Of a stretch of 64,000 nucleotides of DNA, positions 1 through 64,000 are shown piece by piece. The DNA is from Planctomycetota bacterium (GTDB lineage: Bacteria; Planctomycetota; Phycisphaerae; UBA1845), in contig JBBTCX010000101.1 in assembly GCA_038043045.1 (NCBI GenBank), forward strand, positions 373 through 64,372. The letters are read 5' to 3'. Position numbers and translations under genes: made by a program. The stretch's first letter is position 1, and each line of letters starts with the position of its first letter. The notes beneath the pieces were generated by a model. It was given only the letters and a program-made list of their open reading frames with translations, was not told the origin of the DNA and made no database searches.

Positions 1-122
1 GTAGTCCGGGTCCGGTCGAGGCTCGAAAAGTGCCATCGACTTGCACGGACGCTTGAGAGACTCGCTGAATGACGGCTCGCACGGATCGAGGTCCTCACAG
101 GGATTCCGAAAATCGAAAGGAT

Positions 123-1805
123 CTATGGGGTGCATCCCGGTAGGAACGAGCCGTTGCCCGTGAATGCCGCCGCGAAGGCGCGGAAGTCCAATTCGTCCAC
201 GTCGCAATCGTCGTCATAGTCCAACGGCAAACAAGCGGTGGACACGCATGAAGCCGGCCCGGCCATGCAGGTGGAGAACGCCGCGTGATCCGTCAGCGCC
301 ACATGACAGTCGTTGTCACTATCTCCCACGAAAGGCGCCGTCCCACTGTTTTTCATCATGCGGAGTTCGTCGGCCTCCTCGTCAACGAGGGACAAATCGA
401 GGTCGCCGTCGTTGTCGAAGTCCAGCAGCAGCGCGCAAGAGGCCGCGAGGGTCGATGGAATTTGTTGCACGCGGGTGAACGCGCCTAATCCATCGTTAAT
501 GTAGACAGACCAATCGCCGGAGTAACTGGCGGTGATCCAGTCGAGGTCGTTGTCGCCGTCGAGGTCGCCGAAGTCGGTGGCGATGGGGAAGGCCTCTCCT
601 GAATATCGAACCGGGGCGCTCAATTGCCCGGCACCTTCGCCCAAGAGAATGGCGCTTCGATTCTGACCGCTGTTGGCGGCGCTGACGTCCTCGTTCCCGT
701 CGCCGTTGAGGTCGCCGCAAACCAACATCCAGACGGCACCGTCGGCGCTTTGGGTTTCCACGAGGGTGAAGGTGGCATCGCCGTTGCCCTGAAGCACGGA
801 AATGAGAGTTGCCGCTCGAAGCCCGACGACCAAATCCAGAATGCCATCATTTGTCATATCGGCGGCGGCGAGGGCCCATTCCCCCGATCCACCGCCTTCG
901 AAAAATGTCGCCGGTCCGAAAACGCCGGACCCGTTGTTCAGAAGCAACGAGAGATTGTTGGCCCCGAAATTGGTGTTGACGATGTCCATATCGCCGTCGC
1001 CGTCGACATCGAGCACGGCAATTCCTCGCGGGAAGGATCCGACGGTGACTTCCTGTTGAGCCGCAAACGTTCCATCGCCCACGCCCAGAAGAATGGAAAC
1101 CGTCGCGGTGTTGATGTTGGCCACGCAAATATCGACGATGCCGTCGCGGTTGAAGTCGGTAGGTTCCGACGGGCTTGCTCGGTTGTTGACTGGAAACGTC
1201 GGTTGGGTAAAAGGAAAGTAATCGCCCGTTCGGTCGGCTTTGTTGAGGAATACGCGAAGGTCGGCGGTGTCTTCATTGACAATGGTCACGTCGAGAAAGC
1301 CATCGCCGTTTACGTCTGATGCGATTCCGCCGTAGGCCCGACTGGATTCAGTGGGGATCGTTCGGGTGGTCAAAACCTCGTTCAACGTGAACAATCGGGG
1401 CGACAAGCGGGCGTTGGTCCAAAATTGAAAGGAATATCCGCCGGGACGCAGGGTGAGCAATTTCGGCGTGGAAATACCATGAGACAATGAAACCATGACG
1501 CTTTCGCCATGAGAAAACGGCTTGGACGGGTTCAGGGTAATAGTTTTATCGTCGTCGGAGAAACTGATTGTTCCCGTCACCGACCCGCTCCACTTTCCAA
1601 AGACATTCAAAGATTGGCCTAGTTGCACGGAAGACAGCAAGACGGGCGCGCTAAATTTAATTACAATGGCCGAGTCCACCGGTACGCCCACCGTATGCGC
1701 GGCTGGGCTGACGGAAAGAACCAAGAGTTCGCCGCCCCTAGCGTGATTCGGAAAGGCCATCCATGCCATTTCAACGACGATAATCAGGAACGTGAATATT
1801 TTCAT
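123..1805 (-). CDS. secreted FG-GAP/VCBS (integrin-alpha-like) repeat protein with C-terminal dockerin/EF-hand-like module
   Basis: ORF 123..1865. At least seven Ca-binding repeat cores of the DxNxDGxxD type (DVNGDGFLD, DFNRDGIVD, DVDGDGDMD, DMTNDGILD, DLNGDGNED, DLDGDNDLD, DFDNDGDLD). The likely start is the hydrophobic signal MKIFTFLIIVVEMAW at 1805. The C-terminus is DCDVDELDFRAFAAAFTGN...GCTP. Confidence 0.75.
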   Translation of the reverse strand: MKIFTFLIIVVEMAWMAFPNHARGGELLVLSVSPAAHTVGVPVDSAIVIKFSAPVLLSSVQLGQSLNVFGKWSGSVTGTISFSDDDKTITLNPSKPFSHGESVMVSLSHGISTPKLLTLRPGGYSFQFWTNARLSPRLFTLNEVLTTRTIPTESSRAYGGIASDVNGDGFLDVTIVNEDTADLRVFLNKADRTGDYFPFTQPTFPVNNRASPSEPTDFNRDGIVDICVANINTATVSILLGVGDGTFAAQQEVTVGSFPRGIAVLDVDGDGDMDIVNTNFGANNLSLLLNNGSGVFGPATFFEGGGSGEWALAAADMTNDGILDLVVGLRAATLISVLQGNGDATFTLVETQSADGAVWMLVCGDLNGDGNEDVSAANSGQNRSAILLGEGAGQLSAPVRYSGEAFPIATDFGDLDGDNDLDWITASYSGDWSVYINDGLGAFTRVQQIPSTLAASCALLLDFDNDGDLDLSLVDEEADELRMMKNSGTAPFVGDSDNDCHVALTDHAAFSTCMAGPASCVSTACLPLDYDDDCDVDELDFRAFAAAFTGNGSFLPGCTP

Positions 1806-1934
1806 CAATGATAACCCCTGGCCCTGGCTAGGAGCTATTATGTGTAAAATACCGCTCCGCCGCAACTGCTCCGCCCTGATCGATTCGCTCCGGTATTCGC
1901 GTAGGTGCGAATACCCCGGGTCGGAACCCGTTCA

Positions 1935-2618
1935 TCAGATGATTTCGAGCAGTTGCGACAGGGAGTGAATCGTATGGTCGGCCTTGGCTTGGCCGATGTC
2001 GTGGATTCGTTCCGAGCGGCAAAGCCAAGCAGTGGTGATGCCGAGTTTGGCGGCGCCCGAGACATCGCTGTGCAATGAATCCCCGACGTGGATCACGCGT
2101 TTGGGGTCGACGTCCATTATTTGGGCGGCATTGCGGAAAATTTCCGGTCTAGGTTTGTAGCAACGGGTTGATTCGGAGGTGGTGATGGCGTGGAAGGTAA
2201 GGCCGTGGGTGTTGATCGCATTGTGAAGAGCCGCAGTGTCAGCGTTTGACACGCAACAGGTGGGCAGATCGAGTTTCGCTAGGGTCTCTTGCACGTCGTC
2301 GTGAAGTCCCGGATTTCGCCAGTAGGTTTCCAATATTTCGACAAAGGGGGCGGGGTCGAATTCCCCGACGGTGGGGCCGATCGTTTCCTTGAGACTTTCG
2401 CATTCGCATTGGTAAAGCGTCTTGAACGAATCGTGATTGCTTCGTTCGATGGTGGCGAAGAATCGCTCGCCCCATTGAACGGCCAGTTCATCCACGGTAG
2501 AAGGAAGTCGAAAGGTGTCTACGACTTTCTCGCAGGCATCGTGGACGGCCTGTCGATCGCCGGCGGAGAGAGTGCCGTAAAAGTCGAGAAACACCGCGTC
2601 AAAGGGTCGCTTGGACAT
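1935..2618 (-). CDS. HAD-IA superfamily hydrolase (DxYGTL motif-I variant as in type II haloacid dehalogenase-like enzymes)
   Basis: 227 aa. Motif I is AVFLDFYGTLS, with the second Asp replaced by Tyr. Motif IV is HVGDSLHSDVSGA. Confidence 0.7.
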   Translation of the reverse strand: MSKRPFDAVFLDFYGTLSAGDRQAVHDACEKVVDTFRLPSTVDELAVQWGERFFATIERSNHDSFKTLYQCECESLKETIGPTVGEFDPAPFVEILETYWRNPGLHDDVQETLAKLDLPTCCVSNADTAALHNAINTHGLTFHAITTSESTRCYKPRPEIFRNAAQIMDVDPKRVIHVGDSLHSDVSGAAKLGITTAWLCRSERIHDIGQAKADHTIHSLSQLLEII

Positions 2619-2684
2619 GGGGAAGAGTATAGCGATTCCCGGGGTCCCGTCACTCCCGACACCTTGCCACTCATGGAATCCACT

Positions 2685-3578
2685 TCACGCCATCCGGCCT
2701 TGACGCCGATTCACCTTGGCCAAGGTCAACAAGCTCAACGCGAGAATAATGAGACCCCACGTCGAAACCGTGGGGATCAATAGAGAGCAATCTGGAACGG
2801 CATCATAGTTAATGTCGACACAATCGTCCAAACCTGGGCACTGATCACACACATCGCCGACGGTGTCACCGTCCGAGTCGAACTGGTTTGAATTGGCCGC
2901 AGCTGGACAGTTGTCGATGGAATCACAAACACCGTCGAAGTCCGAATCATCGGGATTGTCATCCGGGCAGGGATCACAGGTATCCCCAACTCCGTCGCCG
3001 TCGAGGTCGGACACGATGATCGTTGCTGTGACACCTGTAAGCGGAAGGTATGAGCCGAAGGGGCCGCCGAATCGTGTGCCGTCCGTTGGCAGCGGAGGAG
3101 AACTGAAGTTCTCAATACCACCTTGGAACTCGCCGATGGCGCAATCTGAAGCGACGTATCGAATCGTACCCACGTATCGCTCATCGTTTGCAGGAATAAC
3201 GGCAGTTGGTTTAATGATGGATGCGCCAACACGAATCGTACAAAGAGTTTCGTTCGTGGTTACACCCGTTGGATTAAAAAGGAAAAGGGGATATGTACCG
3301 TCCCGACTACCGGCTGTACTGTAGAAAAGGTCCACAGCCATAAGATTTCCACCCGATGGGCTTGCGGACAAAAGAAGGCAAGGGAAATCAAGCTGATAAC
3401 CGAACACCTCCGTGGACTGCGTGCTTACAAAGAAGCACTCCAATTCCGTTTCGCCTCCGCCCTGAATGACCGAACCGGGCCATGGACGACATTCAACGGT
3501 ATTCGATCCGGTCACACCATTCGCGATGATCCCAATCAGCGCGCAAACAAGAGTGAACTCCGAAGCTCCTCTGTTCAT
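2685..3578 (-). CDS. secreted protein with thrombospondin type-3-like Asp repeats and an IPTL-CTERM-like C-terminal sorting tail
   Basis: ORF 2685..3626. The start at 3578 (MNRGASEFTLVCALIG) is preceded by an AAGGAG RBS. The TSP3-like stretch is DLDGDGVGDTCDPCPDDNPDDSDFDGVCDSIDNCP...DSDGDTVGDVCDQCP. The C-terminus is IPTVSTWGLIILALSLLTLAKVNRRQ, i.e. motif, TM helix and basic cluster. Confidence 0.75.
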   Translation of the reverse strand: MNRGASEFTLVCALIGIIANGVTGSNTVECRPWPGSVIQGGGETELECFFVSTQSTEVFGYQLDFPCLLLSASPSGGNLMAVDLFYSTAGSRDGTYPLFLFNPTGVTTNETLCTIRVGASIIKPTAVIPANDERYVGTIRYVASDCAIGEFQGGIENFSSPPLPTDGTRFGGPFGSYLPLTGVTATIIVSDLDGDGVGDTCDPCPDDNPDDSDFDGVCDSIDNCPAAANSNQFDSDGDTVGDVCDQCPGLDDCVDINYDAVPDCSLLIPTVSTWGLIILALSLLTLAKVNRRQGRMA

Positions 3579-4103
3579 TTCCGTTCTCCTTCCACATTCC
3601 GCTTGGGCTGTATTGGGCCGGTTCACGGGGTTTCAACCGTGACCGTTGCCAAGCCGCCGCTTTCCCAAACAATGGGCGCACCATCCGGATCGCGCAAAAG
3701 GGTTTCATTGGGTCGTAGAAAGATCGTGAAAGTTCCGCTGGCATCTTGCCACACGCGAAATCATCTCCCCACGCCAAACGAACCAACGCAATCGTAAAAA
3801 CCGTTCGGCCACGACTCAAACAATAAGAAGCCCCGCCCCGCTCCCTCCTACGGCGGACTGACCGCCCGCCACTTGACTCCAATAGTAGACCAGTTTTGGG
3901 TAAAAATGTTAACTTAAAAACCCGCCCGGCCAGCTTCGAGGCCGCCCAATTCGTCAAGGGCCCTTCGCCTGTTTATTGAAAAACTCCCTCTGGCGGGCTG
4001 GAAAAGGTGGTGCTAAGCTCCGCTGGCGTAGACTCGCTCGTGGCGAATCGACGAGTTGCCGGCAATTGCTGAATTTCGAAAAAAGAGTTTGCGGAGGTCA
4101 CCG

Positions 4104-4490
4104 ATGAAGGCACCAATCGATCGAAAATATTCCGAGACCCACGAATGGTTTCTATTGGATGACAAGACGGTTACGGTCGGGATTACCCAACATGCGGCCG
4201 ATGAGCTGACGGATATTACCTTCGTCGAGCTTCCGGAGATTGGCAAGTCCATCACTGTCGGCGATGTGATTGGAGAGGTGGAGTCTGTGAAAGCGACTTC
4301 GGAAATATTTTCCGCGGTCACCGGAAAAATTGTCGAGGTCAACACTACGCTTGCCGATCATCCCGAGTTGGTGAATGAAGACGCCTTTGAAGAGGGGTGG
4401 ATGGTTCGAATCAAGATAGATTCCACCGAACAACTCAATTCGTTGATGGACCCGAAAGAATATATGACTTTCGTTCGGAATATCAGTTGA
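4104..4490 (+). CDS. gcvH: glycine cleavage system H protein (lipoyl carrier)
   Basis: ORF 4056..4490. An ATG at 4104 sits behind a GGAGG RBS. The lipoyl-lysine motif GEVESVKATSE is present, with full-length GcvH-like sequence (YSETHEW...GITQHAADELTDITFVELPE). Confidence 0.9.
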   Translation: MKAPIDRKYSETHEWFLLDDKTVTVGITQHAADELTDITFVELPEIGKSITVGDVIGEVESVKATSEIFSAVTGKIVEVNTTLADHPELVNEDAFEEGWMVRIKIDSTEQLNSLMDPKEYMTFVRNIS

Positions 4491-4585
4491 GGCGCCACAA
4501 TAGTCCGATAACTGCTCTAGTCAATTAAGCTTAGTTGGAACCGATAACTTCCGATTCGTAGTTGAAATGGGGTTCGACTACGCGC

Positions 4586-6031
4586 ATGAAGTCTAGGTTT
4601 GCTCGACATATTGTTTTTCCGTTGCACGAGTGGCTTCTGGGTCGCGCCACACGAGTAATGAATCAGGAGTTGGACGATTCACAGTGGTGGTCGCCTGACG
4701 ACTTGCGAAATCTCCAACAGGTCAAACTCCGGGCTCTGTTGCAGCACGCTTGGGGCCACATTCCGCATTACACGAAAAAATTCCGAGACGCCGGAGTCGC
4801 GACAAAGAGAATTTTTTCTGGCGGCGAGAGTTCCCTTGAACTTCTTTCCAATCTCCCCTTGCTCGAAAAATCCGACATTCGAGGCGGTATCGAAGAAATG
4901 ACTTGGAAGAATACGCCCGGTAGGATCTTTCCACAAAGCACCGGGGGGTCGAGTGGGGAACCGGTCCAGTTTTTTGTTGACCGCCGACGGCAAGCGTGCG
5001 ACCAAGCCGCCCGAATTCGAGCCCATCGTTGGTTCGGAGTGCAGCTCGGTGACCCTGAACTTTTCTTGTGGGGTTCACCCATCGAACAAACGCGAACTGA
5101 CCGTTGGAAGCGACTTCGTGACGGACTGTATCGTCACCAATTATTGAATGCCTTCGACATGTCTCCTCAATCGATGGATTCGTATTGGGATGCATGGGAT
5201 CGATTTCGGCCTGTCGCCCTGTATGGCTATCCCAGCAGCATCGCTCTGTGGGTGGAACACGCGCGGCGGCGCCAGCGCCCCATGCGCAACAACCGGCTTC
5301 GAGCGGTGTTCGTTACCGGCGAGACCTGTCACCCCCATCAATACGAGATCATCCGAAATTATTTCAACGTTTCCGTGGTCGATGGCTACGGAAGTCGTGA
5401 CGCCGGATTTATTTCGCATCAATGCCCATCGGGCCACCGGCATGTGACTTCAGAGCACGTGCATGTGGAGATCGTTCGCAACGGTCAACCCGTTTCCGTG
5501 GGGGAAACCGGCGAGATCGTTGTAACCCATCTGGAGGCGTACGCGATGCCGTTCATTCGATACCGCACCGGCGATCGCGGCCGGTTGTTACCGGGTCGGT
5601 GTCCATGCGGACGAGGGTTGCCGTTGATGGACGCGGTTCAAGGGCGAACGACGGACTTTTTGTGCCGTCCCGATGGCACCATCCAGCATGCGCTGTCCAT
5701 TATTTATCCCCTTCGCGAACTTCACGGGGTTCGACAATTTCGCGTAACCCAGCAGGCCGATTGGTCCGTCCATGTGGAATTGGTTCCCGATCGATTTCCG
5801 GCGTCGATCACGGGCGAGACGGTGTTGCGTGCGGTTCGACCGGTGCTCGGTGAGACGGTGAGTGTCCACGTGGAGTTCGTGGAAGCGATCGCGCCATCGG
5901 CGTCGGGGAAGCATCGCTATGTGCAGTCGTTCGTTGCAGGCGAGAAAGGGATGGATGCAACTGAGACGGTGGATCACGAGAACGCTCTTGCCGAAGTGAA
6001 AGAGGGGCAATCGCATGTTAGCCGTCCTTGA
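4586..6031 (+). CDS. CapK / phenylacetate-CoA-ligase-like (coenzyme F390 synthetase family) adenylate-forming enzyme
   Basis: ORF 4562..6031, with an ATG at 4586. The N-terminus HEWLLGR...QWWSPDDLRNLQQVKLRALLQHAWGHIPHYTKKFRDAGV is typical of PaaK/CapK-like proteins. The central STGGSSGEP P-loop-like adenylation motif is present. Confidence 0.7.
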   Translation: MKSRFARHIVFPLHEWLLGRATRVMNQELDDSQWWSPDDLRNLQQVKLRALLQHAWGHIPHYTKKFRDAGVATKRIFSGGESSLELLSNLPLLEKSDIRGGIEEMTWKNTPGRIFPQSTGGSSGEPVQFFVDRRRQACDQAARIRAHRWFGVQLGDPELFLWGSPIEQTRTDRWKRLRDGLYRHQLLNAFDMSPQSMDSYWDAWDRFRPVALYGYPSSIALWVEHARRRQRPMRNNRLRAVFVTGETCHPHQYEIIRNYFNVSVVDGYGSRDAGFISHQCPSGHRHVTSEHVHVEIVRNGQPVSVGETGEIVVTHLEAYAMPFIRYRTGDRGRLLPGRCPCGRGLPLMDAVQGRTTDFLCRPDGTIQHALSIIYPLRELHGVRQFRVTQQADWSVHVELVPDRFPASITGETVLRAVRPVLGETVSVHVEFVEAIAPSASGKHRYVQSFVAGEKGMDATETVDHENALAEVKEGQSHVSRP

Positions 6032-7112
6032 GTCCGCGTGCGCGACGACCGGGATTCGCCATGCTCCATTCGAAGCGGTCACCGTGCGGTCGTTCACGCG
6101 CGACGATGTCGCACGCTGGGATGAGTACGTCTTGCGACATGAGCAGGGCAGTCTGTTCCATGCCGCGGCGTGGCATCATGGCGTGTGCTCGGCGTTTCCG
6201 CACAAACCCCATTACTTCCTGGCCGAGCGCGGTCGTCGTGTCGTCGGCGTGCTTCCGCTGTTTTTGGTGAACAGTTTTTTGGCGGGTCGGATGCTGGTCA
6301 GCGTGCCGTATGGCGTCGGTGGTGGAATTCTGGCGGACGATTCGGTCGTCGCTGGCGAGCTTTACCGCGCTGCCCGTGAGTTGGCCAAGCGAAGAAACTG
6401 TGCCACCCTTGAACTTCGACAAAGGGGATCCGAAATAGCCGATTCCACTTCGTCCACACCCTACGCGTATTTTACGCGAGAATTGCCGGCCCGTGGAGTA
6501 GACGTTCTATCTTGGCTTCCGCGAAAGGCCCGGGCAGCCACTCGACAGGCACGGGATCGATACGAATTACGCATCATTCATGGAGACGAGCACTTGGCTA
6601 CTGTGTGGGACCTCTATTCAAGAAATGTGCGGCGGCTGGCGTCGATCAATTATCCACGGTCGTTCTTCCGCGGACTCCGCGACGCTACTCCCGGCAAGCA
6701 CTGGGTGTCCCTGGTGATGCAAAAAGATCGCCCGGTGGCCGGTGCGATGACTTTCTTGTTCAAGGACCGCGTGATGCCGTACTTTTTCGGAGCGACGGGA
6801 GATGCCAGAGTATGTCATGCGGCGAACTTTTTGTATTGGCAGTTGATGGAGCGTGGCGCCTCCGAAGGATTTCGCGTTTTCGATTTCGGGCGGTCTCGAC
6901 GGGACAACGTCGGTAGTTATGACTTCAAGCGGTTTCACGGATTCGAGCCGAAGCCGTTAAGCTATGTCGTGGACGTGTTGAACGGTGGTCCGCCACCCGA
7001 CCTTTCGCCCGGCGATCGACGATTTCAATGGGCTCGAGCAATTTGGCCTTATTTGCCGCTGGCGCTGACTCGTGGCCTGGGCGGCCGATTGAGTCGGCAT
7101 CTTACCGGATGA
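6015..7112 (+). CDS. FemAB-like / GNAT-fold protein of the type associated with PEP-CTERM exopolysaccharide loci (TIGR03019-like)
   Basis: 365 aa. It overlaps the upstream gene by 17 nt. The pattern LFHAAAW...YFLAERGRRVVGVLPLFLVNSFLAGRMLVSVPYGVGGG and the C-terminal FDFGRS...GSYDFKRFHGFEP match my recollection of this family. Confidence 0.6.
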   Translation: MLAVLESACATTGIRHAPFEAVTVRSFTRDDVARWDEYVLRHEQGSLFHAAAWHHGVCSAFPHKPHYFLAERGRRVVGVLPLFLVNSFLAGRMLVSVPYGVGGGILADDSVVAGELYRAARELAKRRNCATLELRQRGSEIADSTSSTPYAYFTRELPARGVDVLSWLPRKARAATRQARDRYELRIIHGDEHLATVWDLYSRNVRRLASINYPRSFFRGLRDATPGKHWVSLVMQKDRPVAGAMTFLFKDRVMPYFFGATGDARVCHAANFLYWQLMERGASEGFRVFDFGRSRRDNVGSYDFKRFHGFEPKPLSYVVDVLNGGPPPDLSPGDRRFQWARAIWPYLPLALTRGLGGRLSRHLTG

Positions 7113-7116
7113 GTCG

Positions 7117-8445
7117 ATGAGAATTCTCTACTTAGCCCATCGCATTCCGTATCCGCCGAACAAGGGGGACAAGCTGCGCGCGTTTCGACACATCGAGCAT
7201 TTGGCCAAGGACCATGAGGTTTGGTGCGCCTGTTTCATCGATGATCCTGATGACGCGAAATATGTCAAACCTCTGTCCGAACATTGTCGAGAACTAGCCG
7301 CGATTCCTTTGAATCGGCGTCGCGCCACCCTGCGAGGGCTGCTGGGACTGGCCACGGGTTCGACAATCACCGAGTCGTTCTATTCGGATCGACAAATGAA
7401 ACAGACCCTCGAGCGATGGTGCCAGAGTGTGGCGTTTGACGTGGTGTTAGCTTTCTCATCGAGCATGGCCCCTTACGGATTTCGAGTTTCGGCCGCACGT
7501 CGCGTTCTTGATCTTTGTGACGTCGACAGTCGAAAATGGATGGAGTATGGGCGAACTTCGTCGCGACCGGTCCGGTGGCTGTATTCGTTGGAGGGTCGAC
7601 GTCTTGCCATGCGCGAGCACGCTTGGTGTGAATCTTATGATGCCACGTTGGTGGTCACGAAGCAGGAAGCTCTGCTCTTGGATGAAACTTTTTCGAATTC
7701 CACGCCCACCCCAACCGGACGAATACACGTGGTTGGAAACGGAGTCTCGCTACCGGAAATCAAGAGGGATGCGGAATTCAAGCGATCGGGAGTTCCGACC
7801 GTGGGTTTCGTCGGTGCGATGAACTATCGACCGAACGTGGATGCGGTGTGTTGGTTTGTCGAGTATTGCTGGCCGGAGATCCTTGAGGTGATTCCCAACG
7901 CCGCATTCAAAATCGTTGGTCACGCCCCGACAAGAAAAGTCCGAGCGCTGGGCCGACGCTTGGCCGTTCAAGTGGTCGGGCCGGTGAAGGACATCGTTTC
8001 CGAGATTCAAAGTTTTGATGTGAGCGTTGCGCCATTACGGATGGTCTTCGGAATTCCGAATAAAGTTTTGGAGTCTCTGTCCGCCGGATGTCCGGTGGTG
8101 ACCACCTCCGCAGCTGCAAGTCGGATCGGTCTTCAGCACGCGGTACATTGTTACATTGCCGATGCGCCGAAGTCGTTTTCCGAAAAAGTTGTGCAGTTGC
8201 TCCAAGATGGTCAACAAAGAAGCCAAATCGGGTTGGCAGGGAGGGCGCTTGTTTCGCGGACCTACCAATGGGTGGATCAGCTTAGATGTTTAGAGTGGGC
8301 ACTGGAAGGAAACCAAACAAGCACACCGCTGAAAGAAAGTGGGTTGGTCGATTCGAGTGAAGGCGAAACTGGGGTTGTCCCCCTTGAATCGGGAAACAAC
8401 ATCGGAACGCCGTCCTCGAGAAGCGCTGTCGCAAATGTTTCGTAG
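7117..8445 (+). CDS. GT4-type glycosyltransferase, PEP-CTERM/EpsH1-system-associated sugar transferase-like (TIGR03087-like)
   Basis: 442 aa. The N-terminus MRILYLAHRIPYPPNKGDKLRAFRHIEHLAKDHEV is characteristic of this subfamily. The C-terminal half is GT-B-like (VGFVGAMNYRPNVDAV...GIPNKVLESLSAGCPVV). Confidence 0.7.
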   Translation: MRILYLAHRIPYPPNKGDKLRAFRHIEHLAKDHEVWCACFIDDPDDAKYVKPLSEHCRELAAIPLNRRRATLRGLLGLATGSTITESFYSDRQMKQTLERWCQSVAFDVVLAFSSSMAPYGFRVSAARRVLDLCDVDSRKWMEYGRTSSRPVRWLYSLEGRRLAMREHAWCESYDATLVVTKQEALLLDETFSNSTPTPTGRIHVVGNGVSLPEIKRDAEFKRSGVPTVGFVGAMNYRPNVDAVCWFVEYCWPEILEVIPNAAFKIVGHAPTRKVRALGRRLAVQVVGPVKDIVSEIQSFDVSVAPLRMVFGIPNKVLESLSAGCPVVTTSAAASRIGLQHAVHCYIADAPKSFSEKVVQLLQDGQQRSQIGLAGRALVSRTYQWVDQLRCLEWALEGNQTSTPLKESGLVDSSEGETGVVPLESGNNIGTPSSRSAVANVS

Positions 8446-8609
8446 CTGGGGAACCAAATTCAGTGGAGTGCGTCAAAACCGTATGAATGGATTGTCCGAA
8501 AGGTTGTGCGGAGAATAGCCTTGACGCAACCTTCAAAATGGTCAATAATTGATTGGAAATGTGACGACGATGTGGCCGGTTAAGCCCGGTCGATGTGGAG
8601 TTTACCAAC

Positions 8610-8948
8610 ATGGACGAAGCAAAAAAGCAAAAAGTGATGATTGGAATTCTCGCGGCAGCCGCCCTCGGGTTTGGCTCCTATTATTTCGTATTGCGAGATT
8701 CTGGTACGACAGCAGCGAACACAACTGCAGCTGCGTCGACCCGGAAGGCGAGCGAAAAGTCCGCCAGCGATAACAAGGGCGCTTCTACAAGGGATCAACG
8801 ACCCAAGGACGAAGCGGAAAGTGAAGAGCGGGCGGGGTCAACAAGGCAGGAACGGGAAGATAGCGACGATGATCAAGGCTCGAAACGCGGAACAGATCGC
8901 CGAGAAAAGGCGAAAGCGAAAACGAAAAAAATAGGACCAGCCGCCTAA
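8610..8948 (+). CDS. small single-pass membrane protein with highly charged disordered tail (hypothetical)
   Basis: ORF 8595..8948, with an ATG at 8610. It has a TM helix VMIGILAAAALGFGSYYFVL followed by a K/E/R/D-rich tail. A terminator follows. Confidence 0.4.
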   Translation: MDEAKKQKVMIGILAAAALGFGSYYFVLRDSGTTAANTTAAASTRKASEKSASDNKGASTRDQRPKDEAESEERAGSTRQEREDSDDDQGSKRGTDRREKAKAKTKKIGPAA

Positions 8949-8982
8949 GCGGTCTGTCGGTTTTGAGTTTACAATAGTAAGT

Positions 8983-9020
8983 GCGGGTTTGCGCCTTAAC
9001 GCGTAAAGCCCGCTTTTTTA
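8983..9020 (+). terminator. rho-independent terminator candidate
   Basis: GC-rich hairpin gcgggttt...aaagcccgc (8983..9013) followed by TTTTTT (9014..9019). Confidence 0.5.
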
Positions 9021-9182
9021 TTAAAAAGCTCCGTTGAGGGTTGGAGTAGCCACTTCCATCATTTTGTTTTTGTAGGCAACCGTCGGTTTTGGGTAGGATG
9101 ATTTGAAATAGGACTATGAGGACCCTATATACAAATGGATGATCCAAATGTGACCCAAACGAGGAATTGAATAGGGTACGTT

Positions 9183-9989
9183 GTGAACCGCGCGATTGTT
9201 TTGCGATTGCGACAAGAAGCCCCCGTTACCCCGCAACCCACTTGGTTTGTAAGAAACCGGATGTTGCACACCAGAGCGGCGCGGGAACGGGCAGCCCAGC
9301 TCGCTGAAACCGCGCGGCAACATCGGACCGATGACGGTTCTTTTGACGAACACATTTGGTTCGTCGGTTTGCACACATGCGCCTATTACGCATCGGTTGG
9401 CTCGAATGAGCGACAAAATCATTACGGAAATCGCGGACTGTGGTTGGCTCGATGGTCGGACATTCGCCGATTCCTTGCGGAGAGGAACCGGGGGCTTGTC
9501 TTCTTGGTGGTGAGTCGTTTTCGCTCGGTCTGGATCGAGTCGGAAGACCTACGTGGCGAGGGAATGTTGGCGTTGGTTCGGTCGGTGGATCGATTTGATC
9601 CCTGGCGCAAGATTCGGTTTAGCACATATGCCTATAACGCCATCATTCGATCGTTGATTCGCGTTCAGCGCATCGCCCGACACCGCATGGGACAATACCC
9701 GATTCAAGACGAAGCGTCGATTGAACTGCCGACGAGACCGCCGCCGGAACTTTGGACGGATCGTTATGTGGAAAAGCTTCGGCACGTTCTTGATCGGAAT
9801 CTCGGGGAATTGACCGAGCGGGAGTCGGCCATTCTGGACAAACGATTTCCACGTGATTCGGATCGACGATTGACGCTGGAAGAAATCGGCACGCGATGTC
9901 GTCTGAGCAAAGAGCGCGTTCGTCAAATCCAGAACCGGGCTTTGGCGAAGTTGCGCGGCGTGCTTCAAATGGACCCCTCACTCCAATAG
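9183..9989 (+). CDS. sigma-70 family RNA polymerase sigma factor (group-3-like)
   Basis: Region 2 is GEGMLALVRSVDRFDPWRKIRFSTYAYNAIIRSLIR. The region 4 HTH is LTLEEIGTRCRLSKERVRQIQNRALAKLR. The ORF has a GTG start and the true start is uncertain. Confidence 0.75.
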   Translation: MNRAIVLRLRQEAPVTPQPTWFVRNRMLHTRAARERAAQLAETARQHRTDDGSFDEHIWFVGLHTCAYYASVGSNERQNHYGNRGLWLARWSDIRRFLAERNRGLVFLVVSRFRSVWIESEDLRGEGMLALVRSVDRFDPWRKIRFSTYAYNAIIRSLIRVQRIARHRMGQYPIQDEASIELPTRPPPELWTDRYVEKLRHVLDRNLGELTERESAILDKRFPRDSDRRLTLEEIGTRCRLSKERVRQIQNRALAKLRGVLQMDPSLQ

Positions 9990-10063
9990 GCCTCGTGACC
10001 GGAGCGGGAGTTTGGGAGAATGAAGTCAGTCAAGGAAATGAATTACTTGGAACACGTTGCTCA

Positions 10064-10945
10064 TTACTTGCCACAATAGTCGATGATCCGGGCGATTTCA
10101 CGGCGGAGGTCGGATCGAGAAACAATTCGATCAACGAAGCCGTGCTCCATCATGAACTCGGCGGTTTGGAATCCGGGCGGAAGTTCGGCATTGATCGTAT
10201 TGGCGATCACCCGTGGTCCGGCGAATCCGATCATCGATCCCGGTTCGGCAAGAATGACATCGCCCAAACTGGCGAAGCTGGCGGCGACGCCGGCGGTCGT
10301 TGGGTCGGTCGCGACCACGATGTACAAGCCCTTGGCATCGTCGAATCGGGCCAACGAGGAACACGTCTTGGCCATTTGGACCAAAGAAACCATTCCTTCT
10401 TGCATTCGAGCTCCGCCGGACGCGGTGACCATGACCAAAGGTAGATTTTCCTCCAACGCGCGTTCTATCGCTCGGGTGACCTTTTCGCCGACCACCGCCC
10501 CCATCGAACCCATGATGAAAAAAGGATTCATCACCCCCAAAATGACGGACCGACCGCGAATAAATCCGCGACCGATGATGACGGCTTCGGTTTCTCCGGT
10601 CGCCTCTTGTTCACGAATCAACCGCTCGGTGTAGGGAATGCGATCTTTAAATTGAAGCGGATCGGTCGAACGAAGATCGGCGTCAAACTCCTCGAAGGAG
10701 TCCGGGTCGGTCAATTGATGCACCCGAACGCGTGCGTTGACTCGGCGATGAAAACCGCATTCCGGACAAACGTGAAGGGCGTCGACCACTTCCTTTTCAT
10801 AAACCATGTGCCCGCATTTTTCGCAACGGGTCCACAACCCGGCCGGAACACCGGCGCGACCGCCTTTTACGGACAGATCAACGGGATCGTCTGAAGCTGC
10901 CGCAGCTTCGGCGAGTGCATCCGTGGGCATCGGTTGGTCGGTCAT
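10064..10945 (-). CDS. accD: acetyl-CoA carboxylase carboxyltransferase beta subunit
   Basis: It has the N-terminal zinc ribbon CEKCGHMVY...CPECGFH and a carboxyltransferase domain (GSMGAVVGEKVTRAIE...TASGGARMQEG). Confidence 0.9.
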   Translation of the reverse strand: MTDQPMPTDALAEAAAASDDPVDLSVKGGRAGVPAGLWTRCEKCGHMVYEKEVVDALHVCPECGFHRRVNARVRVHQLTDPDSFEEFDADLRSTDPLQFKDRIPYTERLIREQEATGETEAVIIGRGFIRGRSVILGVMNPFFIMGSMGAVVGEKVTRAIERALEENLPLVMVTASGGARMQEGMVSLVQMAKTCSSLARFDDAKGLYIVVATDPTTAGVAASFASLGDVILAEPGSMIGFAGPRVIANTINAELPPGFQTAEFMMEHGFVDRIVSRSDLRREIARIIDYCGK

Positions 10946-11682
10946 GAACGTTCCCCGGTTCCTGGAGTCGCCCGCGATTCAATAGCGAGTCTTTGAAGTT
11001 CCGCCCAAGCGGCTTCGCAATTCGCGGCGCCAAACACGGCCGATCCGGCGACAAAGGTATCCGCTCCAGCCGCCGACGCGAGAGCGATTGTTTTCGTATC
11101 CATGCCCCCATCAATCTCCAGCCGTTGATCCGGCCTTAATCGAGACCGAAGTTCTCGCACCTTGGGCAATACCTCGTGCATAAACGCCAGTCCGCTAAAT
11201 CCCGGCCAAACGCTCATCACCAATACCATATCCACTTTGGACAGAATGTGCTCGATAGCGATGACCGGCGTGGTCGGATTCAAGGCGACGCCGACGGATG
11301 CACCGCAATTTCGAATCTCGCCCAAGACCTCTTCCGAATCGGGAGCGACTTCGATATGAAAGGTGATGTGGTCGCATCCTGATTTGGCGAAGCTCGCGGC
11401 ATATTTCTTGGGATCGGAGATCATCAAATGAGCGTCGAAAATCATTCGGGTGTGTTTTCGCAGGGAGGAAATGACCGGCGCGCCGAAGCTGATGTTGGGA
11501 ACAAAGTGACCGTCCATGACATCCAAGTGCAAGACTTTGGCACCGGCGGATTCCACTCTCGCAACGTCGGCTTCCAATCGCGCGAAATTTGCCGAAAGCA
11601 AGGACGGCGCGACGCGAATGGCCGGTGCGGCCAGTGCGAACCCCTTTTCCCGATTGTTGGAGTTAGCGGCTTTTGTGGTCAT
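10942..11682 (-). CDS. rpe: ribulose-phosphate 3-epimerase
   Basis: VAPSLLSANFARLEADV...LHLDVMDGHFVPNISFG. It has 4-nt overlaps with both neighbours. Confidence 0.9.
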   Translation of the reverse strand: MTTKAANSNNREKGFALAAPAIRVAPSLLSANFARLEADVARVESAGAKVLHLDVMDGHFVPNISFGAPVISSLRKHTRMIFDAHLMISDPKKYAASFAKSGCDHITFHIEVAPDSEEVLGEIRNCGASVGVALNPTTPVIAIEHILSKVDMVLVMSVWPGFSGLAFMHEVLPKVRELRSRLRPDQRLEIDGGMDTKTIALASAAGADTFVAGSAVFGAANCEAAWAELQRLAIESRATPGTGERS

Positions 11683-12914
11683 GGTGCATCATCCAACACA
11701 TCCAGGGCATCAAAGGATTTGCCTTCTAAAAATTCCAGCGAGGCACCGCCACCCGTGGAAATATGCGAGATTCGATGTGCCAAACCGGCGGCATCGATTG
11801 CGGCGGCGCTATCTCCGCCACCGACAATCGTCGTCGCTCCGCGATCGGTTGCCTCAGCGACGGCTTTGGCCATCGCCATCGTCCCTCGATCAAACGGCGG
11901 AGTTTCAAACACACCCATCGGGCCGTTCCACACGATGGTTCTCGCCTTGGCCAACTCTCCCGAATAGTCCGCTACGGTTTTCGGACCGATATCCAGACCC
12001 ATGTGGTTCGCGGGAATCGAAGCATCATAGGTCATCGCTTCCGCACCTTTCTTGATCTCGGTTGCGGCGATGGAATCCACTGGTAAAAGCAGCCGGGAAC
12101 CGGCGAATGATCGAAGTTCTTTGGCCACGCCGAATAAGTCGGGTTCGCACAAGCTCTTTCCAACCTGCACGCCCTCCGCGGCCAAGAACGTGTAAGCCAT
12201 CGCTCCGCCGACCAACACCTTATCACATTTGGATAACAACGCTCGAATGACTCCGAGCTTGTCTGAGACCTTGGCTCCGCCCAGCAGAACAACAAAGGGT
12301 CTGGCCGGATTTTTCACCGCTTCGCCCAGAAAACGAAGCTCTTTTTGAATCAAATACCCGACGACGCGCGGCTTTCCCGACATGAGTTGTGGCACGGTCA
12401 GCATACTCGCGTTGTCTCGATGACAGGTTCCGAAGGCGTCGTTGACATAGACATCGGCCAGGGATGCCAATTGTCGGGCGAATGCGTATTTTCTATCACG
12501 CAGAGCGGGATCGGTTTTTGCCTTTTTGTCGGCGATGGTCTCTTCATCGTGAAACCGAAGATTTTCCAAAAGACAAACGTCGCCATCATTCAGCGAATTC
12601 ACGAGCGGAGAGATAGTCGGTCCAACACAGTCACCGGCCATCCGAACGTTTTTGGAAAGAAGTTCGCTCAGTTGCTTTGCGATGGGAGCAAGCGAATAAT
12701 TGACTTTATCGTTCGGCCCGCCTTCCGGTCGACCGAGATGACTCATCAATACAAGTCGACTGCCGCCCTGAATCAATCGTTGAATCGTCGGCAGCGCTTC
12801 TCGAATCCGACGGTCGTCGGTGATGCGACGCGTGTCATCGAGTGGCACGTTCAAATCCAACCGCACGAGCACGCGCAACCCACGAACGTCGATGTCCTCA
12901 ACCGTCTTCTTCAT
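11679..12914 (-). CDS. pgk: phosphoglycerate kinase
   Basis: Full-length PGK. Motifs include RVDLNVPL, MSHLGRP, the GGAKVSDK hinge, and the C-terminal STGGGASLEFLEGK. Confidence 0.95.
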   Translation of the reverse strand: MKKTVEDIDVRGLRVLVRLDLNVPLDDTRRITDDRRIREALPTIQRLIQGGSRLVLMSHLGRPEGGPNDKVNYSLAPIAKQLSELLSKNVRMAGDCVGPTISPLVNSLNDGDVCLLENLRFHDEETIADKKAKTDPALRDRKYAFARQLASLADVYVNDAFGTCHRDNASMLTVPQLMSGKPRVVGYLIQKELRFLGEAVKNPARPFVVLLGGAKVSDKLGVIRALLSKCDKVLVGGAMAYTFLAAEGVQVGKSLCEPDLFGVAKELRSFAGSRLLLPVDSIAATEIKKGAEAMTYDASIPANHMGLDIGPKTVADYSGELAKARTIVWNGPMGVFETPPFDRGTMAMAKAVAEATDRGATTIVGGGDSAAAIDAAGLAHRISHISTGGGASLEFLEGKSFDALDVLDDAP

Positions 12915-12929
12915 GGTCCGCTCAATAGG

Positions 12930-12958
12930 ACGGGCAAGCAGTTTTGCCGCTTGCCCGT
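12930..12958. other. perfect 10-bp GC-rich intercistronic hairpin
   Basis: ACGGGCAAGC-agttttgcc-GCTTGCCCGT. It lies between the lipoprotein gene stop (12992) and the pgk start (12914). No flanking T-tract follows on the coding (minus) strand. Confidence 0.35.
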
Positions 12959-12991
12959 TCCAAAAACTGTACCTTCCCTAGGATTTCATAC

Positions 12992-13576
12992 TCATTTATT
13001 TCTTGTCGTGGTTCCACTCCAGGAGACCACTTTCATCAGCGGGAGGTTGGTCAACGGAAAAGGAATATAGTCACGGAACGTCCACTGAAGCGTGTTGTCA
13101 TCTACGGCTTTGATGGTCCCGCGACCTACCGTGCGGAAGCCCATTTCCGTGTTTCGGCTGCATGTTCTCATGTGCCAAGTCTTGGTCTTTTCGTTATAGC
13201 GCGTCGAGCCGCATCCTGCGGTACCTACATCCTCAAACCACCAGTTGCGATACTTTTTGGCTTTGGCGTCCCACATCCATACGCCAATCCCCTCCATTTT
13301 TCCCATGTCACCCATCTCGCCGGTAAATCGCTCATGAAGCATCGTCTTGTCAGCATTGGCCCAAGTGGCTGAACTTGTGCCCGACCCCTTGATCGGTTCT
13401 TTTTCACCGAGCGCTTTCATTTCAAAGGTGCCTTGCCAATTGCCCACGAATTGCTCCAGCCGTTCCACTTCGACGGTTCGTTTCAGTTTGGGCATAGCCT
13501 CGCCGCCGGGGCAACTGCAACCGGTGGAAACGACCATGATCGCCAAAGACATCAAGAATGCACAGAACTTCCTCAT
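12992..13576 (-). CDS. lipoprotein, DUF1579-like (hypothetical)
   Basis: ORF 12992..13651. The probable start MRKFCAFLMSLAIMVVSTGC has a lipobox. The body resembles my recollection of DUF1579 (FVGNWQGTFE...KYRNWWFED). Confidence 0.5.
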   Translation of the reverse strand: MRKFCAFLMSLAIMVVSTGCSCPGGEAMPKLKRTVEVERLEQFVGNWQGTFEMKALGEKEPIKGSGTSSATWANADKTMLHERFTGEMGDMGKMEGIGVWMWDAKAKKYRNWWFEDVGTAGCGSTRYNEKTKTWHMRTCSRNTEMGFRTVGRGTIKAVDDNTLQWTFRDYIPFPLTNLPLMKVVSWSGTTTRNK

Positions 13577-13660
13577 GTTACACACTCTCCGAAAAAACCT
13601 TCGACTTGTTTCACGCATGAACGGCGTTGAGTCACCGCTCCAACCGGCCATGCGTGCTCC

Positions 13661-14707
<1,047 letters not shown>

Positions 14708-14761
14708 CTATTCCATTCCCGCGCGGATAACGTTAGACCGGTGTTTGTTTACCGTCAAGGG

Positions 14762-15796
14762 TCAGAGAATACTCAAGGGGGTGAACGTTATGGCCACGAA
14801 AAGCGCCACGGCGATGGCATAGACCAAAAGTACGATAACCTGCGAAGCAATGACCGTGGCCCACGGGCGATCGAATCGCAGGTAAAACTGATACGCCCTG
14901 GCCAAGCGGTAAGTCGCTAGCACAAAAGCAATCCCCGCCCCGTACCAAAACGCGCCGACCATCGGCCAACGCATCAGTTGCCACAACGGGTAGAAGGCCG
15001 CGAAAGTTGAAACGACAACGGCCCACCACGCCACGATGTCCCAGCAATAGACGGTACATCGGAAAACGTGCACCGTTTGAATGCTCGCTCTTTTCATGGA
15101 CCAGCGAAAAACATTCAGGGACATCGCAGCCAAGAGCGGCCACGAAAACGTGATCGTGCAGACGAGAGCGATTTCTCCAAAAACCCAATTGGATCCAGGG
15201 TAGCGTTTGAGTGACGAATAAACATCCTTCGCGACACTGAGCAACGTGGGTTGGGGCACGAACGAGTCGACCACCGCTTGGGGAGAGCCAAATTGTTTCA
15301 TTCTTTGCTTGAACCAATCGGGTGCATCTGTTCGAAAAGAGTAGAAGATGTGTTGCTGCAGCATGTTTTGCCGAGTCGTGATCGCCTGGCGCCAAGTGTC
15401 CAGCCCTTGACGGAGAAGCACGCTCACCCCGATCATCAGAATGAAACACGATACGCCCATCGCATAGACGAACAACCGCAAGCGACTCGGCTGCTGGGTG
15501 GGTAACAACCCTGACCAAAACTTTTTGGGCCTCCACCCTGCCAAGAGCGTCCTGAAAAACGACCGAATGTTCTTCTCGGGATGATGTTCAAAAAGAAAGG
15601 GATGAATCCGCTTGGCAGGATCTAAAATCTCCGACCATTCAAACCGATACCCGCACTCCGAGCATCGAGGTTCCGCTTGTCCGCGGAGATCGTAGGAACA
15701 AAGCGGACAAAGCACTTCCATTTGTAACGAATCGCCCGGACTCGGCGCTGAATCGACGGCAGGCTCCATACGTTCAATGGCCGGAGGCGATTTCAT
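14762..15796 (-). CDS. zinc-ribbon polytopic membrane protein, paralog A (unknown function)
   Basis: 344 aa. It has an N-terminal CPLCSYDLRGQAEPRCSECGYRFEW followed by several hydrophobic helices. It is colinear with the neighbouring paralog. Confidence 0.6.
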   Translation of the reverse strand: MKSPPAIERMEPAVDSAPSPGDSLQMEVLCPLCSYDLRGQAEPRCSECGYRFEWSEILDPAKRIHPFLFEHHPEKNIRSFFRTLLAGWRPKKFWSGLLPTQQPSRLRLFVYAMGVSCFILMIGVSVLLRQGLDTWRQAITTRQNMLQQHIFYSFRTDAPDWFKQRMKQFGSPQAVVDSFVPQPTLLSVAKDVYSSLKRYPGSNWVFGEIALVCTITFSWPLLAAMSLNVFRWSMKRASIQTVHVFRCTVYCWDIVAWWAVVVSTFAAFYPLWQLMRWPMVGAFWYGAGIAFVLATYRLARAYQFYLRFDRPWATVIASQVIVLLVYAIAVALFVAITFTPLSIL

Positions 15797-15837
15797 TGTC
15801 TGACTCTATTCCTTGCTCATCCTTACACTGAAAGCGT

Positions 15838-16845
15838 TCATTTCCATAGCCAGCGACCAGCCCAACACCCATATACCTGCATCGCGGTTAGGTACAGGAG
15901 CGCCACGATAATCTGCGATGAAACAACCGTGGCAATAGGTCGGTGGAACCTCAAGTACAATTTGTACGACAATGCAAGTCGATAGAGAACGATTATGACC
16001 ACGATGAAAAGTGCCCATCGTATTACAGGCTGCACACTGCCCCCGGCAAATATCCAAAACGGCCAGAACGCCACAGCAATCGCCCAAGGAACGAAAACCC
16101 AAACGACGGCATCGAAGCTGTAAATCGTGGACCGCAGAATGTGTTGGCCGCCGATTCTTGCCTTCCTCATCGACCACCTAAAGACTTGCAGCGCCAACAT
16201 GGTCAATATTGGCCAAATTGCAACGCCGACATGAAGCTCTAAAATCATCATCCAATCGCGTGATTTCCAAAAACCACCCATTCTTTGAAACACTGATTTC
16301 AGCGTCGAGTCAGGAAAGAGTGCGTTTGCGAATGCGGTGTGCGATCCGTATTGGGCGATTCCTGAAAGATACCAAGGAGGTGCATCACTTCGCCCCTGAA
16401 ACTTGGCCATGTTGGCAAGGAAGGTGCTTCGCTGTTCCACTATTTGGTATGCTGTAATGATGGTCAGTCGAGCCACGGCTACCATGCTCACTGAACCGAT
16501 TACTCCGATCGTCAACAAGTAATAAATGGTAAGCCTTCGACGGTTCACCGGCTGTACCGGATGCAAGCCAGACCAAAATTTCCTTGACCGAAGGCCGCCC
16601 ACAAGCGTTCGCCAGAATGGTCGAATCAATCGAGGTTGATATTCAAACAGGTAGGCGTGTTCTCGGAATCTCGGGTCAAGCAGTTCTGCCCACTCAAACC
16701 GATACCCGCACTCCGAGCAACGGGGTTCACTCTGCCCGCGGAGATCATACCCGCACAACGGGCACGGCAGCGGAGCATCGCCAACGGGTGCCTCCATCCG
16801 TTCGCTCAAAACCTGCTCTCGGGCGTCGGAAACATTTTCCATCAT
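15838..16845 (-). CDS. zinc-ribbon polytopic membrane protein, paralog B (unknown function)
   Basis: 335 aa. It has an N-terminal CPLCGYDLRGQSEPRCSECGYRFEW. Shared motifs with paralog A include RKFWSGL, VFRWSM.KA and YRLA..Y.LYLRF.RP.ATV.SSQ.IV. Confidence 0.6.
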   Translation of the reverse strand: MMENVSDAREQVLSERMEAPVGDAPLPCPLCGYDLRGQSEPRCSECGYRFEWAELLDPRFREHAYLFEYQPRLIRPFWRTLVGGLRSRKFWSGLHPVQPVNRRRLTIYYLLTIGVIGSVSMVAVARLTIITAYQIVEQRSTFLANMAKFQGRSDAPPWYLSGIAQYGSHTAFANALFPDSTLKSVFQRMGGFWKSRDWMMILELHVGVAIWPILTMLALQVFRWSMRKARIGGQHILRSTIYSFDAVVWVFVPWAIAVAFWPFWIFAGGSVQPVIRWALFIVVIIVLYRLALSYKLYLRFHRPIATVVSSQIIVALLYLTAMQVYGCWAGRWLWK

Positions 16846-16921
16846 GCTTGGCCAACTCCCGATTCGGTGAAGAAATCCCCCCTCGTTGCGATCCTTAATC
16901 CGTCCTCATATAACATTCCAC

Positions 16922-18436
16922 ATGTCCACGACGCCTACTATCACTACGATCAACCGGCTCGGAGAGTTCGAGGGAAAATCCGTCACCCTGCGCGGCTGGG
17001 TTTACAACACCCGCCCCAGTGGCAAACTGGTCTTCCTCATTGTCCGCGACGGCACCGGCCTTTGCCAATGCGTCCTCGAACGAAACGACGCTACTGCGGC
17101 CTTCTTTGATGAAGCCAAGAAACTAACCCAAGAAACCGCCGTCCACATTAGCGGTACTGTATCCGCAGAAGCCCGATCCGTGGGCGGCTATGAGCTTCGC
17201 GTAACGGGCCTAACTGTCGTTCATATCGCCCAAGAGTATCCCATCACTCCAAAACCCCACGGTGTTGAGTACCTGATGAAGCACCGGCATTTGTGGTTTC
17301 GATCACAAAGGCAGTGGCACATCTTGCGCATCCGGGCCACGATCGTCGATCAAATCCGGCGCTTCTTCAACGACAACGGGTTCGTCCTGATCGACACTCC
17401 GATTTTTGCTCCAGCCGCCGGGGAAGGTTCGCAAACGCTTTTCAAGGTGGACTACTTCGGCGAACCGGTTTATCTCGCACAAACGGGGCAACTCTACGTC
17501 GAAGCGGGCTGTATGGCCCACGGCAAGGTGTATTGCTTCGGTCCCACCTTCCGCGCGGAAAAAAGCAAAACCCGCCGCCATCTCACCGAATTTTGGATGG
17601 TCGAGCCGGAGATCGCTTTCGCGAGTTTGGATGATGTCATCCAGTTGGCGGAGGATTTTGTCTGTTCCCTGGTCGAACGTGTACTCCGGGATCATTTGGA
17701 TGATCTTATCGAAATCGGGCGTAATGTGGACGAACTGACCGGCATTAAAAGGCCGTTCTACCGACTCCCCTATACCGAAGCCGCCGAACTGCTGCGTAGC
17801 AGTCGGGCAAGAGAATTGCTTGAGAATGACTTGACCGAGAAGCGTCAACGGGTCGTCGAGCTGGATGAACGGATCGCCGAGTTGGAAGCTACGGCAAAGG
17901 GAAGCGGAAAACAGTGGGAAAAAGACAAAGCCGCCGCCGAAGTTATCCATGCTCGGGAGGAACGCACCGAGATCGTGGAACAGATTGGAAACATCCCCCA
18001 TCACATGGAGTTGGCGGCCAACTTTCAATGGGGCGGCGACTTGGGCGGATCCGACGAAACGATTATCTCCCGTCTCCACGATCGTCCGGTGTTTGTCACC
18101 CACTATCCGAAACAGGTCAAGGCGTTTTACATGCGACAAGACCGCTCGTATGACCGGGTGGTCGAGAATTTCGATTTGCTGGCCCCGCAAGGATTTGGCG
18201 AGATCATCGGCGGGTCCGCTCGCGAGGAAGACCTCGACCGACTCGTCCACCGCATGAACGAGGAACACCTGCCTCTCGAGGATTACGAATGGTACCTCGA
18301 TCTTCGTCGCTACGGTACGGTTCCGCACGGCGGGTTTGGTTTAGGTGTCGAGCGGACCGTCTGTTGGATTTGCAACCTCAAGCACATTCGCGAAGCCATC
18401 CCGTTCGCACGCATGATGGGCAAGTTTTATCCGTAG
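16922..18436 (+). CDS. asnS: asparagine--tRNA ligase (class IIb) with a ~60-75 aa insertion
   Basis: ORF 16886..18436, with an ATG at 16922. The OB-fold N-terminus is VTLRGWVYNTRPSGKLVFLIVRDGTG. Motif 2 is FRAEKSKTRRHLTEFWMVEPEIAF. Motif 3 is HGGFGLGVERTV. Confidence 0.88.
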   Translation: MSTTPTITTINRLGEFEGKSVTLRGWVYNTRPSGKLVFLIVRDGTGLCQCVLERNDATAAFFDEAKKLTQETAVHISGTVSAEARSVGGYELRVTGLTVVHIAQEYPITPKPHGVEYLMKHRHLWFRSQRQWHILRIRATIVDQIRRFFNDNGFVLIDTPIFAPAAGEGSQTLFKVDYFGEPVYLAQTGQLYVEAGCMAHGKVYCFGPTFRAEKSKTRRHLTEFWMVEPEIAFASLDDVIQLAEDFVCSLVERVLRDHLDDLIEIGRNVDELTGIKRPFYRLPYTEAAELLRSSRARELLENDLTEKRQRVVELDERIAELEATAKGSGKQWEKDKAAAEVIHAREERTEIVEQIGNIPHHMELAANFQWGGDLGGSDETIISRLHDRPVFVTHYPKQVKAFYMRQDRSYDRVVENFDLLAPQGFGEIIGGSAREEDLDRLVHRMNEEHLPLEDYEWYLDLRRYGTVPHGGFGLGVERTVCWICNLKHIREAIPFARMMGKFYP

Positions 18437-18731
18437 GGATGGGGCCCAGAGCCTCACAGAAACCGACGATTTTCCAACGTCGGTATTCGATCGAGGCCAT
18501 TCCGCACATGGCGAGGATGGTTGTCGCGCCGACTAGAGCGGTGGTGGCGAGGATTTTTTCTTCGAATCGGCCGATGTTGCCGCGAACCAAGCAATAGATG
18601 CCGATTGCGCCGCAGAGAGCGATGGAAGCAATGAAGCATTTCAAGAGGAGGCGGCGAGTGTGGAAGGAAAAGGATTGGGATGGACCCGAAAGGGAGTCCC
18701 CCGACGATTGTTGGCTATCATTCGTAGTCAT
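18378..18731 (-). CDS. small membrane protein (hypothetical)
   Basis: Two hydrophobic helices. Its start overlaps the pcm stop by 4 nt (ATGA coupling). Its 3' end overlaps asnS convergently by 59 nt, so the exact extent is uncertain. Confidence 0.4.
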   Translation of the reverse strand: MTTNDSQQSSGDSLSGPSQSFSFHTRRLLLKCFIASIALCGAIGIYCLVRGNIGRFEEKILATTALVGATTILAMCGMASIEYRRWKIVGFCEALGPIPTDKTCPSCVRTGWLRECA

Positions 18732-19405
18732 GATTCGTTTGTCCAGCCTTGTTGGCCTATGAGTTTGACGAAGCGGCAGGGAAGGAGAGGAGTTTCGATG
18801 GTTCGGCCTGATTTGCGGGTGGCGCGGAGGATGGTTTGTTCATCGGTGCCGCCGACGGGCATGATAAGGAGGCCGTCGGGGGCGAGTTGGTCGAGGAGCG
18901 GGCGGGGGATATGGGCGGCGGAAGCGGTGACGAGAATGCGGTCGTAGGGGGCGTGGTCCGGCCAACCGAGAGTGCCGTCGGCGACATGGTACGAGACGTT
19001 GTTGATGCCAAGGCTTGTCAGTAGATCACGGGCGTTTTGTTGCAGGTCGGGGATGCGTTCGACGGAGTACACGTGTGCGGAAAGTTTGGCGAGGATGGCG
19101 GTTTGGTAACCCGTGCCGGTGCCGATTTCAAGGACGCGGGAGGTGGGTTGCAGGTCTAGTTGTTCGGTCATGTAAGCGACGATGTAAGGTTGGCTGATGG
19201 TTTGACCCTGGCCTATGGGTAAAGCCTGGTCGTCGTAGGCGTGGGGGCGAAGTTCAGGGGGGAGGAAGCGATCGCGGGGGATTTCTTTCATGGTTTGTAG
19301 GATGCGCGGTTCGAGGATGCCGCGGTTGCGGATTTGCAGATCGATCATCTTGTTGCAGCGTTCGGTGAAGGGGTCGGGATTGAAGTGAGTGATCATGGTT
19401 GGCAC
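18728..19405 (-). CDS. pcm: protein-L-isoaspartate O-methyltransferase
   Basis: The SAM-binding motif VLEIGTGTGYQTAILA is present, and ALPIGQGQTISQPYIVAYM is typical of PCMT. Confidence 0.9.
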   Translation of the reverse strand: MPTMITHFNPDPFTERCNKMIDLQIRNRGILEPRILQTMKEIPRDRFLPPELRPHAYDDQALPIGQGQTISQPYIVAYMTEQLDLQPTSRVLEIGTGTGYQTAILAKLSAHVYSVERIPDLQQNARDLLTSLGINNVSYHVADGTLGWPDHAPYDRILVTASAAHIPRPLLDQLAPDGLLIMPVGGTDEQTILRATRKSGRTIETPLLPCRFVKLIGQQGWTNES

Positions 19406-19543
19406 TCGGTGTAGCTGATCGACCGCTCCATGTCTGTCGCGTCACTGAGCGGCGGGTAGCATCCGCACTACAATGGGATCGTAGCCGAGGCGGGTGAGGT
19501 TGGCCACGGTTGGCGTTTTGCAAGATGTACGTATTATCAAGCC

Positions 19544-20329
19544 GTGGGTGTCATTACTTTAACGACGGATTTTGGGTTGCGGGATTGGTACGTGGGGGCC
19601 ATGAAGGGGGCGATATTGGGAGTTGCGCCCAAGGCGATGGTGGTGGATATCACGCATGAGATCGGCCCGTATGACGTGGTGCATGGGGCGTTTGTGTTGC
19701 GTCAGGTGGTGGCATCGTTTCCAGTGGGGACGATTCACGTGGTGGTGGTTGATCCGGGGGTGGGGTCGAGTCGGCGGATCTTGTTGGGGCAATATGCGGG
19801 GCAGTATGTGATTGCGCCGGACAATGGATTGCTGACGTTTTTGCATCGGGATGTGGCTGTTGCGGAAATGGTTGTGGTAGAGAATCGGCGATATTTTTCT
19901 GAGATGGCGTCGACGACGTTTCATGGTCGGGATGTGATGGGGCCTGTGGCGGGGCATTTGCACAATGGGGTGCGGGCGAAAGAGTTTGGTCGGTTGACGG
20001 ATCGGATGGAGATGTTGGCGGTATTGCATCGGGCGGAGGTGGTGGGAGGAGAGATTCGTGGTGAGGTGTTGTACGTGGATCGGTTTGGGACGTTGGTGAC
20101 GAATATCGGTCTGGAGCAGTTGGCTGCGCCGCGGGTGGTTGAGCGAGAGGCGAAGGTGTTTGTCGGAGATGTCGCGGTGGGAGGGATTCGAGCGGCGTAT
20201 CATGAAGCGGCGATTGGTGAGCCGATTGCGTTGGTGGGGAGTGCGGGATATTTGGAGATCGCGGTGAATCAGGGACGGGCGGTGGACCGATTCGAAGGAA
20301 AGCCCACCATTCGGGTATCTTTTGCGTAA
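19544..20329 (+). CDS. SAM hydroxide adenosyltransferase / SAM hydrolase (DUF62, chlorinase-fluorinase family)
   Basis: The N-terminus is ITLTTDFGLRDWYVGAMKGAIL...VDITHEI. It also has VVDPGVGS and APDNGLL. GTG start. Confidence 0.8.
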   Translation: MGVITLTTDFGLRDWYVGAMKGAILGVAPKAMVVDITHEIGPYDVVHGAFVLRQVVASFPVGTIHVVVVDPGVGSSRRILLGQYAGQYVIAPDNGLLTFLHRDVAVAEMVVVENRRYFSEMASTTFHGRDVMGPVAGHLHNGVRAKEFGRLTDRMEMLAVLHRAEVVGGEIRGEVLYVDRFGTLVTNIGLEQLAAPRVVEREAKVFVGDVAVGGIRAAYHEAAIGEPIALVGSAGYLEIAVNQGRAVDRFEGKPTIRVSFA

Positions 20330-20504
20330 CTTTGAAAGCGGATTCGCCGTGCGACAAGCGAAGTCGGTGGGTCACGCGCCCGGTAATGTTTTTTATGAAA
20401 TCGCTGCTCGTTTCTACAGTGTGCACGGAAAGTCGTCGATAGGTTTTTCAGAAGCGGTCAGGGTGAATGTAGACACCAAGACACAAGCCATGGGCGCCAA
20501 TGGC

Positions 20505-20533
20505 TTGAACGTATAGACCGCGGTCGAATAATC
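20505..20533 (+). promoter_or_regulatory. sigma-70-like promoter candidate (TTGAAC-N17-ATAATC)
   Basis: The -35 is TTGAAC at 20505..20510, followed by a 17-nt spacer and the -10 ATAATC at 20528..20533. It lies 35 nt upstream of the 20568 start. Confidence 0.3.
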
Positions 20534-20567
20534 AGTGCTTCCTAACACACAGAAGGAGAGATTCCCA

Positions 20568-20855
20568 ATGACGACTGCTACACAGTGCAGAACGAGCTTT
20601 GAGAGTGCGAACAGCGCGACGATTGGCACGCGAATTCCGTTCGAAGGTATCCAGGATCCGGGTTGCTACATTTGCAACTGGAGCGGTCACCTTCTCCGCG
20701 TTCCCGAAGATGGCGTGGCTCCGGGCCGTTCGCCGTTGCTGACCATCGTTGGTCAGGATCCGTTGTTCGTGACGAAGATCAGCGACAATCCGTACATGAC
20801 GCTGACCAAGGCGAAGGTTGTCGCCAGCAATTACGACCTGAACGTGAACTTCTAA
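20568..20855 (+). CDS. small soluble protein, 95 aa (hypothetical)
   Basis: ORF 20535..20855, with an ATG at 20568 behind an AAGGAGAG RBS. The gene is bracketed by a promoter-like element and a strong terminator. No recognisable domain. Confidence 0.55.
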   Translation: MTTATQCRTSFESANSATIGTRIPFEGIQDPGCYICNWSGHLLRVPEDGVAPGRSPLLTIVGQDPLFVTKISDNPYMTLTKAKVVASNYDLNVNF

Positions 20856-20889
20856 TTCACGCTTAGGAAGTCTCGCGAATCGACTGCAG

Positions 20890-20927
20890 GCGGCGGAGCG
20901 CAACATGTGCTCTGCCGCTTGTGTTTT
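20890..20927 (+). terminator. rho-independent terminator
   Basis: 10-bp stem GCGGCGGAGC / GCTCTGCCGC with one G-U pair and a 9-nt loop, followed by TTGTGTTTT. Confidence 0.6.
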
Positions 20928-21278
20928 AATGGGGGGAACCTTGGTTTCGTGGGATTCGAGGAGAATATTTTTGCGTGTCGGGTTTCGGCGCGGCGTGCGT
21001 TTCAATGCTGGTGGATGAGAAGTGGATCGAGACCGAGGGGTGGAGAGAGAGTGCGAATGGAGAGGGAAAGCGGAATGGTAGTGCTGAAAATGATGTCGCC
21101 CGTCGCACGACGTGGCCCCGTGAAGCGCACCGCGCAAGGGTTGCGTATTTTCAGGTGACAGTGAAGACATTCCTGCTCAACTGCCGACATTCACCCATAC
21201 CGCAAGCGGAGCGAGCGGTTGGTCAAAGGACGGCTCAGGATGGGCAAAGGCATTCAACCTTTCACGCGCAAGGAGCGC

Positions 21279-23921
21279 ATGTCCGGCAAATGGCAGGTGC
21301 CGGTTTTTGCGCTTTCGGTGATCGTGCTCGCGGCGGCGTTGGTGGACGCGCGGCGAAGAATCCCATCAGATCGCGCGGAACAGTCAGAAAACCAAGTTCG
21401 CGAACTTGAGAGCTTGGTATCCGGCGGACAATTTGGTCGGGCCATTGATCTTGCGGAACGACTTGTTCTGGTTGCGTCGACCGAGAAGAAAGCCATTCCC
21501 GGCGCGGTTTACCTTTCTTTAGCGCGAGCCCTTTTTGGACGTTGTGAGTCTGTTGGAAAACGGACAGAGGCGTTCGGTCGAGAAATCGTGGAGACGTTTG
21601 AACGGGCGCGTGTCGGTGGTTGCACACTCACTTCCGAAGATATGGCTCACATCGGTCGGGCCTATGAATGGCAAAATCGTTGGGCGGATGCGGTTTCCCG
21701 ATTGGGGGAGGCATTGCAACAGGGACATCCGAATTGCGAGGAACTTTCCCGTCACCAATTTGAGCTGCAAAAACGACATCTTGGGGGGTCAACCCAGGAG
21801 CTTCACGAGGTTCTGGACCGGTTGTTGGGTGCCTGTGGAGAAGAGGCGCATGGGCAACGACTCTGGGTACTGGAAAAAAAAGTCGCCCTTTATCAAGAGG
21901 CGGGTGAACTCGGGCTAGCGCAGAATATTCTTTTGGAGCAGGCGTCATTTTTTTCCCCAACGGTGGTGGTCGACGAGTTCGAAGTCGTTCGGGCGACTGT
22001 GTTGTTGGGGTTGGAGCAGTTTGAGGAGGCGGAGCAAATCCTCCGTGGGGTTCGCAATCGAATTGATCCCGAAAAAGAGCTTCATGCGAAGACCGGTTGG
22101 CTTCTGGGGCGGGTGTTGATTTCGCAAGGGGGGTCGCAACGAGCGGAAGAGGCCATGTCGTTTTTCCGCGATGTGCTGACCGTTCATCCGATTGGGGCGT
22201 ATGCAGTGGCAAGTCTATTCGGTCGTGGCGACGCGCTGGCGGCGTTGGATCGTCATTCGGAAGCGATCGAGACTTATACAAACGCCGTTCATGAGCTTGA
22301 AGCGGAAGATGAGTATTCGGCGGAGTCGTCGGTGGTCGATCGGTCCCTGATTTGGACGACCCTTGGAGCGCATGCGGAATCTCGACGGGCGGTCGGCCAG
22401 CTCAAAGAAGCGGTTTCTTATGCTCAGTTGGCCGCCACACTTTCGGGTCCGCAACACGAGTCCGCGCATTCGGCGCTGGTGAGGCAGGTTGCGCAGCTGC
22501 AATGGCAGTTGGCCGAAGAACTGCAACGGAAACTCCTAGTATCCAGCGGTGCCGGATCGCTCATGGTCGGTCCGTCTCTTGAAGAAATTCGAACGTTGTA
22601 CACTTCGGCGGCGTCGCATTTCCTTCAGGCGGCGGAGTCGGAGGAAGGGCTGGAAGAGGGGTCGTCCGACCCAAACTGGAAGGCCGCCAAACTATCGGCC
22701 AAGGCCGCGAAAATTTCTGAATCTCAGGGCACGGAAAGCGCCGCGGCTATTTTGTCTGAAGTGACCCAAGCTCAAGTTCGACTTGCGGAGCGGTTGCAAG
22801 GGCAACTGGTTGGTTCAGCAAAGTCAACTCACGATGGGGGCGCGCCATCCAAGAGTGAAGTTGCATCCCTTTTTTCCGAAGCGGCGGAAACGCAGTTGCG
22901 GCTTTCTCGCATCGCCGGTTTAGAAGAGCAACGAACTGCGGACGCGGCGTGGCGTGCGGCGGAACTCTTCGCCAAAGCCGGACAACCGGATCGGGCGGTC
23001 GATCTTTTTCGAGAGTTTGCCGTGGAGCGACCGTCGGACTCGCGGGTTCCCAAGTCCTATTTTACGGTGGGTGATCTTCGTCGCAGTTCGGGTCGGTTGC
23101 GCGAGGCGATTGAGGCTTATCAGGATTGCTATCGTCGGTTTCCCAAGACTCTGGAAGGGGCGAGAGCGTTGGTTCCGTTGGCGGAGACATATCTTGCCCT
23201 TGGTCACGATCAAATGGATTTGGCCGAGTCGACGTTAAGGCTGGTCGTGGAGGATTCGGACATTTTTACGCCGCAGGCGCCGGAGTTTGTTACGGCGCTT
23301 TATCGGTTGGGGCAAGTTCGACATCGGCGGGGAGCGTTTGAGCGAGCGATCGAGGTTTTCGAGGAAGCGCTCGCACGAGCGCCGGAACATGCGGAGGCGG
23401 GACGGTCATCGTATTTGCTGGCGGATTGTTATCGGCAGAGCGGGCGGATTCTGCGGAAGGATGCTGAGGACGGTTCTTCTCTCGAAGATTTGCAACGAAT
23501 TCGTGAGGAATCAAACCAGCGATTGCGCCGGGCACAAGACTTATTCCATCGGTGGATTGAAGGTCACGAAGTCGCGGGTGGATCGAATCGCGGGCGAGAA
23601 GAGGACACGTTGCTTCGGCTGGCTCGATTGTACGAGGCCGATTGCTTGTTTGAGTTGCGGGATTTTCGTGCGGCCTTGAACCGGTATGAGTCGATCATTC
23701 GCGCGTATGGCAAGGCGCCGGCGGCGTTGGCGGCAGCGGTGCAGGTGATTCACTGTCGCGTGTTTCTCGGGGAGGCGGACGAAGCAAGGACTGTGTGGAA
23801 TCAGGCGGTGGCGTTGCTGGACTCGATGCCCGCCGTGGCCTTTGAGGCGGGCGTGAGCCCGCGGAGCCGTTCGGAATGGCAAGAGTACCTGAAGTGGTTG
23901 GGCGAATCGGAGATGTTTTAG
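21279..23921 (+). CDS. membrane-anchored TPR-repeat protein (~880 aa)
   Basis: ORF 21219..23921, with an ATG at 21279 behind an AAGGAG RBS. It has an N-terminal TM helix VPVFALSVIVLAAALV. The sequence is long and helical-repeat-rich in A/L/E/R, with TPR-like A..Y..A/L.P units. Confidence 0.65.
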   Translation: MSGKWQVPVFALSVIVLAAALVDARRRIPSDRAEQSENQVRELESLVSGGQFGRAIDLAERLVLVASTEKKAIPGAVYLSLARALFGRCESVGKRTEAFGREIVETFERARVGGCTLTSEDMAHIGRAYEWQNRWADAVSRLGEALQQGHPNCEELSRHQFELQKRHLGGSTQELHEVLDRLLGACGEEAHGQRLWVLEKKVALYQEAGELGLAQNILLEQASFFSPTVVVDEFEVVRATVLLGLEQFEEAEQILRGVRNRIDPEKELHAKTGWLLGRVLISQGGSQRAEEAMSFFRDVLTVHPIGAYAVASLFGRGDALAALDRHSEAIETYTNAVHELEAEDEYSAESSVVDRSLIWTTLGAHAESRRAVGQLKEAVSYAQLAATLSGPQHESAHSALVRQVAQLQWQLAEELQRKLLVSSGAGSLMVGPSLEEIRTLYTSAASHFLQAAESEEGLEEGSSDPNWKAAKLSAKAAKISESQGTESAAAILSEVTQAQVRLAERLQGQLVGSAKSTHDGGAPSKSEVASLFSEAAETQLRLSRIAGLEEQRTADAAWRAAELFAKAGQPDRAVDLFREFAVERPSDSRVPKSYFTVGDLRRSSGRLREAIEAYQDCYRRFPKTLEGARALVPLAETYLALGHDQMDLAESTLRLVVEDSDIFTPQAPEFVTALYRLGQVRHRRGAFERAIEVFEEALARAPEHAEAGRSSYLLADCYRQSGRILRKDAEDGSSLEDLQRIREESNQRLRRAQDLFHRWIEGHEVAGGSNRGREEDTLLRLARLYEADCLFELRDFRAALNRYESIIRAYGKAPAALAAAVQVIHCRVFLGEADEARTVWNQAVALLDSMPAVAFEAGVSPRSRSEWQEYLKWLGESEMF

Positions 23922-23930
23922 GGGTCTGCT

Positions 23931-24422
23931 ATGAGTAATTCCTCCGCTGTTTTGATGGAGAATAGTGCCACATCGCGTCACGATGAAGCGATGTCGTTGT
24001 TGCGGGAGCAAGATTCCTTATATGCCCGGTTGGAGGGATTGGCCACACGGCAGCGGTTGTTGGTGCATCGGGCGGAGACCCATCCACTTCTTCAAGTTTT
24101 GGCGGAACGTCAACGATTATCGGCGGAGCTGATGCAGATCACGTCGAGGTTGGAACCGGTTCGAAGTCGATGGTCGAGTTTCCGAGAAGGCTTTCGATTG
24201 GATCAGCGTGAAGAGGCCGATCAACTGCTTTCGAAGACGGGAGAGCGGTTGCGGCGTGTTCTTGAAGGCGATGAGCAAGATGCGAGGCTTCTGATGATTC
24301 GTCGAAAGGCGGTCGCGCAGGAGCTTCACGCGAGTCATACCTCGGGCGAGGCGCTGAGGGCGTATCAGTCGCCGGTGGAGCCGTCGGCGCGCCTCGACGG
24401 TTGGGATGAGGAGCGAGCATGA
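23931..24422 (+). CDS. FlgN-like flagellar chaperone candidate
   Basis: 163 aa, all-helical and coiled-coil-like, with an FlgN-type layout (LLREQDSLYARLEGLATRQRLLV...). It sits at the head of the flagellar cluster. The assignment is by pattern only. Confidence 0.4.
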   Translation: MSNSSAVLMENSATSRHDEAMSLLREQDSLYARLEGLATRQRLLVHRAETHPLLQVLAERQRLSAELMQITSRLEPVRSRWSSFREGFRLDQREEADQLLSKTGERLRRVLEGDEQDARLLMIRRKAVAQELHASHTSGEALRAYQSPVEPSARLDGWDEERA

Positions 24423-25294
24423 TGGCGACACTCACGGCTTTATTGGATCCCGGCGAATTCACGTCGGTCCTGCAGAATTACAACGACGTGACCGAGCGAT
24501 TGATGCGCTCGCATGAGTTGCTGAGTCACGAAGTGTGTCGATTGCGAGAGGAGTTGCAGGAGAAAAATAAGGAATTGCAGCGGCAGGAGCGATTGGCGGC
24601 ATTGGGGGAAATGGCCGCGGGGGTTGCCCATGAGATTCGTAATCCGCTGGGGGGAATTGGGCTTTATGGTTCGCTGTTGGAACGGGACTTAGGGGATCGA
24701 CCGGTGCAGCTTGACTTGGTGCGTCGGATGCAGCGCGGGGTGCGGACGTTGGAGAGTGTGGTGGGAGATATTCTGGCGTTTGCGGGAGAGAGTGAACCGC
24801 ATTTGGAGCGAGTGCTGCTCTCTGACATTCTGGATGGGGCGGTGAGTCAGGCGGAGTCGCGAGCCGTGGGGAGCGGAGTCGTGCTGGATGTGGCGGAGAG
24901 TCTCCGCGTGTTTTCGCTTTTCTGCGATCCCTGGCAAATCGAACGGGCGATTTTGAACCTGCTCTTGAATGCAATTGATGCCTCGAATGGTGGGGGGCAT
25001 GTTTGGATTCGGGATGAAGGGCGAGAGTTTCACCAAGGGGCCCTTGTTCATGGGATTGCCGTGGAGGACGAAGGGTCCGGGATTGATCCGACACTCTTAG
25101 ATCGCGTATTCAATCCGTTCTTCACGACGAAACACACCGGAACAGGACTGGGGTTGGCGATCGTGCATCGGATCGCCGCTTCGCACGGAGGAAGCGCGCG
25201 GGCCGAGAATCGAGCGGGCGGCGGGGCAAAGTTTACACTCTTGCTTCCGATTGCAGGCAGGGATGAAAAAACGATCCAAGGAGGTGACAGGTAG
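24419..25294 (+). CDS. cytoplasmic sensor histidine kinase (FlrB/FleS-like position)
   Basis: The H-box is LGEMAAGVAHEIRNPLGGI. HATPase N/G boxes are LLLNAIDA, DEGSGID and GTGLGLAIV. There is no TM segment. It has an ATGA overlap with the upstream gene. Confidence 0.85.
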   Translation: MMATLTALLDPGEFTSVLQNYNDVTERLMRSHELLSHEVCRLREELQEKNKELQRQERLAALGEMAAGVAHEIRNPLGGIGLYGSLLERDLGDRPVQLDLVRRMQRGVRTLESVVGDILAFAGESEPHLERVLLSDILDGAVSQAESRAVGSGVVLDVAESLRVFSLFCDPWQIERAILNLLLNAIDASNGGGHVWIRDEGREFHQGALVHGIAVEDEGSGIDPTLLDRVFNPFFTTKHTGTGLGLAIVHRIAASHGGSARAENRAGGGAKFTLLLPIAGRDEKTIQGGDR

Positions 25295-26701
25295 ATGGCA
25301 CAGATATGCGTGATCGAGGACAAGGAATTGATGCGAGAATCTCTTTCGACGGCGTTGACCCGTGAAGATCACGCGGTCACGGCATTTTCGGATCCGTTGG
25401 AAGCGCTGCCGGAGATTCGCAAATGTCGTTTCGACCTGGTGCTGACGGATCTCAAGATGCCGCGGATGGACGGATTAACGCTGATTCGAGAAGTGCGCAG
25501 CGCCGGCGTGGAAGTGCCGGTGATCGTGATGACCGCGTATGCGACGGTGTCGACAGCGGTGGAGGCGATGAAACTGGGAGCTTTCGATTATTTGCAGAAA
25601 CCGTTTGAGGCCGACGCGGTCGTCGTGGTGGCGGAACGGGCGATCGAATATGCGAGGCTGCGTCGAGAGAACGAAGCGCTGAGAGCCTCGGTGGATGATC
25701 TACATCATCGACGCGAATTGGTCGGAACGGGCGAGAGCATGCGCGCGTTGCGCGAGACCCTTCAGCGGGTGGCGGCGAGTCACGCGACAGTGCTGATAAC
25801 GGGCGAGTCGGGTACGGGAAAGGAGCTTGTGGCTGCGGCGATTCATCGCGGTTCTCCGCGAGCGGACCGGCCGATGTTGTGTCTCAATTGCGCGGCTCTT
25901 TCAGCGAATTTGTTGGAAAGTGAGCTGTTTGGACATGAACGCGGAGCATTCACCGGTGCGGATCGCACGCGGAAGGGGCGTTTCGAACTTGCCGACGGTG
26001 GAACGCTGTTGCTGGACGAAATTTCCGAAATGGCCCTTCCTTTGCAAGCGAAACTGTTGCGTGTTTTGCAGGAAGGCGAGTTTGAACGAGTCGGCAGCAG
26101 TACGACGCGACGGTCCGATGTTCGCGTGATGGCGACGACGAATCGAAACCTCGAGGACTGGGTTGCGCGGAAGCGATTTCGCTCGGACTTGTTTTATCGA
26201 CTCAATGTTTTGCCCGTGAACGTTCCGAAGCTTGCGGATCGGACGGAGGATATCCCGGAGCTTGTGGAACACTTTTTGCGTCAGGCAGCCGTCGAAGGTG
26301 GAACTGCCGTTTTGAGAGTCGCGCCGGATGCAATGCGGTTATTGTCGGCATATCCGTGGCCTGGGAATGTCCGAGAATTGGAAAACCTCTGTCGGCGGGC
26401 GGTGACGTTGTGTTCGCATGACACGGTGACGGCGGAGTTTATTGAACCGTGGTTGCGCCGGGCGCCGGCGGCTGGAGATCCGATGGCGGGGCTTCGGGAG
26501 GGGCATTTGCTTGAAGACATAGAGCGTCGAATGATCGAACAGACGTTGCAGCGGTTTAACGGTCATCGAGTGAAATCGGCGCGGACGTTGGGGATGGGCG
26601 TGCGGACGTTGGGTCTGAAGCTCAAGCAATGGCGCGAGGAATCTTCCGGAGCGGAAAGTTTTCAGGAATCGGAGTTAGCCGTGGGCGTTGGGAGCACGTG
26701 A
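25295..26701 (+). CDS. sigma-54-dependent response regulator (NtrC family; FlrC/FleR-like position)
   Basis: The receiver is DLVLTDLKMPRMDG. The AAA+ Walker A is GESGTGKE. The GAFTGA motif ERGAFTGA is present. The C-terminal Fis-type HTH is SARTLGMGVRTLGLKLKQW. Confidence 0.9.
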   Translation: MAQICVIEDKELMRESLSTALTREDHAVTAFSDPLEALPEIRKCRFDLVLTDLKMPRMDGLTLIREVRSAGVEVPVIVMTAYATVSTAVEAMKLGAFDYLQKPFEADAVVVVAERAIEYARLRRENEALRASVDDLHHRRELVGTGESMRALRETLQRVAASHATVLITGESGTGKELVAAAIHRGSPRADRPMLCLNCAALSANLLESELFGHERGAFTGADRTRKGRFELADGGTLLLDEISEMALPLQAKLLRVLQEGEFERVGSSTTRRSDVRVMATTNRNLEDWVARKRFRSDLFYRLNVLPVNVPKLADRTEDIPELVEHFLRQAAVEGGTAVLRVAPDAMRLLSAYPWPGNVRELENLCRRAVTLCSHDTVTAEFIEPWLRRAPAAGDPMAGLREGHLLEDIERRMIEQTLQRFNGHRVKSARTLGMGVRTLGLKLKQWREESSGAESFQESELAVGVGST

Positions 26702-26805
26702 TGGAAGTGGATCAACCGCGCAGAAGGTGCGCGGCGGCGCAGATTTGAGCGGAGTCGATTGGACGAGGAAGCGGTTCCGAGTGTTGAATCGGGGTTTGCA
26801 ACGGG

Positions 26806-26821
26806 TGGCACAAGTCATGCC
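26806..26821 (+). promoter_or_regulatory. sigma-54 (-24/-12) promoter candidate upstream of flgB
   Basis: TGGCAC-aagtc-aTGCc. The GG and GC are separated by exactly 10 nt, as in the consensus TGGCAC-N5-TTGC. It ends ~57 nt upstream of the flgB ATG (26878) and lies directly downstream of the sigma-54 activator gene. Confidence 0.55.
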
Positions 26822-26877
26822 GAGGAGCTTCGAAGCGGCGACGCCCAATCGCGTCGTTCGTTGATGCGGAGGGAGTA

Positions 26878-27309
26878 ATGTTTTTTTCATCGCTTACGGA
26901 ACGAGGAGCCACGCCGGCGCTGACCCAAACAATGGCCTTTAACGAGGCGCGATTGAAAGTCATCGCCGAGAACATCGCCAATGCCTCGACTCCGAACTAC
27001 CGGGCAAAGCAATTGGACGTGAAGGGATTTCAGCGGGCGCTGAGTCGAGCTCTTGAGGATCGAGAGGCGGGTGAGCCTTTGATGATTTCCAATGGACAAG
27101 AGGTCTTGACCGATGATTTTGGTCATTTGCAGGTGAATCCCCGGTTGAGGCCGGCGGATAATGTGTTGTTTCATGACGGAACGAATTTGTCGATCGAGCG
27201 AGAGATGGCTGATCTTGCGGAGACGGGTTTGGCCCACGACGTCGCGGGAGCGTTTCTTCGGCGGTCGTTTGATGGATTGCGGAAAGCGATTCGCGGAACC
27301 GTGTCCTAG
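26878..27309 (+). CDS. flgB: flagellar basal-body rod protein FlgB
   Basis: AFNEARLKVIAENIANASTPNYRAK. Confidence 0.9.
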   Translation: MFFSSLTERGATPALTQTMAFNEARLKVIAENIANASTPNYRAKQLDVKGFQRALSRALEDREAGEPLMISNGQEVLTDDFGHLQVNPRLRPADNVLFHDGTNLSIEREMADLAETGLAHDVAGAFLRRSFDGLRKAIRGTVS

Positions 27310-27327
27310 CGTTAGAGAGGGATCGGG

Positions 27328-27747
27328 TTGTACGGGATTCTAGACATCAGTACGTCCGGGCTTGTTGCACAGCGCACGGCATTGGATGTGATGGCGGGGA
27401 ACGTGGCCATGAAGGACGTCACCCGCGATGAGCAGGGTCAACCGGTGCCGTATCGTCGTCGTGTGCCGTTGTTTGGCGCAGGGAATCCGGCGGTCGGCGA
27501 TGGGGCGGTGGGCGTGCATGTGGCGAAGGTTGTCGAGGATCCGTCGCCATTTGGTTTGCGATGGGACCCCGGTCATCCCGATGCCATGACCGAGGGTCAT
27601 GAAGCCGGATACGTGCGAACGTCGAATGTGGATGTTCACACGGAAATGGTCAACGCGATGGTGGCGATGCGAGCGTATGAAGCCAACGTTTCGGTGGTGG
27701 AAATGACCAAAGCAATGGCGGCTACTTCGTTGCGACTGATGGCTTGA
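27328..27747 (+). CDS. flgC: flagellar basal-body rod protein FlgC
   Basis: ISTSGLVAQRTALDVMAGNVA...EMVNAMVAMRAYEANVSVV. TTG start. Confidence 0.9.
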   Translation: MYGILDISTSGLVAQRTALDVMAGNVAMKDVTRDEQGQPVPYRRRVPLFGAGNPAVGDGAVGVHVAKVVEDPSPFGLRWDPGHPDAMTEGHEAGYVRTSNVDVHTEMVNAMVAMRAYEANVSVVEMTKAMAATSLRLMA

Positions 27748-27769
27748 TGCGAGGGACGGGGAATAGCGC

Positions 27770-28078
27770 ATGACCGGTTCGATGGAGTTTCTACCGATCC
27801 AAGGCATCCGTGGGGCTGGTGAATTCCCGGCGACGCCGCCAGTGCCGGCGATCGAGGGCAAGGACTTTCGAACGGTCTTACTGGACAGTCTCAACGAAGT
27901 GAACCGTCTTCAAGCAGAGGCTGATCAAGGCGTTCAACGATTGATGACGGGTGAGACGGACAACGTCGCGGAAGTTTTTGCCGCGGCGAACAAGGCGGGA
28001 ATTGCGTTTGATCTGCTGATGGAGATTCGAAACAAGCTGACCGATGCCTATCGGGAAATTCAGCAGATGCGGATCTAG
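27770..28078 (+). CDS. fliE: flagellar hook-basal body complex protein FliE
   Basis: The C-terminus is AANKAGIAFDLLMEIRNKLTDAYREIQQMRI. Confidence 0.88.
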   Translation: MTGSMEFLPIQGIRGAGEFPATPPVPAIEGKDFRTVLLDSLNEVNRLQAEADQGVQRLMTGETDNVAEVFAAANKAGIAFDLLMEIRNKLTDAYREIQQMRI

Positions 28079-28116
28079 CCGATTGATGGTGGATGCACCG
28101 AGCGAGAAGTTGAGTC

Positions 28117-29805
28117 ATGGACAGAATCCGCGAGCTACTCCGAACGATTCAAGCCCAGCTTGGCGTATTGACCGTTTCGCAGCGATTGGCGATCGGCTTG
28201 TGCGCGGCGCTGGCGGCTGGTTCCATGCTGTGGCTTTTGCAATGGTCGACCACGCCGGACTTGACCCCGTTGCTCGCACATAATTTCAGCGTGGATGAAT
28301 TGAACGGGGCCGAAGAAGCTCTACGTACCAACGGACTTACTTATCGAGTTCAAGGATCGCGGATTTATGTCCGAGCGTCCGATCGATACGACGCCTTGCG
28401 TGTGTTGAATGGGGTGAATGCGTTGCCGGAGGGAAGTCTGTTTGACATGCAGACGATGGTGTCGGATCAGAATCCGTTTCAGTCCCCGGAATCTCGTGAA
28501 TACGCCCAGAATTACGCGAAAGGCAACGAGCTTGCGAAGATTATCGCCACGTATCCGAATGTAAAAAAGGCGTCGGTGTTGGTGAATCCGAGCACGCGAC
28601 GTCGAATCGGCGGTCCGAGTGATGAACCCACGGCATCGGTCACGGTCACCCTTGGGTCCGGTCATGAGATGTCCTATGAGATGGTGGAAGCGTTTGCGAA
28701 ACTTGTCAGCGGTGCGGTCGGGGGTCTGAAGCCCTACAACGTGAACGTAGTCGATGGGCGGACCATTCAATCCTTCAACACGCCGCGTCCCGAAGATGGA
28801 GGGAATGTCGAGCATTTTCGAATGGTCCAGAAGCTTGAGGAGCGGTTGTTGCAGAAGGTCCGGGGGAAGTTGGCGGATATTCCGGGGGTTCTGGCGACGG
28901 TGACCGTGGAACTCGACACGAGCAAACGGGTGAGGCAGACGAATTTGCATGAATCGCCGCAGCCGAAGATGGAGAAAACCCATACCGCGGATCAGAATTC
29001 ATCGGATCAACCGACCGAGCCCGGCGTTCAGGCCAACGTGGGTCAGGCAGTGACAGCGTCCGGCATTGGGCAGCGGAGCTTAACAGAGGAATCCACCGTC
29101 GAGAATTTTGAACCGAAACTTCGTGAAAGCGAGACGGTCGAGCAAGGACCGACGATCAAGAAAGCCACGGCGTCGGTGGGTATCCCGCGAAGTTTTGTGG
29201 TCAGTGTTTTTCGGGCGAATCATCCGGACACACCGGAACCCAAGGATGATGATCCGGCATTCACCGCGATTCGGGATGACCAGATCGCGCGAGTGAAGGG
29301 AAGTGTGGAAAAGATCATCATGGCTCGGTCTCCCCAAGATGTGCAGGTCGATGTGTATCCAGACGTGGAGTGGGGAGATAAGGGTCCGTCTTGGCAGTCG
29401 GCTCCGGGCGGCGTGACCACGGCTCAAGCTGGAACAGGAAGCTTTGAAATCGTCGAGTTGCTTCGGGGTTATGCACCACAGGCGGGTCTCACGGCTCTGG
29501 CCTTGATGAGTCTTTTTATGGTTATGAAGGTGGTTCGCAAATCGGCGGAATATGTCTCCGTTCCCGCGATGTCGGTGGAATCGACTTTCAATGCGCCTGA
29601 TGTTCCGACGGGTGATGAGCCTTTATTGGCCGTTGGGCCGCAAACGATCGGTCAAGCAGCTTCTTCCGATGGTTTCCTGGTTGGGCGAGAAGTGGATGAC
29701 GACTCCTTGCGCTTTGCGGAGCTCAGCGCAGAGGTTTCCAAGATGGTGGAGGAAGACCCGGCGGGTGCCGCCGACATGCTCCGTCGTTGGGTGGATGAGA
29801 CGTGA
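28117..29805 (+). CDS. fliF: flagellar M-ring protein FliF
   Basis: 562 aa with an N-terminal TM helix and a YscJ/FliF domain (YRVQGSRIYVRASD...ASVLVNPS). It has a second TM helix near the C-terminus. Confidence 0.9.
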   Translation: MDRIRELLRTIQAQLGVLTVSQRLAIGLCAALAAGSMLWLLQWSTTPDLTPLLAHNFSVDELNGAEEALRTNGLTYRVQGSRIYVRASDRYDALRVLNGVNALPEGSLFDMQTMVSDQNPFQSPESREYAQNYAKGNELAKIIATYPNVKKASVLVNPSTRRRIGGPSDEPTASVTVTLGSGHEMSYEMVEAFAKLVSGAVGGLKPYNVNVVDGRTIQSFNTPRPEDGGNVEHFRMVQKLEERLLQKVRGKLADIPGVLATVTVELDTSKRVRQTNLHESPQPKMEKTHTADQNSSDQPTEPGVQANVGQAVTASGIGQRSLTEESTVENFEPKLRESETVEQGPTIKKATASVGIPRSFVVSVFRANHPDTPEPKDDDPAFTAIRDDQIARVKGSVEKIIMARSPQDVQVDVYPDVEWGDKGPSWQSAPGGVTTAQAGTGSFEIVELLRGYAPQAGLTALALMSLFMVMKVVRKSAEYVSVPAMSVESTFNAPDVPTGDEPLLAVGPQTIGQAASSDGFLVGREVDDDSLRFAELSAEVSKMVEEDPAGAADMLRRWVDET

Positions 29806-29868
29806 TCCTCCGCGTGCGGTGGAATCTGACTCCAAGTTTACCTTAATGATTCGACGGTAAAAGTTCGC

Positions 29869-30912
29869 ATGGCCAAACGACAAGAAGCAGATAGCGGGGG
29901 TACGGCGACGGTGGAAATGTCCGGTCTCACCAAGGCCGCCATCTTGTTGATCACGTTGGACCGAACTTCCGCCGCGGCGATCCTTCGAGAGCTTGGACCG
30001 ACACACGTGGAGGAGCTTACGCGAGAAATCGTGCAATTGGACGTTATTGACGACGGCGTGCGTGCCCAGGTGATTGAGGATTTTTATAACGTCGCGCTGG
30101 CCAGACAGTACATCAAACAGGGTGGCATCTCGTACGCCAGGGAGCTCCTTCAGGAGGCTCTTCCGGAAGATCAAGCCAGTGGAATTTTGCGGACCGTGGA
30201 GCGTCAAGTCACTCGGCGACCTTTTTCGTTTTTGGCCAAGACCGATTCCGAGAATCTTTTGACCTTCATTCAAGATGAACATCCGCAGACCATCGCGTTG
30301 GTGCTCGCCCATTTGAGTCCGGGGAAGGCCAGCGAAATCCTCACCAGCCTCGCGCCCGCGAAGCAATTGGAGGTGATCACTCGAATTGCGACCATGGACA
30401 ACACCAACCCGGAGGTGATTCGAGAGGTTGAAGAAGGTCTGGAATTGCGCCTTTCGGGAATTGTATCCCAAACCTTTCAAAAAGCCGGGGGCGTGTCGTG
30501 CGCCGCCGAAATTCTCAACCTCTCCGACCGTACCACGGAGAAAGGAATCATGGAGGGGGTCGAATCGCAGGACGCCGATTTGGCCGAGCAAATTCGCCGC
30601 TTGATGTTCGTCTTTGAGGATATCCTGTTGGTGAACGACAAGGGTATTCAAGCGGTTCTCAAGGAAGTGGACCAGGCCGATCTCACGATGGCCTTGAAGA
30701 CGGCGACGCCGGAGCTGCGCGAGAAGGTCTTCCGCAACATGTCCGAACGCGCGGCCCAATTAATCAAGGAAGACATGGAGTTCATGGGGCCGGTGCGGGT
30801 CAGCGACGTGGAAGGTTCGCAACAAAAGATCGTGGATGTAGTACGACGCTTGGAGGATTCCGGCGAGGTGGTGATCTCCGGTCGCGGTGGCGAAAAGGAG
30901 ATGATTGTGTGA
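29869..30912 (+). CDS. fliG: flagellar motor switch protein FliG
   Basis: LTKAAILLITLD, FIQDEHPQTIALVLAHL and MFVFEDILLVNDKGIQAVLKEV. Confidence 0.92.
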   Translation: MAKRQEADSGGTATVEMSGLTKAAILLITLDRTSAAAILRELGPTHVEELTREIVQLDVIDDGVRAQVIEDFYNVALARQYIKQGGISYARELLQEALPEDQASGILRTVERQVTRRPFSFLAKTDSENLLTFIQDEHPQTIALVLAHLSPGKASEILTSLAPAKQLEVITRIATMDNTNPEVIREVEEGLELRLSGIVSQTFQKAGGVSCAAEILNLSDRTTEKGIMEGVESQDADLAEQIRRLMFVFEDILLVNDKGIQAVLKEVDQADLTMALKTATPELREKVFRNMSERAAQLIKEDMEFMGPVRVSDVEGSQQKIVDVVRRLEDSGEVVISGRGGEKEMIV

Positions 30913-30955
30913 TGCGTTGCCGTTTTCCAACTCACGATTGTCGAGGTCTAGACGC

Positions 30956-31681
30956 ATGACGACGGTCATTAAAGCCGGTCAATCCGGACCTATTCTCAAG
31001 CGATTGGCTTCGGTGGACCTTGCGGATCACTTGGTCGAGGCCCGCCAAGCCTTAGGTCATGCGCGACAAGAGGCCGGTGCTATTTTGGACGCCGCAAAGG
31101 AAAACGCGGAGCGACTCTATGAGAAGGAAAAGCGAAAGGGGCACAAGGCGGGATTCGAAGTTGGATTCGCAGAGGGGCGAATAGAGGGCGAAGAAAAGGG
31201 TCGGCAGGAAGCCTGCCATCAAGCGTTGCAACAGTTTCAGGAGAAACAGGAGCATTTGATTACGGACATTCGACGAGCGATCGGTGATCTTGATGCGATC
31301 AAGCGAGATTTTCGCACGGCGGTGGAAAAGGACCTTCTCGATTTCGCTCTTCAGGTTGCGATCAAATTGACGTTTTCGGTCGGAAAGACTTTTCGCGAGG
31401 CCGCCCAAGAGAACTTGCGTCGGGCTATGCGGTTGGTCGCGGATTCGAGAAGTGTGCGCATCCTGGCCCATCCCGAGGATATGGAGACCCTGCAACGCGT
31501 TTCCGCTGAATTATGGCAAGTTGGAAAAGAGTCGGACTCCGTGAAGTTTGAAGCCGATTCAACTCTTGCGCCCGGTGGGTGTATTGTGAAGAGCGATCGA
31601 ACTGAAGTGGATGCTTCGCTTGAGACTCAGGTGGAGTCCCTCGTTCAATCCCTTCTTGGATCGGGCGGTGGTCATGCTTGA
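30956..31681 (+). CDS. fliH: flagellar assembly protein FliH
   Basis: ORF 30905..31681, with an ATG at 30956. It has a Glu/Lys-rich coiled coil followed by a FliH C-domain (LLDFALQVAIKL...GGCIVKSDRTEVDASLETQV). Confidence 0.8.
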   Translation: MTTVIKAGQSGPILKRLASVDLADHLVEARQALGHARQEAGAILDAAKENAERLYEKEKRKGHKAGFEVGFAEGRIEGEEKGRQEACHQALQQFQEKQEHLITDIRRAIGDLDAIKRDFRTAVEKDLLDFALQVAIKLTFSVGKTFREAAQENLRRAMRLVADSRSVRILAHPEDMETLQRVSAELWQVGKESDSVKFEADSTLAPGGCIVKSDRTEVDASLETQVESLVQSLLGSGGGHA

Positions 31682-33068
31682 TCTTCTCAATCAACACAGT
31701 CGCCGCTTGTCACACGAATCGTTTCATCGAGTGACGGGTCGCGTGGGACAGGTGACGGGACTTAGGATCGTCGCGGAGGGTCTACCTCTGCCGGTGGGAT
31801 CATTGTGCCGAATTGTGGGGAACGATACGCCGGAAGTCTCGGCACAAGTCGTCGGCGTGCGAGGTGATCAATCCATCCTCATCGCTCTTCACGAACCCTG
31901 GGGGATTCGAGCGGGTGATCCGGTATGCAGTGACACCGTGGTGCAAATGGTGGCGGTGGGAAGCAATATGCTTGGTGCGGTGTTGGATGGACTCGGTCGA
32001 CCGATCGGCGGACGAACGTCTTTCACCGTGGAGACTCACTATCCCGTATATTCCGCTGCGCCGAAAGCACTCACCCGTGAGCCGGTCAACGAGATTTTGG
32101 CCACCGGTATCCGCTCCATTGATGCCATGCACACGCTTGGAGGAGGGCAACGAATCGGTGTTTTTGCTGGAACGGGAGTCGGTAAGAGCGTGTTGATGGG
32201 TATGATCGCGCGCTTCACGAATGCCGACGTCATTGTGGCTGCTTTGGTGGGCGAGCGTGGTCGAGAAGTGGGCGATTTTCTTCGCAAGGACCTCGGAGAA
32301 GAGGGACTTTCCCGATCCGTACTGGTGGTGAGTACGTCGGATGAATCGCCGGTGCTTCGAGTTCGAGCGGGGTTTGTGGCAACGGCCGTGGCGGAATTCT
32401 TTCGAGATCGCGGGGCCAAGGTTCTGCTCATGATGGACTCCACGACGCGCGTGGCCATGGCCCAACGACAAATCGGACTTTCAGCCGGTGAACCACCCAC
32501 GACAAAGGGTTATCCGCCAAGCGTGTTTGACCTTCTTCCCAAACTGATGGAGCGAGCCGGGCGGACGTCGACGGGAAGCATCACGGGCTTGTACACAGTT
32601 CTGGTTGAGGGGGATGATCTGAATGAACCGATTTCCGATGCTGTGCGAGGAATTCTCGACGGGCACTTGTGGCTTTCGAGAGGTTTGGCCAATCGCGGTC
32701 ACTATCCGGCGATCGCGCCTCTGGAAAGTATCAGCCGCGTGATGACGGATGTGATCGACGAGGAGCATCGGCGCGCCGCGATGGTCGTGCGGGGCGTGCT
32801 GGCGGTGTGGGCGGACATCGAAGATTTGGTCAACGTCGGCGCTTATGTGCCGGGAGTGAACGCGGACTTCGACGTAGCCGTTCGCGTCAAACCCGTCCTG
32901 GATGAGTTCCTTCAACAAGGCATGAATGAGAAAGCGAGTTACTCCGACACGCGAGAGAGGTTGCTCCGTGTGGCGGGAGAGATTGAATCCATGCGACAGC
33001 AGGGTTCGATCCGCAAAGAACCGGGAGGCGGATCGCAAGCGAGTTCGAGTGGAACGCCGGCGCGGTGA
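31674..33068 (+). CDS. fliI: flagellum-specific ATPase FliI
   Basis: ORF 31611..33068. An ATG at 31674 overlaps the fliH stop. The Walker A is GVFAGTGVGKSVL, with LLMMDSTTRVAMAQREI-type Walker B context. Confidence 0.92.
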   Translation: MLDLLNQHSRRLSHESFHRVTGRVGQVTGLRIVAEGLPLPVGSLCRIVGNDTPEVSAQVVGVRGDQSILIALHEPWGIRAGDPVCSDTVVQMVAVGSNMLGAVLDGLGRPIGGRTSFTVETHYPVYSAAPKALTREPVNEILATGIRSIDAMHTLGGGQRIGVFAGTGVGKSVLMGMIARFTNADVIVAALVGERGREVGDFLRKDLGEEGLSRSVLVVSTSDESPVLRVRAGFVATAVAEFFRDRGAKVLLMMDSTTRVAMAQRQIGLSAGEPPTTKGYPPSVFDLLPKLMERAGRTSTGSITGLYTVLVEGDDLNEPISDAVRGILDGHLWLSRGLANRGHYPAIAPLESISRVMTDVIDEEHRRAAMVVRGVLAVWADIEDLVNVGAYVPGVNADFDVAVRVKPVLDEFLQQGMNEKASYSDTRERLLRVAGEIESMRQQGSIRKEPGGGSQASSSGTPAR

Positions 33069-33085
33069 TGTCGAGAGGTTGAGGC

Positions 33086-33556
33086 ATGGCCAAGCGATTT
33101 GTTTTTTCGCTGGAAATCGTGCGAAAGTTGCGGGATCAATCCCGTAGGGTCCAGCAGCGTACCTTGGCCGAGGCGCAACGAGACGTGAACGATGTGCAAG
33201 CGCGGTTGGCGGACAATGAACGACAAGTGTCGGTTTCCATGGAAGAGGAAAGAACGGCGAGTTCCCAGCCAGGGTTGGATGTGAGTGCCGTGCGTCGGCA
33301 GCTTCTTCATCGGGGCTGGTTGAAACGCAAGGAGACGGAATTGATGAAGGAATGGAATGATCGCAGACTGATTGTCATACGGGAGCGCGAGAAGCTGGCC
33401 GAGGCGATCAAGCGATTGAAAGTGATTGAAAAGTTGCGCGAACGCCGTTGGGCCCAACATGTGGAACAGGAACATCGCGTGGAGCGGAAAGCAGCCGACG
33501 AAACGGCTTCGCAAAGGTTTGTAGCCCATCAAGAACGAGAATTTCAGCAGGCGTAG
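33086..33556 (+). CDS. fliJ: flagellar export chaperone FliJ
   Basis: 156-aa coiled coil in the canonical position after fliI (FSLEIVRKLRDQSRRVQQRTLAEAQRDVN). Confidence 0.7.
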   Translation: MAKRFVFSLEIVRKLRDQSRRVQQRTLAEAQRDVNDVQARLADNERQVSVSMEEERTASSQPGLDVSAVRRQLLHRGWLKRKETELMKEWNDRRLIVIREREKLAEAIKRLKVIEKLRERRWAQHVEQEHRVERKAADETASQRFVAHQEREFQQA

Positions 33557-33562
33557 TCCGTC

Positions 33563-34243
33563 ATGGCGAAGTCATTGGTCAAGAGAGTGTACGATGGGCT
33601 GGCACTGGTGGCCGTATTAAACGTGTTGACTCTCGGAGGCATTATCGGTTACGCGATCTACGGCGGGTGGATTGACAAAGGCAAAGTCACCCAGATCGGC
33701 GCGGTCATTCGAGGTGAAAAACCAGACGCGTCGAACTCCGAGGATGCGGCGTCATCCACAAGTACCAAGAAGGAGTCCATAAAAGGAAAAAAGGCGATGG
33801 TGCCGTCTGATGATCCTCTGGCGGACCTGCAAGTCCTTCATCTCGAGGAAGAGCGGGCCAAGGTTGAGTTGGAACAGCAATTGGCCTTGGTTCAAAGCAT
33901 GATGCTGAAGGTAACTTCTGAGCGAGAGGCGCTTCGGCAAGAACGGAAGGTCGTTCAAAAGCCGAAGGAAGAGGTCGTGAAGTCCCAACATCAAGAGGGC
34001 ATGAAACGACAGCTTGAGATTTATGAAGGACTCGCCCCCAAGGTGGCGCTAGATCATCTATTGGCGATGGAAGATCCCGATGAAGCCGCCCGCGTTCTTG
34101 CCGGGCTTGATCCGCGAAAGGCTAAGAAGATACTCGAATCGGCCAAGACTCCCCAGCAAATGCGCCAAATGCAGGCGGTGCTTGCGCGGGTGGCCGCCGT
34201 CGCTCCGGATCGAACCGTTGCGCTGAACGACTCGCAACCGTAG
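33563..34243 (+). CDS. flagellar-cluster protein with MgtE-N/MotE-like C-terminal domain (YlxF position)
   Basis: It has an N-terminal TM helix, a coiled coil, and then YEGLAPKVALDHLLAMEDPDEAARVLAGLDPRKAKKILE. Its position between fliJ and fliK matches B. subtilis ylxF. Confidence 0.5.
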   Translation: MAKSLVKRVYDGLALVAVLNVLTLGGIIGYAIYGGWIDKGKVTQIGAVIRGEKPDASNSEDAASSTSTKKESIKGKKAMVPSDDPLADLQVLHLEEERAKVELEQQLALVQSMMLKVTSEREALRQERKVVQKPKEEVVKSQHQEGMKRQLEIYEGLAPKVALDHLLAMEDPDEAARVLAGLDPRKAKKILESAKTPQQMRQMQAVLARVAAVAPDRTVALNDSQP

Positions 34244-34257
34244 GGGAAACTAAGCTC

Positions 34258-35625
34258 GTGGAAATCGTGCAACCATTCACCGCTACATTGCAACGGACGT
34301 TGTCGAACGGCCAATCACCGCCGGCGGTAGACTCCCATTTGTCCACACATCCAAGTGGTTCAACCGCGAGAATTTCTGCAAAGCCTAATCTTGACGAGGA
34401 ATGGGTCGAGGGTACAGAGGATGCCAACGGGTTGGCATTTTCCGCGGTCTGGGCGGCAATGGCGGCCAGTGGGAACGGCGCGAGCACCGCGGGAATTGTC
34501 GGCGGTGGGCGAATGATCGCTCCCAATGAAATGTTCGAAACCAAATCCGGGTCCGGACGATCTTTGGAAGAACCGGATTCGAACGACCCTCGACAAGATG
34601 ACGTGGCGGAAGCAGATGAAGAACGGAAATACAACAAGGGCCAGGTTCGATCCGCGGCAAAAAATGGTCGAACCGAGCGAATAGCCGATCGAGCGGCGGA
34701 ACAAAAAATCGCCTCGAACTTATCGAATTATCGGACCTCTGACCTGCGCTCTGATGCACCAAATTCGCAGTTATCGGGCGTCAACATCGATTCCAAACGT
34801 CCAATAATACAAGCTATTTCGCATTCATTTCATTTGACAGCCAAAAGTGAAAATGCCGCTCAGCCGGCAATCGAGGCCGAGAAAACCCCGGTTTCGACAA
34901 GCGGCGGGGAACGGGCGATGCCTGAATTTGGTGTCAGTCAAGTGTCACGCAGTGTGTTGTCGAAAAGCGTAGGCGGAAGTTCGGTACGAACGGCCGAGCA
35001 GATCGGTCGATTCCTGGCTCAACCAGCACACTCCGGTTCTCCACTCATCCAACCGGCGCGGACTGGTGCGAAAACCGCGGAGCACGGTGCAGGCCATGAA
35101 GAATCGTCTGCAACGGCGAATTCAAACCCAGAGACCAATGACTCGTCGGTATCGAAAACCGAGGAAAAGGCCAATGACTTTGAACGGCTGGTGGCCACCA
35201 TGCGTTTGCGATTTGGGGCGCGGCGGTCCACGGCTCGTTTGGAGTTGCACCCGCCGGAGCTCGGTCGACTGTTGGTCCAGGTGCGGATGGATCAAGAATC
35301 GGTGAACATCGATGTTCACACGGAGACGGAAGAGGCCAAGACGCGAATCGCCGAACGTGCCACCGAGTTGGCACTGGCTCTCCAAAAACACGGAATTCGG
35401 GTGGCCCGTCTGGAGGTGGTGAGGGGCGAGGCCGAAGGGAAATGGCCGGTTGAAAGCGGGCAACGCCCTCGAGGTGGAACAAAAAGCGGTGCAATCGGAA
35501 AAGGACTTCCTAAGTCCGATTCAAGGTTGGATTCGCAAACCGCGCGAGGAAGAAAGAGCGTGGAGCAGGACGAGGAATCGTGGTTGGTTTTTCGTGGGAC
35601 ACCGCGAATGGATTTGATGGGTTGA
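34258..35625 (+). CDS. fliK: flagellar hook-length control protein FliK
   Basis: The N-terminus is disordered. The C-terminal Flg_hook domain is ARLELHPPELGRLLVQVRMDQESVNIDVHTETEEAKTRIAE. GTG start. Confidence 0.8.
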   Translation: MEIVQPFTATLQRTLSNGQSPPAVDSHLSTHPSGSTARISAKPNLDEEWVEGTEDANGLAFSAVWAAMAASGNGASTAGIVGGGRMIAPNEMFETKSGSGRSLEEPDSNDPRQDDVAEADEERKYNKGQVRSAAKNGRTERIADRAAEQKIASNLSNYRTSDLRSDAPNSQLSGVNIDSKRPIIQAISHSFHLTAKSENAAQPAIEAEKTPVSTSGGERAMPEFGVSQVSRSVLSKSVGGSSVRTAEQIGRFLAQPAHSGSPLIQPARTGAKTAEHGAGHEESSATANSNPETNDSSVSKTEEKANDFERLVATMRLRFGARRSTARLELHPPELGRLLVQVRMDQESVNIDVHTETEEAKTRIAERATELALALQKHGIRVARLEVVRGEAEGKWPVESGQRPRGGTKSGAIGKGLPKSDSRLDSQTARGRKSVEQDEESWLVFRGTPRMDLMG

Positions 35626-35712
35626 GAGACGAACGAAGAGGAAGATCGCCGTCGGGCTGACGATCAACTGGCGCTGGGCTCCCAAGAAAAAAGCCATATA
35701 AGGAGGTTCAAG

Positions 35713-36330
35713 ATGGAACCGGTTACAACGAGTTTCGTGGGGTCGACGGTAAACGGGAGCGGGCAGCGCACAGAGCCGTTTGCCGATTTGCGCACGGACG
35801 ACTTCTTGAAATTGATGATCACTCAGCTTTCCAATCAGGATCCATTCGAGCCGACCGGCAACAAGGAGCTGATGGAACAGATCTCGGCGATTCGAAATAT
35901 CGAGTCGTCCACGACGTTGACGGATTCGTTGCGAACGTTGGCGGGCCAGCAGGGATTCACTTCGGCTTCGGCGTTGCTGGGGCAATATGTGACGGGGTTG
36001 CCGGATGAAGCGGGTCAGTCGATTTCCGGGTTGGTGACGGGGGTCAAGTTGGATGCCGGGGGTCGCCCGTTGCTTCAGCTTTCCAATGGGGCGGCGGTGC
36101 CGATGGATCAGGTCGCTGCGATCGAAACGCCGTTGCAAGCGGCCGAGCGACTTGTTGGAAAGTATGTGATGGGAGTCGATGGGCGAGTGGCGCCGAATCC
36201 TCCGGTTGTCGAGGGTGTGGTCACCCGAGCGCACGAGGACGGCGGCGACATTATCGTGGAGCTGGAATCCGGGTCGAATCTTCGGTTTCGAGACGTAGTC
36301 AACTCGATGGAACCGGCCGATGTGGGCTAG
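35713..36330 (+). CDS. flgD: flagellar hook capping/assembly protein FlgD
   Basis: DDFLKLMITQLSNQDPFEPTGNKELMEQISAIRNIE. Confidence 0.9.
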   Translation: MEPVTTSFVGSTVNGSGQRTEPFADLRTDDFLKLMITQLSNQDPFEPTGNKELMEQISAIRNIESSTTLTDSLRTLAGQQGFTSASALLGQYVTGLPDEAGQSISGLVTGVKLDAGGRPLLQLSNGAAVPMDQVAAIETPLQAAERLVGKYVMGVDGRVAPNPPVVEGVVTRAHEDGGDIIVELESGSNLRFRDVVNSMEPADVG

Positions 36331-36387
36331 CCTTGTGCGTTGGCGAAAATAAGAACAAAAAGCGAAGAAAATCAAGGATGACAGACT

Positions 36388-38082
36388 ATGTCACTTAGTT
36401 CAGCCATGCTCGTGGGTTTTACCGGGATCACCAGCAACTCGGTGGCCGTGGATACGGTCGGCGATAATTTGGCCAATGTAAACACTACGGCTTTTAAGGG
36501 ACAACGAACACTGTTTGAGACTCTGCTTTATAACACGATTCGAGAGGGCGAGGGTCCGAGCCCGACGAGTGGCGGGACGTTGCCGTTTCAAATGGGCACC
36601 GGTTCGCAAGTGGCGGTTGTGCAGCGAAGTTTTTCGCAGGGCTCCATCGAAGGTACGGCTTTTCCGAGCGATCTGGCCATTGACGGCGATGGTTTCTTCG
36701 TGCTGGATCATGGCGATGGTACGCAAGCCTTCACGCGCGACGGGTCTTTTCGGCTGAATGCGGAGCAGGCGCTGGTGGCCTCAGATGGTTCGGTCGTTCA
36801 GGTTTTTCCGGCAGATGCTGATGGCAACGTTCAAGCTGGAACGTTATCCCCATTAACGATTCCTCTCGGTTCAACGGGGGAAGCATTGCCGACGACAGAG
36901 GTCATTCTTGATGGTCAGTTGGATTCCGGCACCACGATCGCGGCGGAGCCTTCGGTGGTGGCTTCGCAAGCGTTGATGACGGCTGGTGGCACTGCGGCGA
37001 CCGCAGCCACTTCGTTGTCGGCGATCCTGAATGGAGAAGGCGTTCCCCTTTTTTCCGAAGGTGACATCCTGTCGATACGCGGCACCAAAGGGGGGCTTAG
37101 TGTTCCGGAATCCACATTTGTCGTGGGGTCCACCGGCAATACACTCGAGGATTTAGCTCAATTCATGGAAACGGTGCTCGGAATTGACCCCACAACGGAA
37201 GACGCGGCGGGAGTCACGGTTGGCGATGGCACGACGGGTCCTGGTGGGGCCTTGGTCGTCACATCCAATCTCGGCGAAGCCCATGCCGTCGCCCTAGACG
37301 CCGGCTCGATCACCAACACCACCGGGGCGCTGAGTTCGCCGTTTACTTTTTCTCAAAGTGCTCCGGCCGTTGGCGGAGGTTTGGTCACGACGAGTTTTCA
37401 GGTGTTTGATTCCCTGGGTGCGCCGGTGGATGTACGTCTTCGGCTGTCCCTGGAGTCCAAATCTTCGACAGGAACAACGTGGCGATTCCAAGCGGAGTCC
37501 GCCGGGGATAGCGATGCGTCGTTCTTGGTCGGATCAGGGACCATGACCTTCGACGCCCAAGGTCGATTTGTGGCTGCGACGGGTACCGATCTCTCCATCG
37601 ATCGTGATGCCACCGGAGCCTCCACCCCGCAGGCGTTTACTCTCGATTTGAGTCAAGTCACCGGTTTCGCCAGCGCCGACGGTTCCTCGGAACTACGCAT
37701 GGAAAGTCAGGACGGCGCTCCGGCGGGAACGCTGGTCAGCTATTCGATTGACGATGAAGGAGTTGTTCGCACGGCCTATTCCAATCAAACGACGCGGGTT
37801 ATCGGACAAGTTGCCCTCGCGGTTTTTCGCAACAATGAGGGATTGATCGCCCAAAGCGACAACACGTATTTTCCGGGCGTAAATTCGGGCGATCCGCGGA
37901 TTCTGGCGCCTCGTACGGAAACTGCCGGGGCCATTCGCTCCGGGTCGTTGGAACAGAGCAACGTGGAAATCGCTCGAGAATTCGTCAATTTGATTACGGC
38001 TTCGACGGGAATCTCATCCGCCAGCCGAGTGGTTCGAGTGGCCGATGATCTGCTTCAGGAACTTCTCCAAATCGCGCAATAA
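36388..38082 (+). CDS. flgE: flagellar hook protein FlgE
   Basis: The N-terminus is GITSNSVAVDTVGDNLANVNTTAFK. The C-terminus is GSLEQSNVEIAREFVNLITASTGISSASRVV. Confidence 0.92.
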   Translation: MSLSSAMLVGFTGITSNSVAVDTVGDNLANVNTTAFKGQRTLFETLLYNTIREGEGPSPTSGGTLPFQMGTGSQVAVVQRSFSQGSIEGTAFPSDLAIDGDGFFVLDHGDGTQAFTRDGSFRLNAEQALVASDGSVVQVFPADADGNVQAGTLSPLTIPLGSTGEALPTTEVILDGQLDSGTTIAAEPSVVASQALMTAGGTAATAATSLSAILNGEGVPLFSEGDILSIRGTKGGLSVPESTFVVGSTGNTLEDLAQFMETVLGIDPTTEDAAGVTVGDGTTGPGGALVVTSNLGEAHAVALDAGSITNTTGALSSPFTFSQSAPAVGGGLVTTSFQVFDSLGAPVDVRLRLSLESKSSTGTTWRFQAESAGDSDASFLVGSGTMTFDAQGRFVAATGTDLSIDRDATGASTPQAFTLDLSQVTGFASADGSSELRMESQDGAPAGTLVSYSIDDEGVVRTAYSNQTTRVIGQVALAVFRNNEGLIAQSDNTYFPGVNSGDPRILAPRTETAGAIRSGSLEQSNVEIAREFVNLITASTGISSASRVVRVADDLLQELLQIAQ

Positions 38083-38099
38083 CGGCTAGGGCCTATAAC

Positions 38100-38294
38100 A
38101 TGATCACGCTTACCCGGCTCAATGATCGCGTTGTCGTGGTCAATGCCGAGTTGATCAAGATCATTGAAGCGACGCCGGACACTACGGTCACGCTGATCCA
38201 TGGCGAAACGCTTTTTGTGCGTGAGCCGGTGGACGAAGTAGTTCGCCTGGTGATCGACTATCGGCGTCAGGTCCATGGATTCCGGGTGGTGTAA
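38100..38294 (+). CDS. flbD: flagellar protein FlbD
   Basis: MITLTRLNDRVVVVNAELIKIIEATPDTTVTLIHGETLFVREPVDEV. Confidence 0.85.
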   Translation: MITLTRLNDRVVVVNAELIKIIEATPDTTVTLIHGETLFVREPVDEVVRLVIDYRRQVHGFRVV

Positions 38295-38561
38295 CAGAGT
38301 TTTCGGATCGCGGCGGCGCTCATCATGAACGCCGATAACTTGCGCCACAACAATCGATTTGCGAGTAATCGGTTAACGGATTACGTTTTCGGATGACGGT
38401 TCCCTTTTGAGCCGGGGTTGGCCGACGTGTCTATGAATTGTACGCTGCACAATGGAATGGTCTCGAACTTCTGAGGTCCACTTGGTCTTTGGGAAGGGTG
38501 AACTTGAGGGCATTCGGTATCGGACTTCGAACCAAAATGATTCGTAGAGTGGAGGCGAACG

Positions 38562-39209
38562 ATGGCCGACGCGGCAGCAGTCCAAAAAGCAGATGCACCG
38601 GCCCCTGGGCAAAAGAAAAAGGGGGGCTTGTTTCCTTGGATGATAGTCGGTTCACTGATGTTCGGTCAGGGGATCGGGGTTTTCTTTTTAGCTCGCGCGC
38701 TTTCTCCGGGTCCCGCAACTGCCGCAGCCGAGGAAGCTCGCGCGGCGCCTGAGGGCGAACATGCGCCGGCTGACGGACATGAAAAACCCGCTCACGCGGA
38801 TTCCGGCAATCACGGGGACAGTGGCAGTGGCCATGATAGCCACGGTGCCAGTACTGGAAGCGAAGGTTCCCCTATGTCGCCCAATGAGCAAATGGAAGTC
38901 AAGCTGGCTGAATGCAAGACCGTGAACAAGGGAACGGGAAAGCTGGTACTCTTCCACATGCGCGTAACAGCACTGGTATCTGGCGCGGACGCCGAACGAG
39001 CCAAGAAGCTCATAGAAGCCAAACAAGGTCGCATCGACGATCGTGTCAATACTGTTATCCGCAGTGCAGAGCCGCAACAGCTTAATGAACCGGGACTCCA
39101 AACGCTGAAGCGTCGATTCAAGTTCGAATTCGATCGAATTTTTGAAGATGACAAGCTGGTCAAAGAAGTTCTCATTCCACATATTGTGCAATCCGGGTCC
39201 GGTCTTTGA
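38562..39209 (+). CDS. fliL: flagellar basal body-associated protein FliL
   Basis: It has a TM helix and a C-terminal FliL domain (LVLFHMRVTALV...RIDDRVNTVIRSAEPQQLNEPGLQTLKRRF). GGAGG RBS. Confidence 0.8.
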   Translation: MADAAAVQKADAPAPGQKKKGGLFPWMIVGSLMFGQGIGVFFLARALSPGPATAAAEEARAAPEGEHAPADGHEKPAHADSGNHGDSGSGHDSHGASTGSEGSPMSPNEQMEVKLAECKTVNKGTGKLVLFHMRVTALVSGADAERAKKLIEAKQGRIDDRVNTVIRSAEPQQLNEPGLQTLKRRFKFEFDRIFEDDKLVKEVLIPHIVQSGSGL

Positions 39210-39305
39210 TTGTCGGGCTCTTCCGTGCTACGCCGATACTAAGCAAAATGACCGGCGGTGTTGGAATTTGCCGCCTGACGTACGGAAATTGCGCGGAATC
39301 AATCA

Positions 39306-39974
39306 GTGGCTGAGTTTCATTCGGGATCGGCCAACCCGGCGGAGCCGGGAAACGATCCCATACAATCCAGTTCGAATAGTCCGTCGTTGGAAGCAACCGA
39401 CGGAGGCGGAGGCGATTCCGCTGCCACGAAAACATCACAGCCAAACGACGATCCCATCAACCAATCCGATATCGATGCACTCTTGAATTCTCTGTCCGAT
39501 GAAACGGCTGAGCCGTCTTCGTTCAGCGCGGTCGCCACGGCGCCGGCTGTGCCAGACGGTCGTGTGGATTCCCTCGGTCGACCGTTTGACGAAGTCGCCG
39601 CGGCCATGCAAGCCGCCATTGAAGAGGAAGAAGAGTTGTCTCGTTCGTCTCCTCCCTTGCAACCTACGTCGTTTACCCTTCCAGACATTGAGGCGCCGGA
39701 TGTTACAGCGGCGGATATGAAGCGAGTGACGCTTCTTCACGACGTGAACTTGCGGGTCAAAATCGAATTGGGTCGAACGAGAATGCTGGTGGAGGATGTG
39801 TTGCGGCTCGGGGAGGGGAGCGTGGTGGAGTTGGATAAGGCGGCCGGCGACCCCGTGGATGTCTACGTGAATGACCGTCTCATCGCTCGAGGCGAAGTCC
39901 TCGTTCTTAACGATAGTTTTTGTGTCCGGATTAGTGAGGTTCTTTCGCATGATCCCCATCGAGTGGGTGCGTGA
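39306..39974 (+). CDS. fliN: flagellar motor switch protein FliN (FliY-like extended N-terminus)
   Basis: The C-terminal SpoA domain is [55 protein letters not shown]. The N-terminal peptide is [16 protein letters not shown] start. Confidence 0.85.
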
Positions 39975-40019
39975 TAGGGCGATCGAGGTTTTTCGGGCAA
40001 GAAGCCGAGATATTCGAAA

Positions 40020-40877
40020 ATGTGTTCCATGTTGATGAATCATTCCATCAGCCTAGCCACGATCGTTTTGTGCCAGACGATGGCATCCACTGAGATGGGA
40101 CCGCCGGTCCCTACGCCGGCAGTTTCGCCTAACCAAGCCGCTACCATCGAGGAGACGGTTGATCTGAATCCAGCTCCGGCGACCGTGGCAGAAGCGAGCG
40201 TTAAGGAGGATAATGCCAACAAAGAGCCAGCCGCGAAGGATGGTTTGATCCCGGTGGCGATCAAGAACAAGGCAAGCGAGGCCGACGATCGGACGCGCAT
40301 GATGCGTCGAGGAATGGCGTCACTCGATGGCATGGTCGGTCCAAGCGAAAAGCAGATACCTTGGTATCGCACGGGTTGGGGATCGCTCATCGTGGTTCTG
40401 TCGCTTCTAGCCTTGTTGGCTGCCTTGGCACGCCGGTTTTTTCCAACCGCGAGGATCGCGGAGAGTGGCGCCCTTCGTGTGGTTGCCCGTTCGGCGATAT
40501 CCACCAAGCATAGTGTCGCCTTGATCCAGTTCGGTCGACGCTTTTTGCTGTTGGGGATGTCGCCGGAGGGAATTCAGTGTCTCAGTGAAGTCTCGGAATC
40601 CACCGAAGTTGCGGAGTTGCTGGTACGGTTGAGCACGGCCGGAGGTTCATCACGAAATCTGGTCCAAACGGAGTTCGAGGAGCTCTTGCGGACGGAATCT
40701 CGAGAATATCAAGAACCGATCTCGGAAATAGACTCATCGCCCTCCAACGCCGCGAAAGAAAACGCCGTCAAAGGAAAACCGTTGCACGATTTGTTGAATC
40801 GGTTGCATCAATTACAGGCGCGGTTTTCGAACGAAGAGGCGATTCGACCGTCGCAATTGAAAGGGACGAGCCCATAG
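40020..40877 (+). CDS. fliO: flagellar biosynthesis protein FliO (long form)
   Basis: It has a single TM helix WGSLIVVLSLLALLAALA followed by the FliO core LRVVARSAISTKHSVALIQFGRRFLLLGMSPEGIQCLSEV. It sits immediately before fliP. Confidence 0.65.
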   Translation: MCSMLMNHSISLATIVLCQTMASTEMGPPVPTPAVSPNQAATIEETVDLNPAPATVAEASVKEDNANKEPAAKDGLIPVAIKNKASEADDRTRMMRRGMASLDGMVGPSEKQIPWYRTGWGSLIVVLSLLALLAALARRFFPTARIAESGALRVVARSAISTKHSVALIQFGRRFLLLGMSPEGIQCLSEVSESTEVAELLVRLSTAGGSSRNLVQTEFEELLRTESREYQEPISEIDSSPSNAAKENAVKGKPLHDLLNRLHQLQARFSNEEAIRPSQLKGTSP

Positions 40878-41052
40878 GCCTCGTCCAAGGGCGAGTGAAG
40901 AGGCAACCGGGTCGATCGATGAGTTCGAGATCGGCCTCTTCATAACGGGTTACGAAACGACCTCATGGATGGGGTCGGAGCATGGCGCGTTGGAGCTGCG
41001 CGTGAAGAACATAAGAGTCGGACAAATCGACCGATCTTGGCCGTTGAAGGTC

Positions 41053-41823
41053 ATGGTGCTAGCCATCGCCTTCGTTGCGCCGACGTATGGTCAAACCGCG
41101 CCGATTCTGAACAACCCTCTGGGCATTCCCGACGTCAGTCGAATTCTCCCCCCGGCCGGCGATCCTCAAACGGTCAGCACGTCGCTCCAAATCCTCGTGC
41201 TTTTGACTGTTCTCACGCTCATTCCATCCATTCTCGTCATGGTGACGTCTTTCCCGCGCATCATCATCGTGCTCGGTTTGCTTCGTCAGGCGATCGGCGT
41301 GCCCCAACTTCCCCCTGGTCAGATTCTGTTGGCGCTATCTCTATTTCTGACCGTTCTGGTTATGGCGCCGACTTGGCAAGCGATCCATGTCGAGGCTGTT
41401 CAACCCTACTTCGACAACCGCCTCGGACAGGAGCAGGCCATGACCATCGCTTCTCACCACTTGAAAAATTTCATGCACCGTCAAATAGATCAAGCGGGGA
41501 ATCAAGAAGACATTTATTTGTTTCTGGAATATTCCCAAAGGCAACCGATTCCGCAGGGGACGACGCTGAGCCTAGAAGACGTTCCGCTATCGGCCATGAT
41601 CCCCGCGTTTCTCTTGAGCGAACTCAAAACGGCTTTCATCATGGGTTTTCGGATTTACTTACCGTTCTTGGTCATCGATATGGTCATCGCCACGATCCTC
41701 GTGTCGATGGGCATGATGATGTTGCCGCCGGTATTGATTTCGTTGCCGTTCAAACTGTTGCTGTTTGTGCTGGCCGATGGCTGGCGACTCGTAGTGGAGA
41801 CCTTGATGCACAGCTTTGTCTAG
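41053..41823 (+). CDS. fliP: flagellar type III export pore protein FliP
   Basis: ORF 40969..41823, with the probable start at 41053 (MVLAIAFVAP signal). Motifs are FPRIIIVLGLLRQAIG and FLLSELKTAFIMGFRIYLPFLVIDMVIATILVSMGMMMLPP. Confidence 0.92.
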   Translation: MVLAIAFVAPTYGQTAPILNNPLGIPDVSRILPPAGDPQTVSTSLQILVLLTVLTLIPSILVMVTSFPRIIIVLGLLRQAIGVPQLPPGQILLALSLFLTVLVMAPTWQAIHVEAVQPYFDNRLGQEQAMTIASHHLKNFMHRQIDQAGNQEDIYLFLEYSQRQPIPQGTTLSLEDVPLSAMIPAFLLSELKTAFIMGFRIYLPFLVIDMVIATILVSMGMMMLPPVLISLPFKLLLFVLADGWRLVVETLMHSFV

Positions 41824-41891
41824 GGTGCCGACAAACCCGAAAGAATGGCTGTGTCGCAGACCGCGGTCAACCCGAGAAAAAGGACCCGACT

Positions 41892-42152
41892 ATGGAGCTT
41901 ACTCATGCGATGGAGTTGGGGCGAGACGCCTTGTGGATGACGATCGTCATGTCGGCGCCGATTCTCGTTATCGGATTGGTGGTCGGCCTGGTCATCGCCT
42001 TGTTCCAAGCCGTCACCCAGCTTCAAGAGCAAACGTTAACCTTTGTTCCGAAGATTGCGGCCATGATCGCCGCCGCCGTGCTCTTTATCCCCTGGATTAC
42101 GGAGCAAATGATCGAGTATTCCCGCAAACTGTTTACGGGGATGCCATGGTAG
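41892..42152 (+). CDS. fliQ: flagellar type III export protein FliQ
   Basis: These are the last 86 codons of track ORF 40965..42152 (MELTHAMELGRDALWMTIVMSAPILVIGLVVGLVIALFQAVTQLQEQTLTFVPK). The upstream part of that ORF is an out-of-frame shadow of fliP. Confidence 0.9.
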   Translation: MELTHAMELGRDALWMTIVMSAPILVIGLVVGLVIALFQAVTQLQEQTLTFVPKIAAMIAAAVLFIPWITEQMIEYSRKLFTGMPW

Positions 42153-42189
42153 TTCGGTCCATTGTGGCTTCCGGCCACGTGAGCGTTTC

Positions 42190-42990
42190 ATGACCAACTC
42201 TCTGATGAATGTTGTTTTCGCGTTGCCGGTATTTGCGCTGGTTCTATTTCGTATCACGGGCTTGCTCATTTCCGCGCCGCTCTTTGCGAGCACGCTGATG
42301 CCGGTCCGTGTTCGAATCGGTCTTGCCCTGGCCTTGGCGATGTTGGTGTTCCCTTTGGTGGTCCGACAGGCCCCCTCCGATCTCACTTTCTCCCAGGCCA
42401 TCCTAGGTGGGTTCGGAGAGTTGGTAATCGGCGTCGCCATAGGCCTGGGTGTGATGTTGTTGGTGAGTACCGTGGAGGTCACCGGTCTCATTCTCGGTCA
42501 ACAAGCGGGCATGTCCTTGGGCGAAGTATTCAACCCGACGCTCGAAGAGCAAACCTCCGTGGTTGCCCAGGTCTACAGCGTTTCGTTCATGGTGCTTTTC
42601 TTATTGGCTGGGGGACATCGCGCCGCCGTAGTGGCAGTCCTTGACACATTTCAGCGTATCCCTCTTCTTGCATTTCGCTTCGATGAATCGCTGCTGGAGC
42701 TTTTGATCGAGCTTCTTTCATCCGTATTCATTCTTGGGTTGCGACTAGCCGGTCCCGTCCTTCTCGCGCTTTTTCTGACCGAATGCGCGCTGGCGTTGGT
42801 TTCTCGTACGATGCCGCAACTGAACATCTTGACCATTGGTTTTGCAACCCGCGCACTCCTTGCCATTGGATTGGCGGCCTTGGTCATCAGCCTTTCCACT
42901 CAAACCTTGCTGGATGCCATGACAGATTCTTTCGACTTCATTCGTGCCACACTCGGTTTACCTCCTAGCAATCGTGGATGGGTGATCTGA
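42190..42990 (+). CDS. fliR: flagellar type III export protein FliR
   Basis: 266 aa and polytopic. It contains the FRITGLLISAPLF motif. Confidence 0.88.
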   Translation: MTNSLMNVVFALPVFALVLFRITGLLISAPLFASTLMPVRVRIGLALALAMLVFPLVVRQAPSDLTFSQAILGGFGELVIGVAIGLGVMLLVSTVEVTGLILGQQAGMSLGEVFNPTLEEQTSVVAQVYSVSFMVLFLLAGGHRAAVVAVLDTFQRIPLLAFRFDESLLELLIELLSSVFILGLRLAGPVLLALFLTECALALVSRTMPQLNILTIGFATRALLAIGLAALVISLSTQTLLDAMTDSFDFIRATLGLPPSNRGWVI

Positions 42991-44069
42991 TGCCCGAACG
43001 AGATGAACGAACCGAACCTGCAACCCCACGCCGGCGCGCCGAGGCCCGCATGCGCGGGCAAATCGCAAAGAGTCACGACCTGGTTGTGGCTTCGATCCTC
43101 CTCGCCGGTTTCGTGGCTCTTGAGCTTGCCGGTGGTCGAATTTGGTCCTCGATGCTATCGATCATGAAGTCCGCACTCTCGCCGCAAGAACCCTGGAGTC
43201 TTGCGGAAACTTTGCCCTTTACTCTCGCCGCTTCGTCGGAAACAGGTTGGCGACTCGCCCCGGTACTTCTGGCCGTCGCTGCGGCCGCGTTCGTCGTGCT
43301 CTTTGCCCAAACCGGACCGCTCCTCACCTTTGAACCGATCACTCCCAGTCTTAGCAAGATCAACCCGTTGCAAGGAATCGCCCGGCTGTTCTCGGTGAAT
43401 TCAATCGTTCACACGCTTATGAACATCGCCAAATTGGTCCTGGTCGCGTCGGTCGGTTATGCAGCCGTGGCGAGCTACATTCCCGCCGTGATACACGCCT
43501 TTACTCTCGGCCACATGGAGCAGTTTCACCTTGGGGCGAAGTTGACGTTCCGACTGGGGATCACCATTTCGACGGCCTTATTCATCCTGGCGCTTTTCGA
43601 TTTTGCCTACCAGCGATTGAGACATGAACGAAGCCTCCGCATGACCAAGGAAGAAGTCAAGGATGAGCTCCGCAACATGGAAGGCGACCCCGGTATCAAA
43701 AGACGCCGAAGGCAGCTTCAGCTTCAGTTCATGACCCAACGCCTTCGAAAAGATGTTCCGAAAGCCCATGTCGTCGTCACCAATCCCACGCACGTGGCGA
43801 TCGCGATTGCCTATGACAGCGCCAGCATGAGCGCGCCCAAAGTCGTGGCCAAAGGGGCAGATGAGATCGCGTTGCGGATTCGCCAGATCGCGCAACAACA
43901 TGGCATTCCCATCGTCGAGAAAAAGCCGCTGGCCAGAGCGCTCTATGACGCCGTCGAGGTGGGACAATTCATACCGGAGCGATTTTACCAAGCGATCGCG
44001 GAGATTTTGGCGTACGTGTACGAACTGACGGGACGATACCCGCTTGCGGCGGGGACCGAGGCAAGGTGA
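42990..44069 (+). CDS. flhB: flagellar type III export switch protein FlhB
   Basis: ORF 42978..44069. MTKEEVKDELRNMEGDPGIKRRRRQ and the NPTH autocleavage site (VVVTNPTHVAIAI) are present. Confidence 0.92.
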   Translation: MPERDERTEPATPRRRAEARMRGQIAKSHDLVVASILLAGFVALELAGGRIWSSMLSIMKSALSPQEPWSLAETLPFTLAASSETGWRLAPVLLAVAAAAFVVLFAQTGPLLTFEPITPSLSKINPLQGIARLFSVNSIVHTLMNIAKLVLVASVGYAAVASYIPAVIHAFTLGHMEQFHLGAKLTFRLGITISTALFILALFDFAYQRLRHERSLRMTKEEVKDELRNMEGDPGIKRRRRQLQLQFMTQRLRKDVPKAHVVVTNPTHVAIAIAYDSASMSAPKVVAKGADEIALRIRQIAQQHGIPIVEKKPLARALYDAVEVGQFIPERFYQAIAEILAYVYELTGRYPLAAGTEAR

Positions 44070-44153
44070 ACAGAAATCAGGTGCCACTGATTTTGAGCAG
44101 TGGTTCGGTTGCGTGACGCGGTACCCGAAAGGATCGCCGCGAAAGAATACAGG

Positions 44154-46232
44154 ATGGGCATGGATCGCAAGTCGATAGCCAAATGGATTCCCGCCACCGT
44201 GGCCAAGTACCACGGCTTGGCACTTCCCGTATTTGCCCTCGCCCTGGTTCTCGTCATTCTCATTCCTTTGCCGACTTCGATTTTGGATCTTCTTCTCATG
44301 GTGAACATCGCGCTATCAGGTGTCGTGCTGTTGACCGTGATGTACATGGGCGGACCGTTGGAGTTTTCCTCGTTTCCGTCGTTGCTTTTGGGGTTGACCC
44401 TCTTTCGACTCGTCTTAAATATCGCCACGACGCGGCTCGTTCTTACACACGGTAATGCCGGTCAAGTGGTGGCCACCTTCGGCGGATTTGTGGCTCGAGG
44501 GTCGCTCATTGTCGCTACGGTGATCTTCATCATCATCGTGGTCATTCAATTCGTGGTCATCACCAAAGGCGCCACGCGCATCGCCGAAGTGGCCGCGAGA
44601 TTCACTCTCGACGGCATGCCCGGAAAACAGATGGCCGTTGACGCCGATCTCAACGCCGGGACGATCACGGATGAGGAAGCCAAGCGACGACGCGGTGACA
44701 TCACCCGCGAAGCGGATTTCTACGGAGCGATGGACGGTGCCAGCAAATTCGTCCGTGGCGACGCGATTGCCGGCGTGATCATCACCATTGTCAACATTCT
44801 AGGCGGCATTTATGTCGGTCTTGTCGAAATGAACCTGCCGTTGCGTGAAACGCTGCGCCGCTTCACGGTCCTTACCATCGGTGACGGACTGGTGTCCCAA
44901 ATACCGGCATTCATCGTTTCCGTGGCCGCTGCCATGATCGTGACGCGATCCGCGGCCAAGAAAAACTTGGGCGACGAATTGCTGGGCCAACTGGTCAGTC
45001 AACCCATCGCCCTATCCATGACTGCGGGATTTCTTCTCTTGCTTGCTTTCACCCCGTTGCCCAAACCGCCAATCATTTTGATGGCCGCTTCCGCGATTGG
45101 GCTCGCCCTCACGCTTTCCAAGCGTAATCAACTCGCCCTTGCAGCGGCCACGACAAAAGGCAAAGTCGTGCAACCAGAACGCGTGGAGAAACATCTCGCT
45201 CCCGATCCGATGGAGCTCGAAGTCGGATACGGCCTCATTCGTCTTGTCGACCGCAAACAAGGCGGCGATCTTCTCGATCGCATCACCAATCTCCGCCGTC
45301 ACATGGCCCAGGAACTGGGCATTGTCGTTCCGCCTATTCGCATTCGCGATGAAATTCGTCTTCAGCCCAACCAATTTAAGGTCAAGCTTCGCGGATTGGA
45401 GATCGGCGCTGGCGAAATCATGCCGGGCCATTTGTTGGCGATTAACCCCGGCACCGTCACTGGACCGCTTCGTGGCACGGAGACCAAGGAACCGGCGTTT
45501 GGTCTGCCGGCGCTTTGGATCGCCGAAGACCTTCGTCACGAAGCCCAGCATAAGAATTACACGGTCGTCGAAGCCTCCAGCGTCGTCAGCACGTACTTGA
45601 CCGAAATCATCCGACGCCATGCGGACGAACTGTTGACCCGACAAGAAGTCAGTCGACTCCTCGATCACTTGAAGGAACGAGCGGCCAAGCTCGTCGAGGA
45701 AGTCGTTCCTACCGTGCTCAAACCGGGAGAAATCCAGCGAGTTCTTCAGATGCTATTGCGAGAGCGCGTTCCCATCCGCGATTTGGAGACGATTGTGGAA
45801 GCTGTCGCCGATGTCGCTGGTCGAACCAAGGACGCGGAAATCCTTACAGAATACGCACGCGCCGCTCTCGCCCGTACGCTTTGTCATCAACATCGTGCCG
45901 ACGACGGCAAGATTCATTGCATCACTCTCGATCCGGCGGTGGAGGAATTGCTGACCAAAGGCGCGACGCGCTCCGATCAAGGTCAGCCGTTTCATCTTCC
46001 TCCGCAAGTCCAGACGAGAATTGTGAAAGCGATCCAAGCCCAAGTGGAAAAGGCTACGACAGCCATCCGTGGCCGACCGCCCATTGTGCTGTGCCCGCCC
46101 CAGATTCGGTCCTACGTTCGGCGACTGATCGAAGCCACAAGGCCTGCGGTCGCCGTTTTGTCTTACAACGAAATCGTGCGTGGGTTCGAAGTGGAAACCC
46201 ACGGGATGGTGGTAATCACGGATGAAGGTTAA
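44154..46232 (+). CDS. flhA: flagellar type III export gate protein FlhA
   Basis: ORF 44100..46232, with the probable start MGMDRKS at 44154. Motifs are FVVITKGATRIAEVAARFTLDGMPGKQMAVDADL and FYGAMDGASKFVRGDAIAG. Confidence 0.93.
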   Translation: MGMDRKSIAKWIPATVAKYHGLALPVFALALVLVILIPLPTSILDLLLMVNIALSGVVLLTVMYMGGPLEFSSFPSLLLGLTLFRLVLNIATTRLVLTHGNAGQVVATFGGFVARGSLIVATVIFIIIVVIQFVVITKGATRIAEVAARFTLDGMPGKQMAVDADLNAGTITDEEAKRRRGDITREADFYGAMDGASKFVRGDAIAGVIITIVNILGGIYVGLVEMNLPLRETLRRFTVLTIGDGLVSQIPAFIVSVAAAMIVTRSAAKKNLGDELLGQLVSQPIALSMTAGFLLLLAFTPLPKPPIILMAASAIGLALTLSKRNQLALAAATTKGKVVQPERVEKHLAPDPMELEVGYGLIRLVDRKQGGDLLDRITNLRRHMAQELGIVVPPIRIRDEIRLQPNQFKVKLRGLEIGAGEIMPGHLLAINPGTVTGPLRGTETKEPAFGLPALWIAEDLRHEAQHKNYTVVEASSVVSTYLTEIIRRHADELLTRQEVSRLLDHLKERAAKLVEEVVPTVLKPGEIQRVLQMLLRERVPIRDLETIVEAVADVAGRTKDAEILTEYARAALARTLCHQHRADDGKIHCITLDPAVEELLTKGATRSDQGQPFHLPPQVQTRIVKAIQAQVEKATTAIRGRPPIVLCPPQIRSYVRRLIEATRPAVAVLSYNEIVRGFEVETHGMVVITDEG

Positions 46233-47415
46233 AACCTTTCGCGCAAAAACGATGGCCGATGCCCTGGCCCAGGTCAAGCGACACCTGGGACCCGAAGCGG
46301 TCATTTTGACGACTCGAACTATTTCTCGAAATCGACTTCTCGGTTTGGGAGCGAGTTCCGACGTGGAAATCACCGCCGCACAAGCCCCTCGCGGTTTTCC
46401 GAAACTCTCCCCGCGTCCGAGAGTGGCGCCCAAACCGCCCATTGCTGCTCTAACCGAAGCTCGGGACGAACTCGAAGTACCGACCACAGGATTTGAAAAC
46501 TCTGCAAGGACGTCGAATTCAGCCGTTCTGACCGAGCTTGGCAACTTGCGATCCATGGTGTCCGACCTACTTCGTGAATCACGCCGAACCCAACTCGGCG
46601 ACCTGCCGGACCCTTTGTACGATTGCTATCTTACCCTTGTCCGAAATGACGTGTCGGAGCAAACGGCCAAGAAACTCGTGGACGACGCCCGTCGAGCAAT
46701 GTCCCCTGAAAACTTGAATCTGCATGAAGCGATCCGCGATTTTCTCGCGACCGCCGTTCAATCGTTGCTTCCTACGGGGGGGCCGATTCGGATTACAAAT
46801 ACGAATCAACCCACCGTCGTCGCCCTGGTCGGTCCGACCGGCGTCGGTAAAACCACCACCATTGCCAAGCTGGCCGCGAACTTCTGTCTTCGAGACCACT
46901 GCAAAGTTGGCCTTGTCACTATTGACACGTATCGAATCGCCGCCGTGGATCAACTCCGCACCTATGCGGACATCATCAACGTTCCCCTCGAAGTCGTGAT
47001 GACCCCGGCACAACTCCGCGATGCCCTGCAAAAACTATCAAGATGCGACATCGTCTTGATTGACACCGCCGGTCGCGGTCAACGCGACGCCATCAAAATT
47101 AAAGAGCTACAACGGTTCTTTTCCATCGCCAAACCAAGCGAGATCCACCTCGTTTTATCCACCACCACGGGAGATTCGGTCCTCATGGAAACGATGGATC
47201 GGTTCAAGGACATCGGCCCGGACCGCTTGATTTTTACAAAACTGGATGAAGCCGTCGGCTTCGGCGGCATGCTGGGTTGTTTGAGTCGAGCCAATAACCG
47301 ACTTTCCTACGTGACTACCGGACAGGACGTGCCCGACGATATCGCCGTGGCCGATGCAGGCATGCTCGCGGGCCGAATAGTCAACGGTTCGTCAAGGAAT
47401 GCCACAAAACCATGA
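46222..47415 (+). CDS. flhF: flagellar biosynthesis GTPase FlhF (SRP family)
   Basis: G1 is LVGPTGVGKTTTIAKLA. G3 is DTAGR. It also has the FTKLDE motif. Confidence 0.9.
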   Translation: MKVKTFRAKTMADALAQVKRHLGPEAVILTTRTISRNRLLGLGASSDVEITAAQAPRGFPKLSPRPRVAPKPPIAALTEARDELEVPTTGFENSARTSNSAVLTELGNLRSMVSDLLRESRRTQLGDLPDPLYDCYLTLVRNDVSEQTAKKLVDDARRAMSPENLNLHEAIRDFLATAVQSLLPTGGPIRITNTNQPTVVALVGPTGVGKTTTIAKLAANFCLRDHCKVGLVTIDTYRIAAVDQLRTYADIINVPLEVVMTPAQLRDALQKLSRCDIVLIDTAGRGQRDAIKIKELQRFFSIAKPSEIHLVLSTTTGDSVLMETMDRFKDIGPDRLIFTKLDEAVGFGGMLGCLSRANNRLSYVTTGQDVPDDIAVADAGMLAGRIVNGSSRNATKP

Positions 47416-47464
47416 GGTCATTGGTTTCAAAATCCGAGGATTCAGGAAACGCTAGGAGTCGGCC

Positions 47465-48334
47465 TTGTCTCACCCGGTGAAAGCACCATCCGGCGATCAA
47501 GCCAGTCGCCTTCGCGAACTGGTGCGAAAGCAGACCCGCTCTGCCCTCGTTTTAGCCATCATCAGCGGAAAAGGCGGCGTCGGAAAGACCAATGTGGCCG
47601 TCAATCTCTCCATTTGTCTGTCTTCTCATTCCATGAAAGTTACCTTGGTCGACGTCGATCTGGGACTGGCCAACGCCGACCTCTTGATGGACTTGCATTC
47701 GCAATACACGCTCGCCCATGTCCTCACCGGACACAAGACGATCGAGGAAATCACCACCCCCGGACCGGCGGGAATTCGTTTTATTGCAGGTGCATCTGGA
47801 ATTCCCGAATCCGCCAACCTTTCCGATTTCGAGCGCGAAAACCTGATCTACCAACTCCACAAGCTCGAAACCAGTACTGATATCGTGGTTCTCGATTGCG
47901 GGGCGGGAATATCCAAGAACGTTTTGGGTTTCGCACAACACGCCGACCAAGTCTTGGTTGTGACTACTCCGCAACCCACAGCACTCACCGACGCCTACGC
48001 TGCCATCAAGTCTCTCCACCGCCTAAACTGTCCGGGACAGGTCGGACTCATCGTTAATATGACCACCAGCCGCGCCGAAGCCGAAGCAACCTATCGGCGC
48101 CTCGCACAAGTTTCGCGCAAATTTCTCAACTTTTCTGTTGCGGACTTCGGTTTCTTGTTGCAAGATACCGTTGTGGAAGCGGCGGTTCGACAACGATGTC
48201 CCTTTGTGGTTGGGTATCCGCAGTCGAATGCCGCGGCCTGTATCGCCTCGATCGCCGGACGCTTCATACAGTTGCGATCCGGCGCGGAGAGTCGGGGCGG
48301 TTTTTTCAGACGCGTCGGCGGGTTGTTCATCTAA
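47465..48334 (+). CDS. flhG: MinD/ParA-type flagellar number regulator FlhG (FleN/YlxH)
   Basis: It has the deviant Walker A SGKGGVGKTNVAVNLS and sits after flhF. TTG start. Confidence 0.85.
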   Translation: MSHPVKAPSGDQASRLRELVRKQTRSALVLAIISGKGGVGKTNVAVNLSICLSSHSMKVTLVDVDLGLANADLLMDLHSQYTLAHVLTGHKTIEEITTPGPAGIRFIAGASGIPESANLSDFERENLIYQLHKLETSTDIVVLDCGAGISKNVLGFAQHADQVLVVTTPQPTALTDAYAAIKSLHRLNCPGQVGLIVNMTTSRAEAEATYRRLAQVSRKFLNFSVADFGFLLQDTVVEAAVRQRCPFVVGYPQSNAAACIASIAGRFIQLRSGAESRGGFFRRVGGLFI

Positions 48335-48498
48335 CTTCTTTGGGATTGTCCCATCGTAAGTGGAGGATAGCCATTTCCGGCATGGATGCCGGGAACGCGC
48401 GAGGCGGATGATTGCAGCGGAAGGACCCGTCGCAATCCTTTTCGTTGCCCTATCCGCAGTTTTTCCGTTTCCATCTTTGCGACAAGGATGTTGCGCCA

Positions 48499-48798
48499 AT
48501 GCTTTCCCGTTTCACGGCGGCAGGGTTTGGGTTGTTCGCTTTCGCCGTCGCGGTGTTGGCCGGGGTCTGGGTGAATAACCCATTTACCGTCGTTCTATCC
48601 CGTGGCCTTTTGGCGCTCATCGTGTTTTTCTTGATTGGTTTGGCGCTAGGCGCCGCCGCGGACGCCGTAGTGGCCGAACATTCCCGTACGCGGGAAGCCG
48701 GAATTCGGGAACAGGAAAATTTGGTTCAGGATCACGTGGACGAGTCAACCAAGATCGGCGCGGCAACGATTCCGGCGCCGCATCGCTCGGCGGCCTAG
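48499..48798 (+). CDS. small two-TM membrane protein between flhG and fliA (hypothetical)
   Basis: ORF 48412..48798, with an ATG at 48499. The two helices are FGLFAFAVAVLAGVWV and LLALIVFFLIGLALGAAA. Confidence 0.45.
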   Translation: MLSRFTAAGFGLFAFAVAVLAGVWVNNPFTVVLSRGLLALIVFFLIGLALGAAADAVVAEHSRTREAGIREQENLVQDHVDESTKIGAATIPAPHRSAA

Positions 48799-48937
48799 TC
48801 GTTCACGAAGGGAATCCCTCCCAGGGATTAGGGTGAGGATGCTCTGATTGGGTGCGGACTGACGCCGAAAGGCAAATCGTCGAGGACGATAAGGCCGACG
48901 GTTATCCACTTAGCAAGGAAGCGAAGGAGTAGAACGG

Positions 48938-49717
48938 ATGCTAGCAACGAAGACGACCAAGGATATCGGACAAGTGTGGCGCGATTTTAAGGCCACGGGC
49001 GATCGCGCCCTCCGTAACATCCTGATGGAATCCTATCTCACCATTGTCAGATACAACGCCGAGCGCATCGGCGCAAAGCTCCCCGACGAGGTGGATAACG
49101 ACGATTTGATGTCCGCCGGAATTTTCGGACTCATGGACGCCATCGAGGCCTTTGACATGAGTAGGGGCGTTAAATTCGAAACCTATTGTGCGCCAAGAAT
49201 TCGCGGCGCGATTCTCGACGAGCTCAGAAGTATGGACTGGGTTCCCCGATTGGTTCGTAGCCGGGCCCAAAAACTGGACCGCGCCAGCCGCGAAATGGAA
49301 TTCAATCTCGGTAGAGCGCCCACGCAACAAGAAGTCGCCGATCGATTGAAGCTACCTTGGTCGGAGTTTGAAAAGCTCCTTCGGGACGCCAAGGCCGTTT
49401 CGCTGATCTCCCTATCTCGCCGCTTCAACGAAACGGATGCGAACAAGGATGTCTATGAAATCGACGTCATTGAGGACCGACGAGGAAGTAATCCCGTCGT
49501 CGATATCCATCGCAAGGATTTGAAGGAATTGGTCACTCGCGGACTGACTCGCGCCGAGCGATTGATTCTGGTTCTTTATTACTATGAAGAAATGACCATG
49601 AAGGAAATCGGCATGACCCTCGACCTCTCGGAAAGTCGCGTTTCCCAGATGCACTCCTCCATCATGGCCCGGTTGAAAGAACAACTTCAAATTCGCAGAA
49701 AGGAGTTCATACACTAG
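48938..49717 (+). CDS. fliA: flagellar sigma factor FliA (sigma-28 / SigD family)
   Basis: Region 2 is DDLMSAGIFGLMDAIEAFD...FETYCAPRIRGAILDELR. Region 4 is LILVLYYYEEMTMKEIGMTLDLSESRVSQMHSSIMARLK. Confidence 0.9.
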   Translation: MLATKTTKDIGQVWRDFKATGDRALRNILMESYLTIVRYNAERIGAKLPDEVDNDDLMSAGIFGLMDAIEAFDMSRGVKFETYCAPRIRGAILDELRSMDWVPRLVRSRAQKLDRASREMEFNLGRAPTQQEVADRLKLPWSEFEKLLRDAKAVSLISLSRRFNETDANKDVYEIDVIEDRRGSNPVVDIHRKDLKELVTRGLTRAERLILVLYYYEEMTMKEIGMTLDLSESRVSQMHSSIMARLKEQLQIRRKEFIH

Positions 49718-49894
49718 CGTTTCGATTCACTCGAAGTTGTGGTTTTCCGTGTGCCGGCGACAAGTCGGACCGGCTTGCCGGGTTGGACTTGTCCGCTCTT
49801 GAGCATTGGCTTGAAAGCAACGTCTCCGTGTGCGCGGCCGTACGACATGACCGGTAGTCCGTTTGAAACTCACCTCGCATGAAAGGCTCAACCC

Positions 49895-50230
49895 ATGGCC
49901 GACATGCCTCCGCCGATTGCTTCTTCCGCCGCACAAACCTTCGTCCAATCACGACAAATCGCCACCGAACGCGATCAGCGCCGCGCCGAACAGATCACCG
50001 CCGCGCAGCGCCAGACCAAGGCCATCGATGAAGCCGACGTTACCGTCGACACCAACGACGCCGATGAGCGCGTCTACACCGATTCTGAAGGCGCCGGCAG
50101 CTCAGGCCGATTTCTCGAAAATGCGGACCAACCAACCCCCCAACCCGAAGACGATGCCTCCAACACCACCGACGAAAACGGAATCCAACGTTCTTCCGAC
50201 GGCACCATCCACCTAGACCTCCAAGCCTGA
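49895..50230 (+). CDS. acidic, probably disordered 111-aa protein downstream of fliA (hypothetical)
   Basis: This is the only non-low-complexity frame in this interval. It is D/E/T/Q-rich with no domain recognised. The coding status is uncertain. Confidence 0.35.
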   Translation: MADMPPPIASSAAQTFVQSRQIATERDQRRAEQITAAQRQTKAIDEADVTVDTNDADERVYTDSEGAGSSGRFLENADQPTPQPEDDASNTTDENGIQRSSDGTIHLDLQA

Positions 50231-50385
50231 ATGACCATTGTAGAATTCTCGACACCATTGTGCCGGGGTTTTCAATAAAAGCGGTCCCTATCCAGCGCCC
50301 GTTCTTGATACGATGCTTCCAAGTCAATTCGCATTCATGAAAACCCATTCTGCCCTGCGTTTTACTCCACGTCTTAGATTGGTCC

Positions 50386-50413
50386 TTGCATTCGTGCAGT
50401 CACGCGGTACAAT
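50386..50413 (+). promoter_or_regulatory. sigma-70-like promoter candidate (TTGCAT-N16-TACAAT)
   Basis: The -35 is at 50386..50391 and the -10 at 50408..50413. It lies 80 nt upstream of the 50493 start. Confidence 0.3.
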
Positions 50414-50492
50414 GCCGCCGTTCTATCGAATAGGTTCACTGACAGAATGTGCTGGTTTTGCCGGTTGGTTATGACAATTGGAGAATGAGCAA

Positions 50493-51017
50493 ATGCAATC
50501 ACTGCGGAACATTTTCGCTTGCATAGGTCTGGTTCTTTTCTTGGCGACCGAGGTGCAGGCCGTTGCTTTCAAGGTCCACAACCAATCCACCCAAAAGTTT
50601 AGAATGCGAGTTAACGATCGCGGTAGTTGGCGCGAATGGGTGGAAATGCCTCCGGGTTTTTGGGATGTAACTGCACCCAAAGTTACGCGCGAGGACCACG
50701 AGGTCGAAATCGACGTGTTTACTTCCAACACCCGGAGGCCCAAGCCAGAGTGGGTGTCCTTTTACCGTGGGCGTCACGGCAGTCGTGCGTTCACCCGTGT
50801 GCTCCACCTTTTTGAATATGTCGACGTCGGTAAGCAGAAGGCGATCTTCATGACCTGGCATGATGAACCACCAGGATGCCGTGGAAAACCGGTGTTCGAG
50901 AACGGGCAGTTCAAGAATGGATGTCTCGTAAAATCGGGCTGGAGTGATGACTTGTTGAAACAAGCCGCAAAGAAAATTGCCGAGACGGCGATTTACCAGG
51001 TCGTCGGCGGCGGTTGA
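50493..51017 (+). CDS. secreted protein, 174 aa (hypothetical)
   Basis: ORF 50478..51017, with an ATG at 50493 after a GGAG. It has a signal peptide IFACIGLVLFLATEVQA. No domain recognised. Confidence 0.5.
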   Translation: MQSLRNIFACIGLVLFLATEVQAVAFKVHNQSTQKFRMRVNDRGSWREWVEMPPGFWDVTAPKVTREDHEVEIDVFTSNTRRPKPEWVSFYRGRHGSRAFTRVLHLFEYVDVGKQKAIFMTWHDEPPGCRGKPVFENGQFKNGCLVKSGWSDDLLKQAAKKIAETAIYQVVGGG

Positions 51018-51099
51018 GCGTTCCTATTCGGTTTGGAATGACAAAAAGGGTCTTGTTTTGTGCCCCTTCCAAGTTCAAGAGGGCATCGGAGGTGCGGAA

Positions 51100-51462
51100 T
51101 TGCCATCGGAAAACAGCCAACTCTTAACTTTTATTGTCGCGGTCATCATCATCACGGCGGTTTCGAGTTTTGTCATCGTGTTGATCCTCAAGCATTCGGG
51201 TGACAAACTCGAGAAACCGTTAGGCACGCTTTCAGGCCTGTTTGGCACCGTGATTGGAACGATTGGTGGATATTATTTTAGCAACAAGAACGTCAGTTTT
51301 TTGAAAAACGAATTAGGCAGAGAAAAAGGAGACAGGCAGGTTGTTCAGGATAATGTCAATAAGGACTTCCGGGATCTTTATGACGATTACCTAGAAATCC
51401 GTTCCCTTCTTGAGGAGGCGAACAAAAAACTTGAAGAGCGGCCCGCATTAGGAGGGCCGTAG
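51100..51462 (+). CDS. small membrane protein with C-terminal coiled coil (hypothetical)
   Basis: ORF 50977..51462. A TTG at 51100 sits behind a GGAGGTG RBS. It has two hydrophobic segments and then an NKDFRDLYDDYLEIRSLLEEANKKLEE helix. The region looks AT-richer than its surroundings. Confidence 0.45.
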   Translation: MPSENSQLLTFIVAVIIITAVSSFVIVLILKHSGDKLEKPLGTLSGLFGTVIGTIGGYYFSNKNVSFLKNELGREKGDRQVVQDNVNKDFRDLYDDYLEIRSLLEEANKKLEERPALGGP

Positions 51463-51503
51463 CTCCAATAGGTCATTCTTCACCCCGTCGCTATCATACG
51501 CTG

Positions 51504-52343
51504 ATGCGTTTCACCAAAATGCACGGCCTCGGAAATGACTACATCTACGTAGACTGTTTCCGCGAAAAAGTCCGCGATCCCGCGACCCTCGCTCGCGTCA
51601 TTTCCGATCGTCACTGCGGCGTCGGAAGCGACGGCCTGATTCTGATTCAACTTTCCAAAGTCGCCGATGTCCGCATGGAAATGTACAACGCCGACGGTTC
51701 ACGCGGTCAGATGTGCGGTAACGGCATCCGTTGTGTCGCCAAGTACGCCGTCGAGCATGAACTCGCCAAAGGTCCAACGTTGCGAATTGAAACCGACGCT
51801 GGAATCAAACAAGCCGATTGTCGAATGACTCATGGCCGCGTGACCTCCGTCCGCATCAACATGGGGATTCCATCGCTTTCGCCGCGCGACCTTCCGAGCA
51901 CGATCCAATGCGATCGTTTGGTCAGTTATCCCATGATTGTGGCCGGAAACGCTCTAGCACTGACTTGCGTTTCGATGGGCAATCCCCACGCCGTCCACTT
52001 TGTCGAAGACATTGCTGCCATCGATTTGTCCCTCATCGGTCCACGGGTGGAAAACGCGTCTGAATTCCCCGAGCGAATCAATCTTCACATTGTCAAAGTC
52101 GATTCGCCCGATCACGTTACCGTCCGTACATGGGAACGCGGCAGCGGGCTCACCCGCGCTTGCGGAACCGGTGCTTGCGCCGTCTGCGTTGCCGGTGTCA
52201 TCACCGAACGAACCCATCGCTCTATCGTCGCGTCGCTGCCCGGCGGCGATCTCGAAATCGAATGGGCTTCCGACAACAACGTCTACATGACCGGTCCCGC
52301 CGTCGAAGTCTTCGCTGGCGATTGGCCACTTGAAGCATCATGA
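51504..52343 (+). CDS. dapF: diaminopimelate epimerase
   Basis: MRFTKMHGLGNDYIYVD. The catalytic Cys contexts are MCGNGIRC and ACGTGACA. Confidence 0.92.
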   Translation: MRFTKMHGLGNDYIYVDCFREKVRDPATLARVISDRHCGVGSDGLILIQLSKVADVRMEMYNADGSRGQMCGNGIRCVAKYAVEHELAKGPTLRIETDAGIKQADCRMTHGRVTSVRINMGIPSLSPRDLPSTIQCDRLVSYPMIVAGNALALTCVSMGNPHAVHFVEDIAAIDLSLIGPRVENASEFPERINLHIVKVDSPDHVTVRTWERGSGLTRACGTGACAVCVAGVITERTHRSIVASLPGGDLEIEWASDNNVYMTGPAVEVFAGDWPLEAS

Positions 52344-53818
52344 CCCTTCTCGATTCGGCCATTCTTGGTGCATATTTCGTGGGCATTCTTTTTGTCGGCC
52401 TTTGGTTTGGCCGAAAAGAACGCGACACCACCGACTTTTTCTTGGGCGGTCGCCGTCAACATTGGCTGCTAGCCGGTATCTCCATCATCGCCACGGAAGT
52501 CAGCGCACTGACCTATATCCAAGTTCCCGCGGAAGCTTTCCACGGCAACTGGAGCTATCTCCAGATGTACTTCGGCTCCTTCGTAGGCCGCATTCTCATT
52601 CTGTTTCTTCTGCTTCCCGCATTTTATGGCGGCGCGGTCACCACCGTGTACGAATACCTCGGTCAACGATTCGGCCCGTGCACGCGCACGACCGCAGCCT
52701 TGATGTTCTTTGGCTCCCGAATTCTCGGATCAAGCATTCGACTTCTCGCCGGTTCGATGGCCGTCGCCATCGTTTTCGATTGGCCTTTATGGATTGTCAT
52801 CGTCGGCTCCGCGGCCATAGCAATTACATACGCTGCCGCAGGCGGAATCCGCGCGATCCTCTGGACTGACGTTTTCCAGACCGGCATCTTTCTCGGCGGA
52901 GCTATTGCCGTCATCGCGTTCGTTTTTTTCACGACTTCCGGCCAGGCGACCGACTCGCTCGCCGCCGCGTACGACGCGGGAAAATTCAAAATATTCCTTT
53001 GGGATTGGAACCCCAACAACGACAAAGTTTTCTGGGTGCTTTTCATTTACACCATCATTCACAACATGGCCGCTCTCGGCTGCGATCAAGACCTTACTCA
53101 GCGAATGCTGACTTGCCGCAACCTACGGGAAGGCCAAAAGTCATTGCTGTTTAACGCCATTGTCGGTTTTCCCATTGTTTGCTTGTTCCTATTCGTCGGA
53201 ATTGCTCTCTACATTTACTATCAAGCCCAACCTCCTGGCGCTCTTCCCGAAGAGATTCGAAATGTGAAGGACCGTATCTTTCCTTTTTTCATGACTCATT
53301 CTTTGCCTTCAGGGTTACGAGGGTTGCTGGTTACGGCCGTATTCGCCACAAGCATGTCCAGCCTTGCATCCGCGGTGGGGGCACTGTCGTCGTGCGCCGT
53401 AACCGACTTCTATAGGCCTATTCGGCGATGGTTGGCATCGCGAGCATCAGGAGTTTTACCATCGGAGGCCCATTTCCTTCGCGCGGCGAAGATCGCATCG
53501 CTTCTGTTTGGTGTCATCCTCATTCTGGTTGCCTTTGCTTTCGCAGGCCGCGACAAACTCCTTTGGGAGGCTTTCAAATGGCCTGCCCTCTTCTTCGGTG
53601 GAATGCTCGGCGTTTTCCTGCTGGGCGTTACGACGAAAACTCGCGGTCATGATCGTATCAATGTAATTGCGATGGTCACTTCCTCCATCGGCCTCGTCGT
53701 CCTGAAAGTCTGGCAAGAGCAGACGAAAACCGTCTATATCGCCTGGCCCTGGTGGGTCGTGATCGGCACGGCGTGGACCTATCTCTGTTCGCTTACCGCG
53801 AGAACCCGACCCTCGTGA
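52340..53818 (+). CDS. sodium:solute symporter family (SSF) transporter
   Basis: 492 aa with ~13 hydrophobic helices. The N-terminus is TDFFLGGRR...LLAGISIIATEVSALTYIQVP. It has a 4-nt overlap with dapF. Confidence 0.8.
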   Translation: MTLLDSAILGAYFVGILFVGLWFGRKERDTTDFFLGGRRQHWLLAGISIIATEVSALTYIQVPAEAFHGNWSYLQMYFGSFVGRILILFLLLPAFYGGAVTTVYEYLGQRFGPCTRTTAALMFFGSRILGSSIRLLAGSMAVAIVFDWPLWIVIVGSAAIAITYAAAGGIRAILWTDVFQTGIFLGGAIAVIAFVFFTTSGQATDSLAAAYDAGKFKIFLWDWNPNNDKVFWVLFIYTIIHNMAALGCDQDLTQRMLTCRNLREGQKSLLFNAIVGFPIVCLFLFVGIALYIYYQAQPPGALPEEIRNVKDRIFPFFMTHSLPSGLRGLLVTAVFATSMSSLASAVGALSSCAVTDFYRPIRRWLASRASGVLPSEAHFLRAAKIASLLFGVILILVAFAFAGRDKLLWEAFKWPALFFGGMLGVFLLGVTTKTRGHDRINVIAMVTSSIGLVVLKVWQEQTKTVYIAWPWWVVIGTAWTYLCSLTARTRPS

Positions 53819-53947
53819 GACTTAACCAATTACCAATACCTCATGGCCCAAAGAAGTTAAGTAATAGTTTGGGGCGTGTTCAAAGAAAGGAACCTACGCG
53901 TCTTAAAAGCCCACGATTGTCTCGGTTTATTCGAGAATTCAATCTGT

Positions 53948-56320
53948 TCACGCTCGATTCGACCCAACGGCCAACGGATACCGGTTGAATCGCAGCTTGG
54001 CGGCCACGAGCAGTGACAATCCCAACACGATTAGCCCCCAGGTTGATGTCGTGGGAATTTGAACGCACGGGCCGGCGCAGTCGGAATCTTCGCAATCGGT
54101 GAGGCCGTCACAGTCGTTGTCGATTCCGTCGGAGCACCATACGGTGTATTCCTGAGTCGGCATAAGTCCGCAGTCTTCGACGCAGAGGCATCGCTCAAAG
54201 CTCGTGCAAAGTCCGTCGCCGCAACATTCGTCGGGGATGCCGTCGGAGTCTGCATCTTGAGAGGTGCCGTCGGCGATGTCGCAGGCGTCGGGGAGGTTGT
54301 TGGTGTTGCAATCGCCGGTTGTGCCGTTGATGAGTTCGCACGCGTCCTGGAACCCATTGGGTTGACAGTCGATTAACAGCTCTCCCTCTGGGACGGCGAT
54401 ACCGTACGGGAACGGTTGATCGGGGACCAACTCCTCGATGTTGGTTCCGTCGAGGTTGGCGCGATGAATCCCCGCGCCGGTCCAGTAGATTTTTCCGGAG
54501 GCGATGTCGACGGTGACGTCCCATACGGGTTTTGATAACGGACCGACGATGGTTTGAATATTGGTACCGTCGATATTCGAACGACGAATGGTCACCGGGT
54601 CGGTGGCCGCTCCTTCGGACCAGTAGAGTTTGCCAATACCCGGGTGGACGGCGATTCCTGTGGGTTCATGGACGTCTTGGGAAGGAACGATGGTTTCAAC
54701 GGAAGAGCCGTCTAAATTGGCGCGGGCGATTCGATCGATGTTTGAACCTTGGGGTATACTTTCCGTCCAATACATTTTTCCGGCGACTCGGTCGATGGCC
54801 AAATCGTTCACATGTCCCAGGCCTGATAAAATGGTTTGAAGTCCGGAGCCGTCCAGGTTTCCGCGCCGAATTTCTCCAGTCCGATGTGTCCAGTAGATTT
54901 TCCCTTCATCCGTATTCAACGCTAGTCCGAAGGATGAACCTAGGCCGGAGAAGATCTGTTGCTTGGCGGAGCCGTCGAAGTTGGATCGGAATATGCCATG
55001 GTCTGCAAGCCCGTTGCCGGTTTTGGATATCCAATAAACCAATCGGGTGCGAAGGTCCGCGACAATAGCCGACGGACCGAAAAAGTCGGTTGAATCGATG
55101 ATCGCGGGAGGCAAAGCATTCAGATGCAAACGCAAAACGTCTCTGAGTGCATTGTCGGTCCAGAAAATGAAGGCCGGCGGAGCATCGGCCAAAGTTGAGT
55201 CGCAGCAGATGGTCGAGGAACAAGTCGAGCCCGGTCCACGTGGCATGCCGCCTTGGAGTTGGCAGCATTGGGGATCGAGCATGGTGCAGTCGGTTTGAGA
55301 CAGACAACAGGCTTCGGGAAGATGGCAAATAGTCCCCGGCGAATTTGGTGTTCCGCCGGTCGAGCCGCAGCATATCGGGTCGACGTTGCTCGAGCAGATA
55401 CCCACCTCGGAGCAGCAAGATGTTGCGACGCCGCACTGGCTACCCGCGGGTTGGGGGACGCCGTTCATCGCCATGCAGCAGAGCGGGTCAATAAATTCGC
55501 AAGTGCCGCTTGCAAGGCAACATGCCACTTTCGCGGAACAGGAACCGGACGATCGCGGCGTTCCACCGACCGCTCGGCAGGCATCGGCTGTCACCATGGA
55601 GCAACTGTCGTTGGTGAGACAACAGGGGCCGACGCAAGGGTCAGAGTCTTCGCACGACTTTCCAGCGTGAAAGTCCCCGCCGAATGTTTGAGCGCAGCAC
55701 GCTTCAGAAATCGTGTCGCTGGTACAGATGTTGCCGACGCAGCAAGTCCCCGGCTGATTGTTCGTTGTAAGGATCGCGCCGATGTTGGCGACGATGGGGA
55801 TTAGAAGTCCGTTGCCGGGGCCATCATCCCTGAACCGGGTACTGTCGTCGACCACGGGTGGGCTGCTGATGTCAATTGCCGCGGTAAGGAATTGACCTTC
55901 AACGCAAGGCGAGGCTTCATAGGTTATCGTCATGAAATAATGTGGAATATTAGCGGGAAGAAAACAAGGCGGCTCTGAAACTCCGCGGGTGCGGCCGGCG
56001 AAGCAATTCGCTAGGCTTGTCGCGGCCAGTCCGCTGGCGCAAAGGGCCGGAATTCCGGTTGAGCTTGTGGGATCCACGGTGATAAGGGTTCCCGTCAATG
56101 TGCCGGTTCCGTTGTCCAGCAGGCAGGAAACGGCGATCTGACCCGCAACGCTTAACTGGTCCACGTTGCTGGAAACGAAGAACTCAATTTGTATCTCCTC
56201 GCCGCCAACGATGGTGTTCCCGCCGATAGGTACGGCCGTAATGGTCAAAGCGCCGCGAGCCGCCGTGCAAGCCAGGGATAGAACGGAAACTATAACAAGT
56301 CGAACCAGCGGATGCGTCAT
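53948..56320 (-). CDS. large exoprotein with five modules (details in evidence)
   Basis: 790 aa with a GAGGAG RBS and signal peptide LVRLVIVSVLSLACTAARG. The modules in order are: an unnamed N-terminal domain; five ~35-aa CC..C..CC..GG.P..GS.C repeats; a YWTD (LDL-receptor class B) beta-propeller with blades LVYWIS, KIYWTH, KMYWTE, KLYWSE and KIYWTG; a TSP3-like stretch (DSDGIPDEC); and an IPTL-CTERM-like tail, IPTTSTWGLIVLGLSLLVAAKLRFNR. Confidence 0.8.
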   Translation of the reverse strand: MTHPLVRLVIVSVLSLACTAARGALTITAVPIGGNTIVGGEEIQIEFFVSSNVDQLSVAGQIAVSCLLDNGTGTLTGTLITVDPTSSTGIPALCASGLAATSLANCFAGRTRGVSEPPCFLPANIPHYFMTITYEASPCVEGQFLTAAIDISSPPVVDDSTRFRDDGPGNGLLIPIVANIGAILTTNNQPGTCCVGNICTSDTISEACCAQTFGGDFHAGKSCEDSDPCVGPCCLTNDSCSMVTADACRAVGGTPRSSGSCSAKVACCLASGTCEFIDPLCCMAMNGVPQPAGSQCGVATSCCSEVGICSSNVDPICCGSTGGTPNSPGTICHLPEACCLSQTDCTMLDPQCCQLQGGMPRGPGSTCSSTICCDSTLADAPPAFIFWTDNALRDVLRLHLNALPPAIIDSTDFFGPSAIVADLRTRLVYWISKTGNGLADHGIFRSNFDGSAKQQIFSGLGSSFGLALNTDEGKIYWTHRTGEIRRGNLDGSGLQTILSGLGHVNDLAIDRVAGKMYWTESIPQGSNIDRIARANLDGSSVETIVPSQDVHEPTGIAVHPGIGKLYWSEGAATDPVTIRRSNIDGTNIQTIVGPLSKPVWDVTVDIASGKIYWTGAGIHRANLDGTNIEELVPDQPFPYGIAVPEGELLIDCQPNGFQDACELINGTTGDCNTNNLPDACDIADGTSQDADSDGIPDECCGDGLCTSFERCLCVEDCGLMPTQEYTVWCSDGIDNDCDGLTDCEDSDCAGPCVQIPTTSTWGLIVLGLSLLVAAKLRFNRYPLAVGSNRA

Positions 56321-56450
56321 TTTCTTTCTCCTCTAACGGCGCGCACCTGCCCAGGAATGGAGACCCGGCTAGGAATGGTGCTCATTGTACCCAGATTCGA
56401 CGCTCCGTTCAAGTGCGTAGCGGCTTACTTTTTCATAGGGGGTGTGGCCA

Positions 56451-56653
56451 CACTCTTCACCGGATGCGTCGGGCCTTGCATCGAATTGCACTTTCTCGAA
56501 TGAATTGCCGAAAAGCAAGCGCGCGAAAAACCCTGGAAAAACAGGCGTTTCTAGCACTCCATCGCATCGTGTTGCATCGCAAAAGAATCGGAGGAGGAGG
56601 GATTCGAACCCCCGGTACGGTTACCCGCACAACGGTTTTCAAAACCGTCCCCT
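56451..56653. repeat. left direct repeat of integrative element (attR-side), containing the 3' 65 nt of tRNA-Ser as a displaced gene fragment (56589..56653, minus strand)
   Basis: 56554..56653 is identical to 63768..63867 (100/100, hand alignment, offset 7214). 56461..56553 aligns to 63675..63767 with 13 mismatches and no indels. Confidence 0.85.
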
Positions 56654-56717
56654 GAATTCCGTAAGCGACGAAAAGACAACGAGTTATGAAAAGCCGGATT
56701 GCGCGCTGCCGCCTGGG

Positions 56718-56858
56718 ATGCCGTCGGAAGTAGAAATTGACCCCCAAAACGACCCCGATTTGGAGCTTGTGAAATCCAGATGGGCGGCGCTGCCGGAAGC
56801 CGTTCGGGCGCGGATCGTCGGGTTGGTCGAGGGAGCGACGGCGGGAAGCGGGCAATGA
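56718..56858 (+). CDS. 46-aa ORF at element left end, which may instead be the displaced 3' end of the integrase reading frame
   Basis: The ATG at 56718 is in frame with track ORF 56442..56858. The peptide MPSEVEIDPQNDPDLELVKSRWAALPEAVRARIVGLVEGATAGSGQ looks helical. The stop is immediately followed by a terminator hairpin. Confidence 0.3.
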   Translation: MPSEVEIDPQNDPDLELVKSRWAALPEAVRARIVGLVEGATAGSGQ

Positions 56859-56890
56859 AGGGTCGGGCGTCGAGTATGGGACCCTTTTTT
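56858..56890 (+). terminator. rho-independent terminator candidate
   Basis: 7-bp stem AAGGGTC / GACCCTT with a 15-nt loop. The stem runs straight into a T-tract of six (56885..56890), whose first two T's form the stem end. It starts at the last base of the stop codon at 56856..56858. Confidence 0.4.
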
Positions 56891-57237
56891 CCCATAAATT
56901 CGAACCCAAAACCGGCAAAAACGCGACGGTTCTCGTTAGGTTAACCCCCACCCGACGAAGGGGGTGTCACGATCGCGCGGATCGCAAGGCGAATTCGCAG
57001 CGGTTATCTGTGAGGATGATTTCCCGTTATGATCGCGCGCGCGGAGTAACAAGTTTCACGCGCCTACGCGCGAGGGTCGGGACCACTTGTCATAGAGCCG
57101 TCCGCCGGAGACAATCCCGGCGTGCAGCTTGTTCGCTCTTGCAGTTGATTCAAAAGAGCTTTTCCCGCCCGTTCGGCGTGCCATTCCATTGCGAACGGCT
57201 GTACAGCGCGGAACGCGGCGGGTTTGCGCGTGACGGT

Positions 57238-58509
57238 ATGACTACAACATCGTGGAACCAACATTCCTTTCGGCTACTCATTTCCATTGCGACATGCTCA
57301 CCCGTGCTTGGTGAACAAGCGAGACTCGAACCGATTGGAGTCTTGCCCGGTGGATACACTGCCAGTTTCGCCTTCGACATTTCGGCAAACGGTGAAGTCG
57401 TCGTTGGTTACTGTGACGCTACGGGCAATGTTGGTCAAGCATTTCGATGGACACTGAAGGATGGAATTGAAGCGTTGCCTTGGTTGACACCTGGAGTCGA
57501 TCAACGATCAGATGCCTACGCCGTTTCGGCGGATGGATCGGTCATCGTTGGTCGCGTTTCACAAACTGGTGGAACGAATTCCACCGCCGTCCGGTGGGAG
57601 AATGGTATCCCGATGTCTCTTGGTGCGCTCTGTACCGACAATCCGTACGGTTCTGGTAGTTACGCATGGGATGTTTCTTCCGACGGTCAGATCGTCGTTG
57701 GTTACAGCAATAGTTGCGGTTTCCGTTGGACGGCAAAGACCGGAATTCAACCCATTCCAACACCAGCGGGATTTCCGGGCACAAGTTGCGATGCACGTGC
57801 AATATCCGGTGACGGGACCACGATAGTTGGGTCTTGCGGCGCTTGTGGCGCATATCGATGGACTGAGGGTGCTGATCCACAATCGCAACATTTTCCAGGC
57901 GCGGTGTATACGGTCGTAACAGCCGTTTCCTATGATGGCCAAGTGCTCTTCGGAAATTACAACCTTCCGTTCGGAACGCGGTCATTTCGTTGGACGCCTT
58001 CCGAGGGGTTTCAAGACTTGGGTCAATTGCCCGATCAATCCGGGTCGACGAATGTGGAGGATTGTTCGTCCGATGGGTCGATGGTTGTTGGCACTTATTA
58101 CGCACTGGACGGCGACAATGCGTTTGTATGGAGTGAATCCACCGGACTTCAAAGTCTGCGAGATATTCTCACTGATGGTGGAGCGGAACTTTGTGATTGG
58201 AGGCTTTGGAATGCTTCGTCTGTTTCCGCGAATGGCACTCGAATCGTTGGATACGCTGATGACCCCGGCCCAATGCTGTACGACGGATATGTAGCCTTCT
58301 TGTCCGATGCACCGATGGAATGTTGCAACGGGTGTGACGATGGAAACTCCTGCACGGCGGATACATGCGTGAGCGGTTTTTGTGAACACACACCCGTGGT
58401 TCACGGGGACCTTGCTCCATGCGGCGGAGACGGCAAAGTCGACATCGATGATTTGATTTCGTTGCTCGAAGCATTCAAAGGTAATTCGCTTTGCGCCTGT
58501 ACGCCGTGA
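57238..58509 (+). CDS. HAF-family-like extracellular repeat protein with Cys-rich and dockerin/EF-hand-like C-terminus (element cargo)
   Basis: ORF 57010..58509, with an ATG at 57238. It contains ~40-aa repeats of the form A.A(V/I)S.DG..(V/I)VG.......AFRW....G...L. The C-terminus is CCNGCDDGNSCTADTCVSGFCEHT...GDGKVDIDDLISLLEAFKGNSLCACTP. Confidence 0.65.
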   Translation: MTTTSWNQHSFRLLISIATCSPVLGEQARLEPIGVLPGGYTASFAFDISANGEVVVGYCDATGNVGQAFRWTLKDGIEALPWLTPGVDQRSDAYAVSADGSVIVGRVSQTGGTNSTAVRWENGIPMSLGALCTDNPYGSGSYAWDVSSDGQIVVGYSNSCGFRWTAKTGIQPIPTPAGFPGTSCDARAISGDGTTIVGSCGACGAYRWTEGADPQSQHFPGAVYTVVTAVSYDGQVLFGNYNLPFGTRSFRWTPSEGFQDLGQLPDQSGSTNVEDCSSDGSMVVGTYYALDGDNAFVWSESTGLQSLRDILTDGGAELCDWRLWNASSVSANGTRIVGYADDPGPMLYDGYVAFLSDAPMECCNGCDDGNSCTADTCVSGFCEHTPVVHGDLAPCGGDGKVDIDDLISLLEAFKGNSLCACTP

Positions 58510-58514
58510 AAACG

Positions 58515-59408
58515 ATGCGCCTTTCGAATCAAAGATTCCCAACGATTTCGTTGTCAGAAATCCTCGACGTTGGGATGAAACAAGAGGTAAACCGAATTGA
58601 ACGAGTACACAGGCGATTTGCTCGCGTGGCGTTACGCAGGAACGACCTTACGCCAGATCAACGAAGTGTACTCGAAGTCGTAATGACGGGTGGAATCCCA
58701 GTAGATGGCCGGCTTTTCGAGAATAAGCACTACGAAAGAGTCCCTGAGCGGTTTTATTTGTTGAATCGTGCTGGAAAGACCGTCCGGCGATATGAGTCTC
58801 GCCGACTCGGTGTACCGTTGCATAAACCGCGCGCCTACGACGTAATCTTGAGAGAATTCTTCGGGGCGGCAAGAAAAATCGAACAACGCCCGTTTGGTGC
58901 TGCGCCGTCTTTCACGGTTGAAACTTTTTGGCCACAATCGATAGCGATGTATCTGGAGTTCCTGAGTACAGGTGTAAAGAATCAAGAAAAATACAATGCT
59001 TATGACATTGCGGACGTGGTAAAAAGATTGCAATGCGACGGCTTCGCGGCTGAACTCTTGAGGACACTTTGGCAAGAATGCCCGGAAGAAGCGAAGGAAA
59101 TGGGGTTGCCGAAGCCGCGTGGCGTGACTGCGGAAGAAAAACCGGCGTGGGCACGATTGGTCATTCATTCATCAAAGGGGGCTGACGACACCGCAGAACT
59201 TGATGGAAAGACATTCCGTCTCACCGGCGCAAACGATGCGCGGTTTCTCGAAACGCTTCAAGAACAAAAAGGCATGACGCTATCCGCAACTTCGCTTGGC
59301 GACGCAATAGATGAACGTCCCGATCGCGTCTACAAGAGGCTTAAGAAATCACTCCAGCGCATTATTGAGAAACCCGGAAAGGGTCGCAAGGGATATCGGA
59401 TGCTCTGA
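58515..59408 (+). CDS. hypothetical protein (~297 aa), no recognisable domain (element-borne)
   Basis: ORF 58491..59408, with an uncertain start (ATG at 58515 or 58575). The stretch looks AT-richer. The C-terminus is basic (KRLKKSLQRIIEKPGKGRKGYRML). Confidence 0.5.
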   Translation: MRLSNQRFPTISLSEILDVGMKQEVNRIERVHRRFARVALRRNDLTPDQRSVLEVVMTGGIPVDGRLFENKHYERVPERFYLLNRAGKTVRRYESRRLGVPLHKPRAYDVILREFFGAARKIEQRPFGAAPSFTVETFWPQSIAMYLEFLSTGVKNQEKYNAYDIADVVKRLQCDGFAAELLRTLWQECPEEAKEMGLPKPRGVTAEEKPAWARLVIHSSKGADDTAELDGKTFRLTGANDARFLETLQEQKGMTLSATSLGDAIDERPDRVYKRLKKSLQRIIEKPGKGRKGYRML

Positions 59409-59471
59409 CATTCGATGTACATACGCTGTACGTAGACTCATCTCGCATCGCGCCCCTATTGTTGGGGCATC

Positions 59472-59651
59472 ATGAAGAAGATAAAAACTCCGAGTTTGCC
59501 GGAACCCAAGGAAATTCGCCAAGAGATTGACTCGCTCAGGTCGCGCATAGGCGAGCTGAAAGCACTCCTGCGCGTTGCTGAAGTTCAGCAGATTTCGAAA
59601 CAACTTCGCTGCAAGTCTGAAGAGAGAATCCTTGCGGAGGGACGAACATGA
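59472..59651 (+). CDS. 59-aa coiled-coil ORF, translationally coupled to the Xis-like gene (not in the ORF track, below its size cut-off)
   Basis: Hand translation gives MKKIKTPSLPEPKEIRQEIDSLRSRIGELKALLRVAEVQQISKQLRCKSEERILAEGRT. Its TGA overlaps the next ATG (ATGA at 59648..59651). Confidence 0.4.
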   Translation: MKKIKTPSLPEPKEIRQEIDSLRSRIGELKALLRVAEVQQISKQLRCKSEERILAEGRT

Positions 59652-59962
59652 CCGCGATGCCAAAACTTGCGGGGAGTGAACCCGATCGGCGGGAAAACGT
59701 GGACGCGGGGAAGCGGTCGGGGATGGAACCGGCGAGCCGGGTGGAACCGCTGGCCGTGGATGCGAAGGCGTTGGCGGGGTTGATCGGCATATCCGTCCGC
59801 ACGATTCGAACGCACGACGCCGGTGGCAAGTTGCCGCGTGGCGTCCGAATCGGCGGAAGAAAAGTGTGGATCGTGGATGAAATCAAACGTTGGCTTGAGT
59901 CCGGCGCGCCGAATCGGGCGACGTGGGAAGCGATGAAGGGGAGCGCGAGTAAATTCAAATAG
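59648..59962 (+). CDS. excisionase/AlpA-type helix-turn-helix DNA-binding protein (HTH_17-like)
   Basis: LAVDAKALAGLIGISVRTIRTHDAGGKLPRGVRIGGRKVWIVDEIKRWLESG. Confidence 0.7.
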   Translation: MTAMPKLAGSEPDRRENVDAGKRSGMEPASRVEPLAVDAKALAGLIGISVRTIRTHDAGGKLPRGVRIGGRKVWIVDEIKRWLESGAPNRATWEAMKGSASKFK

Positions 59963-60020
59963 GCACAAAAAAGTACCCGCGATCGGCGGCAACCGAGAGC
60001 GCGGGCGAAAGCGATTAACC

Positions 60021-61556
60021 ATGAATCAGTATAGTCAAAAGCCGTCATCGTCACAAGTCGACGACCGACTCCCACCACATGATCCTGACGCGGAAAGGGC
60101 CGTCACCGTTTGTCTTGCCGACGTGGCACCTGAGCGGTTGACTTGGCTGTGGCCGAATAGAATACCGCTGGGCAAACTCACATTGATCGCCGGTGATCCG
60201 GGCCTTGGAAAAAGCTTCGTCACGTTGGATATGGCGGCGCGTCTTTCACGGGGCGAGCCGTGGCCGGACAGCCCGAATGAACCCGGAACCTGTGGATCAA
60301 CGATCATTCTGAGCGCCGAAGATGATCCGGCGGATACGATCGTTCCGCGTCTTATGGCGCATGGGGCCGACCTTTCACGAATTCACGCTCTTTCCACCGT
60401 AAAACAAAAGGATGGGAAGCTTTCGCCATTCAACTTGTCGCGCGATGTGCCTGTTTTGGAAAAGGCGATTCAGCAAGTCGGCGAATGCAAGTTGATCGTC
60501 ATCGACCCGGTGAGCGCCTATCTCGGTGGAGTCGATTCGCACAAAAACGCGGAGACACGCGGACTACTTGGACCATTGGCGGAATTGGCGGGGCGCCACC
60601 GCGTGGCCGTTGTCATGGTTACGCACGTGACCAAAGCCTACGGCGGAAAAGCGCTCTATCGTGCCACCGGTTCGTTGGCATTCATGGCGGCGGCGCGGGC
60701 CGGTTGGACGGTCATGGCGGACAATGGTGACCCGAAAAGGCGACTCATGCTGCCGGTCAAGGTGAATTTGGCTGAGTGGCCGACGGGTCTGGCATACAGA
60801 CTCGTTCCGCAATTCTTGGACGAAATCGGTGCGAACGTGGCGACTGTTGTTTGGGAGCCGGACCCGGTTGTTGTTCAAGCCGACGAAATGTTGCGGCGGG
60901 AAACGAACGCCAACGAAGGGCAGAAGCGCTCAACGCACACCGCGCGTGATGAATGTGCGGACTGGCTGGCCGCAAAGCTTGCTATTGGACCGGTTCCGGC
61001 GACGGTGATGGAAACCGAAGCGGATCAACGGGGATACTCTACTTCCACACTACAGCGGGCAAAGCGAAGGCTTGGTGTCGAAAGCAAAAAGATCGGCATG
61101 AAAGGAAAAGGCAGTTGGCATTGGCGTTTACCAAGCCACGAATCCGAAGGTGTTCACCATGCGGATGAAGATACTCACCCAAAAGATGTGAGTACCTTCG
61201 GGGCGGGTGAATACCTTCGCGTTATTGACCCCGAAAACGCGGGTTCCGAACCCCTGATAAGTGACCATCCCACCGAAGATACTCACCCACCGGGGGTGAA
61301 CACCTTCGGCGATGACCGTGGCAATTCTGAACCGCGCGATCGCTTGGGCAAAACCAAAACCGTTAATGGAAACGGACAACTTCCCCTTCCACTTCATCCG
61401 CGTGGGGAGGAATTCACCGGCTTGGTTCCGGTCGACATGACGCCGGAAGGGTATCTACTCGTACTCAAAGGCCGCGCAAAGCGAACCGACGATCCGCAAA
61501 CCGTTCGAAAGCTGCGCGACAGTGCCGCGAAGATTCGAAAGCTGATTCAGAAATAG
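60021..61556 (+). CDS. AAA_25 / RepA-like RecA-fold ATPase (replication-initiation type protein of integrative elements)
   Basis: LWPNRIPLGKLTLIAGDPGLGKSFVTLDMAARLSRGEPWP is the Walker A. LIVIDPVSAYLGG is the Walker B. The C-terminal third carries a repeated EDTHP..V.TFG peptide. Confidence 0.7.
   Translation: MNQYSQKPSSSQVDDRLPPHDPDAERAVTVCLADVAPERLTWLWPNRIPLGKLTLIAGDPGLGKSFVTLDMAARLSRGEPWPDSPNEPGTCGSTIILSAEDDPADTIVPRLMAHGADLSRIHALSTVKQKDGKLSPFNLSRDVPVLEKAIQQVGECKLIVIDPVSAYLGGVDSHKNAETRGLLGPLAELAGRHRVAVVMVTHVTKAYGGKALYRATGSLAFMAAARAGWTVMADNGDPKRRLMLPVKVNLAEWPTGLAYRLVPQFLDEIGANVATVVWEPDPVVVQADEMLRRETNANEGQKRSTHTARDECADWLAAKLAIGPVPATVMETEADQRGYSTSTLQRAKRRLGVESKKIGMKGKGSWHWRLPSHESEGVHHADEDTHPKDVSTFGAGEYLRVIDPENAGSEPLISDHPTEDTHPPGVNTFGDDRGNSEPRDRLGKTKTVNGNGQLPLPLHPRGEEFTGLVPVDMTPEGYLLVLKGRAKRTDDPQTVRKLRDSAAKIRKLIQK
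61144..61309. repeat. iteron-like cluster: four copies of GGTGA(A/G)(C/T)ACCTTCG(G)
   Basis: There are three direct copies: 61188..61201 (gtgagtaccttcgg), 61206..61219 (ggtgaataccttcg) and 61295..61309 (ggtgaacaccttcgg). One inverted copy lies at 61144..61158; ccgaaggtgttcacc is the exact reverse complement of the 61295 copy. In addition, a 35-bp direct repeat unit gaagatactcaccca...accttcgg occurs at 61167 and 61275. Confidence 0.6.
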
Positions 61557-61600
61557 TAAAAAATGCGCCCTTGACGGTGCGCCTAACATGAGGTATATTT

Positions 61601-61909
61601 ATGGATGGAATGGACACCAAGGCGAGAAGGGCATGGAATGCTATACGGGAATGCGTCGCACGCAAACGATACATCGTGCTGCCGCACTTCATCGAACGCA
61701 TGGACCAGCGCGGATATTTTTGGCCGGACGTGCTGGCGATCATCGATGAACCGACCGACGTGCGATCCGATGGGCTGGACCGACTCGACCGTCCGAAGTG
61801 GATCGTTTCCGGTAAGGCCGCCGCGCCGCTGGACGAAACGGTGGAAATCGTTTGTGTGCTCGACAAAGATGACCGTGGCCGCGTGACCGTGTTCATCACG
61901 ATTTATTGA
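61601..61909 (+). CDS. DUF4258-family toxin-like protein
   Basis: 102 aa. YIVLPHFIERMDQRGYFWPDVLAIID...RVTVFITIY fits the H..eRm..Rgi ... viTvY pattern I recall for DUF4258. Confidence 0.6.
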   Translation: MDGMDTKARRAWNAIRECVARKRYIVLPHFIERMDQRGYFWPDVLAIIDEPTDVRSDGLDRLDRPKWIVSGKAAAPLDETVEIVCVLDKDDRGRVTVFITIY

Positions 61910-61918
61910 GGAGTCATC

Positions 61919-62344
61919 ATGGCGACGAAGACCCGCAAGACCTGGCGACGTGGACGACCGAGAGCGGCGCAGCTCGATAACCCCGATCTTCCCTACACGA
62001 TGAAACTGCCCGATGGTCGCGTGCTGTATACCGAAGTTCCGGGCCGATGGGTGACGGCGGACCGCGATGGACAGGCGGCGTTGCTGCCCGATGGGGTGGC
62101 GTTTCTCGATAAGCTGCGAGCGTTGGCGATCAAGCTGGACCGTCCACCGACACCCGGCTACATCACGGCGCTTCGTGAAGGATTGGGACTGACCCAAGCC
62201 GAATTCGGTGAGCGGGTCGACGTGGATAAGATGACCATATCCCGATGGGAGCGTGGCACGCTTCGACCGAGTGAAGAATCCTTGGCGGCGGTGGAAAGCG
62301 TGCGACGTGAAGCCGTCCGAAGTGGCGTAACCATTCAGGCATAA
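61919..62344 (+). CDS. XRE-family HTH protein (putative cognate antitoxin)
   Basis: ITALREGLGLTQAEFGERVDVDKMTISRWERGTLRPSEESL. It starts 10 nt after the DUF4258 gene. Confidence 0.65.
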   Translation: MATKTRKTWRRGRPRAAQLDNPDLPYTMKLPDGRVLYTEVPGRWVTADRDGQAALLPDGVAFLDKLRALAIKLDRPPTPGYITALREGLGLTQAEFGERVDVDKMTISRWERGTLRPSEESLAAVESVRREAVRSGVTIQA

Positions 62345-62365
62345 GAGCGCGGGAGCAAGTGCAAC

Positions 62366-64000
62366 ATGGCGCGGATATATCGAAAGAGTTGGACAAAGCG
62401 GCTACCCGATGGATCGAAGGAAAAGACTCGTTCGCGGGCGTGGTACGTCGATTACCGGGACGTGGCGAGCGATACCGTGAAGACCGTGAAAGGCTACACC
62501 GACCGCAAAGCCACTGAACAACGCGCGGCGGAGTTGGAGCGAACATCCGAGCGGACAGCGGTGGGGCTGATTGATCGATTCGCCGAACATCGCAAGCGAC
62601 CGCTGACCGAACACGTTCACGACTTTCACCGTGCGCTACTCGCCAAGGAATGCACGGAAAAACAAGCCGACTTGTTGATGTCGCGGTGTCTGAGGGTGTT
62701 GGACGAATGCCGGTTTCGGTTTTGGCCGGAGATTTCGGCGTCAAGTGTTCAAGCGTCAATCGCGGAATTGAAAATCCGGCGTAAGGGAAAGACTTCCAAT
62801 GATCCGACGTTGCCGGTGAGCGTCCAAACGAAAAACTTCTACTTGGCGGCATTGAAACAATTCTGTCGGTGGATAGTCCGTGACGGTCGAGCGCCGGAGA
62901 ATCCCCTTGCCCACTTGCAAGGTGGAAACGTTCGCACCGATCGTCGCCATGATCGCCGTGCTTTGGAACCAGACGAATTGCGTCGGCTGTTGTCGGTTAC
63001 TGAAACCGGAACTACTCGCTACAGCTTGACCGGGCCGGATCGGGTGGCGCTTTATCGGCTTGCGGTCGAAACCGGACTCCGAGCATCCGAGCTGCGCTCG
63101 TTGACTTGGAACGACCTGAACTTTGCGGGTGCCGAACCGACGGTCACCGTCCGGGCCGCATATGCCAAGAATCGCCGTGAGGACTCTCTACCCTTAAAAC
63201 TCTCGACGGCGCAATCCCTTCGCGTCTGGCGCGATAAACAGGTCGGCGTGGACCGAATGGACCCGGTGTTCCCCACGATGCCCGCAAAGGGGCATGTTGC
63301 CGAAATGGTGAGGGCTGACTTGGATGATTCGGGAATCGTCTATCGTGATGACGCGGGCCGCGTGGTCGACTTCCACGCTCTTCGACACACCTTTATCAAC
63401 AACCTTGTCCGTGGCGGCGTTCAGCCGAAGGTGGCGCAAACGCTTGCCCGACATTCGACCATCACCCTGACGATGGACCGATACTCGCATACCAACCGTG
63501 GACAGCTCACCGACGCGCTATCGGCACTACCGGATTTGTCACTCGAACCCTGTGAAAAAGAAGTCGCGCTAGCCACCGGGACTGACAATCGCATCATCGA
63601 ATCCCGCGCTCAAAAAAGTATGCCGGAAAACCTGCCGTCCGCGCTGCCGTTTCACATGCCGGAACAGGGTTCACCGAATGCGTCGAGTATTGCATCGACT
63701 TGCACTTTGTCGAATGAATTACCGAAAAGCAAACGTGCGGAAAATCCTGGAAAAATAGGCGTTTCTCGCACTCCATCGCATCGTGTTGCATCGCAAAAGA
63801 ATCGGAGGAGGAGGGATTCGAACCCCCGGTACGGTTACCCGCACAACGGTTTTCAAAACCGTCCCCTTCAGCCGCTCGGGCACTCCTCCGTGAGTCAAAC
63901 CTGTCCGGTCGTAATGATCCACGAACCCCCGACCCGCGCGCGTCTGTTACCGCGACGGGGTCGGCGTGTTGCCATGTCGTGTCACCAAGGTCGCTCTTTT
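62366..64000 (+). CDS. tyrosine recombinase/integrase; reading frame open to the window edge (no stop in window)
   Basis: This is hand-translated and absent from the ORF track because it has no stop. It starts MARIYRKSWTKRLPDGSKEKTRSRAWYVDYRD. Box I is LAVETGLRASELRSLTWNDL. Box II is FHALRHTFINNLVRGG...LARHSTITLTMDRYSH, with the catalytic Tyr near 63485. The frame then continues through the repeat, antisense through the tRNA, and to position 64000. Confidence 0.8.
   Translation, partial: MARIYRKSWTKRLPDGSKEKTRSRAWYVDYRDVASDTVKTVKGYTDRKATEQRAAELERTSERTAVGLIDRFAEHRKRPLTEHVHDFHRALLAKECTEKQADLLMSRCLRVLDECRFRFWPEISASSVQASIAELKIRRKGKTSNDPTLPVSVQTKNFYLAALKQFCRWIVRDGRAPENPLAHLQGGNVRTDRRHDRRALEPDELRRLLSVTETGTTRYSLTGPDRVALYRLAVETGLRASELRSLTWNDLNFAGAEPTVTVRAAYAKNRREDSLPLKLSTAQSLRVWRDKQVGVDRMDPVFPTMPAKGHVAEMVRADLDDSGIVYRDDAGRVVDFHALRHTFINNLVRGGVQPKVAQTLARHSTITLTMDRYSHTNRGQLTDALSALPDLSLEPCEKEVALATGTDNRIIESRAQKSMPENLPSALPFHMPEQGSPNASSIASTCTLSNELPKSKRAENPGKIGVSRTPSHRVASQKNRRRRDSNPRYGYPHNGFQNRPLQPLGHSSVSQTCPVVMIHEPPTRARLLPRRGRRVAMSCHQGRSF
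63665..63867. repeat. right direct repeat of integrative element (attL-side), overlapping the integrase 3' region and nt 23-87 of tRNA-Ser
   Basis: See the left repeat. Identity ends at 63867 (R1 continues g, R2 continues t). Confidence 0.85.
63803..63889 (-). tRNA. tRNA-Ser (anticodon UGA), class II with long variable arm
   Basis: The reverse complement is GGAGGAGTGCCCGAGCGGCTGAAGGGGACGGTTTTGAAAACCGTTGTGCGGGTAACCGTACCGGGGGTTCGAATCCCTCCTCCTCCG. The 7-bp acceptor stem is GGAGGAG/CTCCTCC. The anticodon stem is ACGGT/ACCGT with loop TTTGAAA (TGA). It has a GTTCGAATC T-loop. CCA is not encoded. Confidence 0.9.

What the first reader, a model, noticed from the sequence alone, without database searches (positions are those of the whole stretch)
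62366..64000. Integrase reading frame crosses the attachment site; integration swaps its C-terminal tail
The integrase frame starts at 62366 and its catalytic Tyr lies in DRYSH near 63485. The frame has no stop codon for the remaining >500 nt. It reads through the 100-bp core repeat, antisense through the tRNA gene, and out of the window.

The left repeat copy is read by track ORF 56442..56858 in the equivalent frame. The offset of 7214 is congruent to 2 mod 3, which matches the frame difference between the two ORFs. Circularisation would therefore join 63867 to 56654 in frame and yield a 1707-nt (568-codon) int gene. That gene would end at the TGA at 56856..56858, where a hairpin plus T-tract terminator begins (56858..56890).

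The excised and integrated forms would therefore encode integrases with different C-terminal extensions. The element-encoded tail would be LNSVSDEK...DLELVKSRWAALPEAVRARIVGLVEGATAGSGQ, versus host-encoded read-through. This is conceptually similar to integration-dependent immunity in some mycobacteriophages, where attP lies inside a regulatory gene and integration truncates its product.

There is a caveat. GC-rich DNA carries long accidental open frames, so the tail could be non-functional.
Basis: partly seen in the sequence, partly recalled or inferred. Interest (0 to 1): 0.65.

Follow-up and report, generated by a model that had tools for sequence, protein, structure and literature searches.

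The report
Integrase gene spanning its attachment site
A 7.2-kb mobile element sits in a serine tRNA gene, and its integrase gene runs through the element's own attachment site, so insertion swaps a conserved two-helix end of the enzyme for host-encoded sequence; this Mx8-like design turns out to be shared by a large integrase family across the Planctomycetota.

Summary

**In the window**
- The integrase ORF starts at ATG 62366, with the catalytic Tyr at 63482-84.
- It stays open through the 100-bp exact att core (63768-63867) and antisense through tRNA-Ser(tga).
- Joining 63867 to 56654 gives a stop-free 568-codon gene ending at TGA 56856-58.

**In relatives**
- Homologous Planctomycetota integrases carry a median of 132 residues after the Tyr.
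- In 61 of 72 genome loci the ORF overlaps a tRNA gene.
- In 19 of 19 integrated elements, covering at least 10 tRNA isoacceptors, the attL-side ORF is in frame with int and has no stops.
- That ORF ends in a conserved motif, about DPDLAxVxxxWxxLPEAVRAGIVAMV. It shows a protein-like codon-position pattern and is predicted as two helices after a disordered linker.
- Attachment-site-form contigs, including a 43-kb phage contig with a terminase, carry the fused gene intact.

**Consequences**
- About 1,855 small "hypothetical proteins" matched by the motif profile look like orphaned integrase 3' ends; this was shown directly only for the 19 loci.
- The closest precedent is Myxococcus phage Mx8 (Int to IntX). 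There is no detectable sequence homology to it.
- The function of the tail is inferred only: probably modulation of activity or directionality.

The parts
62366..64000 (+). Integrase gene, integrated (attR) form. It runs off the window. The full product is 564 aa, with its stop about 19 codons past 64000.
   Evidence: Catalytic residues R239, K268, H337, R340, H363 and Y373 are invariant in the family alignment.
62960..63496 (+). Tyrosine-recombinase catalytic domain (aa 199-377). The catalytic Tyr373 codon is at 63482-63484.
   Evidence: Pfam PF00589, E = 2e-23. The fold of relative P0079 matches lambda Int, Brujita Int and Tn1549 Int.
63497..63767 (+). Variable linker-coding region between the catalytic domain and the att core. 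Predicted disordered in the relative P0079.
   Evidence: P0079 residues 380-520 have pLDDT below 50. This region aligns poorly across the family apart from an ATGT motif near aa 404-406.
63670..63867 (.). attR copy of the direct repeat. The exact 100-bp core is 63768-63867. It covers tRNA nucleotides 24-89, including the whole anticodon stem-loop (anticodon at 63853-63855).
63802..63890 (-). Intact tRNA-Ser(tga) target gene. Its 3' 66 nt are supplied by the element. The int ORF reads it antisense as RRRRDSNPRYGYPHNGFQNRPL.
56456..56653 (.). attL copy of the repeat. The exact core is 56554-56653. The displaced tRNA-Ser 3' fragment is 56588-56653. The segment 56456-56553 is an 87%-identical int-tail-like remnant lying outside the element.
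56654..56858 (+). Element-encoded C-terminal tail of Int (67 codons plus TGA). It is fused to int only in the excised form.
56754..56852 (+). Conserved two-helix module (DPDLELVKSRWAALPEAVRARIVGLVEGATAGSG), the part of Int that is lost on integration.
   Evidence: AF2 predicts helices at tail residues 34-45 and 48-66 with pLDDT about 95. Invariant or near-invariant W, L, P, E, R and I positions. Codon-position differences are 0.47/0.35/0.58.
56858..56892 (+). Hairpin plus T-run immediately after the tail stop codon. Candidate terminator of the excised-form int gene.
   Evidence: dG -18.5 kcal/mol, z = -1.9. Not called by the stricter scan.
57010..62344 (+). Body of the 7.2-kb element. It carries two ORFs of unknown function (57010-58509, 58491-59408), an excisionase-like HTH (59648-59962), an AAA_25 primase/helicase-like protein (60021-61556), a DUF4258 protein (61601-61909) and an Xre-type HTH (61919-62344). 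No virion genes.
63680..63690 (+). 11-mer GCGTCGAGTAT in the P arm. It recurs at 56867-56877 in the P' arm of the reconstructed attP. Candidate arm-type site (weak).
   Evidence: 5 repeated 10-mers against 0.7 expected in shuffles.

Best explanation
**What it is.** This is a small integrative element (56654 to about 63801) inserted in tRNA-Ser(tga). Its lambda-like tyrosine integrase gene is built so that the attP core lies inside the coding sequence. The core sits in DNA that encodes a long disordered linker, about 130 codons after the catalytic Tyr and 67 codons before the true stop.

**The two forms.**
- Excised circle: int encodes a 568-aa protein made of the catalytic body, the linker (part of it the tRNA fragment read antisense) and a conserved C-terminal two-helix module.
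- Integrated: strand exchange, probably in the anticodon loop near 63850-63858, moves the last 67 codons 7.2 kb away to attL. The prophage-form gene then encodes the same body followed by 63 unconserved residues read from the tRNA 5' half and host DNA.

**Shown here.** The architecture, the frame continuity, the protein-level conservation of the tail, and its generality across a Planctomycetota-wide integrase family used by small elements and by tailed phages.

**Inferred.** Losing the module changes Int activity, most likely lowering it or re-biasing it. Full-length Int made from the circle would then drive integration, and the prophage form would be attenuated, stabilising the integrated state. 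Excision regenerates the full gene. This follows the Mx8 Int/IntX precedent, acting on top of an ordinary excisionase (59648-59962).
For: **Window**
- The ORF, tRNA, repeat and junction arithmetic are verified.

**Family**
- 2,337 homologues, mostly 450-600 aa.
- Their tails contain tRNA T-arm peptides in all three frames: DSNP, GIRT and GFEP.
- In 61 of 72 GTDB loci the int ORF overlaps a tRNA gene, 51 antisense and 10 sense.

**Frame test**
- 19 of 19 integrated elements have a detectable attL/attR repeat, an attL tail ORF in frame with int, and zero stops. They target at least 10 tRNA isoacceptors.
- The distance from core end to stop is 59-93 codons.
- Chance is 1/3 per independent case.

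**Tail conservation**
- The profile finds 514 representatives and 1,855 proteins.
- Those listed are almost all small ORFs with the motif at their C-terminus, and many begin with tRNA-derived peptides.
- Pairwise differences at codon positions 1/2/3 are 0.47/0.35/0.58.

**Intact fused genes**
- P0079 sits on three contigs that carry only a tRNA fragment.
- L091 is a 43-kb viral contig with a terminase and no tRNA gene in the 21-kb locus examined. L109 is a second such contig.

**Structure**
- The relative P0079 is modelled as an N-terminal beta domain, a core-binding domain and a catalytic domain (pLDDT above 90), a disordered stretch at 380-520, and two C-terminal helices with pLDDT about 90.

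**Precedent**
- Mx8 attP lies within int, and integration creates a new 3' end with altered recombination properties (PMC6070905; PMC4383910).
Against: - No experiment or expression data bear on either isoform. The functional consequence is by analogy only.
- The module has no Pfam, PHROG or PDB match, so its partner is unknown.
- One attP-like junction (L065) has int and tail out of frame by one base.
- The P0079 contigs also carry a second, oppositely oriented orphan tail, so they may be chromosomal or tandem junctions rather than free circles.
- The 13 differences between the two copies in the imperfect part of the window repeat are mostly non-synonymous. The linker itself is therefore not under strong constraint.
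Confidence: 0.8

Rival explanations
1. The conserved tail is an independent small gene at the left end of the element. The integrase's long open tail and the shared frame would then be incidental.
For: - Gene callers annotate hundreds of 39-80-aa stand-alone ORFs that carry the motif.
- The window tail has an in-frame ATG at 56718.
- A few small proteins carry two motif copies.
Against: - 19 of 19 elements are in frame with int, with no stop between core and motif.
- There is no conserved Met or start upstream of the motif.
- Many 'small proteins' start inside or before the tRNA fragment.
- Intact fusions exist in attP-form contigs.
- No plus-strand promoter-like site was found upstream in the window.
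Confidence: 0.05
2. The open frame beyond the catalytic domain is accidental untranslated read-through. Int would really end functionally around aa 410, and the downstream sequence would matter only as DNA: attP arms and arm-type binding sites.
For: - In Mx8, sequences on both sides of the core inside int are needed for attP function (my recollection of Magrini 1999).
- Repeated 10-11-mers flank the window core.
- The linker is poorly conserved.
Against: - GC is only about 56%.
- The ORF is kept open in essentially every family member.
- The motif has lowest variability at codon position 2 and highest at position 3.
- AF2 gives a confident two-helix fold.
- DNA sites would not require frame continuity in 19 of 19 cases.
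Confidence: 0.04
3. The architecture is real, but the tail module serves something other than regulating recombination. Examples are recruiting a host factor or the element's replication or partition machinery while the element is extrachromosomal. Its loss on integration would then be neutral for Int activity.
For: - The module is separated from the enzyme by about 150 disordered residues.
- It has no known homologue.
- The element encodes a replicative helicase-like protein.
Against: - The module is found with the same integrase family in both tailed phages and small elements that have different cargo. This argues for a role tied to Int itself.
- The Mx8 precedent shows changed recombination properties.
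Confidence: 0.15

Closest known systems
Myxococcus phage Mx8 integrase (Int/IntP converted to IntX on integration)
   Same: - The attP core lies inside the int ORF, downstream of the catalytic Tyr.
- The target is a tRNA gene read antisense. Mx8 Int contains STGLEPV about 110 aa from its end.
- Integration replaces the C-terminal residues, giving a prophage-form enzyme (PMC6070905; PMC4383910).
- An excisionase gene lies upstream.
   Different: - There is no detectable sequence similarity (BLASTP E = 0.55).
- The Mx8 tail lacks the DPDL...W..LPE motif.
- Here the swapped part is a conserved two-helix module shared by more than 1,800 database proteins.
- The design spans a whole phylum, at least 10 tRNA targets, all three frames and both tRNA orientations.
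Mycobacteriophage integration-dependent immunity (BPs, Brujita, Charlie)
   Same: - attP sits inside a coding sequence, so viral and prophage genomes express proteins with different C-termini. Integration acts as a covalent switch (PMC3694055).
- The Brujita Int structure (5vfz) is the top fold match of the relative's model.
   Different: - There, attP is in the repressor gene and not in int.
- There, the removed segment is an ssrA-like degradation tag. Here attP is in int, and the removed segment is a folded two-helix module.
- None of 264 tail proteins ends in [LVA]AA.
- The Xre-type regulator at 61919-62344 is intact and separate.
Archaeal SSV-type 'suicidal' integrases (SSV1, pTN3, pT26-2)
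   Same: The att site lies within the integrase gene, giving a compact int-att module (PMC8371274).
   Different: - There, integration splits the gene into N- and C-terminal pseudogene halves and separates the catalytic domain from the N-terminal part.
- Here the whole enzyme body stays intact and only a C-terminal appendage is exchanged.
- The Pfam match here is Phage_integrase and not Phage_integr_3.
Lambda-type heterobivalent tyrosine integrases
   Same: - The predicted architecture is an N-terminal beta domain, a core-binding domain and a catalytic domain, with the full set of catalytic residues.
- An excisionase-like gene is present.
- The element uses a tRNA anticodon-stem-loop core.
   Different: Lambda Int ends about 14 residues after the Tyr and its attP lies outside int. 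Here about 195 further codons follow, and they contain attP.

Membership tests
Tyrosine recombinase / phage integrase (PF00589) | Catalytic domain with the R...K...HxxR...H/W...Y residues | tested here: met
   Pfam E = 2e-23, above the gathering score. R239, K268, H337, R340, H363 and Y373 are invariant in 35 family members. The fold matches lambda Int, Brujita Int, Tn1549 Int, Xer and Cre.
Mx8-type int/attP overlap (C-terminal swap on integration) | The attP core lies inside the int ORF, 3' of the catalytic Tyr codon | tested here: met
   The core at 63768-63867 lies within the ORF that starts at 62366, and the Tyr is at 63482. The same holds in 19 reconstructed elements and in attP-form contigs L001, L091 and L109.
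Mx8-type int/attP overlap (C-terminal swap on integration) | Integration into a tRNA gene replaces the C-terminal residues with host-encoded ones | tested here: met
   The integrated form is 564 aa (P0001) and the circular form is 568 aa. They diverge after L501.
Mx8-type int/attP overlap (C-terminal swap on integration) | The prophage-form integrase has altered or lower recombination activity | not testable with these tools
   This needs in vivo or in vitro recombination assays. Only the review statement for Mx8 was available. The primary papers are not held.
Mx8-type int/attP overlap (C-terminal swap on integration) | Sequence homology to Mx8 Int | tested here: not met
   BLASTP best E = 0.55. 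Mx8 is not among the listed phage tblastn hits, and all hits are below 28% identity. This is analogy and not family membership.
Integration-dependent immunity (mycobacteriophage BPs/Brujita type) | attP lies within the repressor gene, and integration removes a C-terminal ssrA-like tag | tested here: not met
   attP is in int. The Xre-like gene at 61919-62344 is upstream and uninterrupted. None of 264 tails ends in [LVA]AA.
SSV-type suicidal integrase | Integration splits int so that the catalytic part is separated from the N-terminal part | tested here: not met
   The N-terminal, core-binding and catalytic domains stay contiguous at attR.
tRNA-targeting integrative element (Islander-type island) | Intact tDNA at one end, displaced tDNA fragment at the other, integrase inside | tested here: met
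   tRNA-Ser at 63802-63890, its 66-nt 3' fragment at 56588-56653, and int adjacent to the tDNA.

The most novel reading that the evidence does not exclude
The conserved two-helix C-terminal module is a built-in sensor of integration state. By being physically uncoupled from the enzyme at integration, it would act as a protein-level directionality or attenuation domain for a whole phylum-wide integrase family. It might work by docking on the catalytic domain or on a conserved host factor. The orphaned attL tail might additionally be expressed in lysogens as a trans-acting small regulator. Either way this would be a new class of recombination control, distinct from RDFs and from degradation tags.
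Probability: 0.3. Interest if true: 0.8.

Novelty: new variant of a known kind. Interest (0 to 1): 0.62.

Why it matters
- **Scope.** A curiosity known essentially from one myxophage, where the integrase rewrites the end of its own gene when it integrates, turns out to be the standard design of a large, unannotated integrase family. That family occurs in the phages and small integrative elements of the Planctomycetota.
- **A new protein module.** The work defines a roughly 35-residue, two-helix motif with no Pfam entry. Its only consistent property is that integration removes it from the enzyme. This gives a testable handle on how tyrosine integrases can be tuned without, or in addition to, an excisionase.
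- **Annotation.** It suggests that the roughly 1,855 small "hypothetical proteins" matched by the motif profile are displaced integrase 3' ends. It also gives a sequence signature (tRNA fragment followed by the motif) that marks the far boundary of these elements precisely.
- **Tools.** The tolerance of the disordered linker to any tRNA fragment, in any frame, suggests how such integrases can switch targets. That may be useful for engineering integration tools for Planctomycetota, which are genetically hard to work with.

Tried and rejected
- **Chance open frame in GC-rich DNA.** Rejected. GC is about 56%, and the ORF is open in essentially all relatives.
- **Independent small gene.** Rejected as the main explanation on the basis of frame, start-codon and fusion evidence.
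- **ssrA-like degradation tag.** Rejected. No [LVA]AA ends were found, and the module is predicted to be folded.
- **Homology to Mx8 Int.** None was found.
- **Extending the sequence beyond 64000.**
  - A genome scan with P0001 alone found nothing.
  - The look-up of encoding contigs had no record of P0001.
  - The integrated-form stop is therefore known only from the length of P0001.
- **Deep alignment of the tail in a full-length context.** MAFFT misplaced the small proteins. The tail and the full-length protein were therefore modelled separately.
- **Fold search of the tail against the PDB.** No meaningful hit.
- **Pfam and PHROGs on the tail.** Nothing.
- **Primary Mx8 papers** (PMC178153, PMC93896, PMC93897). 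Not held. Details of IntX activity rest on a review and on my memory.
- **Literature on Planctomycetes integrases with internal attP.** None was found.
- **Strict terminator scan.** It did not call the hairpin after the tail stop.
Full report
**1. The observation**

- The integrase ORF begins at ATG 62366 and has no stop in the 545 codons up to the window end.
- Pfam places a Phage_integrase catalytic domain at aa 199-377 (E = 2e-23).
- The DRYSH Tyr is codon 373, at 63482-63484.
- ARAGORN finds tRNA-Ser(tga) on the minus strand at 63802-63890. The ORF therefore reads the tRNA antisense, as ...RRRRDSNPRYGYPHNGFQNRPLQPLGHSS....
- A direct repeat links 56456-56653 to 63670-63867: 198 nt at 93% identity, offset 7214. 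The right-hand 100 nt (56554-56653 = 63768-63867) are identical. The core occurs exactly twice in the window.
- The identical block covers tRNA nucleotides 24-89, which is the whole anticodon stem-loop through to the 3' end. This is the usual layout for crossover in the anticodon loop. That last point is an inference from the established sublocation classes summarised in PMC4383910.
- Joining 63867 to 56654 gives a 1707-nt, 568-codon ORF with no internal stop, ending at TGA 56856-58.
- The database copy of this contig's protein (P0001, 564 aa) shows that the integrated form stops about 19 codons beyond the window.
- The two forms share residues 1-501. They then differ over 63 host-encoded residues in one and 67 element-encoded residues in the other.
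- GC here is 0.56-0.60. From that composition I calculate that about 195 stop-free codons after the Tyr has a chance of roughly 5e-4.
- A hairpin with a T-run follows the tail stop (dG -18.5, z = -1.9). The stricter scanner did not call it.

**2. The long tail is a family property**

- A search with the 568-aa form found 2,337 homologues. The listed ones are mostly 450-600 aa, and those with a source name are labelled Planctomycetes/Planctomycetota.
- Their tails after the Tyr are typically longer than 100 aa.
- These tails contain peptides that are the tRNA T-arm read in each of the three frames: DSNP, GIRT and GFEP.
- A profile-guided scan of one genome per GTDB species gave 489 confirmed loci, of which the best 80 were kept. 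All identifiable ones are Planctomycetota: Phycisphaerae, Sedimentisphaerales, Pirellulales, Planctomycetaceae and Kuenenia.
- Among 72 loci with a recognisable Tyr motif, the int ORF overlaps a tRNA gene in 61 (51 antisense, 10 sense) and runs off the contig in 4.
- The median tail after the Tyr is 132 aa and the minimum is 63.

**3. The post-core peptide is conserved, as protein**

- P0079 (553 aa) aligned over 98% of the 568-aa query. That span includes ...EIDPGLSEVMDRWERLSEPIRAAIVALV..., against ...EIDPQNDPDLELVKSRWAALPEAVRARIVGLV... in the window.
- A profile of the two tails was searched exhaustively against 1.84 billion representatives and found 514 hits. A broader tail profile found 1,855 proteins in the 5.8-billion set.
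- Nearly all listed hits are 39-140-aa 'hypothetical proteins' with the motif at their C-terminus. The consensus is about DPDLAxVxxxWxxLPEAVRAGIVAMVKAA.
- Many of these small proteins start with tRNA-derived peptides.
- In 23 genomic copies of the conserved block, pairwise differences at codon positions 1/2/3 are 0.47/0.35/0.58. This is a coding signature and not a DNA-site signature.
- AlphaFold2 on a 63-sequence tail alignment gives a disordered first half and two helices with pLDDT about 95.
- There is no Pfam, PHROG or PDB match.

**4. The decisive test: frame continuity**

- The tail motif was found on the int strand, 4.6-10.7 kb upstream of int, in about 20 genome loci.
- 19 integrated elements (18 loci plus the window) have a detectable attL/attR repeat.
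  - Their targets cover ten isoacceptors: Ser-gct, Ser-tga, Cys-gca, Lys-ctt, Arg-cct, Arg-tct, Phe, Leu-caa, Thr and Asp.
  - Two further elements have targets that could not be identified.
- In all 19, the tail ORF is in frame with int across the repeat.
  - Two apparent exceptions were BLAST edge gaps.
- The reconstructed circular genes all have lengths divisible by three and zero internal stops. The distance from core end to stop is 59-93 codons.
- There is no conserved Met upstream of the motif.
- With a chance of 1/3 per case, this gives about 1e-9. Counting only the ten known targets as independent still gives about 2e-5.

**5. Intact fused genes exist**

- P0079 lies on three contigs that contain only a tRNA-Ser(cga) 3' fragment inside the ORF and no full tRNA.
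- In IMG/VR, L091 and L109 carry int and the tail motif in a single ORF.
  - L091 is a 43-kb contig that encodes a large terminase.
  - L109 is a 49-kb contig.
  - Both have a tRNA-like peptide in the linker and no tRNA gene in the ~21-kb loci examined.
- The family therefore serves tailed phages as well as small elements.

**6. Anatomy of the protein and the element**

- The model of P0079 has these parts:
  - an N-terminal beta domain (residues 1-42);
  - a helical core-binding domain;
  - a catalytic domain with pLDDT above 90;
  - a disordered stretch at residues 380-520 that contains the tRNA-encoded segment;
  - two terminal helices with pLDDT about 90.
- Fold matches are Brujita Int, lambda Int (full length) and Tn1549 Int.
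- Placing the att core in DNA that encodes a disordered linker explains why any tRNA fragment, in any frame or orientation, is tolerated.
- The window element encodes an excisionase-like HTH, an AAA_25 primase/helicase-like protein, a DUF4258 protein plus an Xre HTH, and two proteins of unknown function. It has no virion genes.
- The left neighbour, at 53948-56320 on the minus strand, is an LDL-receptor-repeat protein and is presumably a host gene.

**7. How it most likely works**

*Shown.* Integration exchanges a conserved two-helix module for unconserved host-encoded residues, and excision restores it.

*Inferred.*
- The module modulates Int. Full-length enzyme from the circle would favour integration.
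- The prophage form would be attenuated or re-biased, stabilising the integrated state.
- This would act alongside the excisionase.

The basis is the Mx8 precedent.
- In Mx8, attP lies within int, and integration creates a new 3' end that modifies recombination properties (PMC6070905; also noted in PMC4383910).
- From memory of Magrini et al. 1999, IntX has lower specific activity and limits excision. I could not read those papers.

I put the architecture at about 0.95 and the regulatory consequence at about 0.5.

**8. Comparison and novelty**

- **Mx8.** It works like Mx8 Int/IntX but is not homologous to it (BLASTP E = 0.55, no shared motif).
- **Integration-dependent immunity.** This differs because attP is in int and not in the repressor gene, and the removed piece is not an ssrA-like tag.
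- **Archaeal suicidal integrases.** This differs because the enzyme body is not split.
- **Literature.** I found no description of this family or motif.

I rate it a new variant of a known kind. It is of moderate-to-high interest because of its phylum-wide scope, the new conserved module, and the re-interpretation of many orphan ORFs.

**9. Exceptions and loose ends**

- L065 has an attP-like junction with int and tail out of frame by one base, and a second tail motif 2.3 kb further on. This is probably a decayed tandem array.
- The imperfect 98-nt extension of the window repeat means that the DNA just outside attL (56456-56553) is an int-tail-like remnant. It matches int profile positions 413-487. 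This suggests earlier occupancy of the site. Extended repeats are also seen in L010, L024 and L066.

Noticed in passing
window 56456-56553 (compare 63670-63767): The direct repeat extends 98 nt beyond the exact core at about 87% identity. The host-side flank of attL therefore carries 33 codons that look like the integrase linker. This is probably a remnant of an earlier related element, or captured flank. Similarly long, imperfect repeats occur in L010, L024 and L066.
   Followed up: partly
window 63680-63690 and 56867-56877; also 63640-63649 and 56702-56711: An 11-mer (GCGTCGAGTAT) and a 10-mer (CGCGCTGCCG) recur in direct orientation on both sides of the core in the reconstructed attP. These are candidate arm-type integrase sites. 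The 11-mer copy at 56867 lies in the loop of the putative terminator hairpin, and it is mutated in the attL-flank remnant.
   Followed up: partly
window 56898-56907: A second ATTCGAACCC (tRNA T-arm-like) decamer lies just after the terminator hairpin. It may be a trace of another old tRNA fragment.
   Followed up: no
database proteins P0121-P0385: About 1,855 small 'hypothetical proteins' (39-140 aa, no Pfam) end in the DPDL...W..LPE...I..MV motif. They look like displaced integrase 3' ends called as genes at attL sites.
   Followed up: partly
L007, L013, L019, L023, L039, L048, L070, L075, L076, L078: In 10 of 61 loci the integrase ORF reads the tRNA gene in the sense orientation. In L076 the repeat covers the 5' part of tRNA-Cys, so some family members use the 5' half of the target.
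   Followed up: partly
L035 4252-4351 and L055 7194-7289: Two family members are integrated in a selenocysteine tRNA (tRNA-SeC, tca) gene.
   Followed up: no
L065 5979-7611 and 9898-10083: An attP-like junction has no full tRNA. The integrase (GFEP frame) and the tail (DSNP frame) are out of frame by one base, and a second tail motif lies 2.3 kb downstream. This is probably a decayed tandem array.
   Followed up: partly
L002 316-693 (-) and L003 209-586 (-): Upstream of the P0079 integrase, on the opposite strand, there is a 126-aa ORF (= P0242). It carries a second copy of the tail motif and starts with a sense-read T-arm peptide (SGVRVPPP). This is another orphan attL-type junction next to an intact fused gene.
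   Followed up: partly
protein P0125 (1784 aa) and P0122, P0133, P0172, P0179, P0214, P0270: A very large protein gives 14 partial matches to the first half of the motif. Several small ORFs carry two tandem copies of the W..LPE helix. Their meaning is unknown.
   Followed up: no
window 61601-62344: A DUF4258 ORF is immediately followed by an Xre-type HTH ORF just upstream of int. The arrangement resembles a toxin-antitoxin or regulator pair.
   Followed up: no
window 57359-57411 / 57653-57705 and 61156-61201 / 61264-61309: Two short imperfect direct repeats (72-74% identity) lie inside element ORFs. They probably reflect internal protein repeats.
   Followed up: no
family alignment A3, around aa 404-406 of the window integrase: A nearly invariant A-T-G-T motif lies about 30 residues after the catalytic Tyr. 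It marks the real end of the conserved enzyme body before the disordered linker.
   Followed up: no
window 40959-41053: A second serine tRNA gene, tRNA-Ser(gga), lies on the plus strand 15 kb to the left. No att-like repeat of it was looked for.
   Followed up: no
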